64,000 bases of DNA from an uncultured Gemmatimonadales bacterium. Lineage in GTDB: Bacteria; Gemmatimonadota; Gemmatimonadetes; Gemmatimonadales; GWC2-71-9. The position numbers and the translations under genes are program-made. The notes under the pieces were generated by a model. That model was not told the origin of the DNA and did no database searches. It was given only the letters and a program-made list of their open reading frames with translations. The stretch covers positions 448,001 to 512,000 of the forward strand of contig CAWHFW010000002.1 of the NCBI GenBank assembly GCA_963828735.1, read 5' to 3'. Below are positions 1 through 64,000 of the stretch, piece after piece (the stretch's first letter is position 1; the number at the start of each line of letters is the position of its first letter).

Positions 1-1000
1 CCTTGTCGAAGGGTCCTTCCATGAACAGCTGGACCTGGCTGTGCTGATCGGTGGCGCCCACGGCTGCCACGGGCGTGGGCCCGCTGTGCACTTCCCCGCC
101 CTCACGGCTCACGCGCTTGCCCAGGCTTTCGGCCCAGAGCTGCCGATACCACTCGGCGAACTCGCGCAGCCGGTCGGTGTAGGGCATCACCACGTGGATG
201 CGGGCGCCGAGATCGGCGTCGGCGGCCCAGTGAAGGGCGGCGTACAGTGCCGCGGGATTCGCGCGGAGGTCGTCCGCCTCGGCGCGCGCGACCGCGCGGG
301 CGGCGCCGGCCAGCAGCGCTGAGATGTCCACGCCGACCAGGGCCGCGGGCAGAAGCCCGACCGGCGAGAGCACGCTGAATCGGCCACCGACGTCCGGCGG
401 CACGCTGAGCGTCGCGATGCCGTCGCGCGCGGCGATCTCGCGGAGCGCGCCCCGCGCCGGGTCGGTCGTGAATACCAGATGACGGTGCGCGGCGCCGCCC
501 AGCGCGTCCTCGAGCCATGCGCGCACGACGAGATACTGCGCCATCGTCTCCGCGGTGCCGCCCGACTTGCTGATGACGTTCACCAGCACCCGACGCGGAT
601 CGATGCGGCGGAGCGCCGCACCCACCGTCGTCGGATCGACGTTGTCGAGGACCGTGAGCCGCGGGAAGAACTCCCGCCCCTCGTCGTCCCACTCGTTCCA
701 CGCCGGGCGTCGAAGCGCGGTGAGCAGCGCCCTGACGCCGAGCGCCGAGCCGCCGATGCCGAGAACGAGCACGTGGTCGTACGCCTGCCCGACCCCCTCG
801 GCGAACTGGGTGATCTCGCGGACCTGGCCCGCCTGATCGACGAGCTTGTAGAAGCCGTACTCGCCGGCGGCCCGACGGCCGCGGACCTCCGCCTGCACGG
901 CGCCGAACCGCGCGGCCAGCGCGTCGAGACGCGCGCGCGGAAGCCCGTGAACCCCGTCGAGCGCGTCCTGCAACATCCGCCCGTAGGCCAGCCTGATCAC
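1..1000 (-). CDS. pgi: Glucose-6-phosphate isomerase (3' end runs off the window)
   Basis: Manual translation from the GTG at 1000 gives MIRLAYGRMLQ...VLGIGGSALG...VISKSGGTAET...VGGRFSVLS...GATDQHSQVQLFMEGPFDK. The start overlaps the upstream stop (GTGA). Not listed in the ORF track. Confidence 0.95.
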   Translation of the reverse strand, partial: MIRLAYGRMLQDALDGVHGLPRARLDALAARFGAVQAEVRGRRAAGEYGFYKLVDQAGQVREITQFAEGVGQAYDHVLVLGIGGSALGVRALLTALRRPAWNEWDDEGREFFPRLTVLDNVDPTTVGAALRRIDPRRVLVNVISKSGGTAETMAQYLVVRAWLEDALGGAAHRHLVFTTDPARGALREIAARDGIATLSVPPDVGGRFSVLSPVGLLPAALVGVDISALLAGAARAVARAEADDLRANPAALYAALHWAADADLGARIHVVMPYTDRLREFAEWYRQLWAESLGKRVSREGGEVHSGPTPVAAVGATDQHSQVQLFMEGPFDK

Positions 1001-1770
1001 GGCACCTCCACGGTGAGTCCGTCGTACGCCGGAAGGATGCCCGGCGGCAACTGGGCGGCGAGCTCCGCGTGCCCGGTTTCATGCGTCAGATGGGTGAGAT
1101 AGGTGCGGCGGGCGCCGAGGGCCTGCGCGGTTTCGACCGCCTCTCCGATGCTCAGGTGCGTCGGGTGCGGGCGCCACCACAGCGCGTTGAGCACGAGCGT
1201 GTCGAGGCCGGCGAGATGGCGCCGCTCCGCGGGGTCCACGGCTTTCACGTCGGTGAGGTAGGCCAGCGCGCCGACTCGATATCCGTACACCCGGAGATTG
1301 CCGTGGCGGAACGCCAGCGGCAGCACCTCGATGCCGGCCACCTGGACGGCGCGGCCGGGCTCGATCGCGTGCAGTTCCAGCTCGGGCTTCGAGGTCCCCT
1401 CGTACGGGCGCACCTCGTCGAAGATGTAGCTGAAGCAGCGGCGCAGACGATCGAGCGTTTCGGGCGGGCCGTACAGCGGCAACGCACGCCGCTGGCGCAT
1501 CGAGAAGACGCGTAGATCATCGATGCCGTTCGTGTGATCGGCGTGCTCGTGCGTGTACAACACCGCGTCCACGTGCGTCACGCCGCTGGCGATGAGCTGC
1601 AGACGCAGCTCCGGCGGCGTGTCGATCAGGATCACCGACTCTCCCACCTCGATCACCGCGGCCGACCGGGTGCGCTTGTCGCGCGGGTCGGCCGATCCAC
1701 AGACGGCACACGGGCAGCCGATCTGGGGCACGCCGAACGACGTGCCCGTGCCGAGAAAGGTGAGCCGCAT
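997..1770 (-). CDS. Metallo-beta-lactamase-fold hydrolase, PhnP-like
   Basis: FLGTGTSFGVP, CPCAVC zinc site, THEHADH motif, HPTH, THLTH. Confidence 0.9.
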   Translation of the reverse strand: MRLTFLGTGTSFGVPQIGCPCAVCGSADPRDKRTRSAAVIEVGESVILIDTPPELRLQLIASGVTHVDAVLYTHEHADHTNGIDDLRVFSMRQRRALPLYGPPETLDRLRRCFSYIFDEVRPYEGTSKPELELHAIEPGRAVQVAGIEVLPLAFRHGNLRVYGYRVGALAYLTDVKAVDPAERRHLAGLDTLVLNALWWRPHPTHLSIGEAVETAQALGARRTYLTHLTHETGHAELAAQLPPGILPAYDGLTVEVP

Positions 1771-1773
1771 GTC

Positions 1774-3237
<1,464 letters not shown>

Positions 3238-3261
3238 GGAAGGGAGTTTAATGCCGGCTCG

Positions 3262-4833
3262 TCAGCCCTGCATCACGACCTCGCCACGCACCACGGTGAG
3301 GCACGCCCGGCCGGCGCGAACGGCCTCGCCGGAGCCGCGCTCGACTGCGGGATCGAACGACCACGCGACCAGATCGGCATCCCACCCGGGACTCAGCCGT
3401 CCGGCGCGCTCCGCCCATCCGCCGGCGTGGGCCGCGCCGACCGTGTAGGCGCGCACCGCGTCCTCGAACCCGAGCTTTTCGTCGGCGCGCCACCCACCTC
3501 GGGGGGAGCCCGTGTCGTCCCGGCGCTCGAGCGCCGCGAAGAGGCCCTCCCGCGGGTCGATCGAGGCGACGGGCACGTCGCTCCCGAAGACCAGCGCGGT
3601 TCCACGGCGGCGCAACGTCTCGAACGCGTAGGCCCCGCGGCCGCGCGAGCCCCAGTGCCGCTCCACCAGCGGGATGTCGGTGAGCAGATGCGCCGGTTGC
3701 ATCGACACGACGAGCGCCGCCCTGGCCGCGCGGTCCAGGTCGTCCGGATGGACGCACTGGAAATGCTCGATGCGATGGGGGATGGTGACACGGGGCAATG
3801 CCACCATCAGGTCCAGCGCGCGTCGCACCGCCGCATCGCCGATGGCGTGCACCACGGCCGCGATGCCGGCGTCCGCCGCCGCGCGCATCGCGCGCGCCGC
3901 CTCGTCCTCGGTCGTGATCGGCATGCCGCGGTCACGGGTGCCTTCGTACGGCCCGAGCATCCACGCCGTTCGACTGCCGAGGCTGCCGTCGAGAAACATC
4001 TTGACCCCGCCGATCCGGAGCCATTCGGAACCTGTCCCGCTGCGAACACCCCGCCGCACCAGGGAGGGAAGCGACGTGACGGGGGGATGAAACAAGACCC
4101 GCAGCCGGAGCGCGTCGGCCGCCTCGAGGCGCTCGAACGCCGCCAGGGCCGCGTCGGTCTCCACGTCGTGAATGCCCGTCACGCCCAGGCGATGTGCCTC
4201 GGTCTGAGCCTCGCGCAGCGCCTCGTCAAGCAACTCCGCAGGCGGCTCCGGCAGATAAGGCAGCATCAGCTCGACGGCGCGCTCGAGCAGGAGCCCGGTG
4301 GGCTCGCCGGCCGCGTCGCGCACGATGCGCCCACCGAATGGATCGGGTGTCGCGCGGGTGATTCCCGCCCGGGCCAACGCCGCGCTGTTGACCCAGGCGG
4401 CGTGGACGTCCAACGAGTCGAGATAGACGGGGGCCGCCTGCACCGCATCCAACGCCAGTCGATCGGGCGTCCGAACCCATTCGTTCGCGTCCCAGCCCTG
4501 ACCCACGATCCACCCCTGCACCGGTCGCGCGGCCGCCACGCGCCGCAGGGCCTCCTCGCGAGACTCCGCACCGGCGAGCTGAACGTGCCGACGATTCATC
4601 GCCCACATGGCGAAGTGGGTGTGCCCGTCCACGAAGCCGGGGGTGACGAGCGCACCGGGAAACTCGAACAATGGAGTGCCTTCGGGGACCATCGGCGCGA
4701 CCGCGGAAGCCGGTCCCACCGCCTCGATGCGCCCGCCACGCCACCAGATCGAGTCGCCCGAAACGCTCGGATCGAACGTGAAGATGCGACGCGCCCTCAG
4801 GAAACCAGAAGCGGTCGGATCAGGCGCCTTCAT
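3262..4833 (-). CDS. Metal-dependent amidohydrolase (YtcJ/Amidohydro_3 family)
   Basis: [39 protein letters not shown]. Start placed at the ATG at 4833 (uncertain). Confidence 0.92.
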
Positions 4834-5124
4834 GCGACCGAAAGGGCCTGGACGGGCGGTTTCCACATGTTGAAAACTCGGCCAAGTGCATATCTGGATT
4901 CGGGGAAATCGGGCAGGAAAAGGATCACGTGACGGCAAGAATCTGCTTCATATCGATCCGCCAACATGCTGCCAATACTACTGATAGTCGCTACCAGATT
5001 ACTAGACCTCGAACAAGGCGACAGAGTCGCGATGGTCCCATTATTTATTCAGATCAAGCGATTATGAACATCTTCGACATGGACGCTGCTGCACGTTCCT
5101 GCGTTGGTGGTGGGGAGCCGAAGA

Positions 5125-5958
5125 TCAGCGGCCAAGCGTGAGTTTCCCTCCCCCACCGCGATACGACGGCCCTGCGAACCGAGTGGGCGATGCCCTGAGC
5201 GCCTTCGCGAACGCATCTTTGCCATCCACCTTGAGGGAGCCCACCATCGCCTGCGAATATGCGGGGTCGAGCGCGATCGCTCCACTCGCCACGCTGGTCT
5301 TGAGGCCGGCGGTAGACCAGGACGTGATCACGGGTTCCCGTACGGGGGCGCGCTCTCCGGCCAGGCGACCATCCCAGATGATCGTCGTCTTCCGCAGCTT
5401 CACCTGAAAGCGGTCGTCCGAGCTTGGGACGCCGTTCTCGTCTTCTACCGGCACTTTGCCGACGGTCAGCCGCGCCTCGTGCATCTCCTGCCCCGCCAGG
5501 CGCGCCGTGCGGACGAGCCGATCGCTGTTGGTGAAGAACTCGAGCGCCACGTCCTGCGCGACGCCGGACGGCCCACTGGCGAGCACGGTCCAGAAGGCGA
5601 TCATCTGCGGATGCTTGCCGCTCTTGTCGGCCAGCAGATAGTCCTTGGTCCGGATGCTGTCGACGGTGGTGAAGCAGAGCCGGGATGGGCTCCACCCGGC
5701 GAACTCCGGCTGGCCCTCGACGACGCCTCGAAGGGAGACGTGTAGATCAGCGGCCGCGGAGGCGGGAATGGCGTGATACCCCGTCGGTAGCTGCTGCATG
5801 AGCTCCGAGGCCGGGTCGAGCAGCAGCTGCATGCAGAACGCCGCCCGCAGGCCGCTGAGCTCCCAGGTACTCGCCTCCGCCTCGGCCTCCTGGCCCCGCA
5901 ACGGGGTGGCGGCAACGAGCGTCGCCGCCGCCAGGCCCAGGATGAACGAAGGACGCAT
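5125..5958 (-). CDS. Exported hypothetical protein
   Basis: Signal-peptide-like N-terminus MRPSFILGLAAATLVAATPLRGQ; normal composition; no family recognised with confidence. Confidence 0.75.
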   Translation of the reverse strand: MRPSFILGLAAATLVAATPLRGQEAEAEASTWELSGLRAAFCMQLLLDPASELMQQLPTGYHAIPASAAADLHVSLRGVVEGQPEFAGWSPSRLCFTTVDSIRTKDYLLADKSGKHPQMIAFWTVLASGPSGVAQDVALEFFTNSDRLVRTARLAGQEMHEARLTVGKVPVEDENGVPSSDDRFQVKLRKTTIIWDGRLAGERAPVREPVITSWSTAGLKTSVASGAIALDPAYSQAMVGSLKVDGKDAFAKALRASPTRFAGPSYRGGGGKLTLGR

Positions 5959-5990
5959 CGGCGGCTCCGCGAGACGGGTGGTGGTCGAGG

Positions 5991-6619
5991 TCAGCCGGCC
6001 CGTGAACGACGGACGGCGGCCCCCAGTTCGGAGTAGTGCTTCGGGTCCAGCGCGTTGAAGCGCAGGTTGCGGTAGGTCACCTTGCCATCCGGCCCGACCA
6101 CGTAGACGACCCGACGCAGGTACCCGGACCGATCGTTGGCCGCATACTTCCGGGCCACCTGCTGCTGCGGATCGCTCAGCAGCCGGAAGGGCAGGTTCAG
6201 GCTCGTCGCGAACCGCGTGTGGGTCGCCAGCGAATCGGTGCTGATGCCGACGACCACGACGTCGGGCCCGAACAGCGAGTCATACTGCTCGCCGAAGGTG
6301 CGCATCTCGGCGGTGCACCCGCTGGTGAAGTCGCGGGGATAGAAGGCAACGACGACCGTCTTGCCTCGATCCAGCGCCAGGTCGTACGGCTGATCCGCCG
6401 GGCCCACGCCGTCCTTGTTGGCCCAGGGAAGCCGGAAGGTCGGCGCCCGGTGCCCGACGTCGGGCCCCGACACCATGACCGCGGTCGGTGGGCCGGCCGC
6501 CGAATCCTTCGTGGGGGCCTGGGCCTGAAGGCCCGGGGCGGCGATCACACAAAGGACGACGGCGGCAGCGGCGATTGCACGAAGCGACATGGCAACGGTC
6601 TTTCCGAACGAAGGGTTGG

Positions 6620-6623
<4 letters not shown>
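5991..6623 (-). CDS. Exported peroxiredoxin (BCP/PrxQ-like, AhpC/TSA family)
   Basis: FYPRDFTSGCTAE contains the PxxxTxxC motif; hydrophobic leader ending LQA-Q; the ATG at 6623 overlaps the upstream stop. Confidence 0.9.
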
Positions 6624-7119
<496 letters not shown>

Positions 7120-7123
<4 letters not shown>

Positions 7124-7836
7124 AGGACGCCACCCATCTTCACGAGGTAGTACTCCGCCATGCCGACGAGCACGATGCCGCCCGCTCGTTTGACCCAGAG
7201 CGTCCATCGGCCCGGCCGGGGAAGCGCGGTCAGAATGCCGCTTGTCGCGCCCACCAGCACCAGAATCGCCGTCAGCCCGAGCGAAAACGCCAGGAGATAG
7301 AGCAGACCGAGCACGGCGCTGTGGGTGGCGGCCACGAAGGTCAGGACAGCGGCGAACGCCGGCGCGCCGCACGGCGCCGCGACCAGGCCGGAAGCGGCAC
7401 CCATGCCGAACGCGGCCGGCACGGATCCGCCGCGCAGGCCCTGCGCCCAGGCTGCCACCGCCTGCGGCACCGCCACCGGCACGATGTCCAGCATCGCGAG
7501 CCCGGCGAGCAGGAGCACGTTGGCCATCGCGAAATACGCCCACGGATTCGAGCTCACCGCCCCGAAGATGGTGCCGGTCAGTCCTGCCAGCAGCCCCAGC
7601 AGCGAGTAGACGAGCGCGAGGCCGGCCACGTACGCGCCGGTGAGCAGGGCCGTGCGTCCGCGCGATCGACCCGCCGCCCCAGCGCCCCCCAGGATCCCCG
7701 CCGTGATGGGAATCATCGGATAGATGCACGGCGTCAGGCTCGTCGCGACGCCCGCGCCGAAGAGCAGCGGCACCGCGACCAGCGGTCGTTCCCTCAGCGT
7801 GGCGTCGAGGCCGTCGAGCAACAGGAGTGAAAGCAC
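7120..7836 (-). CDS. DsbD-beta/CcdA-type membrane disulfide electron transporter
   Basis: TSLTPCIYPMIP and AAPCGAP Pro-Cys motifs; about six hydrophobic segments. Start uncertain. Confidence 0.9.
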
Positions 7837-7837
7837 G

Positions 7838-9097
<1,260 letters not shown>

Positions 9098-9163
9098 GGC
9101 CGGAATATAACGCGGCCCGGACTCGTTCTTGCGCCCGGTTCCGGGTCAGGATGAGATTCGTGC

Positions 9164-10171
9164 ATGCCTTCGGCCACCTCGCCAGCCGTGCCGCGTGCCG
9201 CGATCACCGCCGTCGCCGGGTACGTGCCCGAGCGCCGCGTCACCAACGCAGAGCTCGCGACCCGGCTCGACACCTCGGATGACTGGATCGTCACGCGAAC
9301 CGGCATCCGGGAGCGCCGCATCGGTGCGCCCGGGGAGACCACGTCCACCATGAGCGCCCAGGCGGTGCGCCGCCTCATGGAGCAGCGGGGTCTGGGCGCC
9401 GAGGACATCGGGGCATTGATCGTCGCGACCGTCACGCCCGACATGGTCTTCCCGGCCACTGCCTGTCTGATCCAGGACCAGGTGGGCCTGGTGAACACCT
9501 GGGGCTTCGACCTCTCGGCCGCGTGCTCCGGCTTTCTGTACGCGCTCACGACGGGCGCCCAGTTCGTGGCCGCAGGCACGTACCGGCGCGTCGTTGTCGT
9601 CGGGGCCGATCTGATGAGCGCGATCATCGATCCCCTCGACCGAACGACCGCCGTCCTGTTCGGCGATGGCGCGGGCGCCGTGCTCCTCGAGCCAGCCGAG
9701 CCAGGGTATGGCCTTCTCGATTTCTACCATCGGGTGGACGGAAGCGGCCGCGATGACCTGCTTATGCCGGCCGGCGGCAGCGCGCGCCCGGCGACCGTCG
9801 AGACGGTCGAGGCGCGGGAGCACTACCTTCGGCAGAACGGCAAGACGGTCTTCAAGTTCGCGGTGTCCCAGATGGCCGAATGCATCACCGTCCTCCTCAA
9901 GCGCCACCAGCTCACCCCCGACGACATCGCGATGGTCATCCCGCACCAGGCGAATCAGCGCATCCTCGACGCCACCGCCGAGCGGCTCGGGCTTCCCGAG
10001 GGACGCATGGCGACGGTGATCGCCCGCTACGGCAACACGACCGCGGCGACGCTGCCGCTCGCCCTGGACGACGTGGTGCGCGATGGGCGGGTCAAACGGG
10101 GAGACCTGGTGATCTTCGTGGCCGTGGGGGCGGGCTTCACCGTTGGGGCGACCCTGCTGCGCTGGCAATAG
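9164..10171 (+). CDS. fabH: 3-oxoacyl-ACP synthase III
   Basis: DLSAACSGF (Cys), PHQANQRI (His), GNTTAAT (Asn), LFGDGAGA. Confidence 0.96.
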   Translation: MPSATSPAVPRAAITAVAGYVPERRVTNAELATRLDTSDDWIVTRTGIRERRIGAPGETTSTMSAQAVRRLMEQRGLGAEDIGALIVATVTPDMVFPATACLIQDQVGLVNTWGFDLSAACSGFLYALTTGAQFVAAGTYRRVVVVGADLMSAIIDPLDRTTAVLFGDGAGAVLLEPAEPGYGLLDFYHRVDGSGRDDLLMPAGGSARPATVETVEAREHYLRQNGKTVFKFAVSQMAECITVLLKRHQLTPDDIAMVIPHQANQRILDATAERLGLPEGRMATVIARYGNTTAATLPLALDDVVRDGRVKRGDLVIFVAVGAGFTVGATLLRWQ

Positions 10172-10228
10172 TCGACGCCGTGGCGGGGCAGCCCGTATCC
10201 CGCGCGCGGAACCACGGCCCGCACACTC

Positions 10229-11104
10229 CTACGCCCGCGAGAACACCGCCCCGTCGATGGCCGCGAGATCGTCCTCCGGCAACTCCAGCTCCGCGGCTCC
10301 GACGCTATCGAGCGCGTGCTCGACCTTGCGCGCGCTGGGAATGACGATGACGGTCGGGGACTGGGCCAGCACCCATGCGAGAACGACCGCGTGGGCCGAC
10401 ACGCCGAGCCGGCCGGCGATCCCCGCGACCACCGGATGGCTCGGCAGCCTGAGGTTGAGCCGGCCGCCGCCGGTCGGGCTGTACGCGAGGAAGCCGATCC
10501 CCTGCTCCGCGCAGTACTGGACGACACCGCTGGTCAGCGACTCACGGAAGAACGGGTTGAGCCGATTCTGTACCGAGGTGATGGGCACGATGGCCTGTGC
10601 CTCCCGGATCTGCGCGACGCTCACGTTCGACAGGCCAACCCACCTGATCTTGCCCTCCTCTCGCAGCCTGGCGAGCTCGCCGACGCTGGCCGCGGCCGGC
10701 ACTTTCGGATCCGGCGCGTGCAGCTGGTAGAGCGCCAGGCAGTCCACCTCGAGGGCGCGCAGCGATCGCTCGCAGGCGGCGCGAAGCTGCGCGGGACTGG
10801 CATCGCTCTCCCAGCGCCCTTCCGGTCGCACGACGCCGCCCTTCGTGGCGACCGTCACGGTGGCCGCGTCGCCCCCCCATGATGCGAGCGCCCGGGCGAT
10901 GAGCCGCTCGTTGTGACCGATGTCGCGCTCATCGAGACAGTAGACGTCGGCCGTGTCGATCAGCGTGACGCCGGCGTCGAGCGCGGCATGGAGCACGCGA
11001 ATGCCCTGGGCCTCGGGCGGCCGGCCGTCGATTGAGAGATGCATGCCGCCGTAGCCTACCGACGAGACGGTCGGCGCGGCGGGCCCGAGCGGCCGCTGTC
11101 TCAC
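10229..11104 (-). CDS. Aldo/keto reductase
   Basis: IDTADVY, VATKGG, LYQLHAPD, GLSNV, AYSP, IPSARK. Confidence 0.95.
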   Translation of the reverse strand: MRQRPLGPAAPTVSSVGYGGMHLSIDGRPPEAQGIRVLHAALDAGVTLIDTADVYCLDERDIGHNERLIARALASWGGDAATVTVATKGGVVRPEGRWESDASPAQLRAACERSLRALEVDCLALYQLHAPDPKVPAAASVGELARLREEGKIRWVGLSNVSVAQIREAQAIVPITSVQNRLNPFFRESLTSGVVQYCAEQGIGFLAYSPTGGGRLNLRLPSHPVVAGIAGRLGVSAHAVVLAWVLAQSPTVIVIPSARKVEHALDSVGAAELELPEDDLAAIDGAVFSRA

Positions 11105-11325
11105 GCCGTGCTCGGCGCCCGGCGGAGAAGGGTCAGCAGCTCGATCCCCGCGGCGTGCAGGTCGCGGGCGAGCGGACCAAAGCTGTCACGGGTGGCAGGA
11201 TACTGGTGGGCCAGCACGGCGAGCGGGGACGCTGCGCCGGGCCGGCCTCCGGTGCGAGAGGTCAGGGTGACCTCGAGAATCACGCCGTCCGCCGCCGGGA
11301 CGGACAGCGCGAGCGGCGCAGGCAC
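11101..11325 (-). pseudogene. Probable truncated alpha/beta-hydrolase N-terminal fragment
   Basis: ADGVILEVTL...AVLAHQY...SFGPLARDLHAAGI resembles the first strands of serine hydrolases, but the ORF ends at 74 aa before any nucleophile motif. Confidence 0.45.
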
Positions 11326-11594
11326 TACGCCAACCCGAGCTGCCTCGTGAGGCGACGCCAGTCCTCGGCGGACACCACGCCTTCCTGGAGCAGCGGGGTC
11401 AGCGTGGCGAGGATCTCGGCACGGGTGCCGTCGATCCGGCGATCGCGCAGCTCGGTCACCATCCGCGAGAAGCGGTGCTCGTACTCGTCGGGCTTGATGC
11501 TGTCACTCGCCCGCATGCTGCTGAGCTTGCGCAGCTCCTCCGCGACGCGCGCCGGCGTCACCGGCTTGAGATTGCTACCCTGCTGGTCGGCCAT
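11325..11594 (-). CDS. Small protein with two SHOCT-like repeats
   Basis: EELRKLSSMRASDSIKPDEYEHR and LATLTPLLQEGVVSAEDWRRL; a GAGAGG ribosome-binding site lies upstream. Confidence 0.75.
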   Translation of the reverse strand: MADQQGSNLKPVTPARVAEELRKLSSMRASDSIKPDEYEHRFSRMVTELRDRRIDGTRAEILATLTPLLQEGVVSAEDWRRLTRQLGLA

Positions 11595-11645
11595 GTCGTA
11601 CCTCTCGCCTTTCGGTAAGAAAGAAGACCCGCCCGTGCTGCTGCA

Positions 11646-12233
11646 TTATGTCCCCCGCCGCCGCGCCGCGTCCAGGGTCGTGGTCGGATCGGCACCGCTC
11701 CAGGTGACGTCCGCCGTCGGGCCGTACGTCGGTGGGACGCGGTCTTCGAGCAGGCGCAGCGCGAGCCCGACCTGCGCACGGTGATGGGCCGTGTGGAGAA
11801 TCCGGCGCCATACCACCCAGATGCGCTGGCGGCGCACGTCGAAGAACGGCACCTCGGCGAGCCAGAACGCCTCGTCGCCGGCGGCAAGAGCCGCGAGGCG
11901 AGGACGCGCCAATGCCACCAGCCGGTCGATGTAGGCCTGGACGCCCGGCGCGGCCCCAGGCGGCAACAGCGCCTCCACGGCCGGCTCTTCCAGCGCGACG
12001 AACTCCGCGAAGAACCGCCGCTCGCTCAGTACCTGGTGGATGAGGATCTGACGGACCGAACTGCTCCGGGGGTGCGCCCGGAATTCGAGCTGGTCGTCCC
12101 GGAGCTCGCTCCAGACACCGGCGGTCTTGTTGGTCTCGGAGGCGTACGTATCGACGAGGTGCTGCAGGAGCGGTACCCTGGCTGAGGGAATCGCGTCGGC
12201 GGGGATGAACTCATGGTCGTAATGCATCGGCAT
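11646..12233 (-). CDS. DinB/YfiT-superfamily protein
   Basis: SVRQILIHQ and LHTAHHRAQ histidine pattern. Start uncertain (12227 or 12233). Confidence 0.88.
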   Translation of the reverse strand: MPMHYDHEFIPADAIPSARVPLLQHLVDTYASETNKTAGVWSELRDDQLEFRAHPRSSSVRQILIHQVLSERRFFAEFVALEEPAVEALLPPGAAPGVQAYIDRLVALARPRLAALAAGDEAFWLAEVPFFDVRRQRIWVVWRRILHTAHHRAQVGLALRLLEDRVPPTYGPTADVTWSGADPTTTLDAARRRGT

Positions 12234-12327
12234 GGCTGGCCTCGCCGGGCATTCGGGCAAATGCAGGACCCGGAGTATATCCCCTCTCGAGGGACGGAGT
12301 CACCCCGGTCCATGATCCACGCACACC

Positions 12328-12357
12328 GAAGGGGGCATGCCACGGCATGCCCCCTTC
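12328..12357 (-). terminator. Perfect 14-bp inverted repeat downstream of amtB-glnK
   Basis: GAAGGGGGCATGCC-AC-GGCATGCCCCCTTC, about 50 nt after the glnK stop; only a weak U-tract. Confidence 0.65.
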
Positions 12358-12405
12358 TTGTCCTTCGATGACGCGGCCGATGAGGCGGCGTGTGGCGCCT
12401 GCCGC

Positions 12406-12768
12406 CTAAGTGCCTACGAGGGCCGTAGGCGTCACCGCCTGCTCGTCCCGTTCCCCGGTGCGAATGCGGTGCACCTGATTCACGTCGAGGACGAATACCT
12501 TGCCATCACCCACTTCTCCGGTCCTGGCGGAAGCGAGAATGGCCTTCACGGTCACGTTCACGAACGGCTCGGAGACGCCGATCTCGAGCCGTACCTTCTC
12601 CTGCAGCTCCATCTTTACGGTGGTGCCCCGGTAGGTCTCCACCCGGTCGGTCTCGCCGCCGTGTCCGAGCACCCGCGAGACGGTCAAACCGGTCACTTCG
12701 GCGCGATACAACGCCTCGAGCACCTCGTTGAGGCGGTCAGGCCGGATGATGGCAACGATGAGCTTCAT
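12406..12768 (-). CDS. glnK: Nitrogen regulatory protein PII (GlnK-type by linkage to amtB)
   Basis: MKLIVAIIRP...ETYRG...RTGEVGDGKVFV...RIRTGE; a GGAGG ribosome-binding site lies upstream. Confidence 0.93.
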   Translation of the reverse strand: MKLIVAIIRPDRLNEVLEALYRAEVTGLTVSRVLGHGGETDRVETYRGTTVKMELQEKVRLEIGVSEPFVNVTVKAILASARTGEVGDGKVFVLDVNQVHRIRTGERDEQAVTPTALVGT

Positions 12769-12785
12769 GTCGATGTCCTCCGGCC

Positions 12786-14120
12786 TCAACGGGCCGCGGG
12801 CTGCGGAGTGAGGGCGCGTGCGGGCTGGCCGACGGGGCCGACCTCGGGCATGACGAGGATCGAGCCCTCCCCGTTGGTATAGGCTTCTTCGCCGTGCTGG
12901 GTGACATCGAGTCCCAGTCCTTCGGAGCGCGGCGCCGCGCGGAGCACGGTGACCAGGCCCATGAGCTTGAGAATCACGAAGGTTGCGACGGCGGCGTAAA
13001 CGAAGGAGCTCGCCACGCCGAGCGCCTGTGTGGCCAACTGTCCCGCGTTCCCCGCCAGCAATCCATCGTTCCCCGCAGGATTCCAGACCTTGGACGCGAA
13101 CACGCCCGTCAACAGCGCGCCCGTGATGCCACCGATGCCGTGGCCCGCGAAGACGTCCAGAGAATCGTCGAGCCGGGTCCGCGAACGAGCCACGATGGTG
13201 AAGTAGCTCGGAAACGCGGCGATCGCGCCGAGCAGGAGGGCGCTCGTGGGACTGATGAAGCCGGCCGCGGGGGTAATGGCCACAAGGCCGATCACGATGC
13301 CCGTCGCACCGCCGACGGCGGTCGCGCGTCCGGTGCGGAAGTAATCGAGCAGTACCCAGACCACCAGCGTGGCCATCGGAGCGAGGAACGTATTGGTGAA
13401 CGCCAGGGCCGCGAGCTCGTTGGCCGCGAGCGCGCTCCCGCCGTTGAACCCGAACCAGCCGAACCAGAGCAGGCCGGCACCGAGGAGAACGAACGGCACG
13501 TTGTGCGGAAGGATCGCCTGCCGGCTGTAATCCTTGCGCTCGCCCAGGACGAGAGCGGCCACCAGCGCCGACACGCCGGCGTTGATGTGCACGACGGTCC
13601 CCCCGGCAAAGTCGAGCACGCCCCTGCTCATGAGCCAGCCGCCGCCCCAGACCCAGTGGGCAACCGGCGCGTACACGAAGAGCGTCCAGAGAGCGATGAA
13701 CACGAGGTAGGGGCCGAACCGCATCCGCTCGACCACCGCGCCCGAGATGAGCGCGGCCGTGATGATGGCGAAGGTGCCTTGATAGGCCATGAACAGCACG
13801 TGCGGAATCGTCCCCTTGGCCTCGGTTCCGACCCCCGCGAGCATCCCATTGGTCAGGCTGCCGATCCAGGCGCCGCCCTCGGCGAATGCGAGGCTGTAGG
13901 CGACGAGCGCCCACACGATGCCGACGACGCCGAGCGCGGCGAAGCTCATCATCATCGTATTGAGCGAATTCTTCGACCGCACCAACCCGCCGTAGAAGAA
14001 CGCCAGGGCCGGCGTCATGAGGAGCACGAGAGCGGTGGACACGAGCATCCAGGCCGTGTCGGCGGGAACGATGGCGGGCGCGGCATCCTGAAGTGCCAGC
14101 AGCAAGGGGAGTCGGGTCAC
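12786..14120 (-). CDS. amtB: Ammonium transporter
   Basis: DTAWMLVSTALVLLMTPALAFFYGG, DFAGGTVVH, WFGWFGFNGGS, DDSLDVFAGHG; both pore histidines present. Confidence 0.98.
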   Translation of the reverse strand: MTRLPLLLALQDAAPAIVPADTAWMLVSTALVLLMTPALAFFYGGLVRSKNSLNTMMMSFAALGVVGIVWALVAYSLAFAEGGAWIGSLTNGMLAGVGTEAKGTIPHVLFMAYQGTFAIITAALISGAVVERMRFGPYLVFIALWTLFVYAPVAHWVWGGGWLMSRGVLDFAGGTVVHINAGVSALVAALVLGERKDYSRQAILPHNVPFVLLGAGLLWFGWFGFNGGSALAANELAALAFTNTFLAPMATLVVWVLLDYFRTGRATAVGGATGIVIGLVAITPAAGFISPTSALLLGAIAAFPSYFTIVARSRTRLDDSLDVFAGHGIGGITGALLTGVFASKVWNPAGNDGLLAGNAGQLATQALGVASSFVYAAVATFVILKLMGLVTVLRAAPRSEGLGLDVTQHGEEAYTNGEGSILVMPEVGPVGQPARALTPQPAAR

Positions 14121-14724
14121 CTGGCAGTCCCGGCGTTGGGGGTTCGTGGCGGTGCCCGGGTGGCACCGTTGATCACCAGTCTATTGGCGGGAGCTTTTCG
14201 GCGCAAGGTGTTGACTGGCAAAACGTGCATTTTTGGCACAATTAGGTGATCACTGGCTGATTTTCTTCCCCCCATATCGCCGACATGATGCCATTTTTCT
14301 GCAGGATTTGCGCGGTGTGCTGGCCGATTGCTCAACTGGTCTGGTGCCCCCAAGTCACGGTCGCAGGAGACCTTCGAGCATGGCAGCTGGGGCGCCGCGG
14401 CCCGACAGAGCGGGACACGGCTGGTTAACTCGATCCAACCTTCTCGGTCGAGCGCGAGTGCCCCGGCAGGCTACACAACAATGTGGTCAAGACGTGCGAC
14501 TCGGGCACTCCTGCCGGAGCACCATCAGGCAGAGCGACAACGCGGCGGGCCGCCGCCGGGCAGCCATCGGGACCGGCCGATGTCAGCGCGACGGCAGTAA
14601 GGATTGGATCGCGCACGCACTTGGGATTTGGACTGTGAGAGGGCCGACCATCCGGCGAGAGCAGGCAGACCTGTGAGACGCAAGCGAGAGGGCTATCCGA
14701 TTCGTTTGAGCTCGCGCGGCGAGA

Positions 14725-15630
14725 TCACGGCCCTCCGCGGACGCGAACCGCTGTCCCCCAGGGATCGCGGGCCGTCCCTTCCCCATCGCTCGACTCGACG
14801 ATGGCACCGGTGCCTGCGATGCTTGCGAGCGCCGCGGTTGCCTGTTCCGCGGACGGGAGCAGGATCTCCCATTCGAGCAACCGCGCATCGTCGGGCCCGG
14901 CCGGCGGCGCGCCGGCCGCCCACGTGTTGGTACCGAGGTGATGGTGGTATCCGCCGGCAGACATGAAAAGCGCGCCGGGGTAGCTCCACACCATCTTGTC
15001 GAGGCCCAGACCGACATGATAGAACCGCTCGGCGCGTCCGAGGTCGTCCACGAAGAGGTGGACGTGACCGATCACCGTGCCCGGCGGGAGGCCGGACCAT
15101 CGTTCGTCGCCGGCCACCCGGAGCAGGTCGTTCACATCGAGCGGATCGGTCGCCATGACGAGTTGGCGCCCATCCTGCCGCCAGAGGCTTCTCGGACGAT
15201 CCGCATAGACTTCGATCCCGAGGCCGTCGGGATCGGAGAGGTAGATCGCCTCGCTCACCAGGTGATCGGACATGCCGGCCCGCTCGCCGATCTCCGCCAG
15301 ATGCCGCACGAAGCGCGCGAGCGAAACGCGGTCGGGCAGCAGGATGGCGTAGTGGTAGAGGCCCAGCCGGCCGCGCCGAGGGACCGGATGCGCACCCGGG
15401 CGCTCATGCAGCTCGATGAAGGTTGGCCCCTCGCCCTGTGCTCCCAAGGCGGCGACGTTCGGCCGGTGGTCGCGTACGCGAAGGCCGAGCACCCGATGAT
15501 ACCAGTCGAGCGAGCGCGCCACGTCGGCCACCTGGAGGCGCACCGTCCCAAGCCGAAGACCGGCGGGGAGCCGGTAGCCCGGCGCTGCGATGCCGTAGGG
15601 CCCGGATACCGCGGATCCCGCGTCGCTCAT
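14725..15630 (-). CDS. Two-domain VOC/glyoxalase protein, CatE-like catechol 2,3-dioxygenase family
   Basis: GLYHYAILLP, SDHLVSEAIYLSDPDGLGIEVYADRPR, IGHVHL, GGYHHHLGTNTW. Confidence 0.9.
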   Translation of the reverse strand: MSDAGSAVSGPYGIAAPGYRLPAGLRLGTVRLQVADVARSLDWYHRVLGLRVRDHRPNVAALGAQGEGPTFIELHERPGAHPVPRRGRLGLYHYAILLPDRVSLARFVRHLAEIGERAGMSDHLVSEAIYLSDPDGLGIEVYADRPRSLWRQDGRQLVMATDPLDVNDLLRVAGDERWSGLPPGTVIGHVHLFVDDLGRAERFYHVGLGLDKMVWSYPGALFMSAGGYHHHLGTNTWAAGAPPAGPDDARLLEWEILLPSAEQATAALASIAGTGAIVESSDGEGTARDPWGTAVRVRGGP

Positions 15631-15812
15631 CGGGTAGCACCCCGTGGTGAAGCCATCTCGGTACTCATCCTGCCGATGATAGGTGGAGTCGGCCCTGCTG
15701 CCAAGGAGCCGCTGGAGCTGCGGGGTCACCCGTCGACTCCAGCGCCCCCTGTGACCCGACGCACCGCCCTCGGGATCATGACGGCCTAGGCTTGCCCTCA
15801 GGAGGGCATGGC

Positions 15813-16343
15813 ATGGTCGACCTGATTCCGGGACTCAATACTGGCGCGGCGAGCGCCGGCCTGCTGCTGGGCCGATTGGTCGTCGGCCTTGGGATGGCGG
15901 CGCACGGCGCGCAGAAGCTCTTCGGGTGGTTCGGTGGCCACGGACTGCCGGGCACAGCGGGCTATTTCGAATCGCTCGGGTTCCGGCCGGGGAAGGCCTT
16001 CGCCGTCCTGGTGGGACTCTCGGAGCTTACCAGCGGTATCCTGGTCGCTTCGGGCCTCCTCAGCCCAGTCGGTCCGGCGCTCATGCTGGCGGTGATGATC
16101 GTCGCCATGACCCAGACCTGGCAAAACGGTTTCTTCGCGCTTCGCAACGGCATCGAGGTGCCGCTGCTTTACGCATCGGCCGCCGTTGCCCTGTCGATCA
16201 TCGGCCCCGGACGATACTCGGTGGATGCGGCTGTCGGCCTGGTGGGCTGGTCGAGCCTAACGGTGGATGGGATTGCGTTGGTCGCGGCGGTGCTCGGGGC
16301 GATCGCATCACTGGCTCTGCGGCGGCCGGTTCCGGCGCACTGA
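15813..16343 (+). CDS. DoxX-family membrane protein (CatD-like)
   Basis: GLLLGRLVVG..AHGAQKLFGWFGG, NGIEVP, GPGRYSVD. Confidence 0.92.
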   Translation: MVDLIPGLNTGAASAGLLLGRLVVGLGMAAHGAQKLFGWFGGHGLPGTAGYFESLGFRPGKAFAVLVGLSELTSGILVASGLLSPVGPALMLAVMIVAMTQTWQNGFFALRNGIEVPLLYASAAVALSIIGPGRYSVDAAVGLVGWSSLTVDGIALVAAVLGAIASLALRRPVPAH

Positions 16344-16378
16344 GCTCGGCCCGACGGCACACACCTCCCACAGACGCC

Positions 16379-16411
16379 TCGGGGGCGCCGGCTCAACGCC
16401 AGCGCCCCCGA
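16379..16411. terminator. GC-rich hairpin between convergent doxX and nrdJ
   Basis: TCGGGGGCGC...GCGCCCCCGA perfect 10-bp outer stem; it extends further with a G-U pair on the minus strand. Confidence 0.55.
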
Positions 16412-16524
16412 ACTGCTCCCCAGTCAGCGGGTGGACCGTGGCGCCACCGAAGCGGAGGTGCTCGTCCCGGCCACGACCGAGCGCGAGCGGCCTGCGACCT
16501 CAACAGCGCGCACGGATGGCTCCG

Positions 16525-19068
16525 TCAGCCACACTCGCTGAAGCCGCACACGTGACACTTCATGCAACCTTCGGCGAACTCGAGTTGCGAGCCACAGTCG
16601 GGGCATGCGCCGGAGAGGGTCTCCTGCATGCCACCAAGCACCATCTGCTCGCCCGCCGGGCTGCTGTACGCGACGCGTTGCGTCACGACCGGAGCGTCCT
16701 CCGACGCGGCCGGCGCGCCCGGCAGGAGCTCCTGCTGAATTCCCTGCTTTTCCTGCATCCAGCGCTCGATGGCGATGCCCACCGCGTCGGGCACGGACAG
16801 GATCTTGTTCGGCCCGAGCCCGATGACGCGGTCGGAGCTGATGCCGCGGAGCTGGCGGTAGATCTCCTTCATCGGGATCCCCGAGCGGAGCGCGAGGCTG
16901 ATGAGCCGGCCGAGCGCCTCGACGTCCGCCATCAGCGCCCCACCCGCCTTGCCCAGGCTCATGAAGACTTCGAACGGCTGCCCGCGGTCATCCTCGGTGA
17001 TGGTGACATACAGGGTGCCGAGCGGCGTCTCGAGGCGCCGCGTGGCTCCGCGCAGGAGCTCCGGGCGTGAGCGCTTCTGGCGGCGCTGCAGGTTCTCCGC
17101 CTCGAGGTCGTGGACCATCCGGCGCAGGCGATCGTTCTCCGTCTCCAGCTCGGCGAGCTGCCCCTTGAGCTCGGAGACGGCCGCGAGGGCGCCCCGGTCG
17201 CCCGACGCGGCGGCCACGCCCGCGAGCTGCGCGAGGTCGGCGCGCGCCTCGGCCTTGCCGGTGGAAGTCGCCTGCTCCTGCACCTTCTTGGCGGTCGAGC
17301 CGGTGCTGAGGACCTGCATGTCGCGGCTGCCGTCCCGGTACACCGTGACGCCCTTGCAGTTGAGGCTGTACGCCAGACGGTAGATCTCCTCGACGTACTC
17401 CTCGCTCGCGTCGTTCGCGAAGTTGCAGGTCTTGGAGATCGCGCTGTCATTGAACTCCTGGAACGCCGCCTGCATCCGGATGTGCCACTCCGGCTTGATG
17501 TGGTTCGCGGTCACGAAGACCCGCTGCCACTTCTCCGGCACCTCGGGGAACGCGATGTGTCCGGCCTCGGCGATGCGGCGCATCAGGTCCTCGGTGTACC
17601 AGCCCTCCTGCTTCGCGATGGCCACGAAGTCCTCGTTCACGTCGGGCATCAGCACGCCGGCCTGGTTTCGCATGAACGCGACGGCGAACAGCGGCTCGAT
17701 GCCCGAGCTGCAGCCGGCGATGATCGAGATGGTGCCGGTGGGCGCGACGGTGGTCACGTTGCAGTTCCGGAGCCGGCGCATCGGGCGCACGCGCTCGGCC
17801 TTGGGGCCGCGGGCCGCGGTCTGATCCGGTCCCCAGATGCTCCGCTCCCATTCGGGGAACACCCCGCGCTCCTTGGCCAGGCGCTCGCTCTCGACCTTGG
17901 CCTCGTCGTCCACGAACTGCTGGATCTTCCGGCCGAGCGCCACGCCCTCGTCCGAGTCGTACGGGATGCCGAGCTTGATGAAGAGGTCGGCCAGACCCAT
18001 GACCCCCAGGCCGATGCGTCGAATGCGCTGGGCGAGCTCCGTGATCTCCTGGAGCGGATACTGATTGGCGTCGATCACGTTCTCGAGGAAGTGCGTCGAG
18101 TGGTGGATCACCCGGCGGAGCGCATCCCAGTCGATCCGTCCATCCGTCACGAAGGCGCCGAGATTGATCGAGCCGAGATTGCAGACGTCATACGGAAGGA
18201 GAGGCTGTTCACCGCAGGGATTCGTGGCCTCGTAGGAGCCGAGGTGCGGGACCGGATTGTAGTAATTGGCCTTGTCGATGAAGAACACGCCCGGCTCGCC
18301 CGTCTTCCAGGCCCCGTGGATGATCTTGTTCCAGACCTCCCGGGCGTTGAGCTGGCCGACCACCTTGCCGGTCTTGGGATGGTGCAAGTCGTACATCCCG
18401 TCGGCCTCGACCCCCTCCATGAACGCGTCGGTGACTGCCACCGAGATGTTGAAGTTGGTGATCTTGGTCGTGTCGTCCTTGCAGGTGACGAACTCGAGGA
18501 TGTCCGGGTGGTCCACTCGCAGGATGCCCATGTTGGCGCCACGGCGGGTGCCCCCCTGCTTCACTACGTCGGTCGAAGCGTCGAACAGGCTCATGAACGA
18601 GACGGGGCCCGATGCCACGCCCATCGTGCTCCGCACGATGTCGTTCTTGGGCCGGAGGCGCGAGAAGCTGAACCCGGTGCCGCCGCCGCTCTGGTGGACC
18701 AGGGCCATGGCGCGGAGGGTGTCGTAAATGCCGCTCTTGCCGTTCGAGAGCGCGTCGTCCACCGGCAAGACGAAGCACGCGCTCAGCTGGCCCAGGGGCC
18801 GCCCGGCGTTCATCAGGGTCGGGGAGTTGGGCACGAATTGCCGCTTGGCCATGAGTCCGTAGAACGCCTGCGCCACCTCCTCCACGGCCACGACCGAAAC
18901 GCCGTAGCGGCGGTCGGCCTCCGCGATCGTCCGCGCGACACGCCAGAACAAGTCCTCAGGGGCCTCCACCGGCTTCCCGGTGTCGTCCTTGATGAGATAC
19001 CGCTTCTCGAGGACCGTGATGGCGTTGGACGACAGCGAAAGCGCGTCCCGTGGGGTGGACGAATTCAT
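16525..19068 (-). CDS. nrdJ: Class II (adenosylcobalamin-dependent) ribonucleotide reductase with fused TSCPD-like domain and zinc ribbon
   Basis: PNSPTLMNAG, LSACFV, RRGANM, TNPCGEQP, VCNLGS, APTGTIS, YRDGSR; C-terminal CPDC...CHVCGFSECG. Confidence 0.96.
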   Translation of the reverse strand: MNSSTPRDALSLSSNAITVLEKRYLIKDDTGKPVEAPEDLFWRVARTIAEADRRYGVSVVAVEEVAQAFYGLMAKRQFVPNSPTLMNAGRPLGQLSACFVLPVDDALSNGKSGIYDTLRAMALVHQSGGGTGFSFSRLRPKNDIVRSTMGVASGPVSFMSLFDASTDVVKQGGTRRGANMGILRVDHPDILEFVTCKDDTTKITNFNISVAVTDAFMEGVEADGMYDLHHPKTGKVVGQLNAREVWNKIIHGAWKTGEPGVFFIDKANYYNPVPHLGSYEATNPCGEQPLLPYDVCNLGSINLGAFVTDGRIDWDALRRVIHHSTHFLENVIDANQYPLQEITELAQRIRRIGLGVMGLADLFIKLGIPYDSDEGVALGRKIQQFVDDEAKVESERLAKERGVFPEWERSIWGPDQTAARGPKAERVRPMRRLRNCNVTTVAPTGTISIIAGCSSGIEPLFAVAFMRNQAGVLMPDVNEDFVAIAKQEGWYTEDLMRRIAEAGHIAFPEVPEKWQRVFVTANHIKPEWHIRMQAAFQEFNDSAISKTCNFANDASEEYVEEIYRLAYSLNCKGVTVYRDGSRDMQVLSTGSTAKKVQEQATSTGKAEARADLAQLAGVAAASGDRGALAAVSELKGQLAELETENDRLRRMVHDLEAENLQRRQKRSRPELLRGATRRLETPLGTLYVTITEDDRGQPFEVFMSLGKAGGALMADVEALGRLISLALRSGIPMKEIYRQLRGISSDRVIGLGPNKILSVPDAVGIAIERWMQEKQGIQQELLPGAPAASEDAPVVTQRVAYSSPAGEQMVLGGMQETLSGACPDCGSQLEFAEGCMKCHVCGFSECG

Positions 19069-19276
19069 GGAACTCCCCGCTTGCGATTATGGAGGTGAAG
19101 AGAGTGCAGAGACTGCACTACGGAAACGATCGAGCTCAGCGTCCAACGTACCCATCCGTCTTCCCAGCGCCCGGGGCGTCCAGCGGCCTGCCCCGCACAA
19201 ACGGATGGCCAAGCTAGGTCAAGCGTTCGAGCCGCACAATAGCGCGGAAAAAGCGCGTAGCTACGCGCGATGGGGG

Positions 19277-19343
19277 TTCCCACATCACAAATATAACCCC
19301 ATGTGGATGTGTGGATTAAGTGGACAAGATGTGGTGTGGATAT
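19277..19343. promoter_or_regulatory. Candidate NrdR box and DnaA-box-like cluster upstream of nrdJ
   Basis: GGACAAGATGTGGTGT (19322-19337) resembles the NrdR consensus acaCwAtATaTwGtgt. TGTGGATTA (19310) and TGTGGATAT (19335) are each one mismatch from TGTGGATAA. Confidence 0.55.
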
Positions 19344-19406
19344 GAGTACTGACAGAAGAGCGCGCAGTGGTGCGACAGTCGGGGGACGATGGAGGCCCCT
19401 GTTGCC

Positions 19407-19940
19407 CTATCGCGCGATCGCCTCGGCGCCCGACCGCCCATCCAGGACCGGATACTGCCCCGCCCGATGCGCCTTCGCCTGCGCCACGTAGTGCGCCCAG
19501 GTGTCGGCGATCCGCTGCGTCAGGGTCGCGTCCACGGTCCTCACGATCCGGCCCGGGACCCCCATGACCAGGGACTTCGGGGGAACCTGCATCCCTTCCG
19601 GGATCACTGCCCCCGCTGCCACCACGCTGCCGGTTCCGATGCGCACGTGATTGAGGAGGATGCTGCCCATGCCGATGAGACAGTCGTCTTCGACCGTGCA
19701 CCCATGCAGAACGACGCGGTGCCCGACGCCGACCCGGCGACCGATGGTGCACGGTACGCCCTCATCCACGTGCACGATGGTGCCGTCCTGCAGATTGGTT
19801 TGCGCGCCGATGACGATCGGCGCCATGTCGCCACGGACGACCGCGCCGTACCAGACGCTGGACTCCTCGCCCAAGGTGACATCGCCCATCACGGCCGCGC
19901 CGGGCGCGATGAACGCCGTGGGATGGATCCGGGCACTCAT
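19407..19940 (-). CDS. Gamma-carbonic-anhydrase-family hexapeptide-repeat protein
   Basis: IHPTAFIAPGA, VVRGD, TNLQDGTIVH, GHRVVLHGC; the ATG overlaps the kinase stop. Confidence 0.93.
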   Translation of the reverse strand: MSARIHPTAFIAPGAAVMGDVTLGEESSVWYGAVVRGDMAPIVIGAQTNLQDGTIVHVDEGVPCTIGRRVGVGHRVVLHGCTVEDDCLIGMGSILLNHVRIGTGSVVAAGAVIPEGMQVPPKSLVMGVPGRIVRTVDATLTQRIADTWAHYVAQAKAHRAGQYPVLDGRSGAEAIAR

Positions 19941-21973
19941 TTGGGCGCCGGCGGGAACAGCATCTGGGTCCAGGCCTCGACGGGCGAGCCGTCCTTGAGG
20001 GCCGGATGCCAGGTCATGCTCCAGACGAAGTTGCGCACCGCGCGCTCGAAGGCCGCATCGTTCGATGGGCGAAGCCGCGCCACGTCCACCGTCCGGCCCT
20101 CGGTCGACACCTTGACCCAGAGCAGCGACGGGCGCGGCGACTCGGTGGCGTCCTCCGGCAGCGGCACGAAGGGAGGATTCACCGGTTTCGGCCGCTCGTC
20201 GAAGCACGAGCCGTCGGCGTTGTAGCCGGAGCCCGGCTCGCACCGGTCGACCGGCCGGCTCACGGTGGTCTCTTTCCGCGGCAGCTCGGGAGAGCCGATG
20301 GGTGAGAGCTGCGGGTTCAACTCGGTGATCTCGCCCGGGCGGATCACGATCGTGTCGGAGTAGAAGTTGAACTTCGGCGCCGAGACACCCACGGCATGCG
20401 GTCCCGGCGCCAGCCGCGTGACGGTTTCCGTGACCGGCTTCTCGTCGATCATCACCGTGGAGCCGCGGGGCAAGCCGACGACGCGGATCCCGCCGCTGTC
20501 TCCAGCCACGGCTGGATCGGTCGCGGACACCGGCGCTGCCGTATCCGCAGGACGAGGAGCCACCGGTGTGCTGGGAGGGGTCGGCGGCGGCGTCGCGGCA
20601 CCGGTACCTCGGGTGCCCATGCTCGCGGCGGTATCACGGGGCAGTGCCGGTGTCCGGGCCGCCGTCGTATCGCGAAGGGGCGTCGTGTCGGCGACGGTCG
20701 AGGCCGAGTCGGCCGTCTCCCCGCCGGTCGCGAATCCGTGCGCCTTGTAGTAGTAGAAGCCGCCCCCGCCGCCGCCAAGGACCGCCACCACGAGCCACAG
20801 CCAGGCCCAGGAGCCCGACCCACCACGCATGGCCAGCGATCGGTCGGCGACACGCCGCGGCAGGTCGCGCCGTTCACGCGGCGTGGCTCGGCGGTTCACG
20901 AGAGGCGACTCGATCGGCGTCGTCGGCTGGCTCACGATCGGGGGCATCCCTCCGATGGGGCTCGGCGCCGTGGCCACGCTCGTTCGGCCTCCCACCGTCG
21001 CCGCAGCCGAAGACGTGCGCACCGAGCCCGGTGCCGCGGTCGGCTGGCCTTGGATCGACGCCACCAACTCCTCGCAGCTCTGGAAGCGGTCGGCCGGATC
21101 CTTCATCAACATCCGCTTGACCACCTCGAAGATCCGGCGTTCATCCGCGGTCACGAGCGACGGAGTCGGGATGGGCTCGGTGATGTGCTTGTAGCCGATC
21201 GAGAAGCTGTCCTCGCCGTCGTAGGGCACGGCGCCGCTGAGGCACTGGTACGCGACGACGCCGAGGCTGTAGATGTCGCTCCGCCCGTCGATGGCCTGCG
21301 CGCGCGCCTGCTCGGGGCTCATGTAGTGTGGCGTTCCGATCGACATCCCGGTGCCCGTGAGCTTCTGGCCCGAGGCGGCCTTGGCGATGCCGAAGTCGGT
21401 CAGCAGGCACTGCCCGAACTCGTCGAACATGATGTTGTCGGGCTTGATGTCGCGATGCACGATGCCCCGCTGGGCGGCATAGCCGAGGGCGCTGCCGGCC
21501 TCGAGCAGCAACCGCCGGATCTCGGGCGGCGTGAGCTTCTTCCGCTCGTGCAGGACGGTCGACAGCGATCCGCCCCGCAGGAACTTCATGACGAAATAGA
21601 TGACTCGGCCGGAGCGGCCGACCCGGTAGATCGGAATGATGTTGGGATGCTCGAGCTGGGCCGCGGTCCGGGCTTCCCGCTGAAACCGCTCGACGAACTC
21701 CGCGTCGAAGGCCAGCGAGAACGGCAGGACCTTGATCGCGACCTCGCGCTCGAGCTGGCGGTCTCGCGCCCGATACACCAGGGCCATACCGCCCCGGCCC
21801 AGCTCCTCGATGATCTCGTACTCGGCCGCCAGGGCCTCACGGACGAGGTCGGTCTCCTGGAGCGCGCCCGTGGCGATGGCGTGAACGGGCGTCGTCGCCA
21901 TGAGATCGAGGCCGCAGGAGGGACAGAACTTGGATTTACCGGTGATCTCGCTTCCGCAGCGGGAGCAGAACAT
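19937..21973 (-). CDS. Membrane Ser/Thr protein kinase: zinc ribbon, kinase, TM, Pro/Thr linker, PEGA-like and TonB-C-like domains
   Basis: CSRC..CPSC; GRGGMALV, VAIK, HRDIKPDN, DFG, GTPHYMSPE; TM WAWLWLVVAVLG; C-terminal VKVSTEGRT...AFERAVRNFV..WHPA.KDGSPV. Confidence 0.93.
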   Translation of the reverse strand: MFCSRCGSEITGKSKFCPSCGLDLMATTPVHAIATGALQETDLVREALAAEYEIIEELGRGGMALVYRARDRQLEREVAIKVLPFSLAFDAEFVERFQREARTAAQLEHPNIIPIYRVGRSGRVIYFVMKFLRGGSLSTVLHERKKLTPPEIRRLLLEAGSALGYAAQRGIVHRDIKPDNIMFDEFGQCLLTDFGIAKAASGQKLTGTGMSIGTPHYMSPEQARAQAIDGRSDIYSLGVVAYQCLSGAVPYDGEDSFSIGYKHITEPIPTPSLVTADERRIFEVVKRMLMKDPADRFQSCEELVASIQGQPTAAPGSVRTSSAAATVGGRTSVATAPSPIGGMPPIVSQPTTPIESPLVNRRATPRERRDLPRRVADRSLAMRGGSGSWAWLWLVVAVLGGGGGGFYYYKAHGFATGGETADSASTVADTTPLRDTTAARTPALPRDTAASMGTRGTGAATPPPTPPSTPVAPRPADTAAPVSATDPAVAGDSGGIRVVGLPRGSTVMIDEKPVTETVTRLAPGPHAVGVSAPKFNFYSDTIVIRPGEITELNPQLSPIGSPELPRKETTVSRPVDRCEPGSGYNADGSCFDERPKPVNPPFVPLPEDATESPRPSLLWVKVSTEGRTVDVARLRPSNDAAFERAVRNFVWSMTWHPALKDGSPVEAWTQMLFPPAPK

Positions 21974-22178
21974 GCGCGCAAGCTACCCTTCCCACCCCCG
22001 GAGTCAAGCGGAAACCCGTGGCGTTCCGCGATATCCGTTGCGGACGGCACGGGCCCGACAGCGCGGCAGGCCACCGTGGGGGGGACAGTGGGTGGCACGG
22101 CCCATGCAGCTTCCGGACCGGGCGTCCAATTCCCGGTGATGACCCGTCCCCCGAACAAGTGCTCGACCGGAGACTGCC

Positions 22179-22631
22179 GTGGTCCCGTATCACACGATCG
22201 CCTTCAGCCAGCAGAAGCTGCGTGCGGCCCTTCGTCGCGCCGCCGGGCAGGATCCGGCGTTCACCTACGGCTTCGTGGTCCACTCCCGGCGCCACAGCGA
22301 TTCGCCTACGCTGGGCCTGATCACGTTGCACGGTGAAAGCCTGCCGCTCAACGAGCGGCTGCTCAAGGCACTGGACGGGGCCGCGCTGTGGCTGTTCGGT
22401 CATGCCCGGATCACGCTCGGCTCGGGAATCCCGATGGAGGGCTCCGAACACAGCAAAGCCGATCCAGTGGATCGGCCCTTGTCGTCCCTGCTCATGCACA
22501 TCGCCACCTTCGACACCAACGCCGGCGTGACCCAGCATCTGGTACAGGTCGAGGCCCAGGTGCGGGCGGAGACCCTGGTCCAACCGCTGCTCGTCCTGAC
22601 CCACGCCCGGCCCGACGCCTGGCCCCTGTAG
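22179..22631 (+). CDS. Hypothetical protein
   Basis: 150-aa ORF with normal composition, filling the gap between the kinase and GWxTD genes. Confidence 0.7.
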   Translation: MVPYHTIAFSQQKLRAALRRAAGQDPAFTYGFVVHSRRHSDSPTLGLITLHGESLPLNERLLKALDGAALWLFGHARITLGSGIPMEGSEHSKADPVDRPLSSLLMHIATFDTNAGVTQHLVQVEAQVRAETLVQPLLVLTHARPDAWPL

Positions 22632-22639
22632 CTCGTTCG

Positions 22640-22680
22640 CGGTCGTGACACGGCGGGCCCGGGCCCCCGCGTCACGACCG
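22640..22680. terminator. Hairpin between convergent genes
   Basis: CGGTCGTGAC...GTCACGACCG perfect 10-bp arms. Confidence 0.5.
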
Positions 22681-22685
22681 CCGAC

Positions 22686-24923
22686 TCAAGATTCCTCCGA
22701 CACCACCTGGAACGCCCTCGTCCGCTCGTCCTTCCGTCCCTGATCGTCGGTCACCGTCACCTCCAGCACGTAGTTCCCTGGCTTGAGGCGATCGAGCTGC
22801 AGGCCACGATGAGCGGTCTCGAGGGGGGCTGCGGCCTGGGCGTCGAACTTGACGCTGAGCGCCGCGCCGCCTCCGCCGAAGATCTTCCGGAACAAGCCCC
22901 CGCCCCCACCCTGTCGCTTGACCGCGAGGCGGACCTCGTACGGCGCCCCGGGGCGCAGGCCGTTGATCTCGTAGTACAGCTGCATCTCCTCGCTTCGCTT
23001 GAACGTCTCCAACGGGTTGAAGAGGACCGAGTCCTGGTTAGTGCGCCGCCAGACCAGATTGGCCGTTGGGCTCCCCAGCACCAGGTCGCTCAGTGCGAGT
23101 GAGGTCGACGCGCTACCGCCCACGCGCACGGTGTCGGTCGGAAGCACCACGCCTGATTCTTCGCCCTGCTGGATGGCGAGCCGGTACTGGAGGCGGCCGG
23201 TTGGCACCGTCACCGCCAGGCGACCGACCAGGTGTTCGCCTTCCGGCACCGGCTCGGGCGCCACGAAATGCCGCGTGGTGTCCAGCGAGGCCACGACCCG
23301 CCCCGTCGGGTCGCTTGCCGAGAAACGGACCCGGACGGAGTAGAGATAGCCGCGGGTCACCGTGACGGGCTCCAGTCCCTTCCCCGAGATCGCGTAGGTG
23401 ATCTGCACCAGCGAGCCGGCCGAGTCGTGTCCCACGGCCAGCACGTCGCTTCGCACGCGAAGCTCATCGGCGAAGCGGAGCTGGTAGCTGTCCGTCGTCG
23501 TGCCAAGCTTGATGCTCTCCTGCCCCATCCGGCGCTCCTCGGCCTGGTACTGGCCGCTCCCGATCTGCCCGGCGGACTGCAGCCGCATGTAGATCGGCGA
23601 GAGCTGCTCGCGCGAGAGCAGGAGCTGCTCGGCGACCGGATTGTCCACGGCCTTGTCCCCCCGGAGCGCGATCTGCTGGCTGAAGCCGAGCACGTCGAAG
23701 AGGCTCTCGACCAGCTTGAAGTCCTGCACGTCCTCCCGAGCGACGAAGTGAAACAGCAGGTCCCCATCAGGGCGGCTGTAGCGCCACGACTCGTTCGGCT
23801 CGAGCCCCGGGGCCGCGTACGTCGCGCGACTCGACGGCTCGCCGTGCCGGATGTAGATGACGCCGCGGTCGTCGAAATCGCGGCTGCCCGAGCGATAGCG
23901 CTCGACGATGTCATAGTGCCGATTCAGCGCGGTGAGCTGGAAGTTCTTCCGAGCGTAGAACAGGCGCCGGTAGTGCTCCCGGAGCCGCTCGCCATCCGCA
24001 CGGAGCTCCGCGCGATCGCGGTCGGTCCAGAAACCTTTCAGGTAGGCCACACGCTGGGCGCCGGCCTGGCGATCGAACTCATTCAGGACGCTGTCGGTGG
24101 CGATCGTCGCGAGGTCCGCCCGGTAGGCCGCTACCGTGGTCGGTTCGTCCGAGGCCGCACCGTCGTAGTAGGGCTGCACCCCGTCGAACCGCCCGAGCAG
24201 GAACAGCGTGCGGGCGATCTCGAGCTGGCCGAGGCTCCGGTTCGCGCCGCGGTCGAGATAGCCGTGGAAGGCGGCGAGCGCGGAGTCGCCGTCGCCCACC
24301 TCGCGCTCGACACGCCCGCGGGCGAGCAGGACCTCGGGATCCTGCGCCGCCTGGGTCGAGGCCGAGCGGCGCAGCGCGTCGAGCGCCACGCCGAGCTTGA
24401 TATTCACCCGTTGGCGAAGCGCGGTATTCGAGAGCTCGACCAGGCCGCGCGAGAAGCCAGGATCCACCTCGGCCGATTTCGCAAAGGCCATGGCGGACCG
24501 CGTGAGGGCATCCTTGCCGAGCATCGTCTTGAGACCGGTGACGAACGAGATCTGTGAATCGCCGACGCCGTACTCGGCCTGGCCCATGCCGTACCACGCA
24601 TAGGGCCACGTAGGCTGCAGGTCGATCGCCCACTGGAATTCGGAGGCGGCGTCGTCGTAGTGCGACTGCCCCCCGAGCTCGCCGAGGCGGAGGGAGATGA
24701 AGCCGAGCTTGAGATGGACGTAGGCGTTGCCGCGCTCGGTCTTGGCCAGGTCGATCGTCCGCCGTTCCAGCGCGAGCAGCCCCGTCGAATCCGACGTCGC
24801 CGCCAGCGAATCGCGAAACTGCTCCAGACCGGCACGCTCGGCCGGAGACTGTGCGTGCAGGCGGGAGGCAACGGCGACCAGCGCGACCGCAAGAGGCGCG
24901 AGACGCGAGCCGGGGACAGCCAT
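22686..24923 (-). CDS. Exported TPR + GWxTD-domain protein
   Basis: Signal peptide ending LHA-Q; TPR-like helices; FWTDRD...EHYRRLFYA...DDRGVIYIRHGEP...ESWRY, typical of GWxTD domains; beta-rich C-terminus. Confidence 0.85.
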   Translation of the reverse strand: MAVPGSRLAPLAVALVAVASRLHAQSPAERAGLEQFRDSLAATSDSTGLLALERRTIDLAKTERGNAYVHLKLGFISLRLGELGGQSHYDDAASEFQWAIDLQPTWPYAWYGMGQAEYGVGDSQISFVTGLKTMLGKDALTRSAMAFAKSAEVDPGFSRGLVELSNTALRQRVNIKLGVALDALRRSASTQAAQDPEVLLARGRVEREVGDGDSALAAFHGYLDRGANRSLGQLEIARTLFLLGRFDGVQPYYDGAASDEPTTVAAYRADLATIATDSVLNEFDRQAGAQRVAYLKGFWTDRDRAELRADGERLREHYRRLFYARKNFQLTALNRHYDIVERYRSGSRDFDDRGVIYIRHGEPSSRATYAAPGLEPNESWRYSRPDGDLLFHFVAREDVQDFKLVESLFDVLGFSQQIALRGDKAVDNPVAEQLLLSREQLSPIYMRLQSAGQIGSGQYQAEERRMGQESIKLGTTTDSYQLRFADELRVRSDVLAVGHDSAGSLVQITYAISGKGLEPVTVTRGYLYSVRVRFSASDPTGRVVASLDTTRHFVAPEPVPEGEHLVGRLAVTVPTGRLQYRLAIQQGEESGVVLPTDTVRVGGSASTSLALSDLVLGSPTANLVWRRTNQDSVLFNPLETFKRSEEMQLYYEINGLRPGAPYEVRLAVKRQGGGGGLFRKIFGGGGAALSVKFDAQAAAPLETAHRGLQLDRLKPGNYVLEVTVTDDQGRKDERTRAFQVVSEES

Positions 24924-25049
24924 CAGGAGATCCTCATGCGGAGAATCCGGAAGGGCGCCGCCCCACGGTGGACCAGCGGCGGCGGATTCGCCTTAGGAGA
25001 CGCCGGGGGCCCGCTCCGGACCACATTCCGCAGATCGCAGTCGCGGGCC

Positions 25050-27017
25050 TCACGGCGATTGCGCGGCGTACGTCCTAAGATACTCGCGCAGCCCGTCGAG
25101 AACGGCCTGCGCGTAGCGGTGGCGCCCGTCGGCCGAGCGCAGCGCCGCCTCCTGGTCGGGCATCATCATGAAGAGCCCTTCCGTGAGGACCGATGGCATC
25201 CACGTCCCTCGCACCAGGGCGAGGTCGCCCCGGCCGATACCGAGGTCGCGGAGGCCCAGCCGGCTCAGCAGCGCGGCCTGGATGGCGCGCGCGAGTGGGA
25301 CGCTCCGAGGATGATTGTAGTAGACGCTGGTGCCGTTGTTCACGAACGGATTGATCCCGTCCGGCAGGCCATTGTTGTGGATCGAAATCAGCACGTCGGC
25401 ACCGGCCTGCTCCGCCAGGTGCACTCGGGGCCAGAGATCGACCGCGCTGTCCGTGGTGCGCGTCATCAGCACCTTGGCCCCTGCCTCCTCCAGCAGGCGC
25501 CGCAGCTCGAACGCCACACCCAGGTTGGCCTCGGCCTCGCGCAGCCCGGTGGGACCGGTGGCGCCGCCCGGCGGGTGGCCGGGGTCCACGGCAATGAGGC
25601 GGCCCCGGAGCGGCTGGCCCTCGTCGATCACCGGGGGTCGACGGATGTCCACGACCAGGTCGCTTCGATCCCACCGCGTCCGATATCCCCACACCGGACG
25701 ACTCAGCTCGAACGTCAAAGACACCTCGTCCGCCGCATCCTGCCGCCAGCTCATCCGGCGCACCAGCGAATCCGTGGCACCATACCGCATCCAGTCCACG
25801 TCACCAGAAGCGCCATAGAGCGTGACGACCAGCGCGCGATCGGTCTCATCGACACGAAACGGCACGCGTTGACTGAGCGGAATGCGCACGCTGGCCCGGT
25901 CCGCCGCCGGAGTGACCGTCACCGACCCGACGACGGCGGACGGTGCCGGCCCACCTCGAGCTACCGCTCGCGCCTCGACGACCGGGACCCAGGCCTCCGC
26001 CTCGCGCGAGAGACGGAGTCGGAGATCCCCGTTCCGTCGGCCCGTCACCGCGGCGCGGGTTCCCGAGGGGAAGAACCACGTGTACGTCCCCCCCGGCACC
26101 GCGCGCCCGACCGTCAGGCTATCCGGGACCGTGCCCTGCGCCGTGTCGTCCGTCAGCTCGGCCACCAATGGCATGCTGTCGAGCACCGCTACCTGAAGCG
26201 GCCAGCGTGCCCGCGCCGTATCCGCCCCGACGATCGCCTCGACCGTGGCCCACGCCGTGTCGACCGGAACGAGAGCGAAGGGCAGCGGCAGCACGTCGCC
26301 CGGATCGGGTCCGACCGCGCGGCCTCGCAAGAGCCCGACGTAGCGGTCGCGGACGACCGGCGTCCTGAGTCGCGCCGTATCGCGGTCGAACGCGCGCACC
26401 CCCGCCGTAACCTCGAGGGCGCCGGGCTGCGGCGTCAGCGGAACGGACGTGCCGTCGGACAGCCTGAGCCGAACCTGTGCGCCTTCGGCGGCCCGGACGC
26501 CCAGCGTGAGGTACTCTCCCTGACCGAGCCAGACGCGGCCCGACGGAGCGAGCGACAGTGTGTCTACCCACGCGGCGCCGACAGTGAGGCGGCCAGCATC
26601 GGGAACGACGCGACGCACCGGGTAGTCGAGTACCGCCGAGTCCGAGGCCGTCCGCGCGTCGATGTGGATCTGAACGAGGCTGTCGGTCGGGAGAGCGACA
26701 TACGCCAGCCACGCGCCGTTCGGCCAGACCCGTGCCGGCTGACCGTCGACCGTCACCTTCGCCTCGCCAGTGCCGGCGGTGCCGAAGAGAAAGCTCGAAT
26801 CTCGGATCTGCAGCACCGCGTCCGGCGGCGGGTATGCTACGTGGAGACCGAGTGGTCCGCGCACCACCGGCACCGGCGGCAGCGCGCGCGACGTACCCAG
26901 CGACTCGGCGAGAATCCGGTTGGCGGGCACGGGCACCGCGGGTGGAGCCGCGGACCCACCGCACGCGACCGTCAGCAGACACGTCGTGGTCAGCGCGACC
27001 CCCACACGAGGCACCAT
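25050..27017 (-). CDS. N-acetylmuramoyl-L-alanine amidase (Amidase_3), probable lipoprotein
   Basis: Lipobox LTVA-C; C-terminal VDPGH, REAEANL, ISIHNN, SVLTE zinc/catalytic residues. Confidence 0.92.
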   Translation of the reverse strand: MVPRVGVALTTTCLLTVACGGSAAPPAVPVPANRILAESLGTSRALPPVPVVRGPLGLHVAYPPPDAVLQIRDSSFLFGTAGTGEAKVTVDGQPARVWPNGAWLAYVALPTDSLVQIHIDARTASDSAVLDYPVRRVVPDAGRLTVGAAWVDTLSLAPSGRVWLGQGEYLTLGVRAAEGAQVRLRLSDGTSVPLTPQPGALEVTAGVRAFDRDTARLRTPVVRDRYVGLLRGRAVGPDPGDVLPLPFALVPVDTAWATVEAIVGADTARARWPLQVAVLDSMPLVAELTDDTAQGTVPDSLTVGRAVPGGTYTWFFPSGTRAAVTGRRNGDLRLRLSREAEAWVPVVEARAVARGGPAPSAVVGSVTVTPAADRASVRIPLSQRVPFRVDETDRALVVTLYGASGDVDWMRYGATDSLVRRMSWRQDAADEVSLTFELSRPVWGYRTRWDRSDLVVDIRRPPVIDEGQPLRGRLIAVDPGHPPGGATGPTGLREAEANLGVAFELRRLLEEAGAKVLMTRTTDSAVDLWPRVHLAEQAGADVLISIHNNGLPDGINPFVNNGTSVYYNHPRSVPLARAIQAALLSRLGLRDLGIGRGDLALVRGTWMPSVLTEGLFMMMPDQEAALRSADGRHRYAQAVLDGLREYLRTYAAQSP

Positions 27018-27137
27018 GGCTGCAAGGTACACATTGACTAAGACTTACGACAAGCGGACGTTGACGCTCCTCCAGGGGCGGCCTAGATTCGTGACACCTC
27101 CACGTCACCGAATGGATCATCGGAAGGAACCACACGC

Positions 27138-28157
27138 GTGACGCTCCCGGTCCAGGTGTCCGTTTTTGGCAAGACCGATCTCGGGCGGACCAGGGAGCAC
27201 AATGAGGACACCTTCCTGGTGGCCGACTTGAGCACCGGGAATGCCAGCCTCCATCCCGAAGTCCGACGCCACGAGGTCGGCCCGCGCGGATCACTGTTCA
27301 TGGTGGCCGACGGCATGGGTGGCGCCGCCGCGGGCGAGCTCGCCAGCGCGATGGCCGCCGACCTGATCTACCATCACCTCGCCACCGCCTGGGTGACCGA
27401 CGACGATCCCTCCGCCGATCGCTTCGCGTACCGGATGAAGGAGGCGGTCGAGCTGGCCAACCAGAAGATCTACGGCTACGCCCGGGAGCATCCCGAGGTC
27501 AGGGGCATGGGAACCACTGTCACCGCCGCCGGCGTCAACGGCGATGATCTGTACCTCGCGCAAATCGGCGACAGCCGCGCGTACCTCGTGCGGAGCGGCG
27601 AGGCCATCCAGCTCACGAAGGACCAGTCGCTCATGCAGCGACTGGTGGATGCGGGGGAGCTCACCGAGGAGGAGGCGGAGCAGAGCGAGCGCCGTAACAT
27701 CATCCTTCAGGCGCTGGGGCCGGATCCCCGGGTGAAAGTGGACCTCACCCACCAGACGCTCCGCCGCGGCGACACGCTCATCATCTGCTCGGACGGACTC
27801 TCGGGACTCGTCAAACGCGAAGAGTTCCCCGCGATAGTGGCGCGCAATCCGGAGCTCTCCGACCTGTGCGGAGCGTTGATCGACCTCGCCAACGAGCGCG
27901 GCGGGCCCGACAACATCACCGTGGTCGCGGCGCACTTCGAGGGTGACGGACTGCCCGAGCCGAGCGCCACCGAGGACGTCGGCTACGCCGTGTATCATCT
28001 GGCCGACGGCGACGGCGATGACGAACCCACCACCGTTCCCACCGTGTCGGCCCCGATCGCCGAGCCGCCAGCGATGATGGGCAGCCGGGCGAGAACCGTC
28101 CTGCTCCTCGCCGCGGTGTTCTGCCTGATCCTCGCGCTCCTGGCCGTCTGGCTCTGA
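27138..28157 (+). CDS. PP2C-family Ser/Thr phosphatase with C-terminal membrane anchor
   Basis: GRTREHNED, VADGMGG, IGDSRAY, CSDGL, GGPDNIT; hydrophobic tail. Confidence 0.95.
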   Translation: MTLPVQVSVFGKTDLGRTREHNEDTFLVADLSTGNASLHPEVRRHEVGPRGSLFMVADGMGGAAAGELASAMAADLIYHHLATAWVTDDDPSADRFAYRMKEAVELANQKIYGYAREHPEVRGMGTTVTAAGVNGDDLYLAQIGDSRAYLVRSGEAIQLTKDQSLMQRLVDAGELTEEEAEQSERRNIILQALGPDPRVKVDLTHQTLRRGDTLIICSDGLSGLVKREEFPAIVARNPELSDLCGALIDLANERGGPDNITVVAAHFEGDGLPEPSATEDVGYAVYHLADGDGDDEPTTVPTVSAPIAEPPAMMGSRARTVLLLAAVFCLILALLAVWL

Positions 28158-28189
28158 ACTCCGCTCCCGACGCCCGCCTCGGCGCCCGG

Positions 28190-29347
28190 TTGGGCTGGAT
28201 CGGGGCGCTCTCCTTCGCCTCCGGCCTTCCCTACTTCTTCTTCACCGAAACCGTGCCGGTCTGGCTGGCCGTGTCGGGCATGACGATCGGCGCTCTCGGC
28301 TTTACCTCATCGAGCGCGACGCTCCCGTGGGTGCTCAAGTTTCTCTGGGCGCCCCTGGTGGATCGCCTCGGGACTCGGCGCCTCTGGATCCGCATCTGTC
28401 TCGGCCTCCTGGCAGTGGTCACCGCGGTGCTCGCGGGTGCCGACCCCGTGCGGCACGCCGGGCAGCTCGCGGCGGTGCTCCTGCTGTACGTCGCGCTGTC
28501 GGCGACACAGGACATCGCCATCGACGCCTACACCATCGACACGACCCACGGCCGCGAGCTGGGGGTAGCGAACTCGGTCCGGATCGGCGCCTATCGCGCC
28601 GCGAGCTTCGTGAGCAGTGCCCTGCTGGTGTGGATCGCGGGCCGCTCGGGTTGGCACACTGCGTTTCTCGCGGGCGCGGGACTCTTCGCCGGACTCGCCG
28701 TGGCCACCCTCGTCCTGCCGTCACCGAGTCGCGCCACGGCCCACCCCGCGAGCCTCGGCGAGCCGATCCGGGCGTTGCTCGCCCGCCCCGGGATCTGGTG
28801 GGTGATCGGGTTCGCCCTCCTGTTCAAGCTGGACATCTCGGCGATGGAATGGATGACGAAGCCGTTCTGGGTGGCCAGCGGATTCTCGCTGGAGCAGATC
28901 GCCACCCTGACGACCGGCCGCCTCCTGGCCACACTCGGCGGGGCCGCGCTCGGTGGGGTCATCGCGAGCCGGATCGGGATCTTCCACGCATTGTGGTCGC
29001 TGGGGATGGTGCAGCTGTTATCGAGTCTGGGCTACGCGGCGGCGGCGGCTTCGGGGGCGGGCAAATCGGCTATCGTCGCGGCGGCGCTGTTCGAGAACTT
29101 CGCGGCTGGGCTGGGAACCGCCGCGTTCCTCGCCTTCCTCATGTCGGTGTGCGAGCGACGCTACGCGGCGACGCAGTTCGCGCTGCTCAGCGCCGTGTTT
29201 GCCCTGAGCCGAATGCTGGTTGGGCTGCCCTCCGGCACCATGGTAGAACACCTCGGCTACGCACGGTACTTCTTCCTGACATTCCTGATGGGGTTGCCGG
29301 CCTACCTCCTCCTCCCACGCATCCGGCACGCGTCCATCGGCGAGTGA
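28190..29347 (+). CDS. ampG: AmpG-family muropeptide MFS permease
   Basis: FASGLPY, LPWVLKFLWAPLVD, SATQDIAIDAY, ATQFALLS. Start uncertain. Confidence 0.88.
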   Translation: MGWIGALSFASGLPYFFFTETVPVWLAVSGMTIGALGFTSSSATLPWVLKFLWAPLVDRLGTRRLWIRICLGLLAVVTAVLAGADPVRHAGQLAAVLLLYVALSATQDIAIDAYTIDTTHGRELGVANSVRIGAYRAASFVSSALLVWIAGRSGWHTAFLAGAGLFAGLAVATLVLPSPSRATAHPASLGEPIRALLARPGIWWVIGFALLFKLDISAMEWMTKPFWVASGFSLEQIATLTTGRLLATLGGAALGGVIASRIGIFHALWSLGMVQLLSSLGYAAAAASGAGKSAIVAAALFENFAAGLGTAAFLAFLMSVCERRYAATQFALLSAVFALSRMLVGLPSGTMVEHLGYARYFFLTFLMGLPAYLLLPRIRHASIGE

Positions 29348-29380
29348 GCTTGCCAGGTCATGACGACGGGGCCGTGCGAC

Positions 29381-29836
29381 TCAGCCGATGCCTCGCGCCA
29401 TGGCCGTAGCGGCGAGCAGCATGAGGACCAGCAACACGCTCTGTCCGTAGCTGATCCTGGCAAGCGCGGCCCCCGCCGACGTATCGGGAATCGAGCCCTT
29501 CGACACGGTCATGCGCCAGCGGATCAGTGTGATCATCGGCCAGATCTCGAGCGCGAGAATCGCGATCAGCAAGCTCATCTTGCCGATGAAGGCATGACTC
29601 GACAGGTAGTAGCCGGTCGGCTTCTCGGCGCCGCCCAGCAATCGCCACAGCCCGGTCCCCACGAGGATCAGCGCCGACAGCCCCCACCAGCTGTCGGCCG
29701 CAAACACACGCCTGAGCGCCGGGACGTCGAGCGGACGAGCCTCGAGTGACCGTGCCCGCGCCCACGAGGAGCCGAGGGCGACGCCGAAGCCGAACAGGTG
29801 AAGCGCCGCGAGCATCCAGCGCAGGGTCAGCGACAC
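29381..29836 (-). CDS. DUF2214-like membrane protein
   Basis: LAALH, ADSWWGLSA..TGLWR...EK..YY, EIWPMI, MARGIG. Confidence 0.8.
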   Translation of the reverse strand: MSLTLRWMLAALHLFGFGVALGSSWARARSLEARPLDVPALRRVFAADSWWGLSALILVGTGLWRLLGGAEKPTGYYLSSHAFIGKMSLLIAILALEIWPMITLIRWRMTVSKGSIPDTSAGAALARISYGQSVLLVLMLLAATAMARGIG

Positions 29837-29922
29837 GCGAATGCCGATCGTAGCCGGGCCGAGCCCGGCTCACTGAGGGTGGGCTGCCAGTTCACGGTCT
29901 TCGCCGTCCGGCGATCCGCACC

Positions 29923-31344
29923 TCATGCGAGGCGGCGCGTCAGCCAGCGACCCACGGCCTCCTGCATCAATCGCTGCCGGTGCCACGCGAGGAGCACCGG
30001 GGCATCGGTCGGCAAGTCGGGCAGCAGGCGGGGATGTCCGAACAGCACGATCAAGTCCGCGCCGGGCACCGCGTTCGCGAGCGCGTCGCGGGACTCGGAC
30101 GAGAATCCCGAGCGGCCCTTCCAGGCGCGCGGCTCGGCGAACGCGAGCACGACGCGCGAGCCCCCGCTGTAGCGTCCAACGTAGTCGGGGCCAAGCCGCT
30201 TCGCCGTCCAGTCGCTCGGACCAGGGGGATAGGGACCGCCGAGGTCGTCGTCAACCACGATGAGATCGATCGGGCCGTGGAGGGTGGGCGCGTCGCCACG
30301 CAGCATTCCCTGCTCCAACAACGCGTCCGCCAGCGCATCGGCCGAATCGAACGGGCCGCGGCTGACCGGCGGCGTCGGACTCGTGGCCGTGGCGAGCGCG
30401 CGCTCGTAGCGGCGGAGCGACTCGGCGAGCCGGGGCTCCGCCAGGGAGCCGCTCGCGAGCGCCTGGTCGAGCGCGTCGCGCACCCGGCGCGCATCGTTGG
30501 GATAGAGCAGCAGGTCCACGCCCGCCCGCACGGCCTCCACGGCCGCGTCGGACTCGCGGCGGCCGGCCAACGCGCCGTCCATGATGAGTGCGTCCGACAC
30601 GACAAGTCCGTCGTAGCCCAATCGGTCGCGCAGCTCCGCCATGATCGGCGGCGAGAGTGTGGCGGGCAGGCCAGCCGGATCGAGGGACGGGTAAGCGACG
30701 TGCGCGGTCATGACGGACGCCACGCCGCTCTCAACGGCAATGGCGAACGGCAGCAGATCACTCTCGCGCAGGGTACCCGCGGCATCGGTCACGACCGGCA
30801 TGGCGATGTGCGAGTCGACCGTCGTGCGTCCGTGCCCGGGAAAATGCTTGACGCAGGCGAGCGCACCGGCACTCTGGCAGCCCTCGATCCAGGTCCGGAC
30901 GAGGCTGGCGACACGATTCGGATCGTCGCCGAAGGCACGCGTCTGCACGATGGGATTGTCGGGAAGCACGTCGAGGTCCCCGACCGGTGCGAAGACCCAG
31001 TTGATCCCTACGGCGCGCGCTTCCTGGGCCGTTACGGCCCCGGCCCACCGCACGACCGAGGCGTCCCCGAGCGACGCGAGCGCCAGCGGGGGCGGAAACT
31101 GGGTGAGCCCCGTGACCTGCTGGCCGGCGCCCCGTTCCAGGTCCGAGGCGATGAGCAGCGGCCGCCCGGCCCGCCGCAGCAGGTCCGCGGTCAGTCGGCG
31201 GACCGATTCCACGGTGCCGCCGAAGATGATGAAGCCGCCCACGCCGAGGTCGAGCGCGTCCGCGATACGAGCGGCTTCGTGGACGAAGGCGCCGTCGTCC
31301 GCGGCGCGCAACGCGGGGAGAATGAGGCGACCGGAAAGGGTCAT
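29923..31344 (-). CDS. nagZ: GH3 beta-N-acetylglucosaminidase
   Basis: SDLERG, FAPVGD, KHFPGHGRTTVDSH (NagZ Asp-His loop), VSDALIM; ATGA overlap with anmK. Confidence 0.9.
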   Translation of the reverse strand: MTLSGRLILPALRAADDGAFVHEAARIADALDLGVGGFIIFGGTVESVRRLTADLLRRAGRPLLIASDLERGAGQQVTGLTQFPPPLALASLGDASVVRWAGAVTAQEARAVGINWVFAPVGDLDVLPDNPIVQTRAFGDDPNRVASLVRTWIEGCQSAGALACVKHFPGHGRTTVDSHIAMPVVTDAAGTLRESDLLPFAIAVESGVASVMTAHVAYPSLDPAGLPATLSPPIMAELRDRLGYDGLVVSDALIMDGALAGRRESDAAVEAVRAGVDLLLYPNDARRVRDALDQALASGSLAEPRLAESLRRYERALATATSPTPPVSRGPFDSADALADALLEQGMLRGDAPTLHGPIDLIVVDDDLGGPYPPGPSDWTAKRLGPDYVGRYSGGSRVVLAFAEPRAWKGRSGFSSESRDALANAVPGADLIVLFGHPRLLPDLPTDAPVLLAWHRQRLMQEAVGRWLTRRLA

Positions 31345-32449
31345 GCCGGAGTCACCATGCCGAGGACGCGTGCGCCGCCCGCTCCCGTGGCGGCGGGGAC
31401 GTTGCCCGGTTGCCCATGAAGCGTGAGATATCCGAGCAGCGCGAACGCGACGGCTTCCTTGGCGTCGCCCGGAAAAAACAGGTCGCTGAACCGCAAGAGC
31501 CGATGATCGCCGCCGGCGCGCATGTGCCGCTCGAGCGCGGCCATGAGGCCTGGATGATGGCATCCTCCGCCGGACGCGACCACGTCCACCCCCGCAGGAG
31601 TCCATCGCTGCACGGCGGACGCCACGCTCCGCGCCGTGAGCTCGACCGCCGTCGCGACGCCGTCGGGCCCGGGTACGCGCCCGTGCAGCGCCGCCGCGTA
31701 GGCGTCGCCGAAGCGCTCGCGTCCGGTGGTCTTCGGCGGTGGCTCCGAGAAGAATGGGTCCGCCAGTAGCTCCGCCAGGACGGCCTCGTCGGGCCGTCCG
31801 GCCGCGGAGATCAACCCGTCGCGATCGTACGAGCGCCGCCGGTCCACGCGCCCGGCAACGCCGTCGATCACCGCCACCCCGGGGCCGGTATCGAACGCGA
31901 GCACGCCATCCTCCTGCCCGCGCCGCGGCACGAAGGTGAGGTTGGCCATGCCTCCCAGGTTGAGCAGCACGCGCGGGCCGTCGGGCGAAGCGAAAAGCAG
32001 GACGTCCGCCATGGGGACGAGTGGCGCGCCCTGGCCGCCTGCCGCGAGATCGCGCGAGCGGAAGTTGCTCACGACGCGGATCCCGAACCGCTCGGCCAGC
32101 ACCGCGGGTTCGCCGAGCTGCCACGTGACGATCGGCGGCTCATGCCAGATGGTCTGGCCGTGGAAGGCGATGAGCGCCACCTCGGACGCGGGCACCTGCG
32201 CCTGCACGAGCAAAGTCTCCACCGCGTCGGCGGCCCACTCCGCGAGGCGCACGTGCAGCCGCGCCAGCGACGTGGTGTCGCCGCCGGTGATCGCGTGGCG
32301 CAGCGCGCCACGCTCCTCCGCCGAGTATGGACGGGTGACGAAGTTGAGCAGCTCGGCATGGGAGGGGCCGGTGAGACGGACCAGGGCGGCGTCCATGCCG
32401 TCGAGCGATGTGCCGGACATGAGTCCGATGGCCAGCGTCGGGCGCTCGT

Positions 32450-32453
<4 letters not shown>
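31341..32453 (-). CDS. anmK: Anhydro-N-acetylmuramic acid kinase
   Basis: GLMSGTSLDGMD, HGQT, DLAAGGQGAPL, NLGGMAN, FDTGPG, PKTTGRE. Confidence 0.97.
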
Positions 32454-33380
<927 letters not shown>

Positions 33381-33451
33381 GGCTAAATTAGAGCCCGTGC
33401 GTCGCCCGGGGCAACCTCCCCGACACATTCCTTCCTTCCACGAGGATCCGT

Positions 33452-35190
33452 GTGCGCCTGCATCGCGTCCTGCTGGTTCGCTCGCCGCTGCTCGCGGCCG
33501 CGGCCTGCGCCCACCACCCGAGCCCGGGCACCCCCGGTCTCGCGACTGGCGTCGCCTCCGACTGGACCTTCGCCGGCCGGGCCAGAGTCACCGAGGGCTC
33601 GCGCGCGATGGTGGTGGCGGGCAGCGGCATCGCCAGCGAGGTGGGGCGAGACATCCTGCAGCACGGTGGCAACGCGGTGGACGCGGCGGTGGCGGTGGGC
33701 TTCGCCCTCGCGGTGGTGCATCCCGAGGCGGGCAACCTGGGCGGGGGCGGATTCATGGTGATCCGACTCAAGGATGGCACGGTCGCAGACGCTCGACTAC
33801 CGCGAGACGGCGCCCGGCTCGCGTGCCACACGCGACATGTACCTCGACGAGCACGGGCGAACCGACCGATCGCAGCCTGACACGGGCACCTCGCCGCCGG
33901 CGTGCCTGGAGCGGTCGCGGGCCTGACCGAGGCGCCTGCACCGGTACGGCACGCTCCCGCTCGCGACGGTGATCGCGCCGGCCATCCGGCTGGCGCGCGA
34001 CGGATTCGTCGTCGACGAATACCGCAGCAGGTCCATCGGAGGCGACAGTGCTCGACTCGTCCTGTTCCCCGCCTCGCGTGCGAGCTTCCTCCCCAACGGC
34101 GCGCCGCCGGTCCCCGGCACAGTGCTCCGGCAGCCCGATCTGGCCACGACGCTCGAGGCGATCCGCGATCGCGGGCGCCGACGGGTTCTACCGGGGCCCG
34201 GTCGCGGACCTGATGGTCGCCGAGATGGACCGCGGCGGCGGCCTCATCTCGCATGACGACCTGGCGGGATATCACGCGATCTGGCGCGATCCGATCAAGG
34301 TCCGCTACCGCGGCTACACCATCTACTCGATGCCGCCCGCGTCCTCCGGCGGCGTGACGATGGGCGAGATCTTGAACATCATGGAGGGGTACGATCCGCT
34401 GCCTCCGTTCGGCACGCCAGCGCTGGTCCATCTCGAGGCGGAGGCGATGCGCCGAGCGTTTACCGATCGGAACAGGTACCTGGGCGACCCGGCCTTCGTG
34501 CAGAACCCGACGGACCGACTGCTGTCAAAGGCCTACGCCGCCGAGCTGCGCAGGGGCATCGGCGAGCGCGCCACGCCGACCGCGACGTTCACGCCGGCGG
34601 TCCGTGCCGGCGCCTCGACGACCCACTACTCGGTGGTAGACCAAGACGGCGTAGCCGTGAGCTGCACTACGACGCTCAACGACAGCTACGGCAGCGCGGT
34701 AACCGTCACCGGCGCGGGCTTCCTCCTCAACGACGAGATGGACGATTTCGCGACCGCGCCCGGCAAGCCCAACATGTATGGCCTGGTCCAGGGCGAGGCG
34801 AACGCCATCGCGCCGGGCAAGCGCATGCTCTCCGCCATGACGCCGAGCCTGGTGCTCGACCCGGAGGGCCGGCTCCTCATGGTCGTGGGAACGCCGGGCG
34901 GTCCGCGCATCATCACGATGGTGTACCACGTGATCTCCAACGTCATCGATCACCACATGCCGCTGGCGCAGGCAGTCGAGATGCCGCGCATGCACCACCA
35001 GGGATTGCCGGACACGCTCAAGGTCGAGCAGGGCGGCTTTCCGCCGGCGACCATGGACAGCCTTCGAGCCCGCGGGCACGCGATCGGGATCGGGGGCTAC
35101 TGGGGTGACGTCGAGGCGATCATGCGGACCCCAAAGGGTTGGGAGGGCGTGAGCGATCCGCGGCGCGGAGGCGGAGGGGCGGGCTACTAG
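33452..35190 (+). CDS. ggt: Gamma-glutamyltranspeptidase, probable lipoprotein (several frameshifts, about 33790-34180)
   Basis: Lipobox [39 protein letters not shown] (Thr nucleophile); [18 protein letters not shown]. Confidence 0.92.
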
Positions 35191-35213
35191 CACCCATGAT
35201 CGGGGGCGGAAAT

Positions 35214-35270
35214 GAGCGAGGGATCTCCTCCGACACTGGCTCGCGCCAGTCCGGAGCAGATCCCTCGCTC
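35214..35270. repeat. Long REP-like palindrome between convergent genes
   Basis: Perfect 13-bp outer arms GAGCGAGGGATCT/AGATCCCTCGCTC; inner stems CTCCG/CGGAG and ACTGGC/GCCAGT. Confidence 0.65.
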
Positions 35271-35290
35271 GCTGGTCAGGAAGCGGGGGG

Positions 35291-36130
35291 CTAGGTGCCG
35301 GCCAGCAGCTGCTGGTCCAGCGTCAGCGTGACCTGCGTGCCCGAGGGCAGGACGACGTCGCGGTCCTTCGTCTCGACCGCCCGCTGAGCGCCGACCGCGC
35401 CGCCGAGAACGCCGCCGATGATGGCGCCCTTGCTGCTGCCGCCGATGATCCGCCCGATAATGGCGCCGGCCGCGGTGCCCGCGCCGACCTTGGCGATATC
35501 GCCGCCACCGGTCTTGCGACCCTGCAGTGTGGTCTTCACGCCCGAGATCGATGCCGAGAGGGGCTTCGTCCCGCCGGCCATCGCGATCGAGGTTGGCTTG
35601 AGAGTGAGCGTACCGGTGCTATCGCCCTTGTTCTCGGATTCTTTGATCGCGGTCACCTCCAGGGTGACCTTGGAGCCCGCCGGGATCACGACCTGGCCCG
35701 CGGCGTTCTTCACATCGGCCGCGACGGTGGCGGTCACCGTATCGCCGACCTTGTTCTTGCCCGAGCGCACTTCGGCGTCCATCGTGGCCGAGAACGACGC
35801 CCCGGCATCGAGGGCGCTGGGAGCTGCGGGCGCCGGCGCAGGCGCGGCGGGCGCCGGAGCCGCCGCCGCGGGCGGAGCGGCCGGCTTGGGCGTCGGCTTG
35901 GGCTTCGGCGCCGCCGGCTTGGGAGTCGGTGGTGGCGTCGGCGCGGGCGCCGGAGCGGCGGCGGGGGCGGTGTCCGCGGCCGGCCGGTCGTTCAGCGTCG
36001 CGGTCGTGTCCACGGGCGCGAGCTGCAGGTCACGGCTCAGGCTGTCGGCGGACGCGACATCACGCTTGTCGCCCCGACCGCACGCGGCGGCCGCGAGCAG
36101 CGTGAGCGCGGCCAGCATGGTTCTCGACAT
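35291..36130 (-). CDS. Pro/Ala-rich lipoprotein with beta domain and glycine zipper
   Basis: MSRTMLAALTLLAAAA-C lipobox; PAPAP/PKP linker; GAGTAAGAIIGRIIGG...GAIIGGVLGGAVG. Confidence 0.85.
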   Translation of the reverse strand: MSRTMLAALTLLAAAACGRGDKRDVASADSLSRDLQLAPVDTTATLNDRPAADTAPAAAPAPAPTPPPTPKPAAPKPKPTPKPAAPPAAAAPAPAAPAPAPAAPSALDAGASFSATMDAEVRSGKNKVGDTVTATVAADVKNAAGQVVIPAGSKVTLEVTAIKESENKGDSTGTLTLKPTSIAMAGGTKPLSASISGVKTTLQGRKTGGGDIAKVGAGTAAGAIIGRIIGGSSKGAIIGGVLGGAVGAQRAVETKDRDVVLPSGTQVTLTLDQQLLAGT

Positions 36131-36191
36131 CGTCTCCTCCTCGGTGATGTGACTTGCCGGGGTCAGGCGCCACGGTGACATTCCACCGATC

Positions 36192-37967
36192 ATGACTGAA
36201 CTGCGGGCTCTGCTCCCCTATCTGCGGCCCTACCGGCGCGACTACGCGATCGGCATGGCGATGGTCGTCCTGTCCAACGCCTTCGTGACGCGCGGAGTCA
36301 AGTACATCGAACAGGCCATCGACGCGCTACGGACCGGCGCCGGGTTCCCGGCGGTTCAGCGCGCCATCTGGCTGCTTCTGGCGGTCGCGCTGGTCGGCGG
36401 GGTCGCCCGGTACGGCATGCGCGAACTCTTGAACAGTGGCAGCCGCCGCGTCGAGACGGACCTGCGCGACCACCTGTACAGACATTTGCAGCGGATGTCG
36501 GCCGAATTCTACGACCGATACCCGACCGGCGATGTGATGGCCCGCACCACCAACGACCTGCTCGCCGTCCGGATGGTGGCGGGCCCGGCCGTCATGTACA
36601 TAGTGGATACTACCATCCGCACTCTGCTAATTGCACCCGCGATGGTGGGGATCAATCCTCGCCTCACGCTACTCGCGCTCGTCCCCTTGCTCGGACTTCC
36701 GGTGGCCATGGTGTCGCTCGGGCAGCGGATTCATCGGCGTAGCCAGGCCATCCAGGAACAGTTCAGCGATCTCACCACGCAGGCGCACGAGAACCTGAGC
36801 GGCGTTCGGGTGGTGCGGGCGTATCGGCAGGAGCACGCCGAGATCGAGGCCTTCCGCCGCCTGAGCGACGAGTACCTCGGGCGCAACGTGGAGCTGGCCA
36901 GGATCCAGGGCGTCTTCTTCCCCCTTCTGACGCTCCTCGGCGGCCTGAGCGCGCTGGTGGTGCTCTACGTCGGTGGACGCCTGGTCATGACTGGCACGAT
37001 CACGGTCGGGGCCTTCGTTGCCTTCGGCGTGTACCTCGCGATGCTGGTCTGGCCGATGATCGCGCTGGGCTGGGCGGTCAATCTGGTGCAGCGCGGAGCC
37101 GCATCGATGGGCCGGATCAACCAGCTCTTCCGGGAGCGCGAGGCGATCGCCGAGCCCGCGGCGCCGCTCGCGCTGCCGCCGGCACACGGGGGCCGCGTCG
37201 TCGAGTTCCGGAGCGTCTCGTTCACCTATCCCGGGGCGCGTGACCGCGGAGCAGTGCTGCACGACATCTCCTTCAGGGTGGACGCGGGGCGGTCGCTCGC
37301 CATCGTCGGCGCCACTGGCGCCGGCAAGTCGACGCTGGTGGACCTGATCGTGCGCGCATACGACCCGGAGGCGGGCGCCGTCCTGCTCGATGGTGTGGAC
37401 ATTCGTCGCCTGCAACTCGCGGAGCTCCGCGAGGCGGTCGGCTTCGTCCCCCAGGAGACCTTCCTCTTCAGCGAGACGCTCCGGGACAACGTGCTACTCG
37501 GCGCGCCCGACGACGGCCGGCTGGAGCGGGTGTCGGACGTGGCCCAGCTCACCGAGGCCCTGCCCGCCCTGCCCAAAGGCTTCGATACGATGCTGGGCGA
37601 GCGCGGCATCAATCTGAGCGGCGGCCAGAAGCAGCGGAGCGCCATCGCCCGGGCGTTGGCGCAGGACCCGCCGGTGTTCGTGCTGGACGACGCGCTGAGC
37701 GCGGTAGATGCGCAGACGGAGGCCAAGATCCTTCGCGCCCTGCGAGGCGCGCTGGTCGGGCGCACCAGCATCATCGTGTCCCACCGTCTCGCGGCCGTGC
37801 GCGACGCGGACTGGATTCTGGTGCTGGAACAGGGCCGGGTCGTGGAGGAGGGGCGCCACACCGATCTGATTGCGCGCGGCGGACGCTACTGGGAGCTGCT
37901 GAGGCGCCAGCAGCTCGAAGAGGAGCTCGAGGAAACCGACGCCGCCGAAGTGGCGCCGACGGTCTGA
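36192..37967 (+). CDS. ABC exporter, fused permease/ATPase (MdlA/YheI-like)
   Basis: N-terminal transmembrane domain; GATGAGKS, LSGGQKQR, VLDDALSAVD, SHR. Confidence 0.95.
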   Translation: MTELRALLPYLRPYRRDYAIGMAMVVLSNAFVTRGVKYIEQAIDALRTGAGFPAVQRAIWLLLAVALVGGVARYGMRELLNSGSRRVETDLRDHLYRHLQRMSAEFYDRYPTGDVMARTTNDLLAVRMVAGPAVMYIVDTTIRTLLIAPAMVGINPRLTLLALVPLLGLPVAMVSLGQRIHRRSQAIQEQFSDLTTQAHENLSGVRVVRAYRQEHAEIEAFRRLSDEYLGRNVELARIQGVFFPLLTLLGGLSALVVLYVGGRLVMTGTITVGAFVAFGVYLAMLVWPMIALGWAVNLVQRGAASMGRINQLFREREAIAEPAAPLALPPAHGGRVVEFRSVSFTYPGARDRGAVLHDISFRVDAGRSLAIVGATGAGKSTLVDLIVRAYDPEAGAVLLDGVDIRRLQLAELREAVGFVPQETFLFSETLRDNVLLGAPDDGRLERVSDVAQLTEALPALPKGFDTMLGERGINLSGGQKQRSAIARALAQDPPVFVLDDALSAVDAQTEAKILRALRGALVGRTSIIVSHRLAAVRDADWILVLEQGRVVEEGRHTDLIARGGRYWELLRRQQLEEELEETDAAEVAPTV

Positions 37968-38071
37968 GGGGACGAACTAGTCGGGCGGCGCGGCCCCAGA
38001 GGCACTGAGGAGCGGGGAACGGCACCTTGCGCCGCTCCCCACCCCTGCGCGCCTTGGGCCCCTCCGGGTCC

Positions 38072-38800
38072 CTAGATTTTTTCCCGGAGGACGTCGGGCG
38101 TGAACTGCTGCAGCCAGCCTGCCAATCTGGTGAACTCCCCCGTGGTCATCAGGATTCCCACGAAGATGAGCAACGCACCGCTCACCCGCATCACCCACGG
38201 CAGATAGCGCCGGAAGCGCTGGAACCAGTCCAGAAACGCGTCCAACGCCACGGCGGCCAGCAGGAACGGGACCGCCAGACCCGCCGAGTACACGGCGAGA
38301 AGAAGCAGGCCCCGCGTGAGGTCGTGCGATGTCGCCGCGAGCCCGAGGATCGCGCCCAGCACGGGCCCGATGCATGGCGTCCAACCGGCCCCGAAGGCCA
38401 TGCCGACCAGCGCCGATCCGAGGTATCCCACTGGCTTCTGGTCCACCTGGAGCCGACGCTCCTGGTTCAGGAACGGCGCCTTGACGACGCCCAGACAGAT
38501 CAGCCCGAACAGGATGATCAGGGCGCCGCCGATGCGCTGGAGCCATTGCTGGTAGTAGTTGAGCGCGCGGCCGAGGGCAGTGGCGCTGGCGCCGAGCACC
38601 ATGAAGACCAGCGTGAAGCCGAGCACGAACAGGAGCGCGTGCCCGAGTGCCACGCGGCGCCGAGCCGCCACCTCCGGCAGGCTCATCCCGGTGAGAAACC
38701 CGATGTAGGACGGCACCAGCGGCAACACGCACGGCGAGAGGAAGCTCAACAGCCCGGCCGCGAACGCGACGAACAGCCCGAGGGTGGCGGGCTCGCTCAC
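38072..38800 (-). CDS. ccdA: Cytochrome c biogenesis protein CcdA
   Basis: SFLSPCVLPLVPSY and GWTPCIGPVL. Confidence 0.92.
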   Translation of the reverse strand: MSEPATLGLFVAFAAGLLSFLSPCVLPLVPSYIGFLTGMSLPEVAARRRVALGHALLFVLGFTLVFMVLGASATALGRALNYYQQWLQRIGGALIILFGLICLGVVKAPFLNQERRLQVDQKPVGYLGSALVGMAFGAGWTPCIGPVLGAILGLAATSHDLTRGLLLLAVYSAGLAVPFLLAAVALDAFLDWFQRFRRYLPWVMRVSGALLIFVGILMTTGEFTRLAGWLQQFTPDVLREKI

Positions 38801-39267
38801 AGCGCGCCCAGCTCCTGCTGCCGGCACTGCCGGCAGACCCCGTAGATCTCGACCCGGTGGCGGCCATGCTGGAACGCGTGCTCATCAGCGATGATCGGGA
38901 GCATCCGCTCGAGCCGCTCGTTCTGAAACTCCACGACGCGTCCGCAGCGCTCGCAGATCAGGTGCTCGTGGTGCGCCTGCGCCGGCATCGGCTCGTAGCG
39001 CTTGAAGCCCTCGCCGAAGTCGTGCGCGCGCACGAGGCCGCTCTCGACCAGCACGTCGAGTGTGCGATACACGGTGGCGGTGCCGACGTGCTCGCCGCGC
39101 TCCTTGAGCGCGCGGCGAATGCCTTCGACCGACGGATGGTCATCCGACAGGAGGACGATCTGCGCGACCAGGTCGCGCTGGCGGGTGACAGGCTGGCGGT
39201 GCTCGCGGAGATAGCGCCGAAAGCGCTCGAGGAGGGCCGCGCCCTCGCCGCTAGCGAGGCTGGGCAT
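38797..39267 (-). CDS. Fur-family transcriptional regulator
   Basis: TRQR, DHPSVE, ATVYRTL, HHEHLICERCG, CRQC. Confidence 0.95.
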   Translation of the reverse strand: MPSLASGEGAALLERFRRYLREHRQPVTRQRDLVAQIVLLSDDHPSVEGIRRALKERGEHVGTATVYRTLDVLVESGLVRAHDFGEGFKRYEPMPAQAHHEHLICERCGRVVEFQNERLERMLPIIADEHAFQHGRHRVEIYGVCRQCRQQELGAL

Positions 39268-39613
39268 CGGCGGCCGCCGCGAAGAACTCCTCGGGCGGCA
39301 CGGGCACCGGCGGCTGCTCGTCGTCGATGCGGCGCTGCGCGTCGTTGAGCAGCTGGGCCAGGGCCTCGACCGGTCCGCTTCCCACCTCGGCCACCGACGC
39401 CTCGAACTTGCCACGCTCCTTGCCCTTGATGGCCAGCATGTAGCGAGCCGTGTAGATCCGGCGCCGCTCGCCATCCACCCGCGACAGGATCGCGGTGCCC
39501 CACTCGCGGCCCTCGTGACGCAGGGTCGTGAACACCCAGACGCCGTCCACCTCGGCCGGCGGCACCTGCTCCGCCACCGCGGCCGCAAGCCGGGGCCAGC
39601 CAAGCCCGGTCAT
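39251..39613 (-). CDS. Hypothetical protein
   Basis: 120-aa ORF (MTGLGWPRL...) overlapping both neighbours; normal composition. Confidence 0.75.
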   Translation of the reverse strand: MTGLGWPRLAAAVAEQVPPAEVDGVWVFTTLRHEGREWGTAILSRVDGERRRIYTARYMLAIKGKERGKFEASVAEVGSGPVEALAQLLNDAQRRIDDEQPPVPVPPEEFFAAAADAQPR

Positions 39614-40701
39614 GTGCCGCTCTGCTCCCATCGCTCCGTGTAGAATCGCAACACGTGCATGAAGTCCTGGGCATTGGTCACGACCCCGTAGGCCTGGTGA
39701 GTGCCCCGGTCCTTGAGCTTGTTCACCACGAACTCGGTCTGATCGACGCAAATGGTCATGAGCGGCGCCGGGCCCTGATCGCCGAGGTAGAACGCCGGCA
39801 GCATGTTGCCCACCGCGATCGCGTGCAGCGCCGTCGCCACAAAGATGGCACCCGTCGCCTTGACCGTGTGCTCGCGCATCGCATCCTGCGCGGCCAGCGT
39901 CTCGCTGTAAACGCCGGGCAACGGGCCGTCATCGCGAATGGACCCCGCCAGCACGTAGGGCACGTGCTGCGACACGAGCGCATGCATGATCCCGCTCTTG
40001 ATGAGGCCCGTCTCGACGGCGCGCTCGATCGAGCCGGCGGCCCGCACGCGGTTGATCGCCCGCATGTGGAGGCCGTGGCCGCCTTCGGTCGGCTGCCCGG
40101 TGTTGGTCATCCCGAGGGTAGTGCCGAAGATCGCCGCCTCGATGTCGTGCACCGCGACCGCGTTGCCCGCGAGCACCGCCTGCACGTACCCCTGCCGGAT
40201 GAACCACTCGAAATCCGCCCGGGCGCGCGAGTGCACCAGCGCCGGCCCGACGACCCAGACGAGGTACCCGCCGCGACGCTTCTCCTCGCCGACGCGCGCG
40301 GCCAGCTCCTCGTAATTGACCGGCCGCTCGCGGCTCACCTCGGTGGACATGAAACGGAATTCATTGGCCCCGTGACCGCCGCCCAGGAACCCTTCCGAGT
40401 GGACCACGATGCCGTCGGTACCGTCCTCGGCTTCGCCCATGGCCACGAGGTCACCCTTCCGCAGCCGGCGCGGCTCGATGGTCTCGATTGCACGGTCGCG
40501 TTTCACCAGGACGCAGTCCATCCGCGGCCGCGTCGGGGCGAGCCAGCGCCCGTCCACGTGAACGTACGTCGGAAGGTTGGACGTCGAGAAGAAGCCTTCG
40601 GGCAGGACGCCGTCGGCCGGAAGGGGGGCAAACCGAGCCTCCGGCGAGCCCGCGAACGGAGGCCGCGCGAAGTCCGGCAGCGCCTTGTGAGTCGTGGTCA
40701 T
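39610..40701 (-). CDS. TIGR00300/LOR-SDH-family protein (ornithine cyclodeaminase-like, as in the ArgZ/AgrE C-terminal region)
   Basis: DGVLPEGFFSTSN, RMDC, FMSTEVSRER, AGNAVAVHDIE, LAGSIRDDGPLP, LHAIAVGNMLP, KLKDRGT. Confidence 0.88.
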   Translation of the reverse strand: MTTTHKALPDFARPPFAGSPEARFAPLPADGVLPEGFFSTSNLPTYVHVDGRWLAPTRPRMDCVLVKRDRAIETIEPRRLRKGDLVAMGEAEDGTDGIVVHSEGFLGGGHGANEFRFMSTEVSRERPVNYEELAARVGEEKRRGGYLVWVVGPALVHSRARADFEWFIRQGYVQAVLAGNAVAVHDIEAAIFGTTLGMTNTGQPTEGGHGLHMRAINRVRAAGSIERAVETGLIKSGIMHALVSQHVPYVLAGSIRDDGPLPGVYSETLAAQDAMREHTVKATGAIFVATALHAIAVGNMLPAFYLGDQGPAPLMTICVDQTEFVVNKLKDRGTHQAYGVVTNAQDFMHVLRFYTERWEQSGT

Positions 40702-40796
40702 TTGCGGGAGGAAACTAGAGGGGGCGAAGGGGGGATACAAGCACCGCGCATGGCACTCGGGGCCGTTTAGGTTTCACGCCAACCCGAGGAGACCTC

Positions 40797-42918
40797 ATGC
40801 GCCAATTCGCCCAGATGTTGATCGCAGTCCTCGTCGCCCCCTCCCTCGCCGCCCAGGTGCCGGCACCCGCCGATACCACTCGCCGCGACACCACGCACGT
40901 CACCGAGCTCCCGGAGCTCAACGTGACCGTGACGCGGACGACCGAGCCGTTGACGCGCGTGCCGTTCGCGACCGGCGTCCTCGATCGCACGGCGCTGCAG
41001 CGAGGCCAACAGACGGTCGGCATCGACGAGGCGCTCAACAACATCCCGGGTGTGGTCGTCTCGAACCGGTACAACTATTCGCTCGACCAGCGCATCTCCA
41101 TCCGCGGCTTCGGGAGCCGCTCCAATTTCGGCGTGCGCGGGCTCAAGATCCTGGTGGATGGAGTTCCGCAGACGCTTCCCGACGGCCAAAGCCAGCTCAC
41201 CAACGTGGACTTCGGAAACCTCGAGCGTGCCGAAGTCCTCCGCGGCTCCGCCTCGTCGCTCTACGGGAACGCGTCCGGCGGCGTCATCTCGTTCGAGACC
41301 ATGGGCGCCGCGCAGGCGCCGATCGCCCAGCGCGTGCGGTTTCAGGGCGGAGGCGGCGAGCGGGACGGCGACGGTTTCTACAAGTGGCAGAGCTGGACAT
41401 CCGCTCGGTCGGGCAGCGCGAGCGGGACGCTGTCGATCTCGCAATTCAAGGCCGACGGCTTCCGGCAGCACAGCGCCGGGGAGACCCGACAGCTCAACGC
41501 CGGCGTGGACTACGCCTTCAGCGGCACGACGCTCGGTCGGGTCCGACTGAGCCTGGCGGACAACCCGGAGGCGCAAAATCCGGGAGCGCTGACACGCAAC
41601 GAGTATGTCGCCAATCGGGATTCGGCCGCGGCCTCCAACATCCTCCGCGGCGCCGATAAGGACGTTCAGCAGCAGCAGCTCTCGCTCGGCCTTCAGCATT
41701 TCGACGCCGCGGGCAACGAATACGAGGTGACGGTGTTCGGCGTGCTTCGCAATCTGGCCAATCCGCTCGCGGCGCCGCCCGACATCAATCCGGGACCGAC
41801 GGCAGGCACCTTCGTCACCATCGACCGTGCCGTGGCGGGGCTTCGGCTGAGCGGCAGCCGACGGCTCGGCACGGGCGAGATGGCACCCCGGCTGGTGGCC
41901 GGCGCTGACCTGCAAGGCCTGCGGGACGATCGGACGAACGCCGTATCGGATGCCGGGACGCCGACGGACCAGATCTTTCTCGACCAGCGGGAAAGGGTCA
42001 CCGAGCTCGGCCCGTTCGCCCAGCTCCAATGGAGCCCACACGCAGCAGCTCCTGCTGAACGGCGGCGCGCGCTACGACTGGGTCCACTTCTCCGTGGAGG
42101 ACCACTACCTGGGCGACGGATCCGACGACAGCGGCGCGCGCACGATGTCGTCGCTGAGCGGGAACGTGGGGGCCAGCTGGTCGTTCGGCGACCCGTTCGT
42201 GCCTTACGTGAACGTCTCCACGTCCTTCGAGACCCCGACCACCACGGAGCTCGCGAACCAGCCGGACGGCTCGGGCGGCTTCAATCCGGATCTGGGTCCG
42301 CAACGCGCCGTCAACTACGAGATCGGGGCACGAGGGCAGGCCGCGCCCGGGGTCACCTATTCCGTGGCCCTGTTCCTGGGCCGGATCACGGATGCGATCG
42401 TCCAGGTCGGTGAGATCGGGGGCCGCGCGTTCTTCGGCAACACAGGGAAGACGCACAACGACGGGGCCGAGATCGGGCTCACCGTCACGCCCACGGCGGG
42501 TGTCACCCTGAGCGGTGCCTACACCTACGCGCATTACCGCTTCGCGAGCGGCGACTTCGACGGCAACAAGCTTCCCGGCGTGCCGGATAATTTCGTGCGG
42601 ATCGGGCTCCGGACCTCCCTGCCCCGCGGGTTCTTCCTCGATGCCGACCAGACGATCAGCTCGTCGGTGCCCGCCGACGACGCCAACACGATCATCATCG
42701 ACTCGTGGGACGCGGGAGTCACCAATGCCCGGCTCGGCTGGCAGGGTGTCGCGGGCACCCTGCAACTCGGCCCGTTTCTGGGCGTGAACAACCTGTGGGA
42801 TCGGCAGTACGTCGGGTCGGTGACGCTCAACGGCATCGGCGGGCGCGTGTTCGAGCCCGCACCGAGGCGGGTGATCTATCTGGGAGCGGAGATCGGATAT
42901 CGGACGGCGGGCGAGTAG
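40797..42918 (+). CDS. TonB-dependent receptor, YncD/PqqU-like (frameshift near 42038)
   Basis: Signal peptide; plug NRYNYSLDQRISIRGFGSRSNFGVRG...PDGQ...EVLRG..SLYGNASGG; FETPT..EL; NNLWDRQYVGSV..N...FEPAP. Confidence 0.9.
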
Positions 42919-42946
42919 AGGGGTCGGACAATCGTGGCCTTCACCG

Positions 42947-45362
42947 TCACAGCAACGACACCGGATCCCGATCGATCACGACCCGCACCTCCCCCGCGCG
43001 CGCCAACCGCGGCGCCGCGTACCGCACGATGCGGCCCAGCACCTCCGAGGAGCCCTTGAGCAGCAGGTGCCAGCGCCACCGGTCCTTGATGCGAGCGAGG
43101 GGGCACGGCGCGGGCCCCAGGAGCATGACCGGCAAGGCGTACTTCTCGAGCAGTCCCGCGCACCAGTCCGCGAGCTCCGTGGCGCGCCCGCTGACGGCGG
43201 GCTCGTCCGGGCCGGAGATGACGAAGTTCACCAGCGACGTCACCGGCGGGTACGGCGGCGACTCCCGGAGCGCGCGCTCTTCCCGGAGAAACCCCTCGGT
43301 GTCGTGGCGGGCCGACCAGACCAGGGCATGGTGGGTCGGGTGCCGGGTCTGCACGAGTACGCGCCCGCCCTTCGGCCCCCGACCCGCGCGTCCCGCGACC
43401 TGCGCCAGCAGCTGGAAGGTGCGCTCCGCCGCCCGAAAATCGGGCAGGTAGAGGCCGGTGTCGGCGTCCACCACCCCGACCAAGGTCACGTTGGGGAAGT
43501 CGAGCCCCTTGGCGATCATCTGCGTCCCGAGCAGCAGATCCACCTCGCCCGATTCGACCGCGGCAAGGATCCGCTGGTGCGACCACTTGGTGCTCGTCGT
43601 GTCCAGGTCCATGCGCGCCAGCCGGGCCTCGGGATAGCGCTCGGCGAGCAGCCGCTCCAGCTGTTGGGTGCCGAAACCGCGCATCTGCTGCACCGGGCTC
43701 GCGCAGGCGCGGCAGGTGAACGGCAGCGGCTCCTCGTGGCCGCAGTAGTGACAGCGCAGACCCGGCGGCGCCGTGTGCACCGTGAGCGAGATGGTGCAGC
43801 GTGGACACTGCCATACCTCGCCGCAGTCGGGGCACTGGAGGAAAGCGGCGTACCCCCGGCGGTTGAGGAGCAGCAGTCCCTGCTCCTTCCGCGCGAGCGT
43901 CGCCGAGGATCGCCTCGTCGAGCGCTTCGGACCAGGCGACCGCCCCCGTCCCGCTCACCTTGGGCGCGACCCGCAGGTCCACCAGCTCGACCGGCGGCAG
44001 GGGTCGCGCGCCGATCCGTTCGGGAAGTCGCAGCAGCCGGAGCCGCCCCTCCGCCAGTGCCATGGTCTCGAGGGATGGCGTCGCGCTGCCGAGGACCAGG
44101 CCGGCGCCTTCGATCCGCGCGCGGACGGCCGCCACGTCGCGGGCGTGGTATCGCGGCGTCTCGCCGTTCTTGTAGCTGGCCTCGTGCTCCTCGTCGAGCA
44201 CGATCATCCCGAGATCCTGGACCGGCGCGAACACGGCCGAGCGCGCGCCGACGGCCACCCGGCGCTGGCCTCGGCGCAGGAGCCGCCAGGCATCGGCTCG
44301 CTCGCCGTCGGACAGCGCGCTGTGGAGGACGGCGACCTGATCGCCGAAGGCGCCGCGGAGACGGCTCACCGTCTGCGGCGTGAGCCCGATCTCCGGCACC
44401 AGCACGATCGCCCCCCGGCCTGCGGCGAGCATCCGGCGAACGGCCTCGAGATACACGAGCGTCTTACCGCTACCGGTGACGCCGAACAGCACGGCGCCCT
44501 CGCCGGGCCCGAGCGACTGGACGGCCGCCAAGGCCGTCTGTTGATCGGCCGTCAGGCTGGTCGGCGGTGGTATCACGGGAAAGTCGGCGAACGGGTCGCG
44601 CAGGCGCTCGGCGCGGCCGATGCGAACGAGCCCGCGTCGCTCCAGCGCCCGAAGCACGCCCATCGCGAAGCCGAGCTGGCCGGTGACATGGCTGACCAGC
44701 ACGCTGCCGCCGAGTTGTTCGAGCGCCTCGTACAGGCGTCGCTGCTTGACCGCCCGCCGAAAGAGCGTGTCGCGCTCGAGCAGGGTCGGCGGATCGCCCG
44801 CCACGCTCGCGACGCGCTCGGTGAGCGCCGCCGCCTCGGTGTCCGGCGGCTCCACCCGCAGCGACACCGCGCCGACTCGCGCCAGCCGATCCAGCACGTC
44901 CCACACCGGCCGCTTGAGCGCCCGGGCCGCCGTGGCGACCGGCGCCTCGCCGCCGCGCTTCTCGAGCCACGCCACCACGTCCCCGGCGAGCCCGCCGGGC
45001 ACACGGGACCCCCGGACGAGCGATGCGACGACGTGCGACTCCCCCCACAGGCCTCCCGGGAGCATGCTCTTGAGGGTGAGGCCGAGGGGCGCGCCATAGT
45101 AGCCGGCCATCCAGCGGGCCGTTTCGAGCAGCCCGGCTGGGACCGCGGTGTCGACGTCCGGGGCGGCGAGGACGTCTCGGGGCGCGGCCGCAGGCGCGGG
45201 CGCGTCCGTCGCGACGACGATGCCGATCAGCTCCCGCCGGCGGACCGGAACGACGACGCGGGCGCCGGCGACCACCCGGTCGCCCAGCGTCTCGGGAATG
45301 CGGTAGGTGTACGAGGAGGCGAGCGGAAGCGGGAGGGCGACCTGAGCGAAGCGCTCGGTCAT
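42947..45362 (-). CDS. priA: Primosomal protein N' (frameshift near 43905)
   Basis: GVTGSGKT, VPEIGLTPQ, DEEHEASYK, SATPS; second frame CHYCG, GTQMIAKGLDF, QVAGRAGR. Confidence 0.96.
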
Positions 45363-46384
45363 CTCGCCCGGACGCCGAGCCCGGGTCCGTCGGGCAGCGT
45401 CACCTGGCCACCGGCGATGCTCGCGCCGACGAACGGATCACTGGCGAGCAGCGCGGCACCGTCGAGATCCACGATGTCCACCAGCGGAGTGAAATGGGCG
45501 GCAGCCGTGATGCCGAGCGAGCTCTCGATCATGCACCCGACCATGACCATCATCCCGTGCGCCCGCGCGATCGCGATCATGCGGAGCGCCTCGCGAAGGC
45601 TGCCGCACTTGGCCAGCTTGATGTTGATGCCGTCCACGGCGCCGACCAGCGGCGGGATGTCGGCCGAGGTGCGGCAGCTCTCATCGGCGATCACCGGTAT
45701 GGTGGCGCGGCGGCTGATCTCCGCAAGGCCGGCGATCTGGTCGGGGGGGAGCGGCTGCTCGAGCACGGTGACGCCGAACTCCTGGAGCACGGGGAGCATC
45801 GCGATGGCCTGCTTCACCGTCCAGCCGCAGTTGGCGTCGACCCGGATCTCGCGGTCGGTCGTGTCGCGGATCGTGCGCAGGATCTCCACGTCCCGGTCGG
45901 TGCCGAGCTTGATCTTGAGGATCGGATACTCGGCGGCTTCCCGCACCTTCATCCGGATGCGCTCGGGCGTATCGAGGCCGATGGTGAACGTGGAACGCGG
46001 CGCCTTCCCCGGATCGAGGCCCCACAGGCGATATACGGGAACTCCCAGCCGCTTGCCGACGAGATCGTGGAGCGCGCCGGACAGCGCCGCCCGCGCCGAG
46101 GCGTTGATGCGGAGCATCGACTCCCACCGGCGCTCGGTCTCCTCGATGTCGAACGGATCGCACGGCATCCCGCCGACGTACACGTTGAGCGCCGCCAGCA
46201 CCGTCTCCGCCGTCTCCCCGTAGAACCGCGAGGGCGTCGCCTCGCCCCAGCCGACGTTGCCGTCGGCATCCCGCAGGCGTACCCAGATGGTCCGGTAGTC
46301 GCTCTGGCCACCCCGCGCGATGATGAACGGGTGCTTGGTGCGCAGCTCGAGATACTCGGCTTCCATGTGGAGTTGCTGGGCCAC
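45359..46384 (-). CDS. Dipeptide epimerase (L-Ala-D/L-Glu epimerase family, enolase superfamily)
   Basis: HPFIIARG, GWGE, KIKLG, RVDANCGW, EQP, ADES, NIKLAKCG, GCMIES, DLDG. Confidence 0.92.
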   Translation of the reverse strand: MAQQLHMEAEYLELRTKHPFIIARGGQSDYRTIWVRLRDADGNVGWGEATPSRFYGETAETVLAALNVYVGGMPCDPFDIEETERRWESMLRINASARAALSGALHDLVGKRLGVPVYRLWGLDPGKAPRSTFTIGLDTPERIRMKVREAAEYPILKIKLGTDRDVEILRTIRDTTDREIRVDANCGWTVKQAIAMLPVLQEFGVTVLEQPLPPDQIAGLAEISRRATIPVIADESCRTSADIPPLVGAVDGINIKLAKCGSLREALRMIAIARAHGMMVMVGCMIESSLGITAAAHFTPLVDIVDLDGAALLASDPFVGASIAGGQVTLPDGPGLGVRAR

Positions 46385-46435
46385 TGGGTCCTCGTTGGTA
46401 GAGACGCGGGAGAGAGCGGACGACGGTCGACCCGG

Positions 46436-46500
46436 TCCGACAAGGGGGTCCGGCCGCCGCGCTTGCGCGCGCAGTCGGGCCGGACCCCCTCGAGGTCGGA
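46436..46500 (-). other. Intergenic GC-rich hairpin between the HDAC and epimerase genes
   Basis: Perfect 12-bp arms GGGGGTCCGGCC (46444-46455) and GGCCGGACCCCC (46478-46489), plus outer TCCGAC/GTCGGA. Confidence 0.55.
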
Positions 46501-46506
46501 CGGAGT

Positions 46507-47404
46507 TTAGGCGAGCGCGAGCACGTGCGCCAGCACCCCTTCGGCCAGCCGCTCAGGCACGTAGCCCCCCTCGAGCAGCCCGACGACCGGCGCCGCGGGC
46601 AGGCGCTCGCGCAGGCGAAGGGTGAGGTCCTCGTACTGCGCGGGCTCGAGCGTGAATCCGCCCAGGGGATCGCCGAGCATCGCGTCGAAGCCGGCGGAGA
46701 CGAGCACCAGGTCGGGCACCCAGCCCGTCGTCGCCGCGGCGATTGCCGCCCAGAGGTCATCGACGTAGCGCGAGGGCGGAGCGCCCGGGCCGCGGGGCAC
46801 GTTGAACACGTTGCCCACGCCGCGCTCGTCGGCCATGCCGGTCCCGGGATACCACGGGTGCTGATGCAGCGACACGTACCGGACCGTCTCATCGTGCTCG
46901 ATCAGCGCCTGGGTGCCGTTGCCGTGATGAACGTCCCAGTCCACGATCAGCACCCGGTGTCGCCCGGCCCGCTGCGCGTGGCGGGCCGCGATGACCGCGT
47001 TCGCCACGAGGCAGAATCCCATGGCACGCGACGCGAGCGCGTGGTGTCCGGGCGGCCGCACCGCGGCGAAGGCGTTGCCATGGCCGGCGTGCGCGTGATC
47101 CACGGCGGCGAGCACGGCACCGACCGCCCCCAATGCCGCGGACCAGCTCGCGTCGTTCACGATGGTGTCGAGGAAGAGGGCCCCGCCGCCCCGCGCACTC
47201 GCGGCCGCGAGACTCTCGAGGTACTGGCGGGGATGGACGGTCAGCATCGGCTCGATCGAGGCGGCGCGATGCGTCGCGGACGTCGACACCGACCGCAGCT
47301 CGCGCCCGCTCGAGCAGAACGCGCAGCCGCGAGGGGGTTTCAGGATGATCCGGCCCGGGGTCGTGGCGGAGGCAATCCGGGTGGGTGAAGACGGAGATGG
47401 TCAC
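46507..47404 (-). CDS. Histone-deacetylase-family Zn amidohydrolase (frameshift near 47270)
   Basis: HPETPSRL in the first frame; RPPGHHA, GFC, DWDVHHGNGTQ, SAGFD, LEGGY in the second. Confidence 0.93.
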
Positions 47405-47420
47405 GAGCGCGAAACCACCG

Positions 47421-47681
47421 TTATCGGACCGGCCTCCGCCGCTTGGAAAGGACGATCAGGGCGCCGTTGGGCACGACGCCGGCGTCGGCCAGCGATCGCG
47501 ATTCGTCCTGCAGCTCGGCACCGCGGAACTTGAGCACGTACGCGGCGGGGTCCCGGATCACGCGCGTGGCCTCGAGGGCCCGGCGCTTGACCTCGGTCAG
47601 CGGCGTGGAACTCGGGAGATCCAGGCGGACCTCGTCCCACGCGTCTTGCACCATCACCCGGACGGGGAGTGTGTCGCTCAT
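47421..47681 (-). CDS. Small ubiquitin-like (beta-grasp, YukD/EsaB-like) protein
   Basis: 86 aa; YVLKFRGAELQDESRSLADAGV..NGALIVL parallels ubiquitin [27 protein letters not shown]. Confidence 0.75.
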   Translation of the reverse strand: MSDTLPVRVMVQDAWDEVRLDLPSSTPLTEVKRRALEATRVIRDPAAYVLKFRGAELQDESRSLADAGVVPNGALIVLSKRRRPVR

Positions 47682-47950
47682 GCGGACAGCGCCGTGGCGG
47701 ACGGCAGCGTCGACAGGAACCGGTCCACCGCCTGATCAAACAGCAGCGTCGAGGCGCGCACGCGGGTGCCGCCCGGCGCCGGCACTACCGCCAGCGCGAT
47801 CTCTTCCCCACCCTGGCCTCGAAGCGCCAGGTACGTCGGACCCTCCTTCTCGGGGAACGCCGCCTGCAACGGCACGCGCTCGGCGAAAAACCGCTTTGCG
47901 CGGCGCAGGACTTCCGCGCCCTCGAGGGCAGTCACGACTTCGTACACCAT
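47678..47950 (-). CDS. Small hypothetical protein
   Basis: 90 aa, MVYEVVTALEGAEVLRRAKRFF...; its stop overlaps the start of the ubiquitin-like gene (ATGA). Confidence 0.78.
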   Translation of the reverse strand: MVYEVVTALEGAEVLRRAKRFFAERVPLQAAFPEKEGPTYLALRGQGGEEIALAVVPAPGGTRVRASTLLFDQAVDRFLSTLPSATALSA

Positions 47951-47978
47951 GAGCGTTCCGTTGAAGTAGGGTGAGCCG

Positions 47979-48695
47979 TCACGGCGAGCCGGGAAGATAA
48001 TCGGTAGGCTCGACCACCCGCACCGCGGCGTGATAGGTCTTGGCCGGCCGGAGCAGCGCCAGAACACCAGGCTTTCGCCGAAGCACCAGCAGAACCTCTC
48101 CCGGCGGGCCGTCCGCGAGCCCTTCGAGCACGAGAAAGGACGGCAGTGTGGCATCGGGCGGGATCGCCACGTCGTAGTCGCGGCCGGCCCAATGCACCGG
48201 AACCGTCGCCGGCACTTCGCGGACGATGCGATCGAGAAACACGTCGTCCTCGACGCGCCACGCGTCGTCTCCCACGGGAGCACCGGCCAGGAAGAACGCC
48301 GGGTCGAACGCCTCCCCGTCCTGGCGGGCGTAGTTCTGCTCGACCGCCCAGTCGAACTCCTCGAGATCCGGCGCCCGCGCCCGCCACTCCAGGTGGTGGC
48401 GGAGCTCGTGGGTGAGGGTCTCGAACGCCTCTTCCCGCCAGTCGAAGCCGGGCGTGACCCGCGCGAGCGCCTTGAAGGATCCGTGATAGAGCACGACCCG
48501 GCTCTGGATACCCTCGGTCCCGGCGGCCTCGCCCACCGGCAAGGGAATGCATTCCCCCAGGGTGAAAATGCCCGGCCGCTCGGGATGCGGCACCGTTCGC
48601 GGGGAGACGACGATCTCGGCCACGCCGTCAAGGAACTCGCGGGGCACCTCGCCGGCCATCCGCACCACCATCGCTTCGAAGTCGGCCAGGCGCAT
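47979..48695 (-). CDS. Zincin-like metallopeptidase with C-terminal extension
   Basis: RVVLYHGSF...ETLTHELRHH (HExxH) mini-zincin pattern, followed by about 120 extra residues. Confidence 0.85.
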   Translation of the reverse strand: MRLADFEAMVVRMAGEVPREFLDGVAEIVVSPRTVPHPERPGIFTLGECIPLPVGEAAGTEGIQSRVVLYHGSFKALARVTPGFDWREEAFETLTHELRHHLEWRARAPDLEEFDWAVEQNYARQDGEAFDPAFFLAGAPVGDDAWRVEDDVFLDRIVREVPATVPVHWAGRDYDVAIPPDATLPSFLVLEGLADGPPGEVLLVLRRKPGVLALLRPAKTYHAAVRVVEPTDYLPGSP

Positions 48696-48711
48696 GCGCT
48701 CCCCCCAACCG

Positions 48712-50049
48712 TCATTCGCCGCCGATGCGCTCCGCGACGTAGGCCGCGACCTGGTCGACCCCGACCCGCTCCTGCTGCATCGAGTCCCGGTGCCGCACGG
48801 TCACGGTCCGCTGTGCTGCCGTGTCGCCGTCGACCGTGATGCCGAACGGCGTTCCGGCCTCGTCCATCCGGCGGTAGCGCCGCCCGATGGCGCCGCTGTC
48901 GTCATAGAACGCGGGGAAGCGTCGCTTGAGATCGTGATACAGCGCCGTAGCGAGCTCCGGCATGCCGTCTTTCTTGACCAGCGGGAACACACCCGCCTTG
49001 ATGGGCGCCACCGCGGGGTGAAAGCCGAGCACGACGCGGGTCTCCCCCTCGACCGTTTCCTCCCGGTACGCATCCACCAGGAGCGTGAGGGCCACGCGGT
49101 CCGCCCCGGCCGAGGTCTCGACGATGTACGGCAGGTAGCGCTCGTTCGCCGCCTGATCGAAGTATTCGAGCTTCTTGCCCGAAAACTCCTGGTGCCGGCC
49201 GAGGTCGAAGTCGCCGCGGTTGTGGATGCCCTCGATCTCCTGCCAGCCGAACGGGAACTCGTACTGGATGTCGAACGCCGCGCGCGCGTAGTGGGCCAGC
49301 TCGTCCTTCCCGTGCTGATGCCACTGGAGCTTCGCGGGCGTGAGGCCGAGATCCGTGTGCCACCGCATGCGCCACTCGCGCCAGCGCTCGAACCAGTCGG
49401 CGTCGGTGCCCGGCTTCACGAAGAACTGCATCTCCATCTGCTCGAACTCGCGGGTCCGGAAGATGAAGTTGCCCGGCGTGATCTCGTTCCGGAACGCCTT
49501 GCCGATCTGCGCGATGCCGAACGGAATCCGCTGCCGCGAGCTCTGCAGGACGTTGAGGTAGTTGACGTAGATGCCCTGCGCCGTCTCGGGCCGGAGATAC
49601 ACCACGGCCGCCTGCTCCTCGACCGGCCCCATGAACGTCTTGAACATCAGATTGAAGAGGCGCGGCTCGGTGAGCGTCCCCTTGCTGCCGCACACGGGAC
49701 ACTGGGCGTCCGGCTGGCCGGGCGTTCCCTTGATGCGTGGGTCGTCGGCGCGAAAGCGGTTCTTGCACTGGCGGCAATCCACCAGCGGATCGGTGAAGCC
49801 GGCGACGTGGCCCGACGCCTCCCACACCCGCGGGTGCATCAGGATGGCGGCATCGAGCCCCTCGATGTCGTCGCGCGCGTGGACCATCGCACGCCACCAG
49901 CGGTCCTTCACGTTCTTCTTGAGCTCGACGCCGAGGGGACCGTAGTCCCAGACCGAGCCCAGTCCGCCATAGATCTCGGAGGACTGGAAGACGAAGCCTC
50001 GGCGCTTGCAGAGGGAGACCAGCTTGTCCATCAGGGTGGTATCGGCCAT
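48712..50049 (-). CDS. glyQS: Glycine--tRNA ligase, homodimeric alpha2 type
   Basis: [68 protein letters not shown]. Confidence 0.98.
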
Positions 50050-50169
50050 GGAGCGCGTCGCTGTCGAGAGAGGGGGCGAGGCGAGCGAGGAAAATAGGCC
50101 GGGCCGGAGCGGTAAGGAAGCGCCAGCCGGTCTCTTGCGGGGCCAAAATCCCATAGATAGCTTTGTGAT

Positions 50170-50451
50170 GTGCAAAACTCACTGCGCCGGGCTCGGTATC
50201 CCCACGCCCGCGCCGACCTGACCTTCCGACCCGTCGAGGGGCACTTCGCCCTTACCGACCGCGCCGGTGCACAGACCGAACTGTTGACGCTCGCCGCCGC
50301 CCTCGTCTGGACCTACTGCGATGGCCGCCACGCCCCCGAGGCCATCGCCAAGGCGATCGCGCGCGCGCTCCCCGAGGCGGCCGAGGATGCCTCGGAGCGG
50401 GTGGCGGCCCTGCTGTCCCGGTTCCGCAGCAAGGGGATATTGAGCATCTAG
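50170..50451 (+). CDS. Stand-alone PqqD-family (RiPP recognition element-like) protein
   Basis: Three predicted strands, then [22 protein letters not shown]...[14 protein letters not shown], matching the PqqD winged-helix pattern. Confidence 0.75.
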
Positions 50452-50683
50452 AGACTCGGCACCGACTTTGAGAACGCCCGAGCCCTCCTGGCCAGCGCTG
50501 GGAGGGCCTTTCCACGTCTGGCCCGAAGGTCCGGCTCTTCGGATCTGCCTACCGCCCGCGCTTTCTGCCCCGTCGAGGCTCGTGGTGCCTGATCGTCAAG
50601 ATCAACAGACACAATGAGTTACGGTTGATCTCGACGTGGCGGAGAACTTGCACGTGCAGATTCGACCCCTCCACCGGCCAGCC

Positions 50684-52759
50684 ATGGGCTCCACGCCAGA
50701 GGGAGGCGACTCCCTCACCCACGCCGCGGGCGCGCGCTCGGTCGCGACCCTGTCCCGGGACTTGGCGGATTTTCTCGTCGAGTTCTCCATCGTGCTGCAC
50801 AAGCGCGCGATGTACCCTCTGGGGCATCCCCACCTCCAGGAATCCACCTCTCGATTCGTCGACCGGCTCGAGTCCCTCCTCTCCCCGAGGGAGTCCCTGG
50901 CCATCGGCATCGCCCGCCAGCAACTCATCGTGGCCGGGACCGCTACCAATCCGCGCAACGCCCTGCTCAGCGACCTCGCCCGACGCTTTCACCGGCACCG
51001 CATCGCGACGGTGCGCTTCGACCGCGGGGTGGGCCTGCAGGAGATCGACGACCTGCTGGCGGGCGTGGCGGCCGATCCGCAGGGCGAGGCCGGGCCGTTC
51101 GGTCTCCGTCCCGGTGTGGGCGCCGCGTGGGTGCACCTTCGGATCCAGCCGCCCGAGCTCACCCGCATGTTCCTGCAGGACGACGACGAGCCTGCCGAGC
51201 GGCCGGAGACGCCGGCCGGCGCGCTCTGGCTCGGCCTCGCTCACCTCGCGCTGTCGGGGGACGGTAGCCCGACGGACGACGCCGAGGATCCCCTGCTCGT
51301 CGCCCGCGCCATCGACGCCCAGCCGGAGCAGGTGGCGTACGACCGGGTGGTGCTCGACTACCTGAACCAGATCGCCGACGAGATGTCCGGTCGCCACGGC
51401 GCATGGGAGCCGCGGATTCGCGAGCGGGTCTCGCGATTGGTCACCTCGCTCAAGCCCGAAACGCTTCGCCGCGTGCTGGAGGCCGCTACCAACGACGACG
51501 AGCGCCGCCAGTTCGCGCTCACCGCCTCACAGGTTCTGGCCGTCGAGGCGGTTATCGAGGTCGTAGAGGCCGCGGCGGCCACGAGCGGGCAGACGATCTC
51601 GCACCAGCTGTTGCGCCTGCTGCACAAGTTCGCCCAACACGCCGAGAGCGGCCCGGAAGGCGTGCGCGCGGAGGCGGAATCCACGCTTCGCGAGAACGTC
51701 GCGCAGCTGCTCAAGGGGTGGGCGCTGGAAGACCCGAATCCGGGCGCCTACACGGCCGTCCTCGAGGGCATGGTGCGGCAGTCCCCCCAGACACACACCG
51801 CGGCGGACGGGCAGCTCGACTGCGAGCCCGACACGCTGCTGCAGCTGGCTCTGGAGCTGGACTGCGTGGGACCGCGGGTCGAGCATGCGCTCGACATGCT
51901 GATCGAGACCAATCGGGTCCCCGCCGCGCTCGACCTGCTTCGCGCAGCGCCCGCCGAGGCGAGCGCGACCGCGGAAACGCTGTGGCGTCGCCTGGCGACG
52001 CCGGGCCGACTCGAGGCGGCGATCGGCGCCGACCAACCGGACTTCGCGACGATCGAGGGGCTGGTGGCTCGACTCGGCCCGATGGCGACCGAGCCGCTGC
52101 TCGACCTGCTCGAGCGGGCGACGATCAGCTCGGTCCGTGGCCGCGCGCTCCGCCTGCTGGTCGAGATCGGCCCATCGGTGGCGCCGGCCGCCGTGGCTCG
52201 GCTCAAGGACGCCCCCTGGTACGTGCAACGCAACGTGCTGGCCCTGCTCCGCACCCTGCACGTCTGGCCACCGGACTTCTCGGCTGTGTCGTACGCGCGA
52301 CATCCCGAGCCTCGGCTGCGCCGGGAGGCCTACCGCCTGCTGCTCGACTTTCCACCCCACCGGGCATCCGCCATCGCGCACGGCCTGGACGACTCCAGCG
52401 CCGACATTGTGACCCTCGTGCTGCGCGCCGCCGTGGACGACTGTCCGCGTGAGGCTCTGCGAGCCCTCGAGCGATTCACCGAGGACCGTCGCCGCCCGGC
52501 CGAGCTTCGCGCGCTCGCGGTTCGCGCAGTCGCCCGCGATGGGGGCGTGCAGGCCGTGCCCAGGCTGTTGCAGCTCGCCGGGGCCCGCCGCTCCTTCTTC
52601 GGGTGGCGGTTGGACGCCAGCACGCCCGTCGCCCTCGCCGCCGTCTCGGCGCTCGCACGGTACTTCGGCGCCGATCCGCACGTGGCGGGGTTGCTCCAGG
52701 CCGCGCGCGAGCACAGTAACGCGGACATCCGTCTCGCCGCGCGGATGCGTTCCGCATGA
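50684..52759 (+). CDS. HEAT-repeat protein with unnamed N-terminal domain
   Basis: C-terminal repeats RLKDAPWYVQRNVLALL, HPEPRLRREA, HSNADIRLAA. Start at 50684 or 50636. Confidence 0.85.
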   Translation: MGSTPEGGDSLTHAAGARSVATLSRDLADFLVEFSIVLHKRAMYPLGHPHLQESTSRFVDRLESLLSPRESLAIGIARQQLIVAGTATNPRNALLSDLARRFHRHRIATVRFDRGVGLQEIDDLLAGVAADPQGEAGPFGLRPGVGAAWVHLRIQPPELTRMFLQDDDEPAERPETPAGALWLGLAHLALSGDGSPTDDAEDPLLVARAIDAQPEQVAYDRVVLDYLNQIADEMSGRHGAWEPRIRERVSRLVTSLKPETLRRVLEAATNDDERRQFALTASQVLAVEAVIEVVEAAAATSGQTISHQLLRLLHKFAQHAESGPEGVRAEAESTLRENVAQLLKGWALEDPNPGAYTAVLEGMVRQSPQTHTAADGQLDCEPDTLLQLALELDCVGPRVEHALDMLIETNRVPAALDLLRAAPAEASATAETLWRRLATPGRLEAAIGADQPDFATIEGLVARLGPMATEPLLDLLERATISSVRGRALRLLVEIGPSVAPAAVARLKDAPWYVQRNVLALLRTLHVWPPDFSAVSYARHPEPRLRREAYRLLLDFPPHRASAIAHGLDDSSADIVTLVLRAAVDDCPREALRALERFTEDRRRPAELRALAVRAVARDGGVQAVPRLLQLAGARRSFFGWRLDASTPVALAAVSALARYFGADPHVAGLLQAAREHSNADIRLAARMRSA

Positions 52760-53907
52760 GCGAGCCGGTCCGCTTCCTCACCTCCCTCTCGCAGGCGCTC
52801 TCGACGCTCGCCCTCTATGGCGAGGGTCACCCCGCCGTCCGCCGCGCGACGGACAGCGCCTACCGCCATCTCGCCGACCTGCAGGCCGGCGGCGGCGCCC
52901 TGGTGTTCACGTTTCTGCCCGAAGAGGTGCTGTTCGGGCGCGACCTCCTGCCCGATCTCGAGCGGTGGGAGTGGAGCAACCGGTTTGCGCAGGGCGGCGT
53001 GGAACGGCTCGAGATCGACGGCGCGGTGTCGGAGCCGCAGTTCGACCGCTTCCTCGGTCATCTCGCCGCGGTGGTCGGGTTGGCGGGTGACGCCCGCTCG
53101 GACCTGTGGCAGGACGGCCCCGAAGGCATCCGCTTCGGGCGCGTCCGGCTGGACGCCGGCGGCCCGGCACCGGCTCAACCTCTGCCCGTCGCCAAGCTGG
53201 CCTACTCACTCAGAGAGGAGCGCGACGCCGTGGGCTGGATGCACCAGGAGGTGAGCGCAGGCCACTCCCTTCCGTTGCTCGAGGCCTACGGCGTGGTCCG
53301 CTCGCTGTCGCTCGCGATGCACGGCGGCCAGGCGATGGTGATGCCGCTCCTCCAGCTCAAGGAGTTCGACCAGTACACCACGACCCACTCCATGAACGTC
53401 TCGGTCCTGGCGATGTCCCTGGGCGAATTCCTCGGCGCGGCGCCCACGGCAGTGCGGAGCTTTGGACTCGCCGGGTTGCTCCACGATCTGGGCAAGGTGA
53501 GGATCCCGCGGGAGATTCTGGCAAAACCAGGGAAGCTCACGCCCGAGGAGCGGACGGTGGTCGAGGCGCATCCCTCGGATGGAGCCCGGCTCATCCTTCG
53601 CGGTGACGAGCCGCTGGACCTGGCCGCGGTCGTGGCCTACGAGCATCACCGTTACCACGATGGCGGCGGATATCCCCGGGTCCATTACGACCGCGCGGCC
53701 CACCACGCCAGCCGCCTGGTCCACGTCTGCGACGTGTACGACGCCCTCCGCACCCGCCGTCCCTATCGCGACGCCTGGTCGTCCACCGAGGCGCTCACCT
53801 ACATCCATGACCGGGCCGGCTCGGAGTTCGACCCCGCGATGGCCGCCACGTTCATCGAGATGATGCGGCGATGGGACGACCGCATTGCCCTCCAGGAAAT
53901 CGCCTGA
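52756..53907 (+). CDS. HD-GYP-domain cyclic-dinucleotide phosphodiesterase
   Basis: YTTTHS, LLHDLGK, KPGKLT, EHHRYHDGGGYP, DVYDALRTRRPYR, FDP; ATGA overlap with the HEAT gene. Confidence 0.92.
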   Translation: MSEPVRFLTSLSQALSTLALYGEGHPAVRRATDSAYRHLADLQAGGGALVFTFLPEEVLFGRDLLPDLERWEWSNRFAQGGVERLEIDGAVSEPQFDRFLGHLAAVVGLAGDARSDLWQDGPEGIRFGRVRLDAGGPAPAQPLPVAKLAYSLREERDAVGWMHQEVSAGHSLPLLEAYGVVRSLSLAMHGGQAMVMPLLQLKEFDQYTTTHSMNVSVLAMSLGEFLGAAPTAVRSFGLAGLLHDLGKVRIPREILAKPGKLTPEERTVVEAHPSDGARLILRGDEPLDLAAVVAYEHHRYHDGGGYPRVHYDRAAHHASRLVHVCDVYDALRTRRPYRDAWSSTEALTYIHDRAGSEFDPAMAATFIEMMRRWDDRIALQEIA

Positions 53908-53955
53908 CGCTTTTCCAGGACAACCGAGCGACCGGAAGTGTGTCGTGCTCTCGCG

Positions 53956-54978
53956 CTACCCCGCCGCGATCCGGCTGCTGCGGGGCGCGTTGGACCGGCG
54001 CCGCGCGACGATGTCGCTCACGATGAGCTCGCCGTGGCCCCGTGCGTTCTCGATGAACAGCCGGTTCGCGTCGTTGCCGCTCGCGATCACCCCGGCGAGG
54101 TAGACGCCCTCGACCGGCGTGCCCATCGAGCGCTCGTCATGCGCCGGCACGCCGGTCGCCTCATCCACCGGAACGCCGAGCCGGCGAAGCAGCGTCGTGT
54201 CGGCGTGGTAGCCCGTCATGGCGAGCACGGCGTCACACGGCAGGCACTCGACGGCGCCGGCCTCCGAAACGAGCTCCACCTCGGTCGGAGTGACGGCCCG
54301 GACCCGGGTTCGCCAGCGCACCGCGATGCTCCCTTCCTTCACCCGGTTGGTGATGTCAGGCAGCACCCACGCCTTGACGGTCCGGTCGAAGCCATCGCCG
54401 AAGTGGACCAAGGTCACCGTCGCCCCGGCTCTCCAGCATTCGAGCGCCGCGTCCACGCTGCTGTTCCCCGCGCCGATCACCAGGACCCGCCGATGCCAGT
54501 ATGGGTGCCCTTCGAGGAAGTAGTGAGTGACGTGCGGCAGCTCTTCGCCGGGAATGCCGAGGAAATTGGGGTTGTCGTAGTACCCGGTGGCGAACACGAC
54601 GTTGGCCGCACGATATCGCTTGGCGTCGTGGGGGCGCTGGACGTCCAGGGTGAAGCCCCCATCCCCCTCCTGACGGACGTCCACCACCTCCTCACCGGGC
54701 CGGATGTCGAGTCGGTAGTGCTCCGCCACGCGCCGGTAGTAGATGAGGCCGTCGGCGCGTGTCGGCTTCTCATGGCTCGCGATGAACGGAATCCCGCCGA
54801 TCTCGATGCGCTCGGGCGTGGAGAAGAAGGTCATCTGGAGCGGGTAACGCTCGATCGTCGAGACGATCGTGCGCCGGTCCAGCACCACGCAGCCAAGCCC
54901 TGCCCGGGCCGCGGCGATGGCGGCGGCGAGGCCGCAGGGCCCCGCTCCGATGACGATGAGATCCGCCGTCTCGGTCAT
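53956..54978 (-). CDS. ypdA: YpdA-family (putative bacillithiol disulfide) flavoprotein reductase
   Basis: IGAGPCGL, YPLQMTFFST.ERIEIG, KPTR, ATGYYDNPN, GAGNSSVDAALE, LFIENARGHG; no CxxC. Confidence 0.88.
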   Translation of the reverse strand: MTETADLIVIGAGPCGLAAAIAAARAGLGCVVLDRRTIVSTIERYPLQMTFFSTPERIEIGGIPFIASHEKPTRADGLIYYRRVAEHYRLDIRPGEEVVDVRQEGDGGFTLDVQRPHDAKRYRAANVVFATGYYDNPNFLGIPGEELPHVTHYFLEGHPYWHRRVLVIGAGNSSVDAALECWRAGATVTLVHFGDGFDRTVKAWVLPDITNRVKEGSIAVRWRTRVRAVTPTEVELVSEAGAVECLPCDAVLAMTGYHADTTLLRRLGVPVDEATGVPAHDERSMGTPVEGVYLAGVIASGNDANRLFIENARGHGELIVSDIVARRRSNAPRSSRIAAG

Positions 54979-56255
54979 ACCTCGATGATCTGATCGCGGC
55001 GGGTGCCCACGCTGACGTAGCGCACGGGCGCGCCGGACAACGTTTCGAGGCGGTCGAGATAGGCCCGCGCCCCCTTGGGCAGGTCGGCGAGGCGCCGAGC
55101 AGCCCCGGTGGTCTGCTGCCACCCCGGAAGGACCTCGTAAACCGGCTTCACGCGACCGAGCGCATCCGCCATGGCTGGCATCTCCTCGCACGTCTCGTCG
55201 TCGAGACGATACGCGGTGCAGACCGGGATCTCGGCGAACGTATCCAGCACGTCCATCTTGGTGACCGCGAGCCCTGTCAGCCCGTTCACCCGGACCGCGT
55301 ACCGCACCACCGTAGCGTCGAACCATCCACAGCGGCGCGGCCGGCCGGTTACCGACCCGAACTCGCCGCCCAACTCGCGGAGCCGTTCGCCGAACGGGCT
55401 CTCGGCCTCGGTGGGGAGCGGCCCGTTGCCGACCCGCGTGGTATAGGCCTTCACGACGCCGAGCACGCCGTGAATGGCGGTGGGCCCCAGGCCGGCGCCG
55501 ACCGCGGCGCCGCCGGCCGTGGTGTTCGAGGATGTGACGTACGGATACGTGCCGTGGTCCACGTCGAGCAGGGCGCCCTGGGCGCCCTCGAGCAGTACCC
55601 GCTTCCCGTCTCGAAGCGCCCGATGGACCAGCAGGCCGGTGTCGGCCGAGAGCGGCAAGAGGCGAGGGGCGAGGCGGTCGAGCAATTCGGCGTGCTGATC
55701 GAACGAGGCCCGCTCGGGGCTGCCCATGAGCTCCAACAGGCGGTTGGCGCGCGCGACGCGGTCGGCCAGGAGCGGACGGGTGCAGTCGAGGTGCCGCAGG
55801 TCGGCCACGCGAATGCCCCGGCGGCCGTATTTGTCCTCGTACGCCGGGCCGATGCCGCGCCCGGTCGTGCCGATGTTCTGGCTCTTTTCGCTCGCGGCGT
55901 CGAGCAGCTTGTGGAACGGAAGGACGAGGTGCGCGCGGTCGGAGACGAACATCCGGCCGGCGGTGTCGACCCCCCGTCCAGCCAGCTGATCCAGCTCCCC
56001 GAAGAACGTCTCAGGCTCCAGCACGACACCGTTCCCGACGATGCACGTCACGTTGGGATGCAGGATGCCGGACGGGATCTGACGAAGGATGAAATGCGAG
56101 TCGCCGATGACGACCGTGTGGCCGGCATTGGCGCCTCCCTGGTAACGGACGACATAGTCGGCTCGCTCGGCGAGGACGTCGACCAGCTTCCCCTTCCCTT
56201 CGTCACCCCACTGAGCACCCACGACCACCACGCAGGCGGTCTTGGCGTCGAACAT
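54975..56255 (-). CDS. purA: Adenylosuccinate synthetase
   Basis: GAQWGDEGKGK, GGANAGHT, GTTGRGIGPAY, EGAQG, GEFGSVTGRPRRCGW. Confidence 0.98.
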   Translation of the reverse strand: MFDAKTACVVVVGAQWGDEGKGKLVDVLAERADYVVRYQGGANAGHTVVIGDSHFILRQIPSGILHPNVTCIVGNGVVLEPETFFGELDQLAGRGVDTAGRMFVSDRAHLVLPFHKLLDAASEKSQNIGTTGRGIGPAYEDKYGRRGIRVADLRHLDCTRPLLADRVARANRLLELMGSPERASFDQHAELLDRLAPRLLPLSADTGLLVHRALRDGKRVLLEGAQGALLDVDHGTYPYVTSSNTTAGGAAVGAGLGPTAIHGVLGVVKAYTTRVGNGPLPTEAESPFGERLRELGGEFGSVTGRPRRCGWFDATVVRYAVRVNGLTGLAVTKMDVLDTFAEIPVCTAYRLDDETCEEMPAMADALGRVKPVYEVLPGWQQTTGAARRLADLPKGARAYLDRLETLSGAPVRYVSVGTRRDQIIEV

Positions 56256-56279
56256 GGCGTATCTCCCGATCGCCCAATG

Positions 56280-56302
56280 AAAAAGAGCCCCTCGCGGGGC
56301 TC
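56280..56302 (-). terminator. Intrinsic terminator-like hairpin just upstream of purA
   Basis: Minus strand reads GAGCCCC-GCGA-GGGGCTC-TTTTT: 7-bp stem, GNRA loop, U5 tract. Confidence 0.75.
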
Positions 56303-56342
56303 CAGCATCCTCGGGCAAACGTATCCGATGGTCAGCCAACAG

Positions 56343-57422
56343 TCAATTCACCGCGAGCGCCCGTCCCACCCGTTCGGCCATCTCCAGTGAGAGGCCGTCG
56401 GCGGTGTCGGCCGGGGTGTGGATGGTGCGAAGCGTCCGCCAGGTGAGCCGACCGATGGTCACCGCTGGGATTCCGCGCCGAGCGAAAGGCAGGCTGTCCG
56501 TCAGGATGCCGAGCGGGAGGCGCCGAATCCGCGCGTCAAGCCCGGCGCGGGCGAGCATCGGCGCAAGCCTCCGGGCGAGCTCGGTGCCGCGCGGATCGTG
56601 GCTCACCAGCGCGAGCTCCCCTTCCTGATCGATGGTGTCGAGGTTCACGATGACAACGTCGCGCAGGTCTGCTGCTCGCTGGGCCGCGAAGATCCGAGCG
56701 CCCACCAGCCCGAACTCCTCCGCGCCCGTGATCAGGATGCCGGTCCCATCGCCTGGCCAGCCCTCGGCCGCGGCGAGCGCGGCGGCGACGCCGGTGCCGT
56801 TGTCGCGCGCGCCGGGAGATGTACCCCGGAGCCGACCGCGCCCGGCGAGCGCCCCGGCGACGACCGCGAGACCCGCCCCCGCGGCCGCCGTAGCGAGCCC
56901 GACCGGAGCGCGAAGCCGGGCAACCGCCAGCGCCATCAGGACCATTACGGCGAGGCCCACCACCCACACCGCCACCAAGCGGCCGGCCATGGACTGCGCC
57001 TGCGCCTTCGTATCGAGGTGAGCCACGATCCAACGCCGCACAGGCCCCGGACCGCGCGTTGCGATCAGGTTGGCGTCCTCGCGCGCAGCTCCGCCGAGAG
57101 GGACCCAGCCGAGCCCGACGCCGACGGAGAGAAGCAGGATCACCGCGATGCCACCGGCCAGGAGCAGCAGGGCCGCCCAACCCGGGGGCGCCGAGGCGGT
57201 CAGCGCCGGGAAGAGGACAAGCGCCAGCGCTCCGAGACCCGCGCCGAACAGCGGCAGCCCCAGCGGGGCCGAGGGCGCGAAGGCGAACGGCTGGCGTTCC
57301 ACGCGGTAGCCCAGCGCTTCAAGATGCGCCGCGACAAGGTCACGGGCCGCGTGCGCGGCCGGGGTTCCGGCCTCTCGCGGCCCGTCGAGCAGGCGTCGCA
57401 TGGTGTCGTGCAGCGCGGGCAC
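56343..57422 (-). CDS. Membrane M28-family peptidase
   Basis: AHLDT, GARDNGTG, GAEEFGL, NLDTI, IHTPAD, with two inserted hydrophobic hairpins. Confidence 0.85.
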   Translation of the reverse strand: MPALHDTMRRLLDGPREAGTPAAHAARDLVAAHLEALGYRVERQPFAFAPSAPLGLPLFGAGLGALALVLFPALTASAPPGWAALLLLAGGIAVILLLSVGVGLGWVPLGGAAREDANLIATRGPGPVRRWIVAHLDTKAQAQSMAGRLVAVWVVGLAVMVLMALAVARLRAPVGLATAAAGAGLAVVAGALAGRGRLRGTSPGARDNGTGVAAALAAAEGWPGDGTGILITGAEEFGLVGARIFAAQRAADLRDVVIVNLDTIDQEGELALVSHDPRGTELARRLAPMLARAGLDARIRRLPLGILTDSLPFARRGIPAVTIGRLTWRTLRTIHTPADTADGLSLEMAERVGRALAVN

Positions 57423-57432
57423 GTGGATTGGC

Positions 57433-58515
57433 TCAGGCCGAGGCGGCCTGCTTGGAGCCCTTCTTGGCGGATGCAGAGCCGGACGTCGTGAGCGAGAGCG
57501 CGGCCTTCGCGGTCTCCTGCGTGATGAGGCCCGCGTCGACGAGGTCGCTCACATGCTGCTCGAACGTCTGGGTACCGAGCGGCTTGCGGCCGTCGGCCAT
57601 GTGCTTGCGGAGCTCGCCGGTGCGAGCTGCGTCCTTGAGCGTCTCGCGCACCGCGGGCGTTGCGACCAACACCTCGACGGCGGCCACGCGCCCCTTGTCG
57701 TCCTTCTGCGGCAGGAGCTGCTGCGAGACGACGGCCCGGAGCGCCTCGGAGAGCCGCATGCGCCCGATCTCACGCTCCTCGCGCGGCAGCGTGGTGAGGA
57801 TGCGGTCGATCGTGGCGGTGACGTCGGGCGTCGGCATGGTCGCGATGACGAGGTGCCCCGTCTCGGCGCCCTTGATCGCCGTGTCGATCGTGTCGGCATC
57901 CGCGATCTCCCCGAGCACCACGACGTCCGGGTCCTGCCGCAGCGCGGCTCGCAGGCCGATCGTGAGATTCTCGGTGTCCACGCCGACCTCGCGCTGCGTG
58001 ATGGAGCAGCTCAGGTCGCGGTGCAGAAACTCGATCGGGTTCTCGATGGTGACGACGTGCTTCTGCTGGGTGCGGTTGATGTGGTGCACCATGGCGGCCA
58101 CCGTCGAGCTCTTGCCGCTGCCGCTCACCCCGGTCACGAGCACGAGGCCCCGGTCCGACTCCGCGATCGGCGCCAGAATCGCGGGCAGCCGCAGCGATTC
58201 AATAGTCGGTACCGTAAAGGGAATCACGCGCATGACGATCATGAAGGACGAGCGCTGCCGCAGCACGTTGACGCGAAAGCGCCCCACGCCGGGCATGCCC
58301 CACGAGCAGTCGAAGTCGCGCAGGCGGTCGATTTTCGACCGGTCCTCGTCGCTGCTGATCAGCTTGAGCGCGATCGCCCGGGTCTGGTCGGGGGTGAGGC
58401 GCTGCTTGGTGAGCGGCACCAGCTTGCCGTTGATCCGGGCGCGGAAGACGTCACCCGCCTTGATGTGGAGGTCGGAGGCCCCGCGCTCGACAGCCGCTTT
58501 AATGATCTTTTCCAT
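57433..58515 (-). CDS. PilT/PilU-family ATPase with degenerate motifs
   Basis: ASDLHIKAG, GRFRVN, GVSGSGKSST, QREVG.DT, LRAALRQDPDV, AETGHLV. Confidence 0.9.
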   Translation of the reverse strand: MEKIIKAAVERGASDLHIKAGDVFRARINGKLVPLTKQRLTPDQTRAIALKLISSDEDRSKIDRLRDFDCSWGMPGVGRFRVNVLRQRSSFMIVMRVIPFTVPTIESLRLPAILAPIAESDRGLVLVTGVSGSGKSSTVAAMVHHINRTQQKHVVTIENPIEFLHRDLSCSITQREVGVDTENLTIGLRAALRQDPDVVVLGEIADADTIDTAIKGAETGHLVIATMPTPDVTATIDRILTTLPREEREIGRMRLSEALRAVVSQQLLPQKDDKGRVAAVEVLVATPAVRETLKDAARTGELRKHMADGRKPLGTQTFEQHVSDLVDAGLITQETAKAALSLTTSGSASAKKGSKQAASA

Positions 58516-58586
58516 GGACGCCTGCCAGAGAAGTCCCGAATCCGTGACCGCCGCCCACTCGAGCCGGCGATCGTACGACCGGCGCG

Positions 58587-59582
58587 CTATGACGTGCACG
58601 CCGGCAAGAAGCCCATCCGTGCGCGGACCTCGGCCATCGTCTCGCCCGCGAGGCGGCGGGCGGTGGCCGCGCCGTCGCCAAGGATCTGGTCCACCCGCGT
58701 TGGCTGCGCCTGAAGCTCGAGGGCGCGCGCGCGAATCGGGGCGAGCGTCGCGATCATGTTGTCGGCGAGAACACGCTTGCAGTCCAGGCAGCCCCATCGG
58801 GCGCCACGGCAATTCTCGGCCACCAGCTCCACCGTCTCCGGCGGCGAGAAGTACTTGTGCAGGTGATAGAGGTTGCAGATCTCGGGAGTCCCGGGATCCT
58901 TCTTGGTCACCCGCGCGGGATCGGTCTTGGCCGGGCGCAGCTTCTGCCAGATCTCGTCGGGCGTGTCCAGCAGGCCGATGGTGTTGCCCAGGCTCTTCGA
59001 CATCTTGGCCTGACCGTCGAGCCCCATGATCCGCTTGGCCTCGGTGAGAAGCGGCTTGGGCTCGGGAAACCAGTCCTCCCCGCCACCGAACTCCGCGTTC
59101 CACTTGCGCGCGACCTCACGGGCGAGCTCGAGATGCTGCGTCTGGTCCTCGCCGACCGGCACCAGGTCGGCGCGATAGAGCAGGATGTCGGCCGCCATCA
59201 GCACGGGGTAGTTGAGCAGCCCGGCCGGGACACTTTCGAAACGTTGAGACTTATCTTTGAACTGCGTCATCCGCTCCAGCTCGCCGATCGGCGTGATCGT
59301 ATTGAGCAGCCACTGGAGCTCGGAGTGCGCCGGCACGTGGGACTGCACGAACAGGACCGCCCGATCGGGATCGATCCCCGAGGCCAGCAACCCAATGGCC
59401 ATGTCGCGGGTGCGCTGGGCCAGCGTTTCCTGCTCGTACTTCCCGGTAATCGCGTGCAGGTCCACCACGCAGTAGATACAGTCGTAGCTCTGCTGCAGCG
59501 TGACCCAATTCTGCACCGCGCCAAGCCAGTTGCCGATGTGCAGCTCGCCGGACGGCTGGATTCCCGAGAATATGCGTGGCAT
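58587..59582 (-). CDS. trpS: Tryptophan--tRNA ligase
   Basis: SGIQPSGELHIGN, YPVLMAADIL, VGEDQ.QH, KMSKS. Confidence 0.98.
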   Translation of the reverse strand: MPRIFSGIQPSGELHIGNWLGAVQNWVTLQQSYDCIYCVVDLHAITGKYEQETLAQRTRDMAIGLLASGIDPDRAVLFVQSHVPAHSELQWLLNTITPIGELERMTQFKDKSQRFESVPAGLLNYPVLMAADILLYRADLVPVGEDQTQHLELAREVARKWNAEFGGGEDWFPEPKPLLTEAKRIMGLDGQAKMSKSLGNTIGLLDTPDEIWQKLRPAKTDPARVTKKDPGTPEICNLYHLHKYFSPPETVELVAENCRGARWGCLDCKRVLADNMIATLAPIRARALELQAQPTRVDQILGDGAATARRLAGETMAEVRARMGFLPACTS

Positions 59583-59621
59583 CGGCGGAAGTTACCCGGT
59601 TCAACGGAGGGCAGCAAGACA

Positions 59622-60403
59622 GTGTCGGCGTTGGACTTACTTCACCTCGCCAAACTCGCCGCCGAGCGGGCCGGCGGCTACCTCCGTGCCGTCGAGCGGC
59701 CGGCGGATCCGACCGCCTGGACTCTCAAGGGAAGTCGCGACTTCGTGACCGAGGTGGATCGCGCGGCCGAGCGGATCATCGCCGACGTACTGCTCGCCGC
59801 CGAGCCGGGCAGCCGGATCGTGGGTGAGGAGCTGAGCCCCGACGTGGTCAGCGAAGGACTCGTGTGGATCGTGGATCCGCTGGATGGGACCACTAATTTT
59901 TTGCACGATTTTCCGAGCTATGCGGTATCGATCGCCGCGGCGGTGGACGGGGCGCTCGAGGCGGCCGTCGTGCTGCAGGTGCCGCGCCAGGAGTGCTACA
60001 CGGCGGCCCGGGGGCCGGCGCGTGGCGAGGCGACCACCGGCTATCGGTCTCTCCCATCACCGACCCCGCGTTCGCGCTCATCGGCACAGGCTTTCCGTTC
60101 AAGGATACCTCGTCGCTGGGCGAGTACCTGTCCCAGTTCGCGCGGGTGGCAGCACAAACCAGCGGGATCCGCCGGCCGGGGTCCGCGGCGCTCGATCTCG
60201 CGGACGTCGCGGCCGGCCGGTTCGACGGCTTCTGGGAGCAGCGGCTCTCGGCGTGGGACCTGGCCGCGGGCGCACTGCTGGTCAGGGAGGCCGGCGGCAT
60301 CGTCACGGATTTCTCCGGACGCGACATCGGGGCGGAGCATACGGCGGTCGTCGCGGGGAATCCGGCGATTCACGCGTGGCTGCTGGAGATCGTCGGCGCC
60401 TAG
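59622..60403 (+). CDS. suhB: Inositol monophosphatase (frameshift in a G run near 60012)
   Basis: DFVTEVD, GEE, WIVDPLDGTTNF; second frame TGFP, RRPGSAALD, WDLAAG. Confidence 0.9.
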
Positions 60404-60447
60404 ACTTCACCAGACCATCGCAGGCAAGCAGAGAGGGTGCGCACACG

Positions 60448-61083
60448 ATGCCGATTCCGGAACCCGACGCCTCGCTCAAGCATTGGCTCGACGCCGTGGC
60501 CGCGCCGACGGCCGCGCCGGGAGGCGGTGCCGCGGCGGCCGTGGCCGGCGCGCTCGGCGCTGCGCTCGTGCAGATGGTTGCCGGCCTCACCGGCGCCCGC
60601 GAGAAGTACGCCCCCGTGCACGACATGGCCGCGCGCGCGGGCGTGAAGGCGGAGCGGCTGCGCGATGGGATGCTGAGCCTGGCGGCCCGCGATGCCCGCG
60701 CGTTCGACGGGTTCACCCGCGCGCTCGCGCTGCCAGCGACCACCTCGGACGAGCGCGAGCGGCGCGCGCGCGCCAAGGCCGATGCGCTCGCCGTCGGGGC
60801 GGCGGTTCAGCTCGAGCTGCTGGCGCACCTGGCGCAGGTCGCCGACCTCTCGCTCGAGATCGCCGAGCAAGGGCTGGCTAGCGCCGTCGGCGACGCCGCG
60901 ACGGCTGCGTTCCTCGCGGTCGGCGCCGCGCGGAGCGCGTACTGGTCGGTGCGGAGCAATCTGGCGGAGGTGGCTGGCGGCGTGGCCGACCGGGAGCGGG
61001 TGGGCGCCGCGACGACGCTGTTGGAGCGGGTGGAGGACGCGGAACGGCGGGTGCGGCACCTGCTGGAGGCGCGAGTTCCCTGA
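60448..61083 (+). CDS. Cyclodeaminase/cyclohydrolase-family (FTCD_C) protein
   Basis: APGGGAAAAVAGALGAALVQMVAGLT, DARAF, SAVGD, VRSNL. Confidence 0.88.
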   Translation: MPIPEPDASLKHWLDAVAAPTAAPGGGAAAAVAGALGAALVQMVAGLTGAREKYAPVHDMAARAGVKAERLRDGMLSLAARDARAFDGFTRALALPATTSDERERRARAKADALAVGAAVQLELLAHLAQVADLSLEIAEQGLASAVGDAATAAFLAVGAARSAYWSVRSNLAEVAGGVADRERVGAATTLLERVEDAERRVRHLLEARVP

Positions 61084-61086
61084 GGA

Positions 61087-61839
61087 TCAGGCGGCGGTGA
61101 GGATCCGCGGCCCTTCCGGGGTGATCGCGACGGTGTGCTCGAAGTGCGCCGAGAGGCTGCCATCGGCCGTGACGACGGTCCACTTGTCGCCCAGGGTCCG
61201 CGTGACCGGGCTTCCGATCGTGATCATCGGCTCGATGGCGAGTGTCATGCCCTCGAGCAGCCTCGGCCCTCGTTTCGGGTTGCCGTAGTTGGGCACCTGC
61301 GGCTCCTCGTGGAACCGCGTGCCGATCCCGTGCCCCACCAGCTCGCGTACCACGCCGTAGCCGGCGCCTTCCGCGACCTTCTGCACGGCATGCCCGATAT
61401 CCCCCACGTGATTCCCCACGCGCGCCTGCGCGATGCCCGCCGCCAGGCATTCCCGCGTCACGGTGAGCAGTCGCTGGGTCCCGGGGTCGATGGCGCCCAC
61501 CGGGAGGGTCGTCGCCGAGTCGGCGTGAAGCCCCTCGAGGTGCACGCCCACGTCCACGCTGACGATGCTTCCCTCCGCCAGTACCCGTTTGGTGGACGGA
61601 ATGCCGTGCACGATCTCGGTATCGATCGACGTGCAGAGCGTCTTGGGAAACCCGTACAGCCCCTTGAAGGACGGCGTGGCCCCGTCGTGGCTCCGGATGA
61701 ACGACTCCGCCGCCGCGTCGAGATCCTCGGTGGACATCCCCGGACGGAGAATCTCGCCCATGAGGGCGAGCGTCCCCGCGACGATGCGCCCCGCGCGGGC
61801 CATCACCTCGATCTCCCGAGGGGACTTGAGCGTGATCAT
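61087..61839 (-). CDS. map: Methionine aminopeptidase type I
   Basis: MITLKS, HGIP, VDVG..HADSA, GHGIG..FHEEP, AIEPM, SAHFEHT. Confidence 0.98.
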   Translation of the reverse strand: MITLKSPREIEVMARAGRIVAGTLALMGEILRPGMSTEDLDAAAESFIRSHDGATPSFKGLYGFPKTLCTSIDTEIVHGIPSTKRVLAEGSIVSVDVGVHLEGLHADSATTLPVGAIDPGTQRLLTVTRECLAAGIAQARVGNHVGDIGHAVQKVAEGAGYGVVRELVGHGIGTRFHEEPQVPNYGNPKRGPRLLEGMTLAIEPMITIGSPVTRTLGDKWTVVTADGSLSAHFEHTVAITPEGPRILTAA

Positions 61840-61840
61840 G

Positions 61841-62404
61841 TCAGCGGCCAAGGGCCCCGCGCACGCGGCCGGCGATGTCCTCGACGGTACCGACCGCGGG
61901 GATGCGGCGCACCTGCTGCCGCGCGTCGTACCAGGCAAGCAGCGGCGCCGTCTGCTCGCGATAGGCCCGGAGGCGCGTCGCGACGGCGGCGGGATCGTCA
62001 TCGGCGCGGTGCTCCACCGTCCGGCGCCGGTCGAGCCGGGCCAGGATCTCGTCGTCGGTGACGTCGAAGAAGAGCACCGCGTCCAGCCCCCTCCCCTTCT
62101 CGGCCAGAATGCGCTCCATCCCCTCGGCCTGGGGAATCGTGCGGACCACGCCGTCGAAGATCACGCCCTTCTGCGCCTGGGGCTTGGCCAGCTCCTCACG
62201 CACGACGCCGAGAATGATGTCGTCGCTCACGAGGTGCCCTGCCTCCATCACCGCCTTGGCCTGGAGCCCGAGTGGCGTGGCGCGCTTCACCGCGTCCCGG
62301 AGCAGGTCGCCCGTGGCGAATTTCGGCAGGCCGAGCGATTCGGCCAGGAGCGCGCCCTGTGTGCCCTTGCCGGCGCCGGGCGGACCCATGAGGAGAATGT
62401 CCAT
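61841..62404 (-). CDS. adk: Adenylate kinase (short-LID type)
   Basis: GPPGAGKGTQ, TGDLLR, G.LVSD, RADDD; located between secY and map. Confidence 0.96.
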   Translation of the reverse strand: MDILLMGPPGAGKGTQGALLAESLGLPKFATGDLLRDAVKRATPLGLQAKAVMEAGHLVSDDIILGVVREELAKPQAQKGVIFDGVVRTIPQAEGMERILAEKGRGLDAVLFFDVTDDEILARLDRRRTVEHRADDDPAAVATRLRAYREQTAPLLAWYDARQQVRRIPAVGTVEDIAGRVRGALGR

Positions 62405-62450
62405 GTCGTCTGCGCGTCGTCCTGAATCGTGAGTGTGGTGGCCCAAGCGT

Positions 62451-62534
62451 CGGAAGTCGTAGGTCGCAGGTCGCGCGTGCTGCCGGTGGCCTGACGGCCC
62501 CCGGAGACGTACGGCCTACGACCTACGACTTCTG
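62451..62534. repeat. Inverted repeat built from 7-nt units between secY and adk
   Basis: CGGAAGTCGTAGGTCGCAGG (62451-62470) matches the reverse complement of 62515-62534 at 18/20 positions. Confidence 0.75.
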
Positions 62535-62543
62535 ACCAGCTCG

Positions 62544-63860
62544 TTACATGTACCGCTGCTGGCGTCCCCGGAACTTCACCCGGCCGGTCTTCATGAAGCC
62601 GTCGTACTTCCGCAGCGTCCGGTGCTGCTCGATCTGGGCGATCGTGTCCAGCAGCACGCCGACGACGATCAGGACCGACGTCCCCCCGAAGCCCTGATTG
62701 GGAATGCCCAGGCCCTTGGAGACCAGGATCGGCAGGAGCGCGATGCCGGCCAGGAAGAGGCCGCCCGGCAAGGTGATCCGCGCCAGCACCCCGTCGATGT
62801 AGTCGGCGGTGCTCGCGCCCGGCTTCACGCCGGGAATGAACCCGCCCTGCTTCTTCAGGTTCTCCGCCAGGTCCACCGAGTTGAAGATGATGGACGTATA
62901 GAAGTAGCTGAACAGCAGGATCAGCACCGCGAACGTGAGATCGTAAGGCAGGTCGCCGGGCTGGAAGAAGCTGGCGATGTCCGTCAGGACCGGGTTCTTG
63001 GTGAAGCTCGCGATGGTGCCCGGGACGATGATGATCGTCTGGGCGAAGATGATCGGCATCACGCCGGCGGTGATCAGCCGGATCGGGATGAAGGTCTTCT
63101 GTCCCTCGCGAATCCGCCCGCGGCCCATCACCTTGCGGGGGATCTGGATCGGGATGCGCCGCGCGGCGATCGTCATGGCCACGACGGCGGCGATGACCGC
63201 CACCAGGATGACCAGGAACAGCACCACGCCCGGGGCGCTGACCACGCCGCTCTTGATGTACTGGACCAGGTGGATGGCCGCCGGCCAGAGCCGCTCGAGG
63301 ATCGAGAACGTGATGAGGAGGCTCATCCCGTTGCCGATGCCGCGCTCGGTGATCTGCTCGCCCAGCCACATCACGAAGATGGCGCCCGTGGTGAGCGTCA
63401 CCACCATGATGAGGCGCGAGGCGAGTCCCGGCGAATCGATGGCGCCGGGGATTGATTCGGTGAACAGCGCGAACGTATAGGCCTGCGACAGCGCGATGAA
63501 CACGGTGAGGTACCGGGTCCACTGCGTGATCTTCTTCTTGCCCTCCTCGTCCTTCTGCATCTTGCCGATCGAGGGCGCGACGCCGCCGGCCAGCTGGAAG
63601 ATGATGGACGCGGAGATGTAGGGCATGATGCCGAGCGCGAAGACCGTGGCCCGGCTGAGGCCGCCGCCCAGAGCGTCATACAGTCCGAAGAACCCGGCGG
63701 CGGCGGAGTTCCGGATGAAGTCGGCCAGCGCGGTGACGTTCACCCCGGGGGCGGCGATATGGGCGCCGACCCGGTAGATGACCAGCGCGAGCAGCGTGAA
63801 CAGCAGCTTGCGCTTGAGCTCGTCGTCGATGGCCAGCGCGGGGACGCGGGGTGTGGTCAC
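62544..63860 (-). CDS. secY: Preprotein translocase subunit SecY
   Basis: FALGIMPYISASII, WLGEQITERGIGNG, AGVMPIIFA, GGFIPGVKPG, FGGTSVLIVVGV. Confidence 0.99.
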   Translation of the reverse strand: MTTPRVPALAIDDELKRKLLFTLLALVIYRVGAHIAAPGVNVTALADFIRNSAAAGFFGLYDALGGGLSRATVFALGIMPYISASIIFQLAGGVAPSIGKMQKDEEGKKKITQWTRYLTVFIALSQAYTFALFTESIPGAIDSPGLASRLIMVVTLTTGAIFVMWLGEQITERGIGNGMSLLITFSILERLWPAAIHLVQYIKSGVVSAPGVVLFLVILVAVIAAVVAMTIAARRIPIQIPRKVMGRGRIREGQKTFIPIRLITAGVMPIIFAQTIIIVPGTIASFTKNPVLTDIASFFQPGDLPYDLTFAVLILLFSYFYTSIIFNSVDLAENLKKQGGFIPGVKPGASTADYIDGVLARITLPGGLFLAGIALLPILVSKGLGIPNQGFGGTSVLIVVGVLLDTIAQIEQHRTLRKYDGFMKTGRVKFRGRQQRYM

Positions 63861-64000
63861 TTACCCCTCGATCTTGCCGCCGGCCGCCTCGATCTTCGCG
63901 CGCGCCGACGCGGAAAGGGACACGCCACGAACGGTGTAGGCTCGGTCGGCGTCACCGGTGCCCAGGAGCTTCACGGGGGCGTCCGGCCGCCCGATGAGGC
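63861..64000 (-). CDS. rplO: 50S ribosomal protein L15 (3' part only)
   Basis: Manual translation gives ...PVKLLGTGD...SASARAKIEAAGGKIEG*, directly before secY. Confidence 0.95.
   Translation of the reverse strand, partial: LIGRPDAPVKLLGTGDADRAYTVRGVSLSASARAKIEAAGGKIEG

Follow-up and report, generated by a model that had tools for sequence, protein, structure and literature searches.

The locus analysed here raises the question of whether four tightly packed genes behind a glycine-tRNA ligase gene, in a 64,000-nucleotide stretch of Gemmatimonadales DNA (the window), together form a protein-modification or degradation system, as a preliminary description proposed, or whether the functional unit is smaller. 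All lie on the minus strand, in the order glyQS (48712..50049, with its stop at 48712; NCBIfam PRK04173, 645.8 bits against a cut-off of 312), which gives the housekeeping operon context, a 238-aa HExxH metallopeptidase of the Zincin_1 family (47979..48695), a 90-aa ORF termed the partner (47678..47950), an 86-aa ORF encoding a ubiquitin-fold protein, Ubl (47421..47681), and an HDAC-family deacylase (46507..47404). The order, the common orientation and the gaps of 16, 28, -4 and 16 nt, the -4 being an ATGA overlap of the 90- and 86-aa ORFs, were re-read from the sequence and agree with that description. The zincin said to flank the two small genes has HELRH at residue 96 and scores 25.7 bits with Zincin_1 (PF06262; cut-off 22.4). 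The deacylase, described as having all its catalytic motifs, does have them, but not in one ORF of the assembly: the GTG start at 47404 and the HPE motif are in one frame, and the catalytic ORF (46507-47289, with RPPGHHA, GFC, DWDVHHGNGT, SLHQ, SAGFD and LEGGY) is in another, this C-terminal ORF matching PF00850 with an E of 1.9e-70. Because the extra base near 47267 is missing from the contigs of four of four DNA runs (four studies), and because the motifs share a single reading frame in 50 of 79 relatives' loci, the split of the gene by one extra base is an assembly error. Contigs of four RNA runs, mostly of related strains, matched in small shares only.

The conserved unit is the pair of partner and Ubl, not the four-gene operon. 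Ubl matches occur in 148 of 201 genomes of the phylum, almost always one per genome. From 149 matches, 80 Ubl regions were hand-picked across genera, of which 79 were counted, one locus (L101, a weak second Ubl match with neither gene present) having been removed beforehand. The partner lies directly upstream of Ubl on the same strand in 79/79 of these loci, which span five families; in a sister lineage it does so in 79/80 loci, the exception being at a contig end, and in metagenomes in 61 of the 62 loci with a Ubl match, the exception being an incomplete locus. This adjacency and the ATGA overlap uphold the earlier statement that the two small genes are tightly coupled. Two clean, in-frame partner-Ubl fusions occur naturally, P0393 (MFQ5889132.1, in NCBI and Logan) and P0394-P0396 (MFQ5690480.1 and two Logan sequences); they are 61% identical to each other, and both involve partner clade C (see below) rather than the clade A of the window. 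They come from 8000 scored candidates of 194-2000 aa; the apparent fusions P0392, P0307 and L333 were discarded because their garbled segments are likely frameshift artefacts. Inter-protein covariation gave no coherent patch in the shallow alignments of families f1-f3 (152 pairs, effective number 99.6, 177 columns) or of the sister lineage (78 pairs, effective number 28.8). In searches of open-licence PMC and bioRxiv, we found no paper on a ubiquitin-like pair in Gemmatimonadota, nothing on DUF2604 with ubiquitin and nothing on DUF1952.

The two hydrolases behave otherwise. Across the relatives surveyed, the four genes are not conserved as neighbours, an outcome that the preliminary description itself had listed among the grounds for refutation: an unbroken run of all four is seen in 6-8 of 79 loci, according to the gap rule applied, and in 32 they lie together inside 6 kb. 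The zincin is directly upstream of the pair in 12/79 loci and inside 6 kb in 33/79, and its genome distribution is uncoupled from that of Ubl. It is missing where Ubl is present (family f2, zincin in 0/38 genomes and Ubl in 37/38) and present where Ubl was not found (f7, 23/23 and 0/23; f4, 4/4 and 0/4; f8, 3/3 and 0/3), and it was not found in 28/96 genomes of f1. The deacylase is a frequent, not an obligate, neighbour, directly downstream of Ubl in 26/79 loci (including 12/27 of f2) and inside 6 kb in 55; in 14/27 f2 loci a MoxR ATPase operon lies downstream of Ubl instead. In the sister lineage, neither enzyme was found inside 4 kb of the 80 loci. Other genes near the pair include those for HU and a DbpA-type helicase; glyQS (inside 6 kb in 59/79 loci), priA and an epimerase gene are just as common there. 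The contiguity count and the divergent distributions of zincin and Ubl cause the proposed four-gene protease/deacylase module, in which both hydrolases would work with Ubl, to fail; the two enzymes are probably unremarkable members of a housekeeping operon, the zincin being a variable neighbour.

The 86-aa protein carries the ubiquitin-type pattern originally ascribed to it (LKFRGAELQDESRSLADAGV), and structural modelling supports the corresponding beta-grasp, predicted with a pLDDT of 92.7 by AF2. Foldseek retrieves ubiquitin variants, NEDD8, SUMO and BilA (E about 1e-6), and VIA aligns the model with BilA (8tyz; Z 12.5, rmsd 2.1, 80 aligned), with YukD (2bps; Z 11.0, rmsd 1.9, 77 aligned) and, among tied matches, with the SF3A1 UBL-RNA complex (8id2; Z 11.4). 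The family profile matches ubiquitin chains with an E of about 1e-4 and BilA/BubA with an E of 0.03. With Pfam, the window Ubl stays below the cut-offs for YukD (PF08817; 18.3 bits, cut-off 27) and DUF2604 (PF10790; 20.5 bits, cut-off 25), which are matched weakly by 34 of 80 members (best E 2.2e-7) and 30 of 80 (best 1.2e-5), respectively; RnfH is absent from the Pfam matches of the 80 members. Some close relatives bear a precomputed PF08817 label.

The partner is without a family in Pfam, NCBIfam, PDB-sequence, Atlas and viral-fold searches. Its AF2 model (pLDDT 92.1) has a beta-alpha-beta4-alpha arrangement with five strands, a predicted KA1/TBP-like, half helix-grip fold. The best VIA matches are the CIPK14 regulatory domain (2zfd; Z 9.8, rmsd 1.9, 80 aligned) and the KA1 domain of Chk1 (Z 9.1), tied within 1 Z unit with START/polyketide-cyclase proteins (8iha; Z 9.4, rmsd 3.1, 90 aligned); the METTL16 VCR is also among the matches (Z 7.8), the best Foldseek E is 1.7e-3, and no E2/RWD protein is among the best 50 fold matches. 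A START Pfam match was obtained for one of 80 members (E 0.026), and a Cys is present in the partner in 4/79 loci. Homology to DUF1952 was considered and, at the level of profiles, set aside, as PF09189 is unmatched at the partner genes of five genomes and matches its control in Thermus.

The partner family comprises two clades, A and C (hhalign probability 98.8; tree support 93/96). Clade A, to which the window partner belongs, is directly before Ubl in f1-f3, and clade C is in that position in 12/12 genomes of f5-f6; both clades occur in Ubl-bearing families, with clade C in 46/48 sampled f1-f3 genomes and also in f5/f6. Different paralogs appear to precede Ubl in different families, although the AU test (p=0.064) does not reject a tree in which the partners next to Ubl all form a single clade. 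The careful tree and this test used 31 of 76 rows, the larger 76-row tree being run in quick mode only. In 30/30 genomes of f4, f7 and f8 the partner family is kept with no detectable Ubl, implying that it can work alone. Clade A members lie upstream of moaD in 15/15 genomes of f5/f6/f8, whereas the moaD operons of f1-f4 and f7 are without a partner in 29/29 loci, as is that of genome G000; this and the commonness of the HU-moaD-moaE operon weaken the case for a functional link with moaD, and the position may just be ancestral.

The tail of Ubl and a loop of the partner vary together. The window Ubl ends in an Arg-rich RRRPVR tail (GALIVLSKRRRPVR), with no Gly after the last strand. Among Ubls of f1-f3, 70/71 have at least three Arg/Lys in their last eight residues, 3/71 have a Gly within the last 10 and 0/71 a GG within the last 12. 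These basic tails are accompanied in 71/71 f1-f3 loci by an acidic RGxGxEE loop in the partner (RGQGGEE in the window), which is absent from clade A copies adjoining moaD (0/15) and from f5/f6 partners (0/8). As the relatives are not independent, this loop-tail covariation counts as one evolutionary event. The sister-lineage tail is not basic (at least three Arg/Lys in 0/8) and has [FY]-x-G at its end in 80/80 loci, the penultimate residue being variable and the overall pattern GH[YF]xxFxG. Most partner-family members away from Ubl likewise have a conserved tail, which is x-[ADSG]-[YF] in lone clade C copies (exactly GAY in 23/30) and LPY[EQ]x[GF]D in 26/26 copies from f4/f7/f8.

The reported absence of E1/ThiF, JAB and type VII secretion (T7SS) partners from the window holds, as the window contains no E1, JAB or WXG100 gene. 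A genome-wide search for E1/JAB, Pup ligase and T7SS genes returned only ThiF and JAB matches, and these are away from the pair, on contig C5, the window being on C2. The genome's only ThiF, in a CysM-JAB operon on C5 that also holds the best JAB match, is fused to its own GG-type Ubl (Ubl/MoeZ). No co-operonic E1 is among the annotated neighbour clusters of Ubl loci; a ThiF gene lies inside 4 kb in 24/80 sister-lineage loci, and near the f6 loci it is separated by serC-serA on the opposite strand, with flips in orientation. The E2 profile PF00179 has no match in the genome, but its control was unmatched too. WXG100 (genome 97.5% complete) and the Pup ligase PafA (PF03136) were not found, their controls being matched; the EssC model is far below its cut-off in 5/5 genomes, and none of the 29 annotated neighbour clusters is a T7SS family. 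The 20S subunit profile PF00227 has one match per genome, which in G000 looks HslV-like by its motif. A role as a p97/Cdc48 cofactor was rejected, since CDC48_N is missing in 5/5 genomes and its control was matched.

What the pair does in the cell we infer from these patterns. The explanation we favour, which we judge to be evenly poised between right and wrong, is that partner and Ubl, whose genes are coupled in several families of Gemmatimonadota, assemble non-covalently into an adaptor complex, with the zincin and deacylase as bystanders. Translational coupling through the ATGA overlap would provide the two proteins in matched amounts; Ubl would not be conjugated, its conserved C-terminal tail docking instead on the beta-sheet platform of the partner, where, in the lineage of the window, the Arg-rich tail would meet the acidic RGQGGEE hairpin. 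The clade C paralog, whose gene lies apart from the pair, might supply a third subunit. In line with proposals for YukD and TmoB, the complex could help to scaffold or assemble a housekeeping machine. A looser link of the ratA-ratB kind, in which the KA1/half-START protein, perhaps as a two-paralog dimer, does the work by binding a lipid, a peptide or another ligand, while Ubl is an accessory that can be dispensed with and has no need of stable binding to it, is possible but unlikely. The Ubl-less genomes of f4, f7 and f8, the match to 8iha and the RatA precedent discussed below are consistent with it, but the fusions, the strong conservation of the tails and the fact that Ubl follows one of the family, seemingly not always the same paralog, at all complete loci inspected argue against it, as does the size of the partner, the START-type matches being longer (about 120-150 aa). 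We consider it quite doubtful that the Arg-rich tail binds nucleic acid, with the KA1-like partner assisting in translation or RNA metabolism. The SF3A1 ubiquitin-like domain binds RNA, and the basic tails, the 8id2 and METTL16 matches and neighbours such as glyQS, priA, HU and the helicase fit this idea; however, the sister-lineage tail is not basic, fold matches do not reveal function and these neighbours are generic housekeeping genes.

That the zincin and deacylase use the small proteins as adaptors or substrates is improbable and, for the zincin, already largely refuted; the tight spacing in the window and the loci with the deacylase or all four genes inside 6 kb speak for it, but rare contiguity, 80 sister loci with neither enzyme nearby, equally frequent neighbours of other kinds and the presence of zincin in all 30 Ubl-less genomes of f4/f7/f8 speak against it. 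No more credit can be given to a conjugated modifier, for which a housekeeping MoeB/ThiF enzyme would be the E1, attachment to targets would need no E2 and the partner would confer specificity. The invariant [FY]-x-G end, ThiF near some sister loci and clade A before moaD could be so explained, and BilA requires just one conserved Gly (10.1101/2023.09.26.559546). Against this, the window Ubl has no usable Gly and f1-f3 Ubls never a terminal GG, the f6 ThiF is cut off by serC-serA, the one ThiF of the genome is already joined to a Ubl of its own, the partner has neither a regular Cys nor an E2-like fold match, and the moaD operons of f1-f4 and f7 are without it. Membership of a YukD/EsaB-type T7SS is hardly credible. 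The PF08817 matches and the fold match to 2bps point that way, and YukD is likewise not conjugated (PMC1779556), but no WXG100, above-threshold EssC or T7SS neighbour was found in the searches described above.

The invariant terminal Gly of the sister-lineage Ubls could instead mean E1 activation there. A broader scenario, which is speculative and would be a long shot, casts the pair as part of a core ubiquitin-fold system found throughout Gemmatimonadota, in which two KA1-like paralogs join Ubl as receptors for C-terminal tails. The F-x-G Ubl of the sister lineage would be activated by a housekeeping MoeB-type E1 and serve, with no need for an E2, as a modifier or carrier that the receptor handles, and the Gemmatimonadales form would have become Arg-tailed and non-conjugating, with a switch of receptor. 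If true, a ubiquitin-like modifier with a housekeeping role in bacteria, and its change into a pure adaptor, would be captured here as in a snapshot from nature.

To our knowledge, most known bacterial examples of the eukaryote-like ubiquitin fold come from sporadic defence operons and type VII secretion. The Ubl described here is a near-universal gene in a major soil lineage and is tied to an unannotated family for which Pfam has no model. The existence of fusions, of two types of tail (RRRPVR and FxG) and of two paralogs bears on the role of non-conjugated Ubls such as RatB/RnfH.

Comparison with known systems reveals partial likenesses. YukD/EsaB (PF08817; 2bps) are, like Ubl, small, stand-alone proteins with a five-stranded ubiquitin-like fold, no terminal Gly-Gly and weak profile matches; unlike them, Ubl lies away from T7SS genes, none of which was found in its genome either, has a dedicated KA1-like partner and a conserved Arg-rich or FxG tail, and is near-universal in its lineage. 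BilA/BubA (8tyx, 8tyz) are the joint best structural match of Ubl, but belong to a sporadic defence operon, whereas Ubl is a core gene that, in the lineage of the window, lacks a conserved Gly close to the C-terminus and does not share its operon with an E1, E2 or DUB. KA1 domains (CIPK14 2zfd, Chk1 5wi2, SAD and MARK; Z 8-10) are the best fold matches of the partner, which by contrast is stand-alone and bacterial, with 7-14% identity and no Pfam KA1 match, such that their function is not transferable. In Thermus 1v8c, MoaD is fused to DUF1952 (PF09189), a beta-grasp thus being joined to a partner-like fold (residues 89-165; a middling Z of 7.4, rmsd 1.9, 66 aligned), and the clade A copies upstream of moaD in three families recall this arrangement; the DUF1952 profile, however, misses the partner genes, the domain order is reversed and Ubl is not MoaD-like.

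RatA-RatB (PasT-PasI) of beta/gamma-proteobacteria, a START Coq10 homolog and an RnfH beta-grasp protein, are a conserved pair (PMC1779556). Their genes overlap in the same order, a helix-grip-related gene followed by a beta-grasp gene, in a housekeeping neighbourhood, and the likeness is one of architecture only. RatA by itself complements the deletion, and purified RatA and RatB are reported to fail to form a complex (bioRxiv 10.64898/2026.05.04.722385); as theirs is the best-known pair of similar architecture, this reported non-binding counts against an adaptor complex. The gene smpB, the divergent neighbour of ratA-ratB, is not one of the 29 annotated neighbour clusters of the Ubl loci. 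Unlike RatA-RatB, the Gemmatimonadota pair has a 90-aa half-grip/KA1-like partner rather than a full START domain, a Ubl with no RnfH-type profile match, two partner paralogs and natural fusions.

The 90-aa partner (47678-47950, -) and the 86-aa ubiquitin-fold protein (Ubl; 47421-47681, -) constitute a real, undescribed two-gene ubiquitin-fold unit; what is established comprises the folds (as predictions), the pairing, the fusions and the tail types. As the preliminary description had it, they lie among four packed, co-oriented genes behind glyQS (-), which stands at the upstream end of the run; the same order and gaps were re-found in the sequence, i.e. 16 nt from glyQS to the zincin gene (47979-48695, -; 238 aa), 28 nt to the partner, -4 nt (an overlap) to the Ubl and 16 nt to the HDAC-family deacylase gene (46507-47404, -), the last of the four. 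An Ala-Glu epimerase-like gene and then priA follow, and close homologs carry the label Gemmatimonadales. The deacylase gene occupies two reading frames in the assembly; this split is an assembly error, because one base at 47267 is missing from the contigs of 4/4 DNA runs and the deacylase motifs lie in a single frame in 50/79 relatives' loci. The priA gene (42947-45362, -) is also split over two frames, with its N- and C-terminal Pfam domains in separate ORFs, probably through another assembly indel, and a gene at 40797-42918 (+), which we take to encode a TonB-dependent receptor, is broken into two overlapping ORFs. Divergent from glyQS is a stand-alone PqqD-family protein (50170-50451, +; PF05402 above cut-off), with a PqqD-family gene near glyQS in a few relatives as well; at 50636-53907 (+) the gene of a 707-aa protein, which matches HEAT repeats weakly, overlaps an HD_5 (HD-GYP-like) gene.

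Gene neighbourhoods were surveyed in 80 regions of about 12 kb, hand-picked across genera from 149 Ubl matches; one weak second Ubl match was dropped, leaving 79 loci. The partner is directly upstream of the Ubl in all 79, in 79/80 loci (L276-L355) of a sister lineage (records titled Gemmatimonadota, Ca. Palauibacter, Ca. Carthagonibacter and Ca. Benthicola) and in 61/62 metagenome loci with a Ubl match, both misses being truncated loci. One record, L348, is titled Akkermansiaceae and has a typical Gemmatimonadota-type locus; it is possibly a mis-binned contig. Among the families of Gemmatimonadota genomes (f1-f12), f2 has 27 loci, of which 14 carry a MoxR operon behind the Ubl and 12 the deacylase, the former being MoxR-DUF58-DUF4175-DUF4159 with often overlapping stops and starts (L105:6321-7349 (+) and 13 other f2 loci). 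In f1, the gene of a small protein (89 aa; probably a membrane protein, unmatched in Pfam) often lies between Ubl and deacylase (L036:5743-6012 (-) and 12 other loci).

The ubiquitin beta-grasp fold first read from sequence patterns is supported by structure prediction. The AlphaFold2 model, built from 80 aligned orthologs, has pLDDT 92.7; its Foldseek matches at E about 1e-6 are to ubiquitin variants, NEDD8, SUMO and BilA, and the family profile matches ubiquitin chains at E about 1e-4. With VIA-align, BilA (Z 12.5, rmsd 2.1, 80 aligned) and YukD (Z 11.0) sit in a long run of near-tied Ubl matches. The Ubl is found in 148/201 phylum genomes, nearly always as a single copy (f1 95/96, f2 37/38, f3 3/3, f5 1/1, f6 11/11), and was not found in f4, f7, f8 or f9-f12 in this search; the genome tallies for Ubl, partner profile and zincin include one unpublished genome, G157.

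The partner has no match in Pfam, NCBIfam or PDB sequences. Its model (pLDDT 92.1) is predicted to be beta-alpha-beta4-alpha, with best fold matches to KA1-type domains (CIPK14, Z 9.8, rmsd 1.9, 80 aligned; Chk1, Z 9.1); in 1v8c, the MoaD fusion from Thermus, the C-terminal domain resembles it only middlingly (Z 7.4). The partner profile matches 173/201 genomes, most with two copies, belonging to two homologous paralogs, clade A (which includes the window's partner) and clade C, separated with 93/96 support in a tree of 31 rows that also served for the AU test; a 76-row tree was run in quick mode. Clade A directly precedes the Ubl in f1-f3, and clade C does so in 12/12 f5/f6 genomes; clade C is alone in 46/48 sampled f1-f3 genomes, with no beta-grasp neighbour at any of 30 such loci checked, and its relatives stand alone in 30/30 f4/f7/f8 genomes. 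Two of these lone copies (L243, L247; two loci examined) sit between the symporter and helicase genes that in f6 surround partner and Ubl. The host's clade C copy is frame-split (L262; C5:173743-174031, -), its neighbours presumably being inositol-phosphate synthase and H+-pyrophosphatase genes. A paralog swap is opposed by the AU test, in which one clade of all Ubl-adjacent partners was not rejected (p=0.064, 31 rows). Clade A is also directly upstream of moaD in 15/15 f5/f6/f8 genomes (L185-L199), with HU, sppA and carA further upstream in those examined; a functional moaD link is opposed by the partner's absence from 29/29 moaD loci of f1-f4 and f7, and from that of the host. A further subgroup with an RGSASRG motif (99-149 aa; P0312, P0360, P0361, P0375, P0388, P0390 and others), nearest to the f8 copies, is known only from short metagenome contigs.

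The preliminary description proposed the four packed genes as a candidate protein-modification or degradation module. In the survey, partner and Ubl are conserved as neighbours and the four genes are not: they are contiguous in 6-8/79 loci (two counts), with the zincin within 6 kb of the Ubl in 33/79 and adjacent in 12/79, the deacylase adjacent in 26/79, and similar frequencies for glyQS, priA and the epimerase. Genome-wide, the zincin (f1 68/96, f2 0/38, f7 23/23, f4 4/4, f8 3/3) is distributed independently of the Ubl, and neither hydrolase lies within 4 kb of the Ubl in the 80 sister-lineage loci. The module is thus not conserved, and such a reading is very unlikely; the deacylase may have a minor link to the pair. 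E1-dependent conjugation, for the system as found in the window, is highly improbable. The host genome (97.5% complete) has a single ThiF, which lies in a separate CysM-JAB operon (L141; G000:C5:148824-152528) as part of a ThiF-rhodanese protein; a GG-type Ubl of its own is joined to this protein in frame. The locus also has a JAB peptidase, and we take the remainder to be a CysM-like gene and, at the end, a likely tRNA and then an smpB-like gene. No GG occurs in the last 12 residues of 71 f1-f3 orthologs, the partner lacks a conserved Cys (Cys in 4/79), and the E2 fold is absent among its fold matches listed. The E2 profile PF00179 matched neither in the genome nor in its control. A search of the genome for WXG100, Pup ligase and CDC48_N gave no match, the positive controls having matched, and EssC was far below cut-off; the pair has no co-encoded conjugation or secretion enzymes. 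A type VII secretion component, as for YukD, is extremely improbable. In the accessible text of Iyer et al. 2006 (PMC1779556), YukD is not conjugated and is linked to the export of ESAT-6. The window's Ubl scores under cut-off for both Pfam YukD and DUF2604.

We consider it an even chance that partner and Ubl form a putative complex without covalent bonds, the tail of the Ubl docking on the partner's sheet and the second paralog possibly joining in; the complex would scaffold some housekeeping machine or help to assemble it. Covariation over paired alignments, which are too shallow for it (152 pairs with an effective number of 99.6 for f1-f3, 78 pairs with 28.8 for the sister lineage), gave no consistent patch between the two proteins. 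The acidic RGxGxEE loop is present in 71/71 partners of Arg-tailed Ubls, and in 0/15 moaD-adjacent and 0/8 f5/f6 partners. Lone paralogs have conserved tails of their own: clade C orthologs of L262 mostly end GAY, and lone f4/f7/f8 homologs (L160-L184, L243-L248) end LPY[EQ]x[GF]D in 26/26, loosely like the YDLGH tail of the sister-lineage Ubl. The loop and tail patterns, arising from few independent events, are compatible with tail docking. A loosely coupled RatA-RatB-like pair is an unlikely alternative; START/cyclase proteins tie with KA1 domains as partner fold matches (Z 9.4), and Iyer et al. 2006 (PMC1779556, accessible text) describe smpB and a START-domain gene as conserved neighbours of RnfH. 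When longer proteins were searched for, three candidates came up, one being dropped as garbled; the other two are clean in-frame partner-Ubl fusions, P0393 (MFQ5889132.1) and P0394-P0396 (MFQ5690480.1 with two Logan sequences). Nucleic acid binding by the pair is distinctly doubtful. The Ubl ends SKRRRPVR, and in 70/71 f1-f3 orthologs three or more of the final eight residues are Arg/Lys; the sister-lineage Ubl ends [FY]-x-G in 80/80 loci with 13 different penultimate residues (in full GH[YF]xx[FY]xG, the last Gly invariant).

No description of the pair was found in the open-licence literature searched, and YukD, DUF2604 and Gemmatimonad are absent from the main text of a Ubl-diversity preprint (10.1101/2024.11.21.623966). 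By the features tested, the pair lies outside YukD/T7SS, RatAB and BilA; in the accessible parts of two preprints, BilA requires a single conserved Gly, which a DUB exposes (10.1101/2023.09.26.559546), and RatB function is still elusive (10.64898/2026.05.04.722385). The YukD and RnfH types are classed as adaptors or assembly factors in the accessible text of Burroughs et al. 2007 (PMC1949818), and it is such non-conjugated Ubls that the pair would most resemble in its mode of working.
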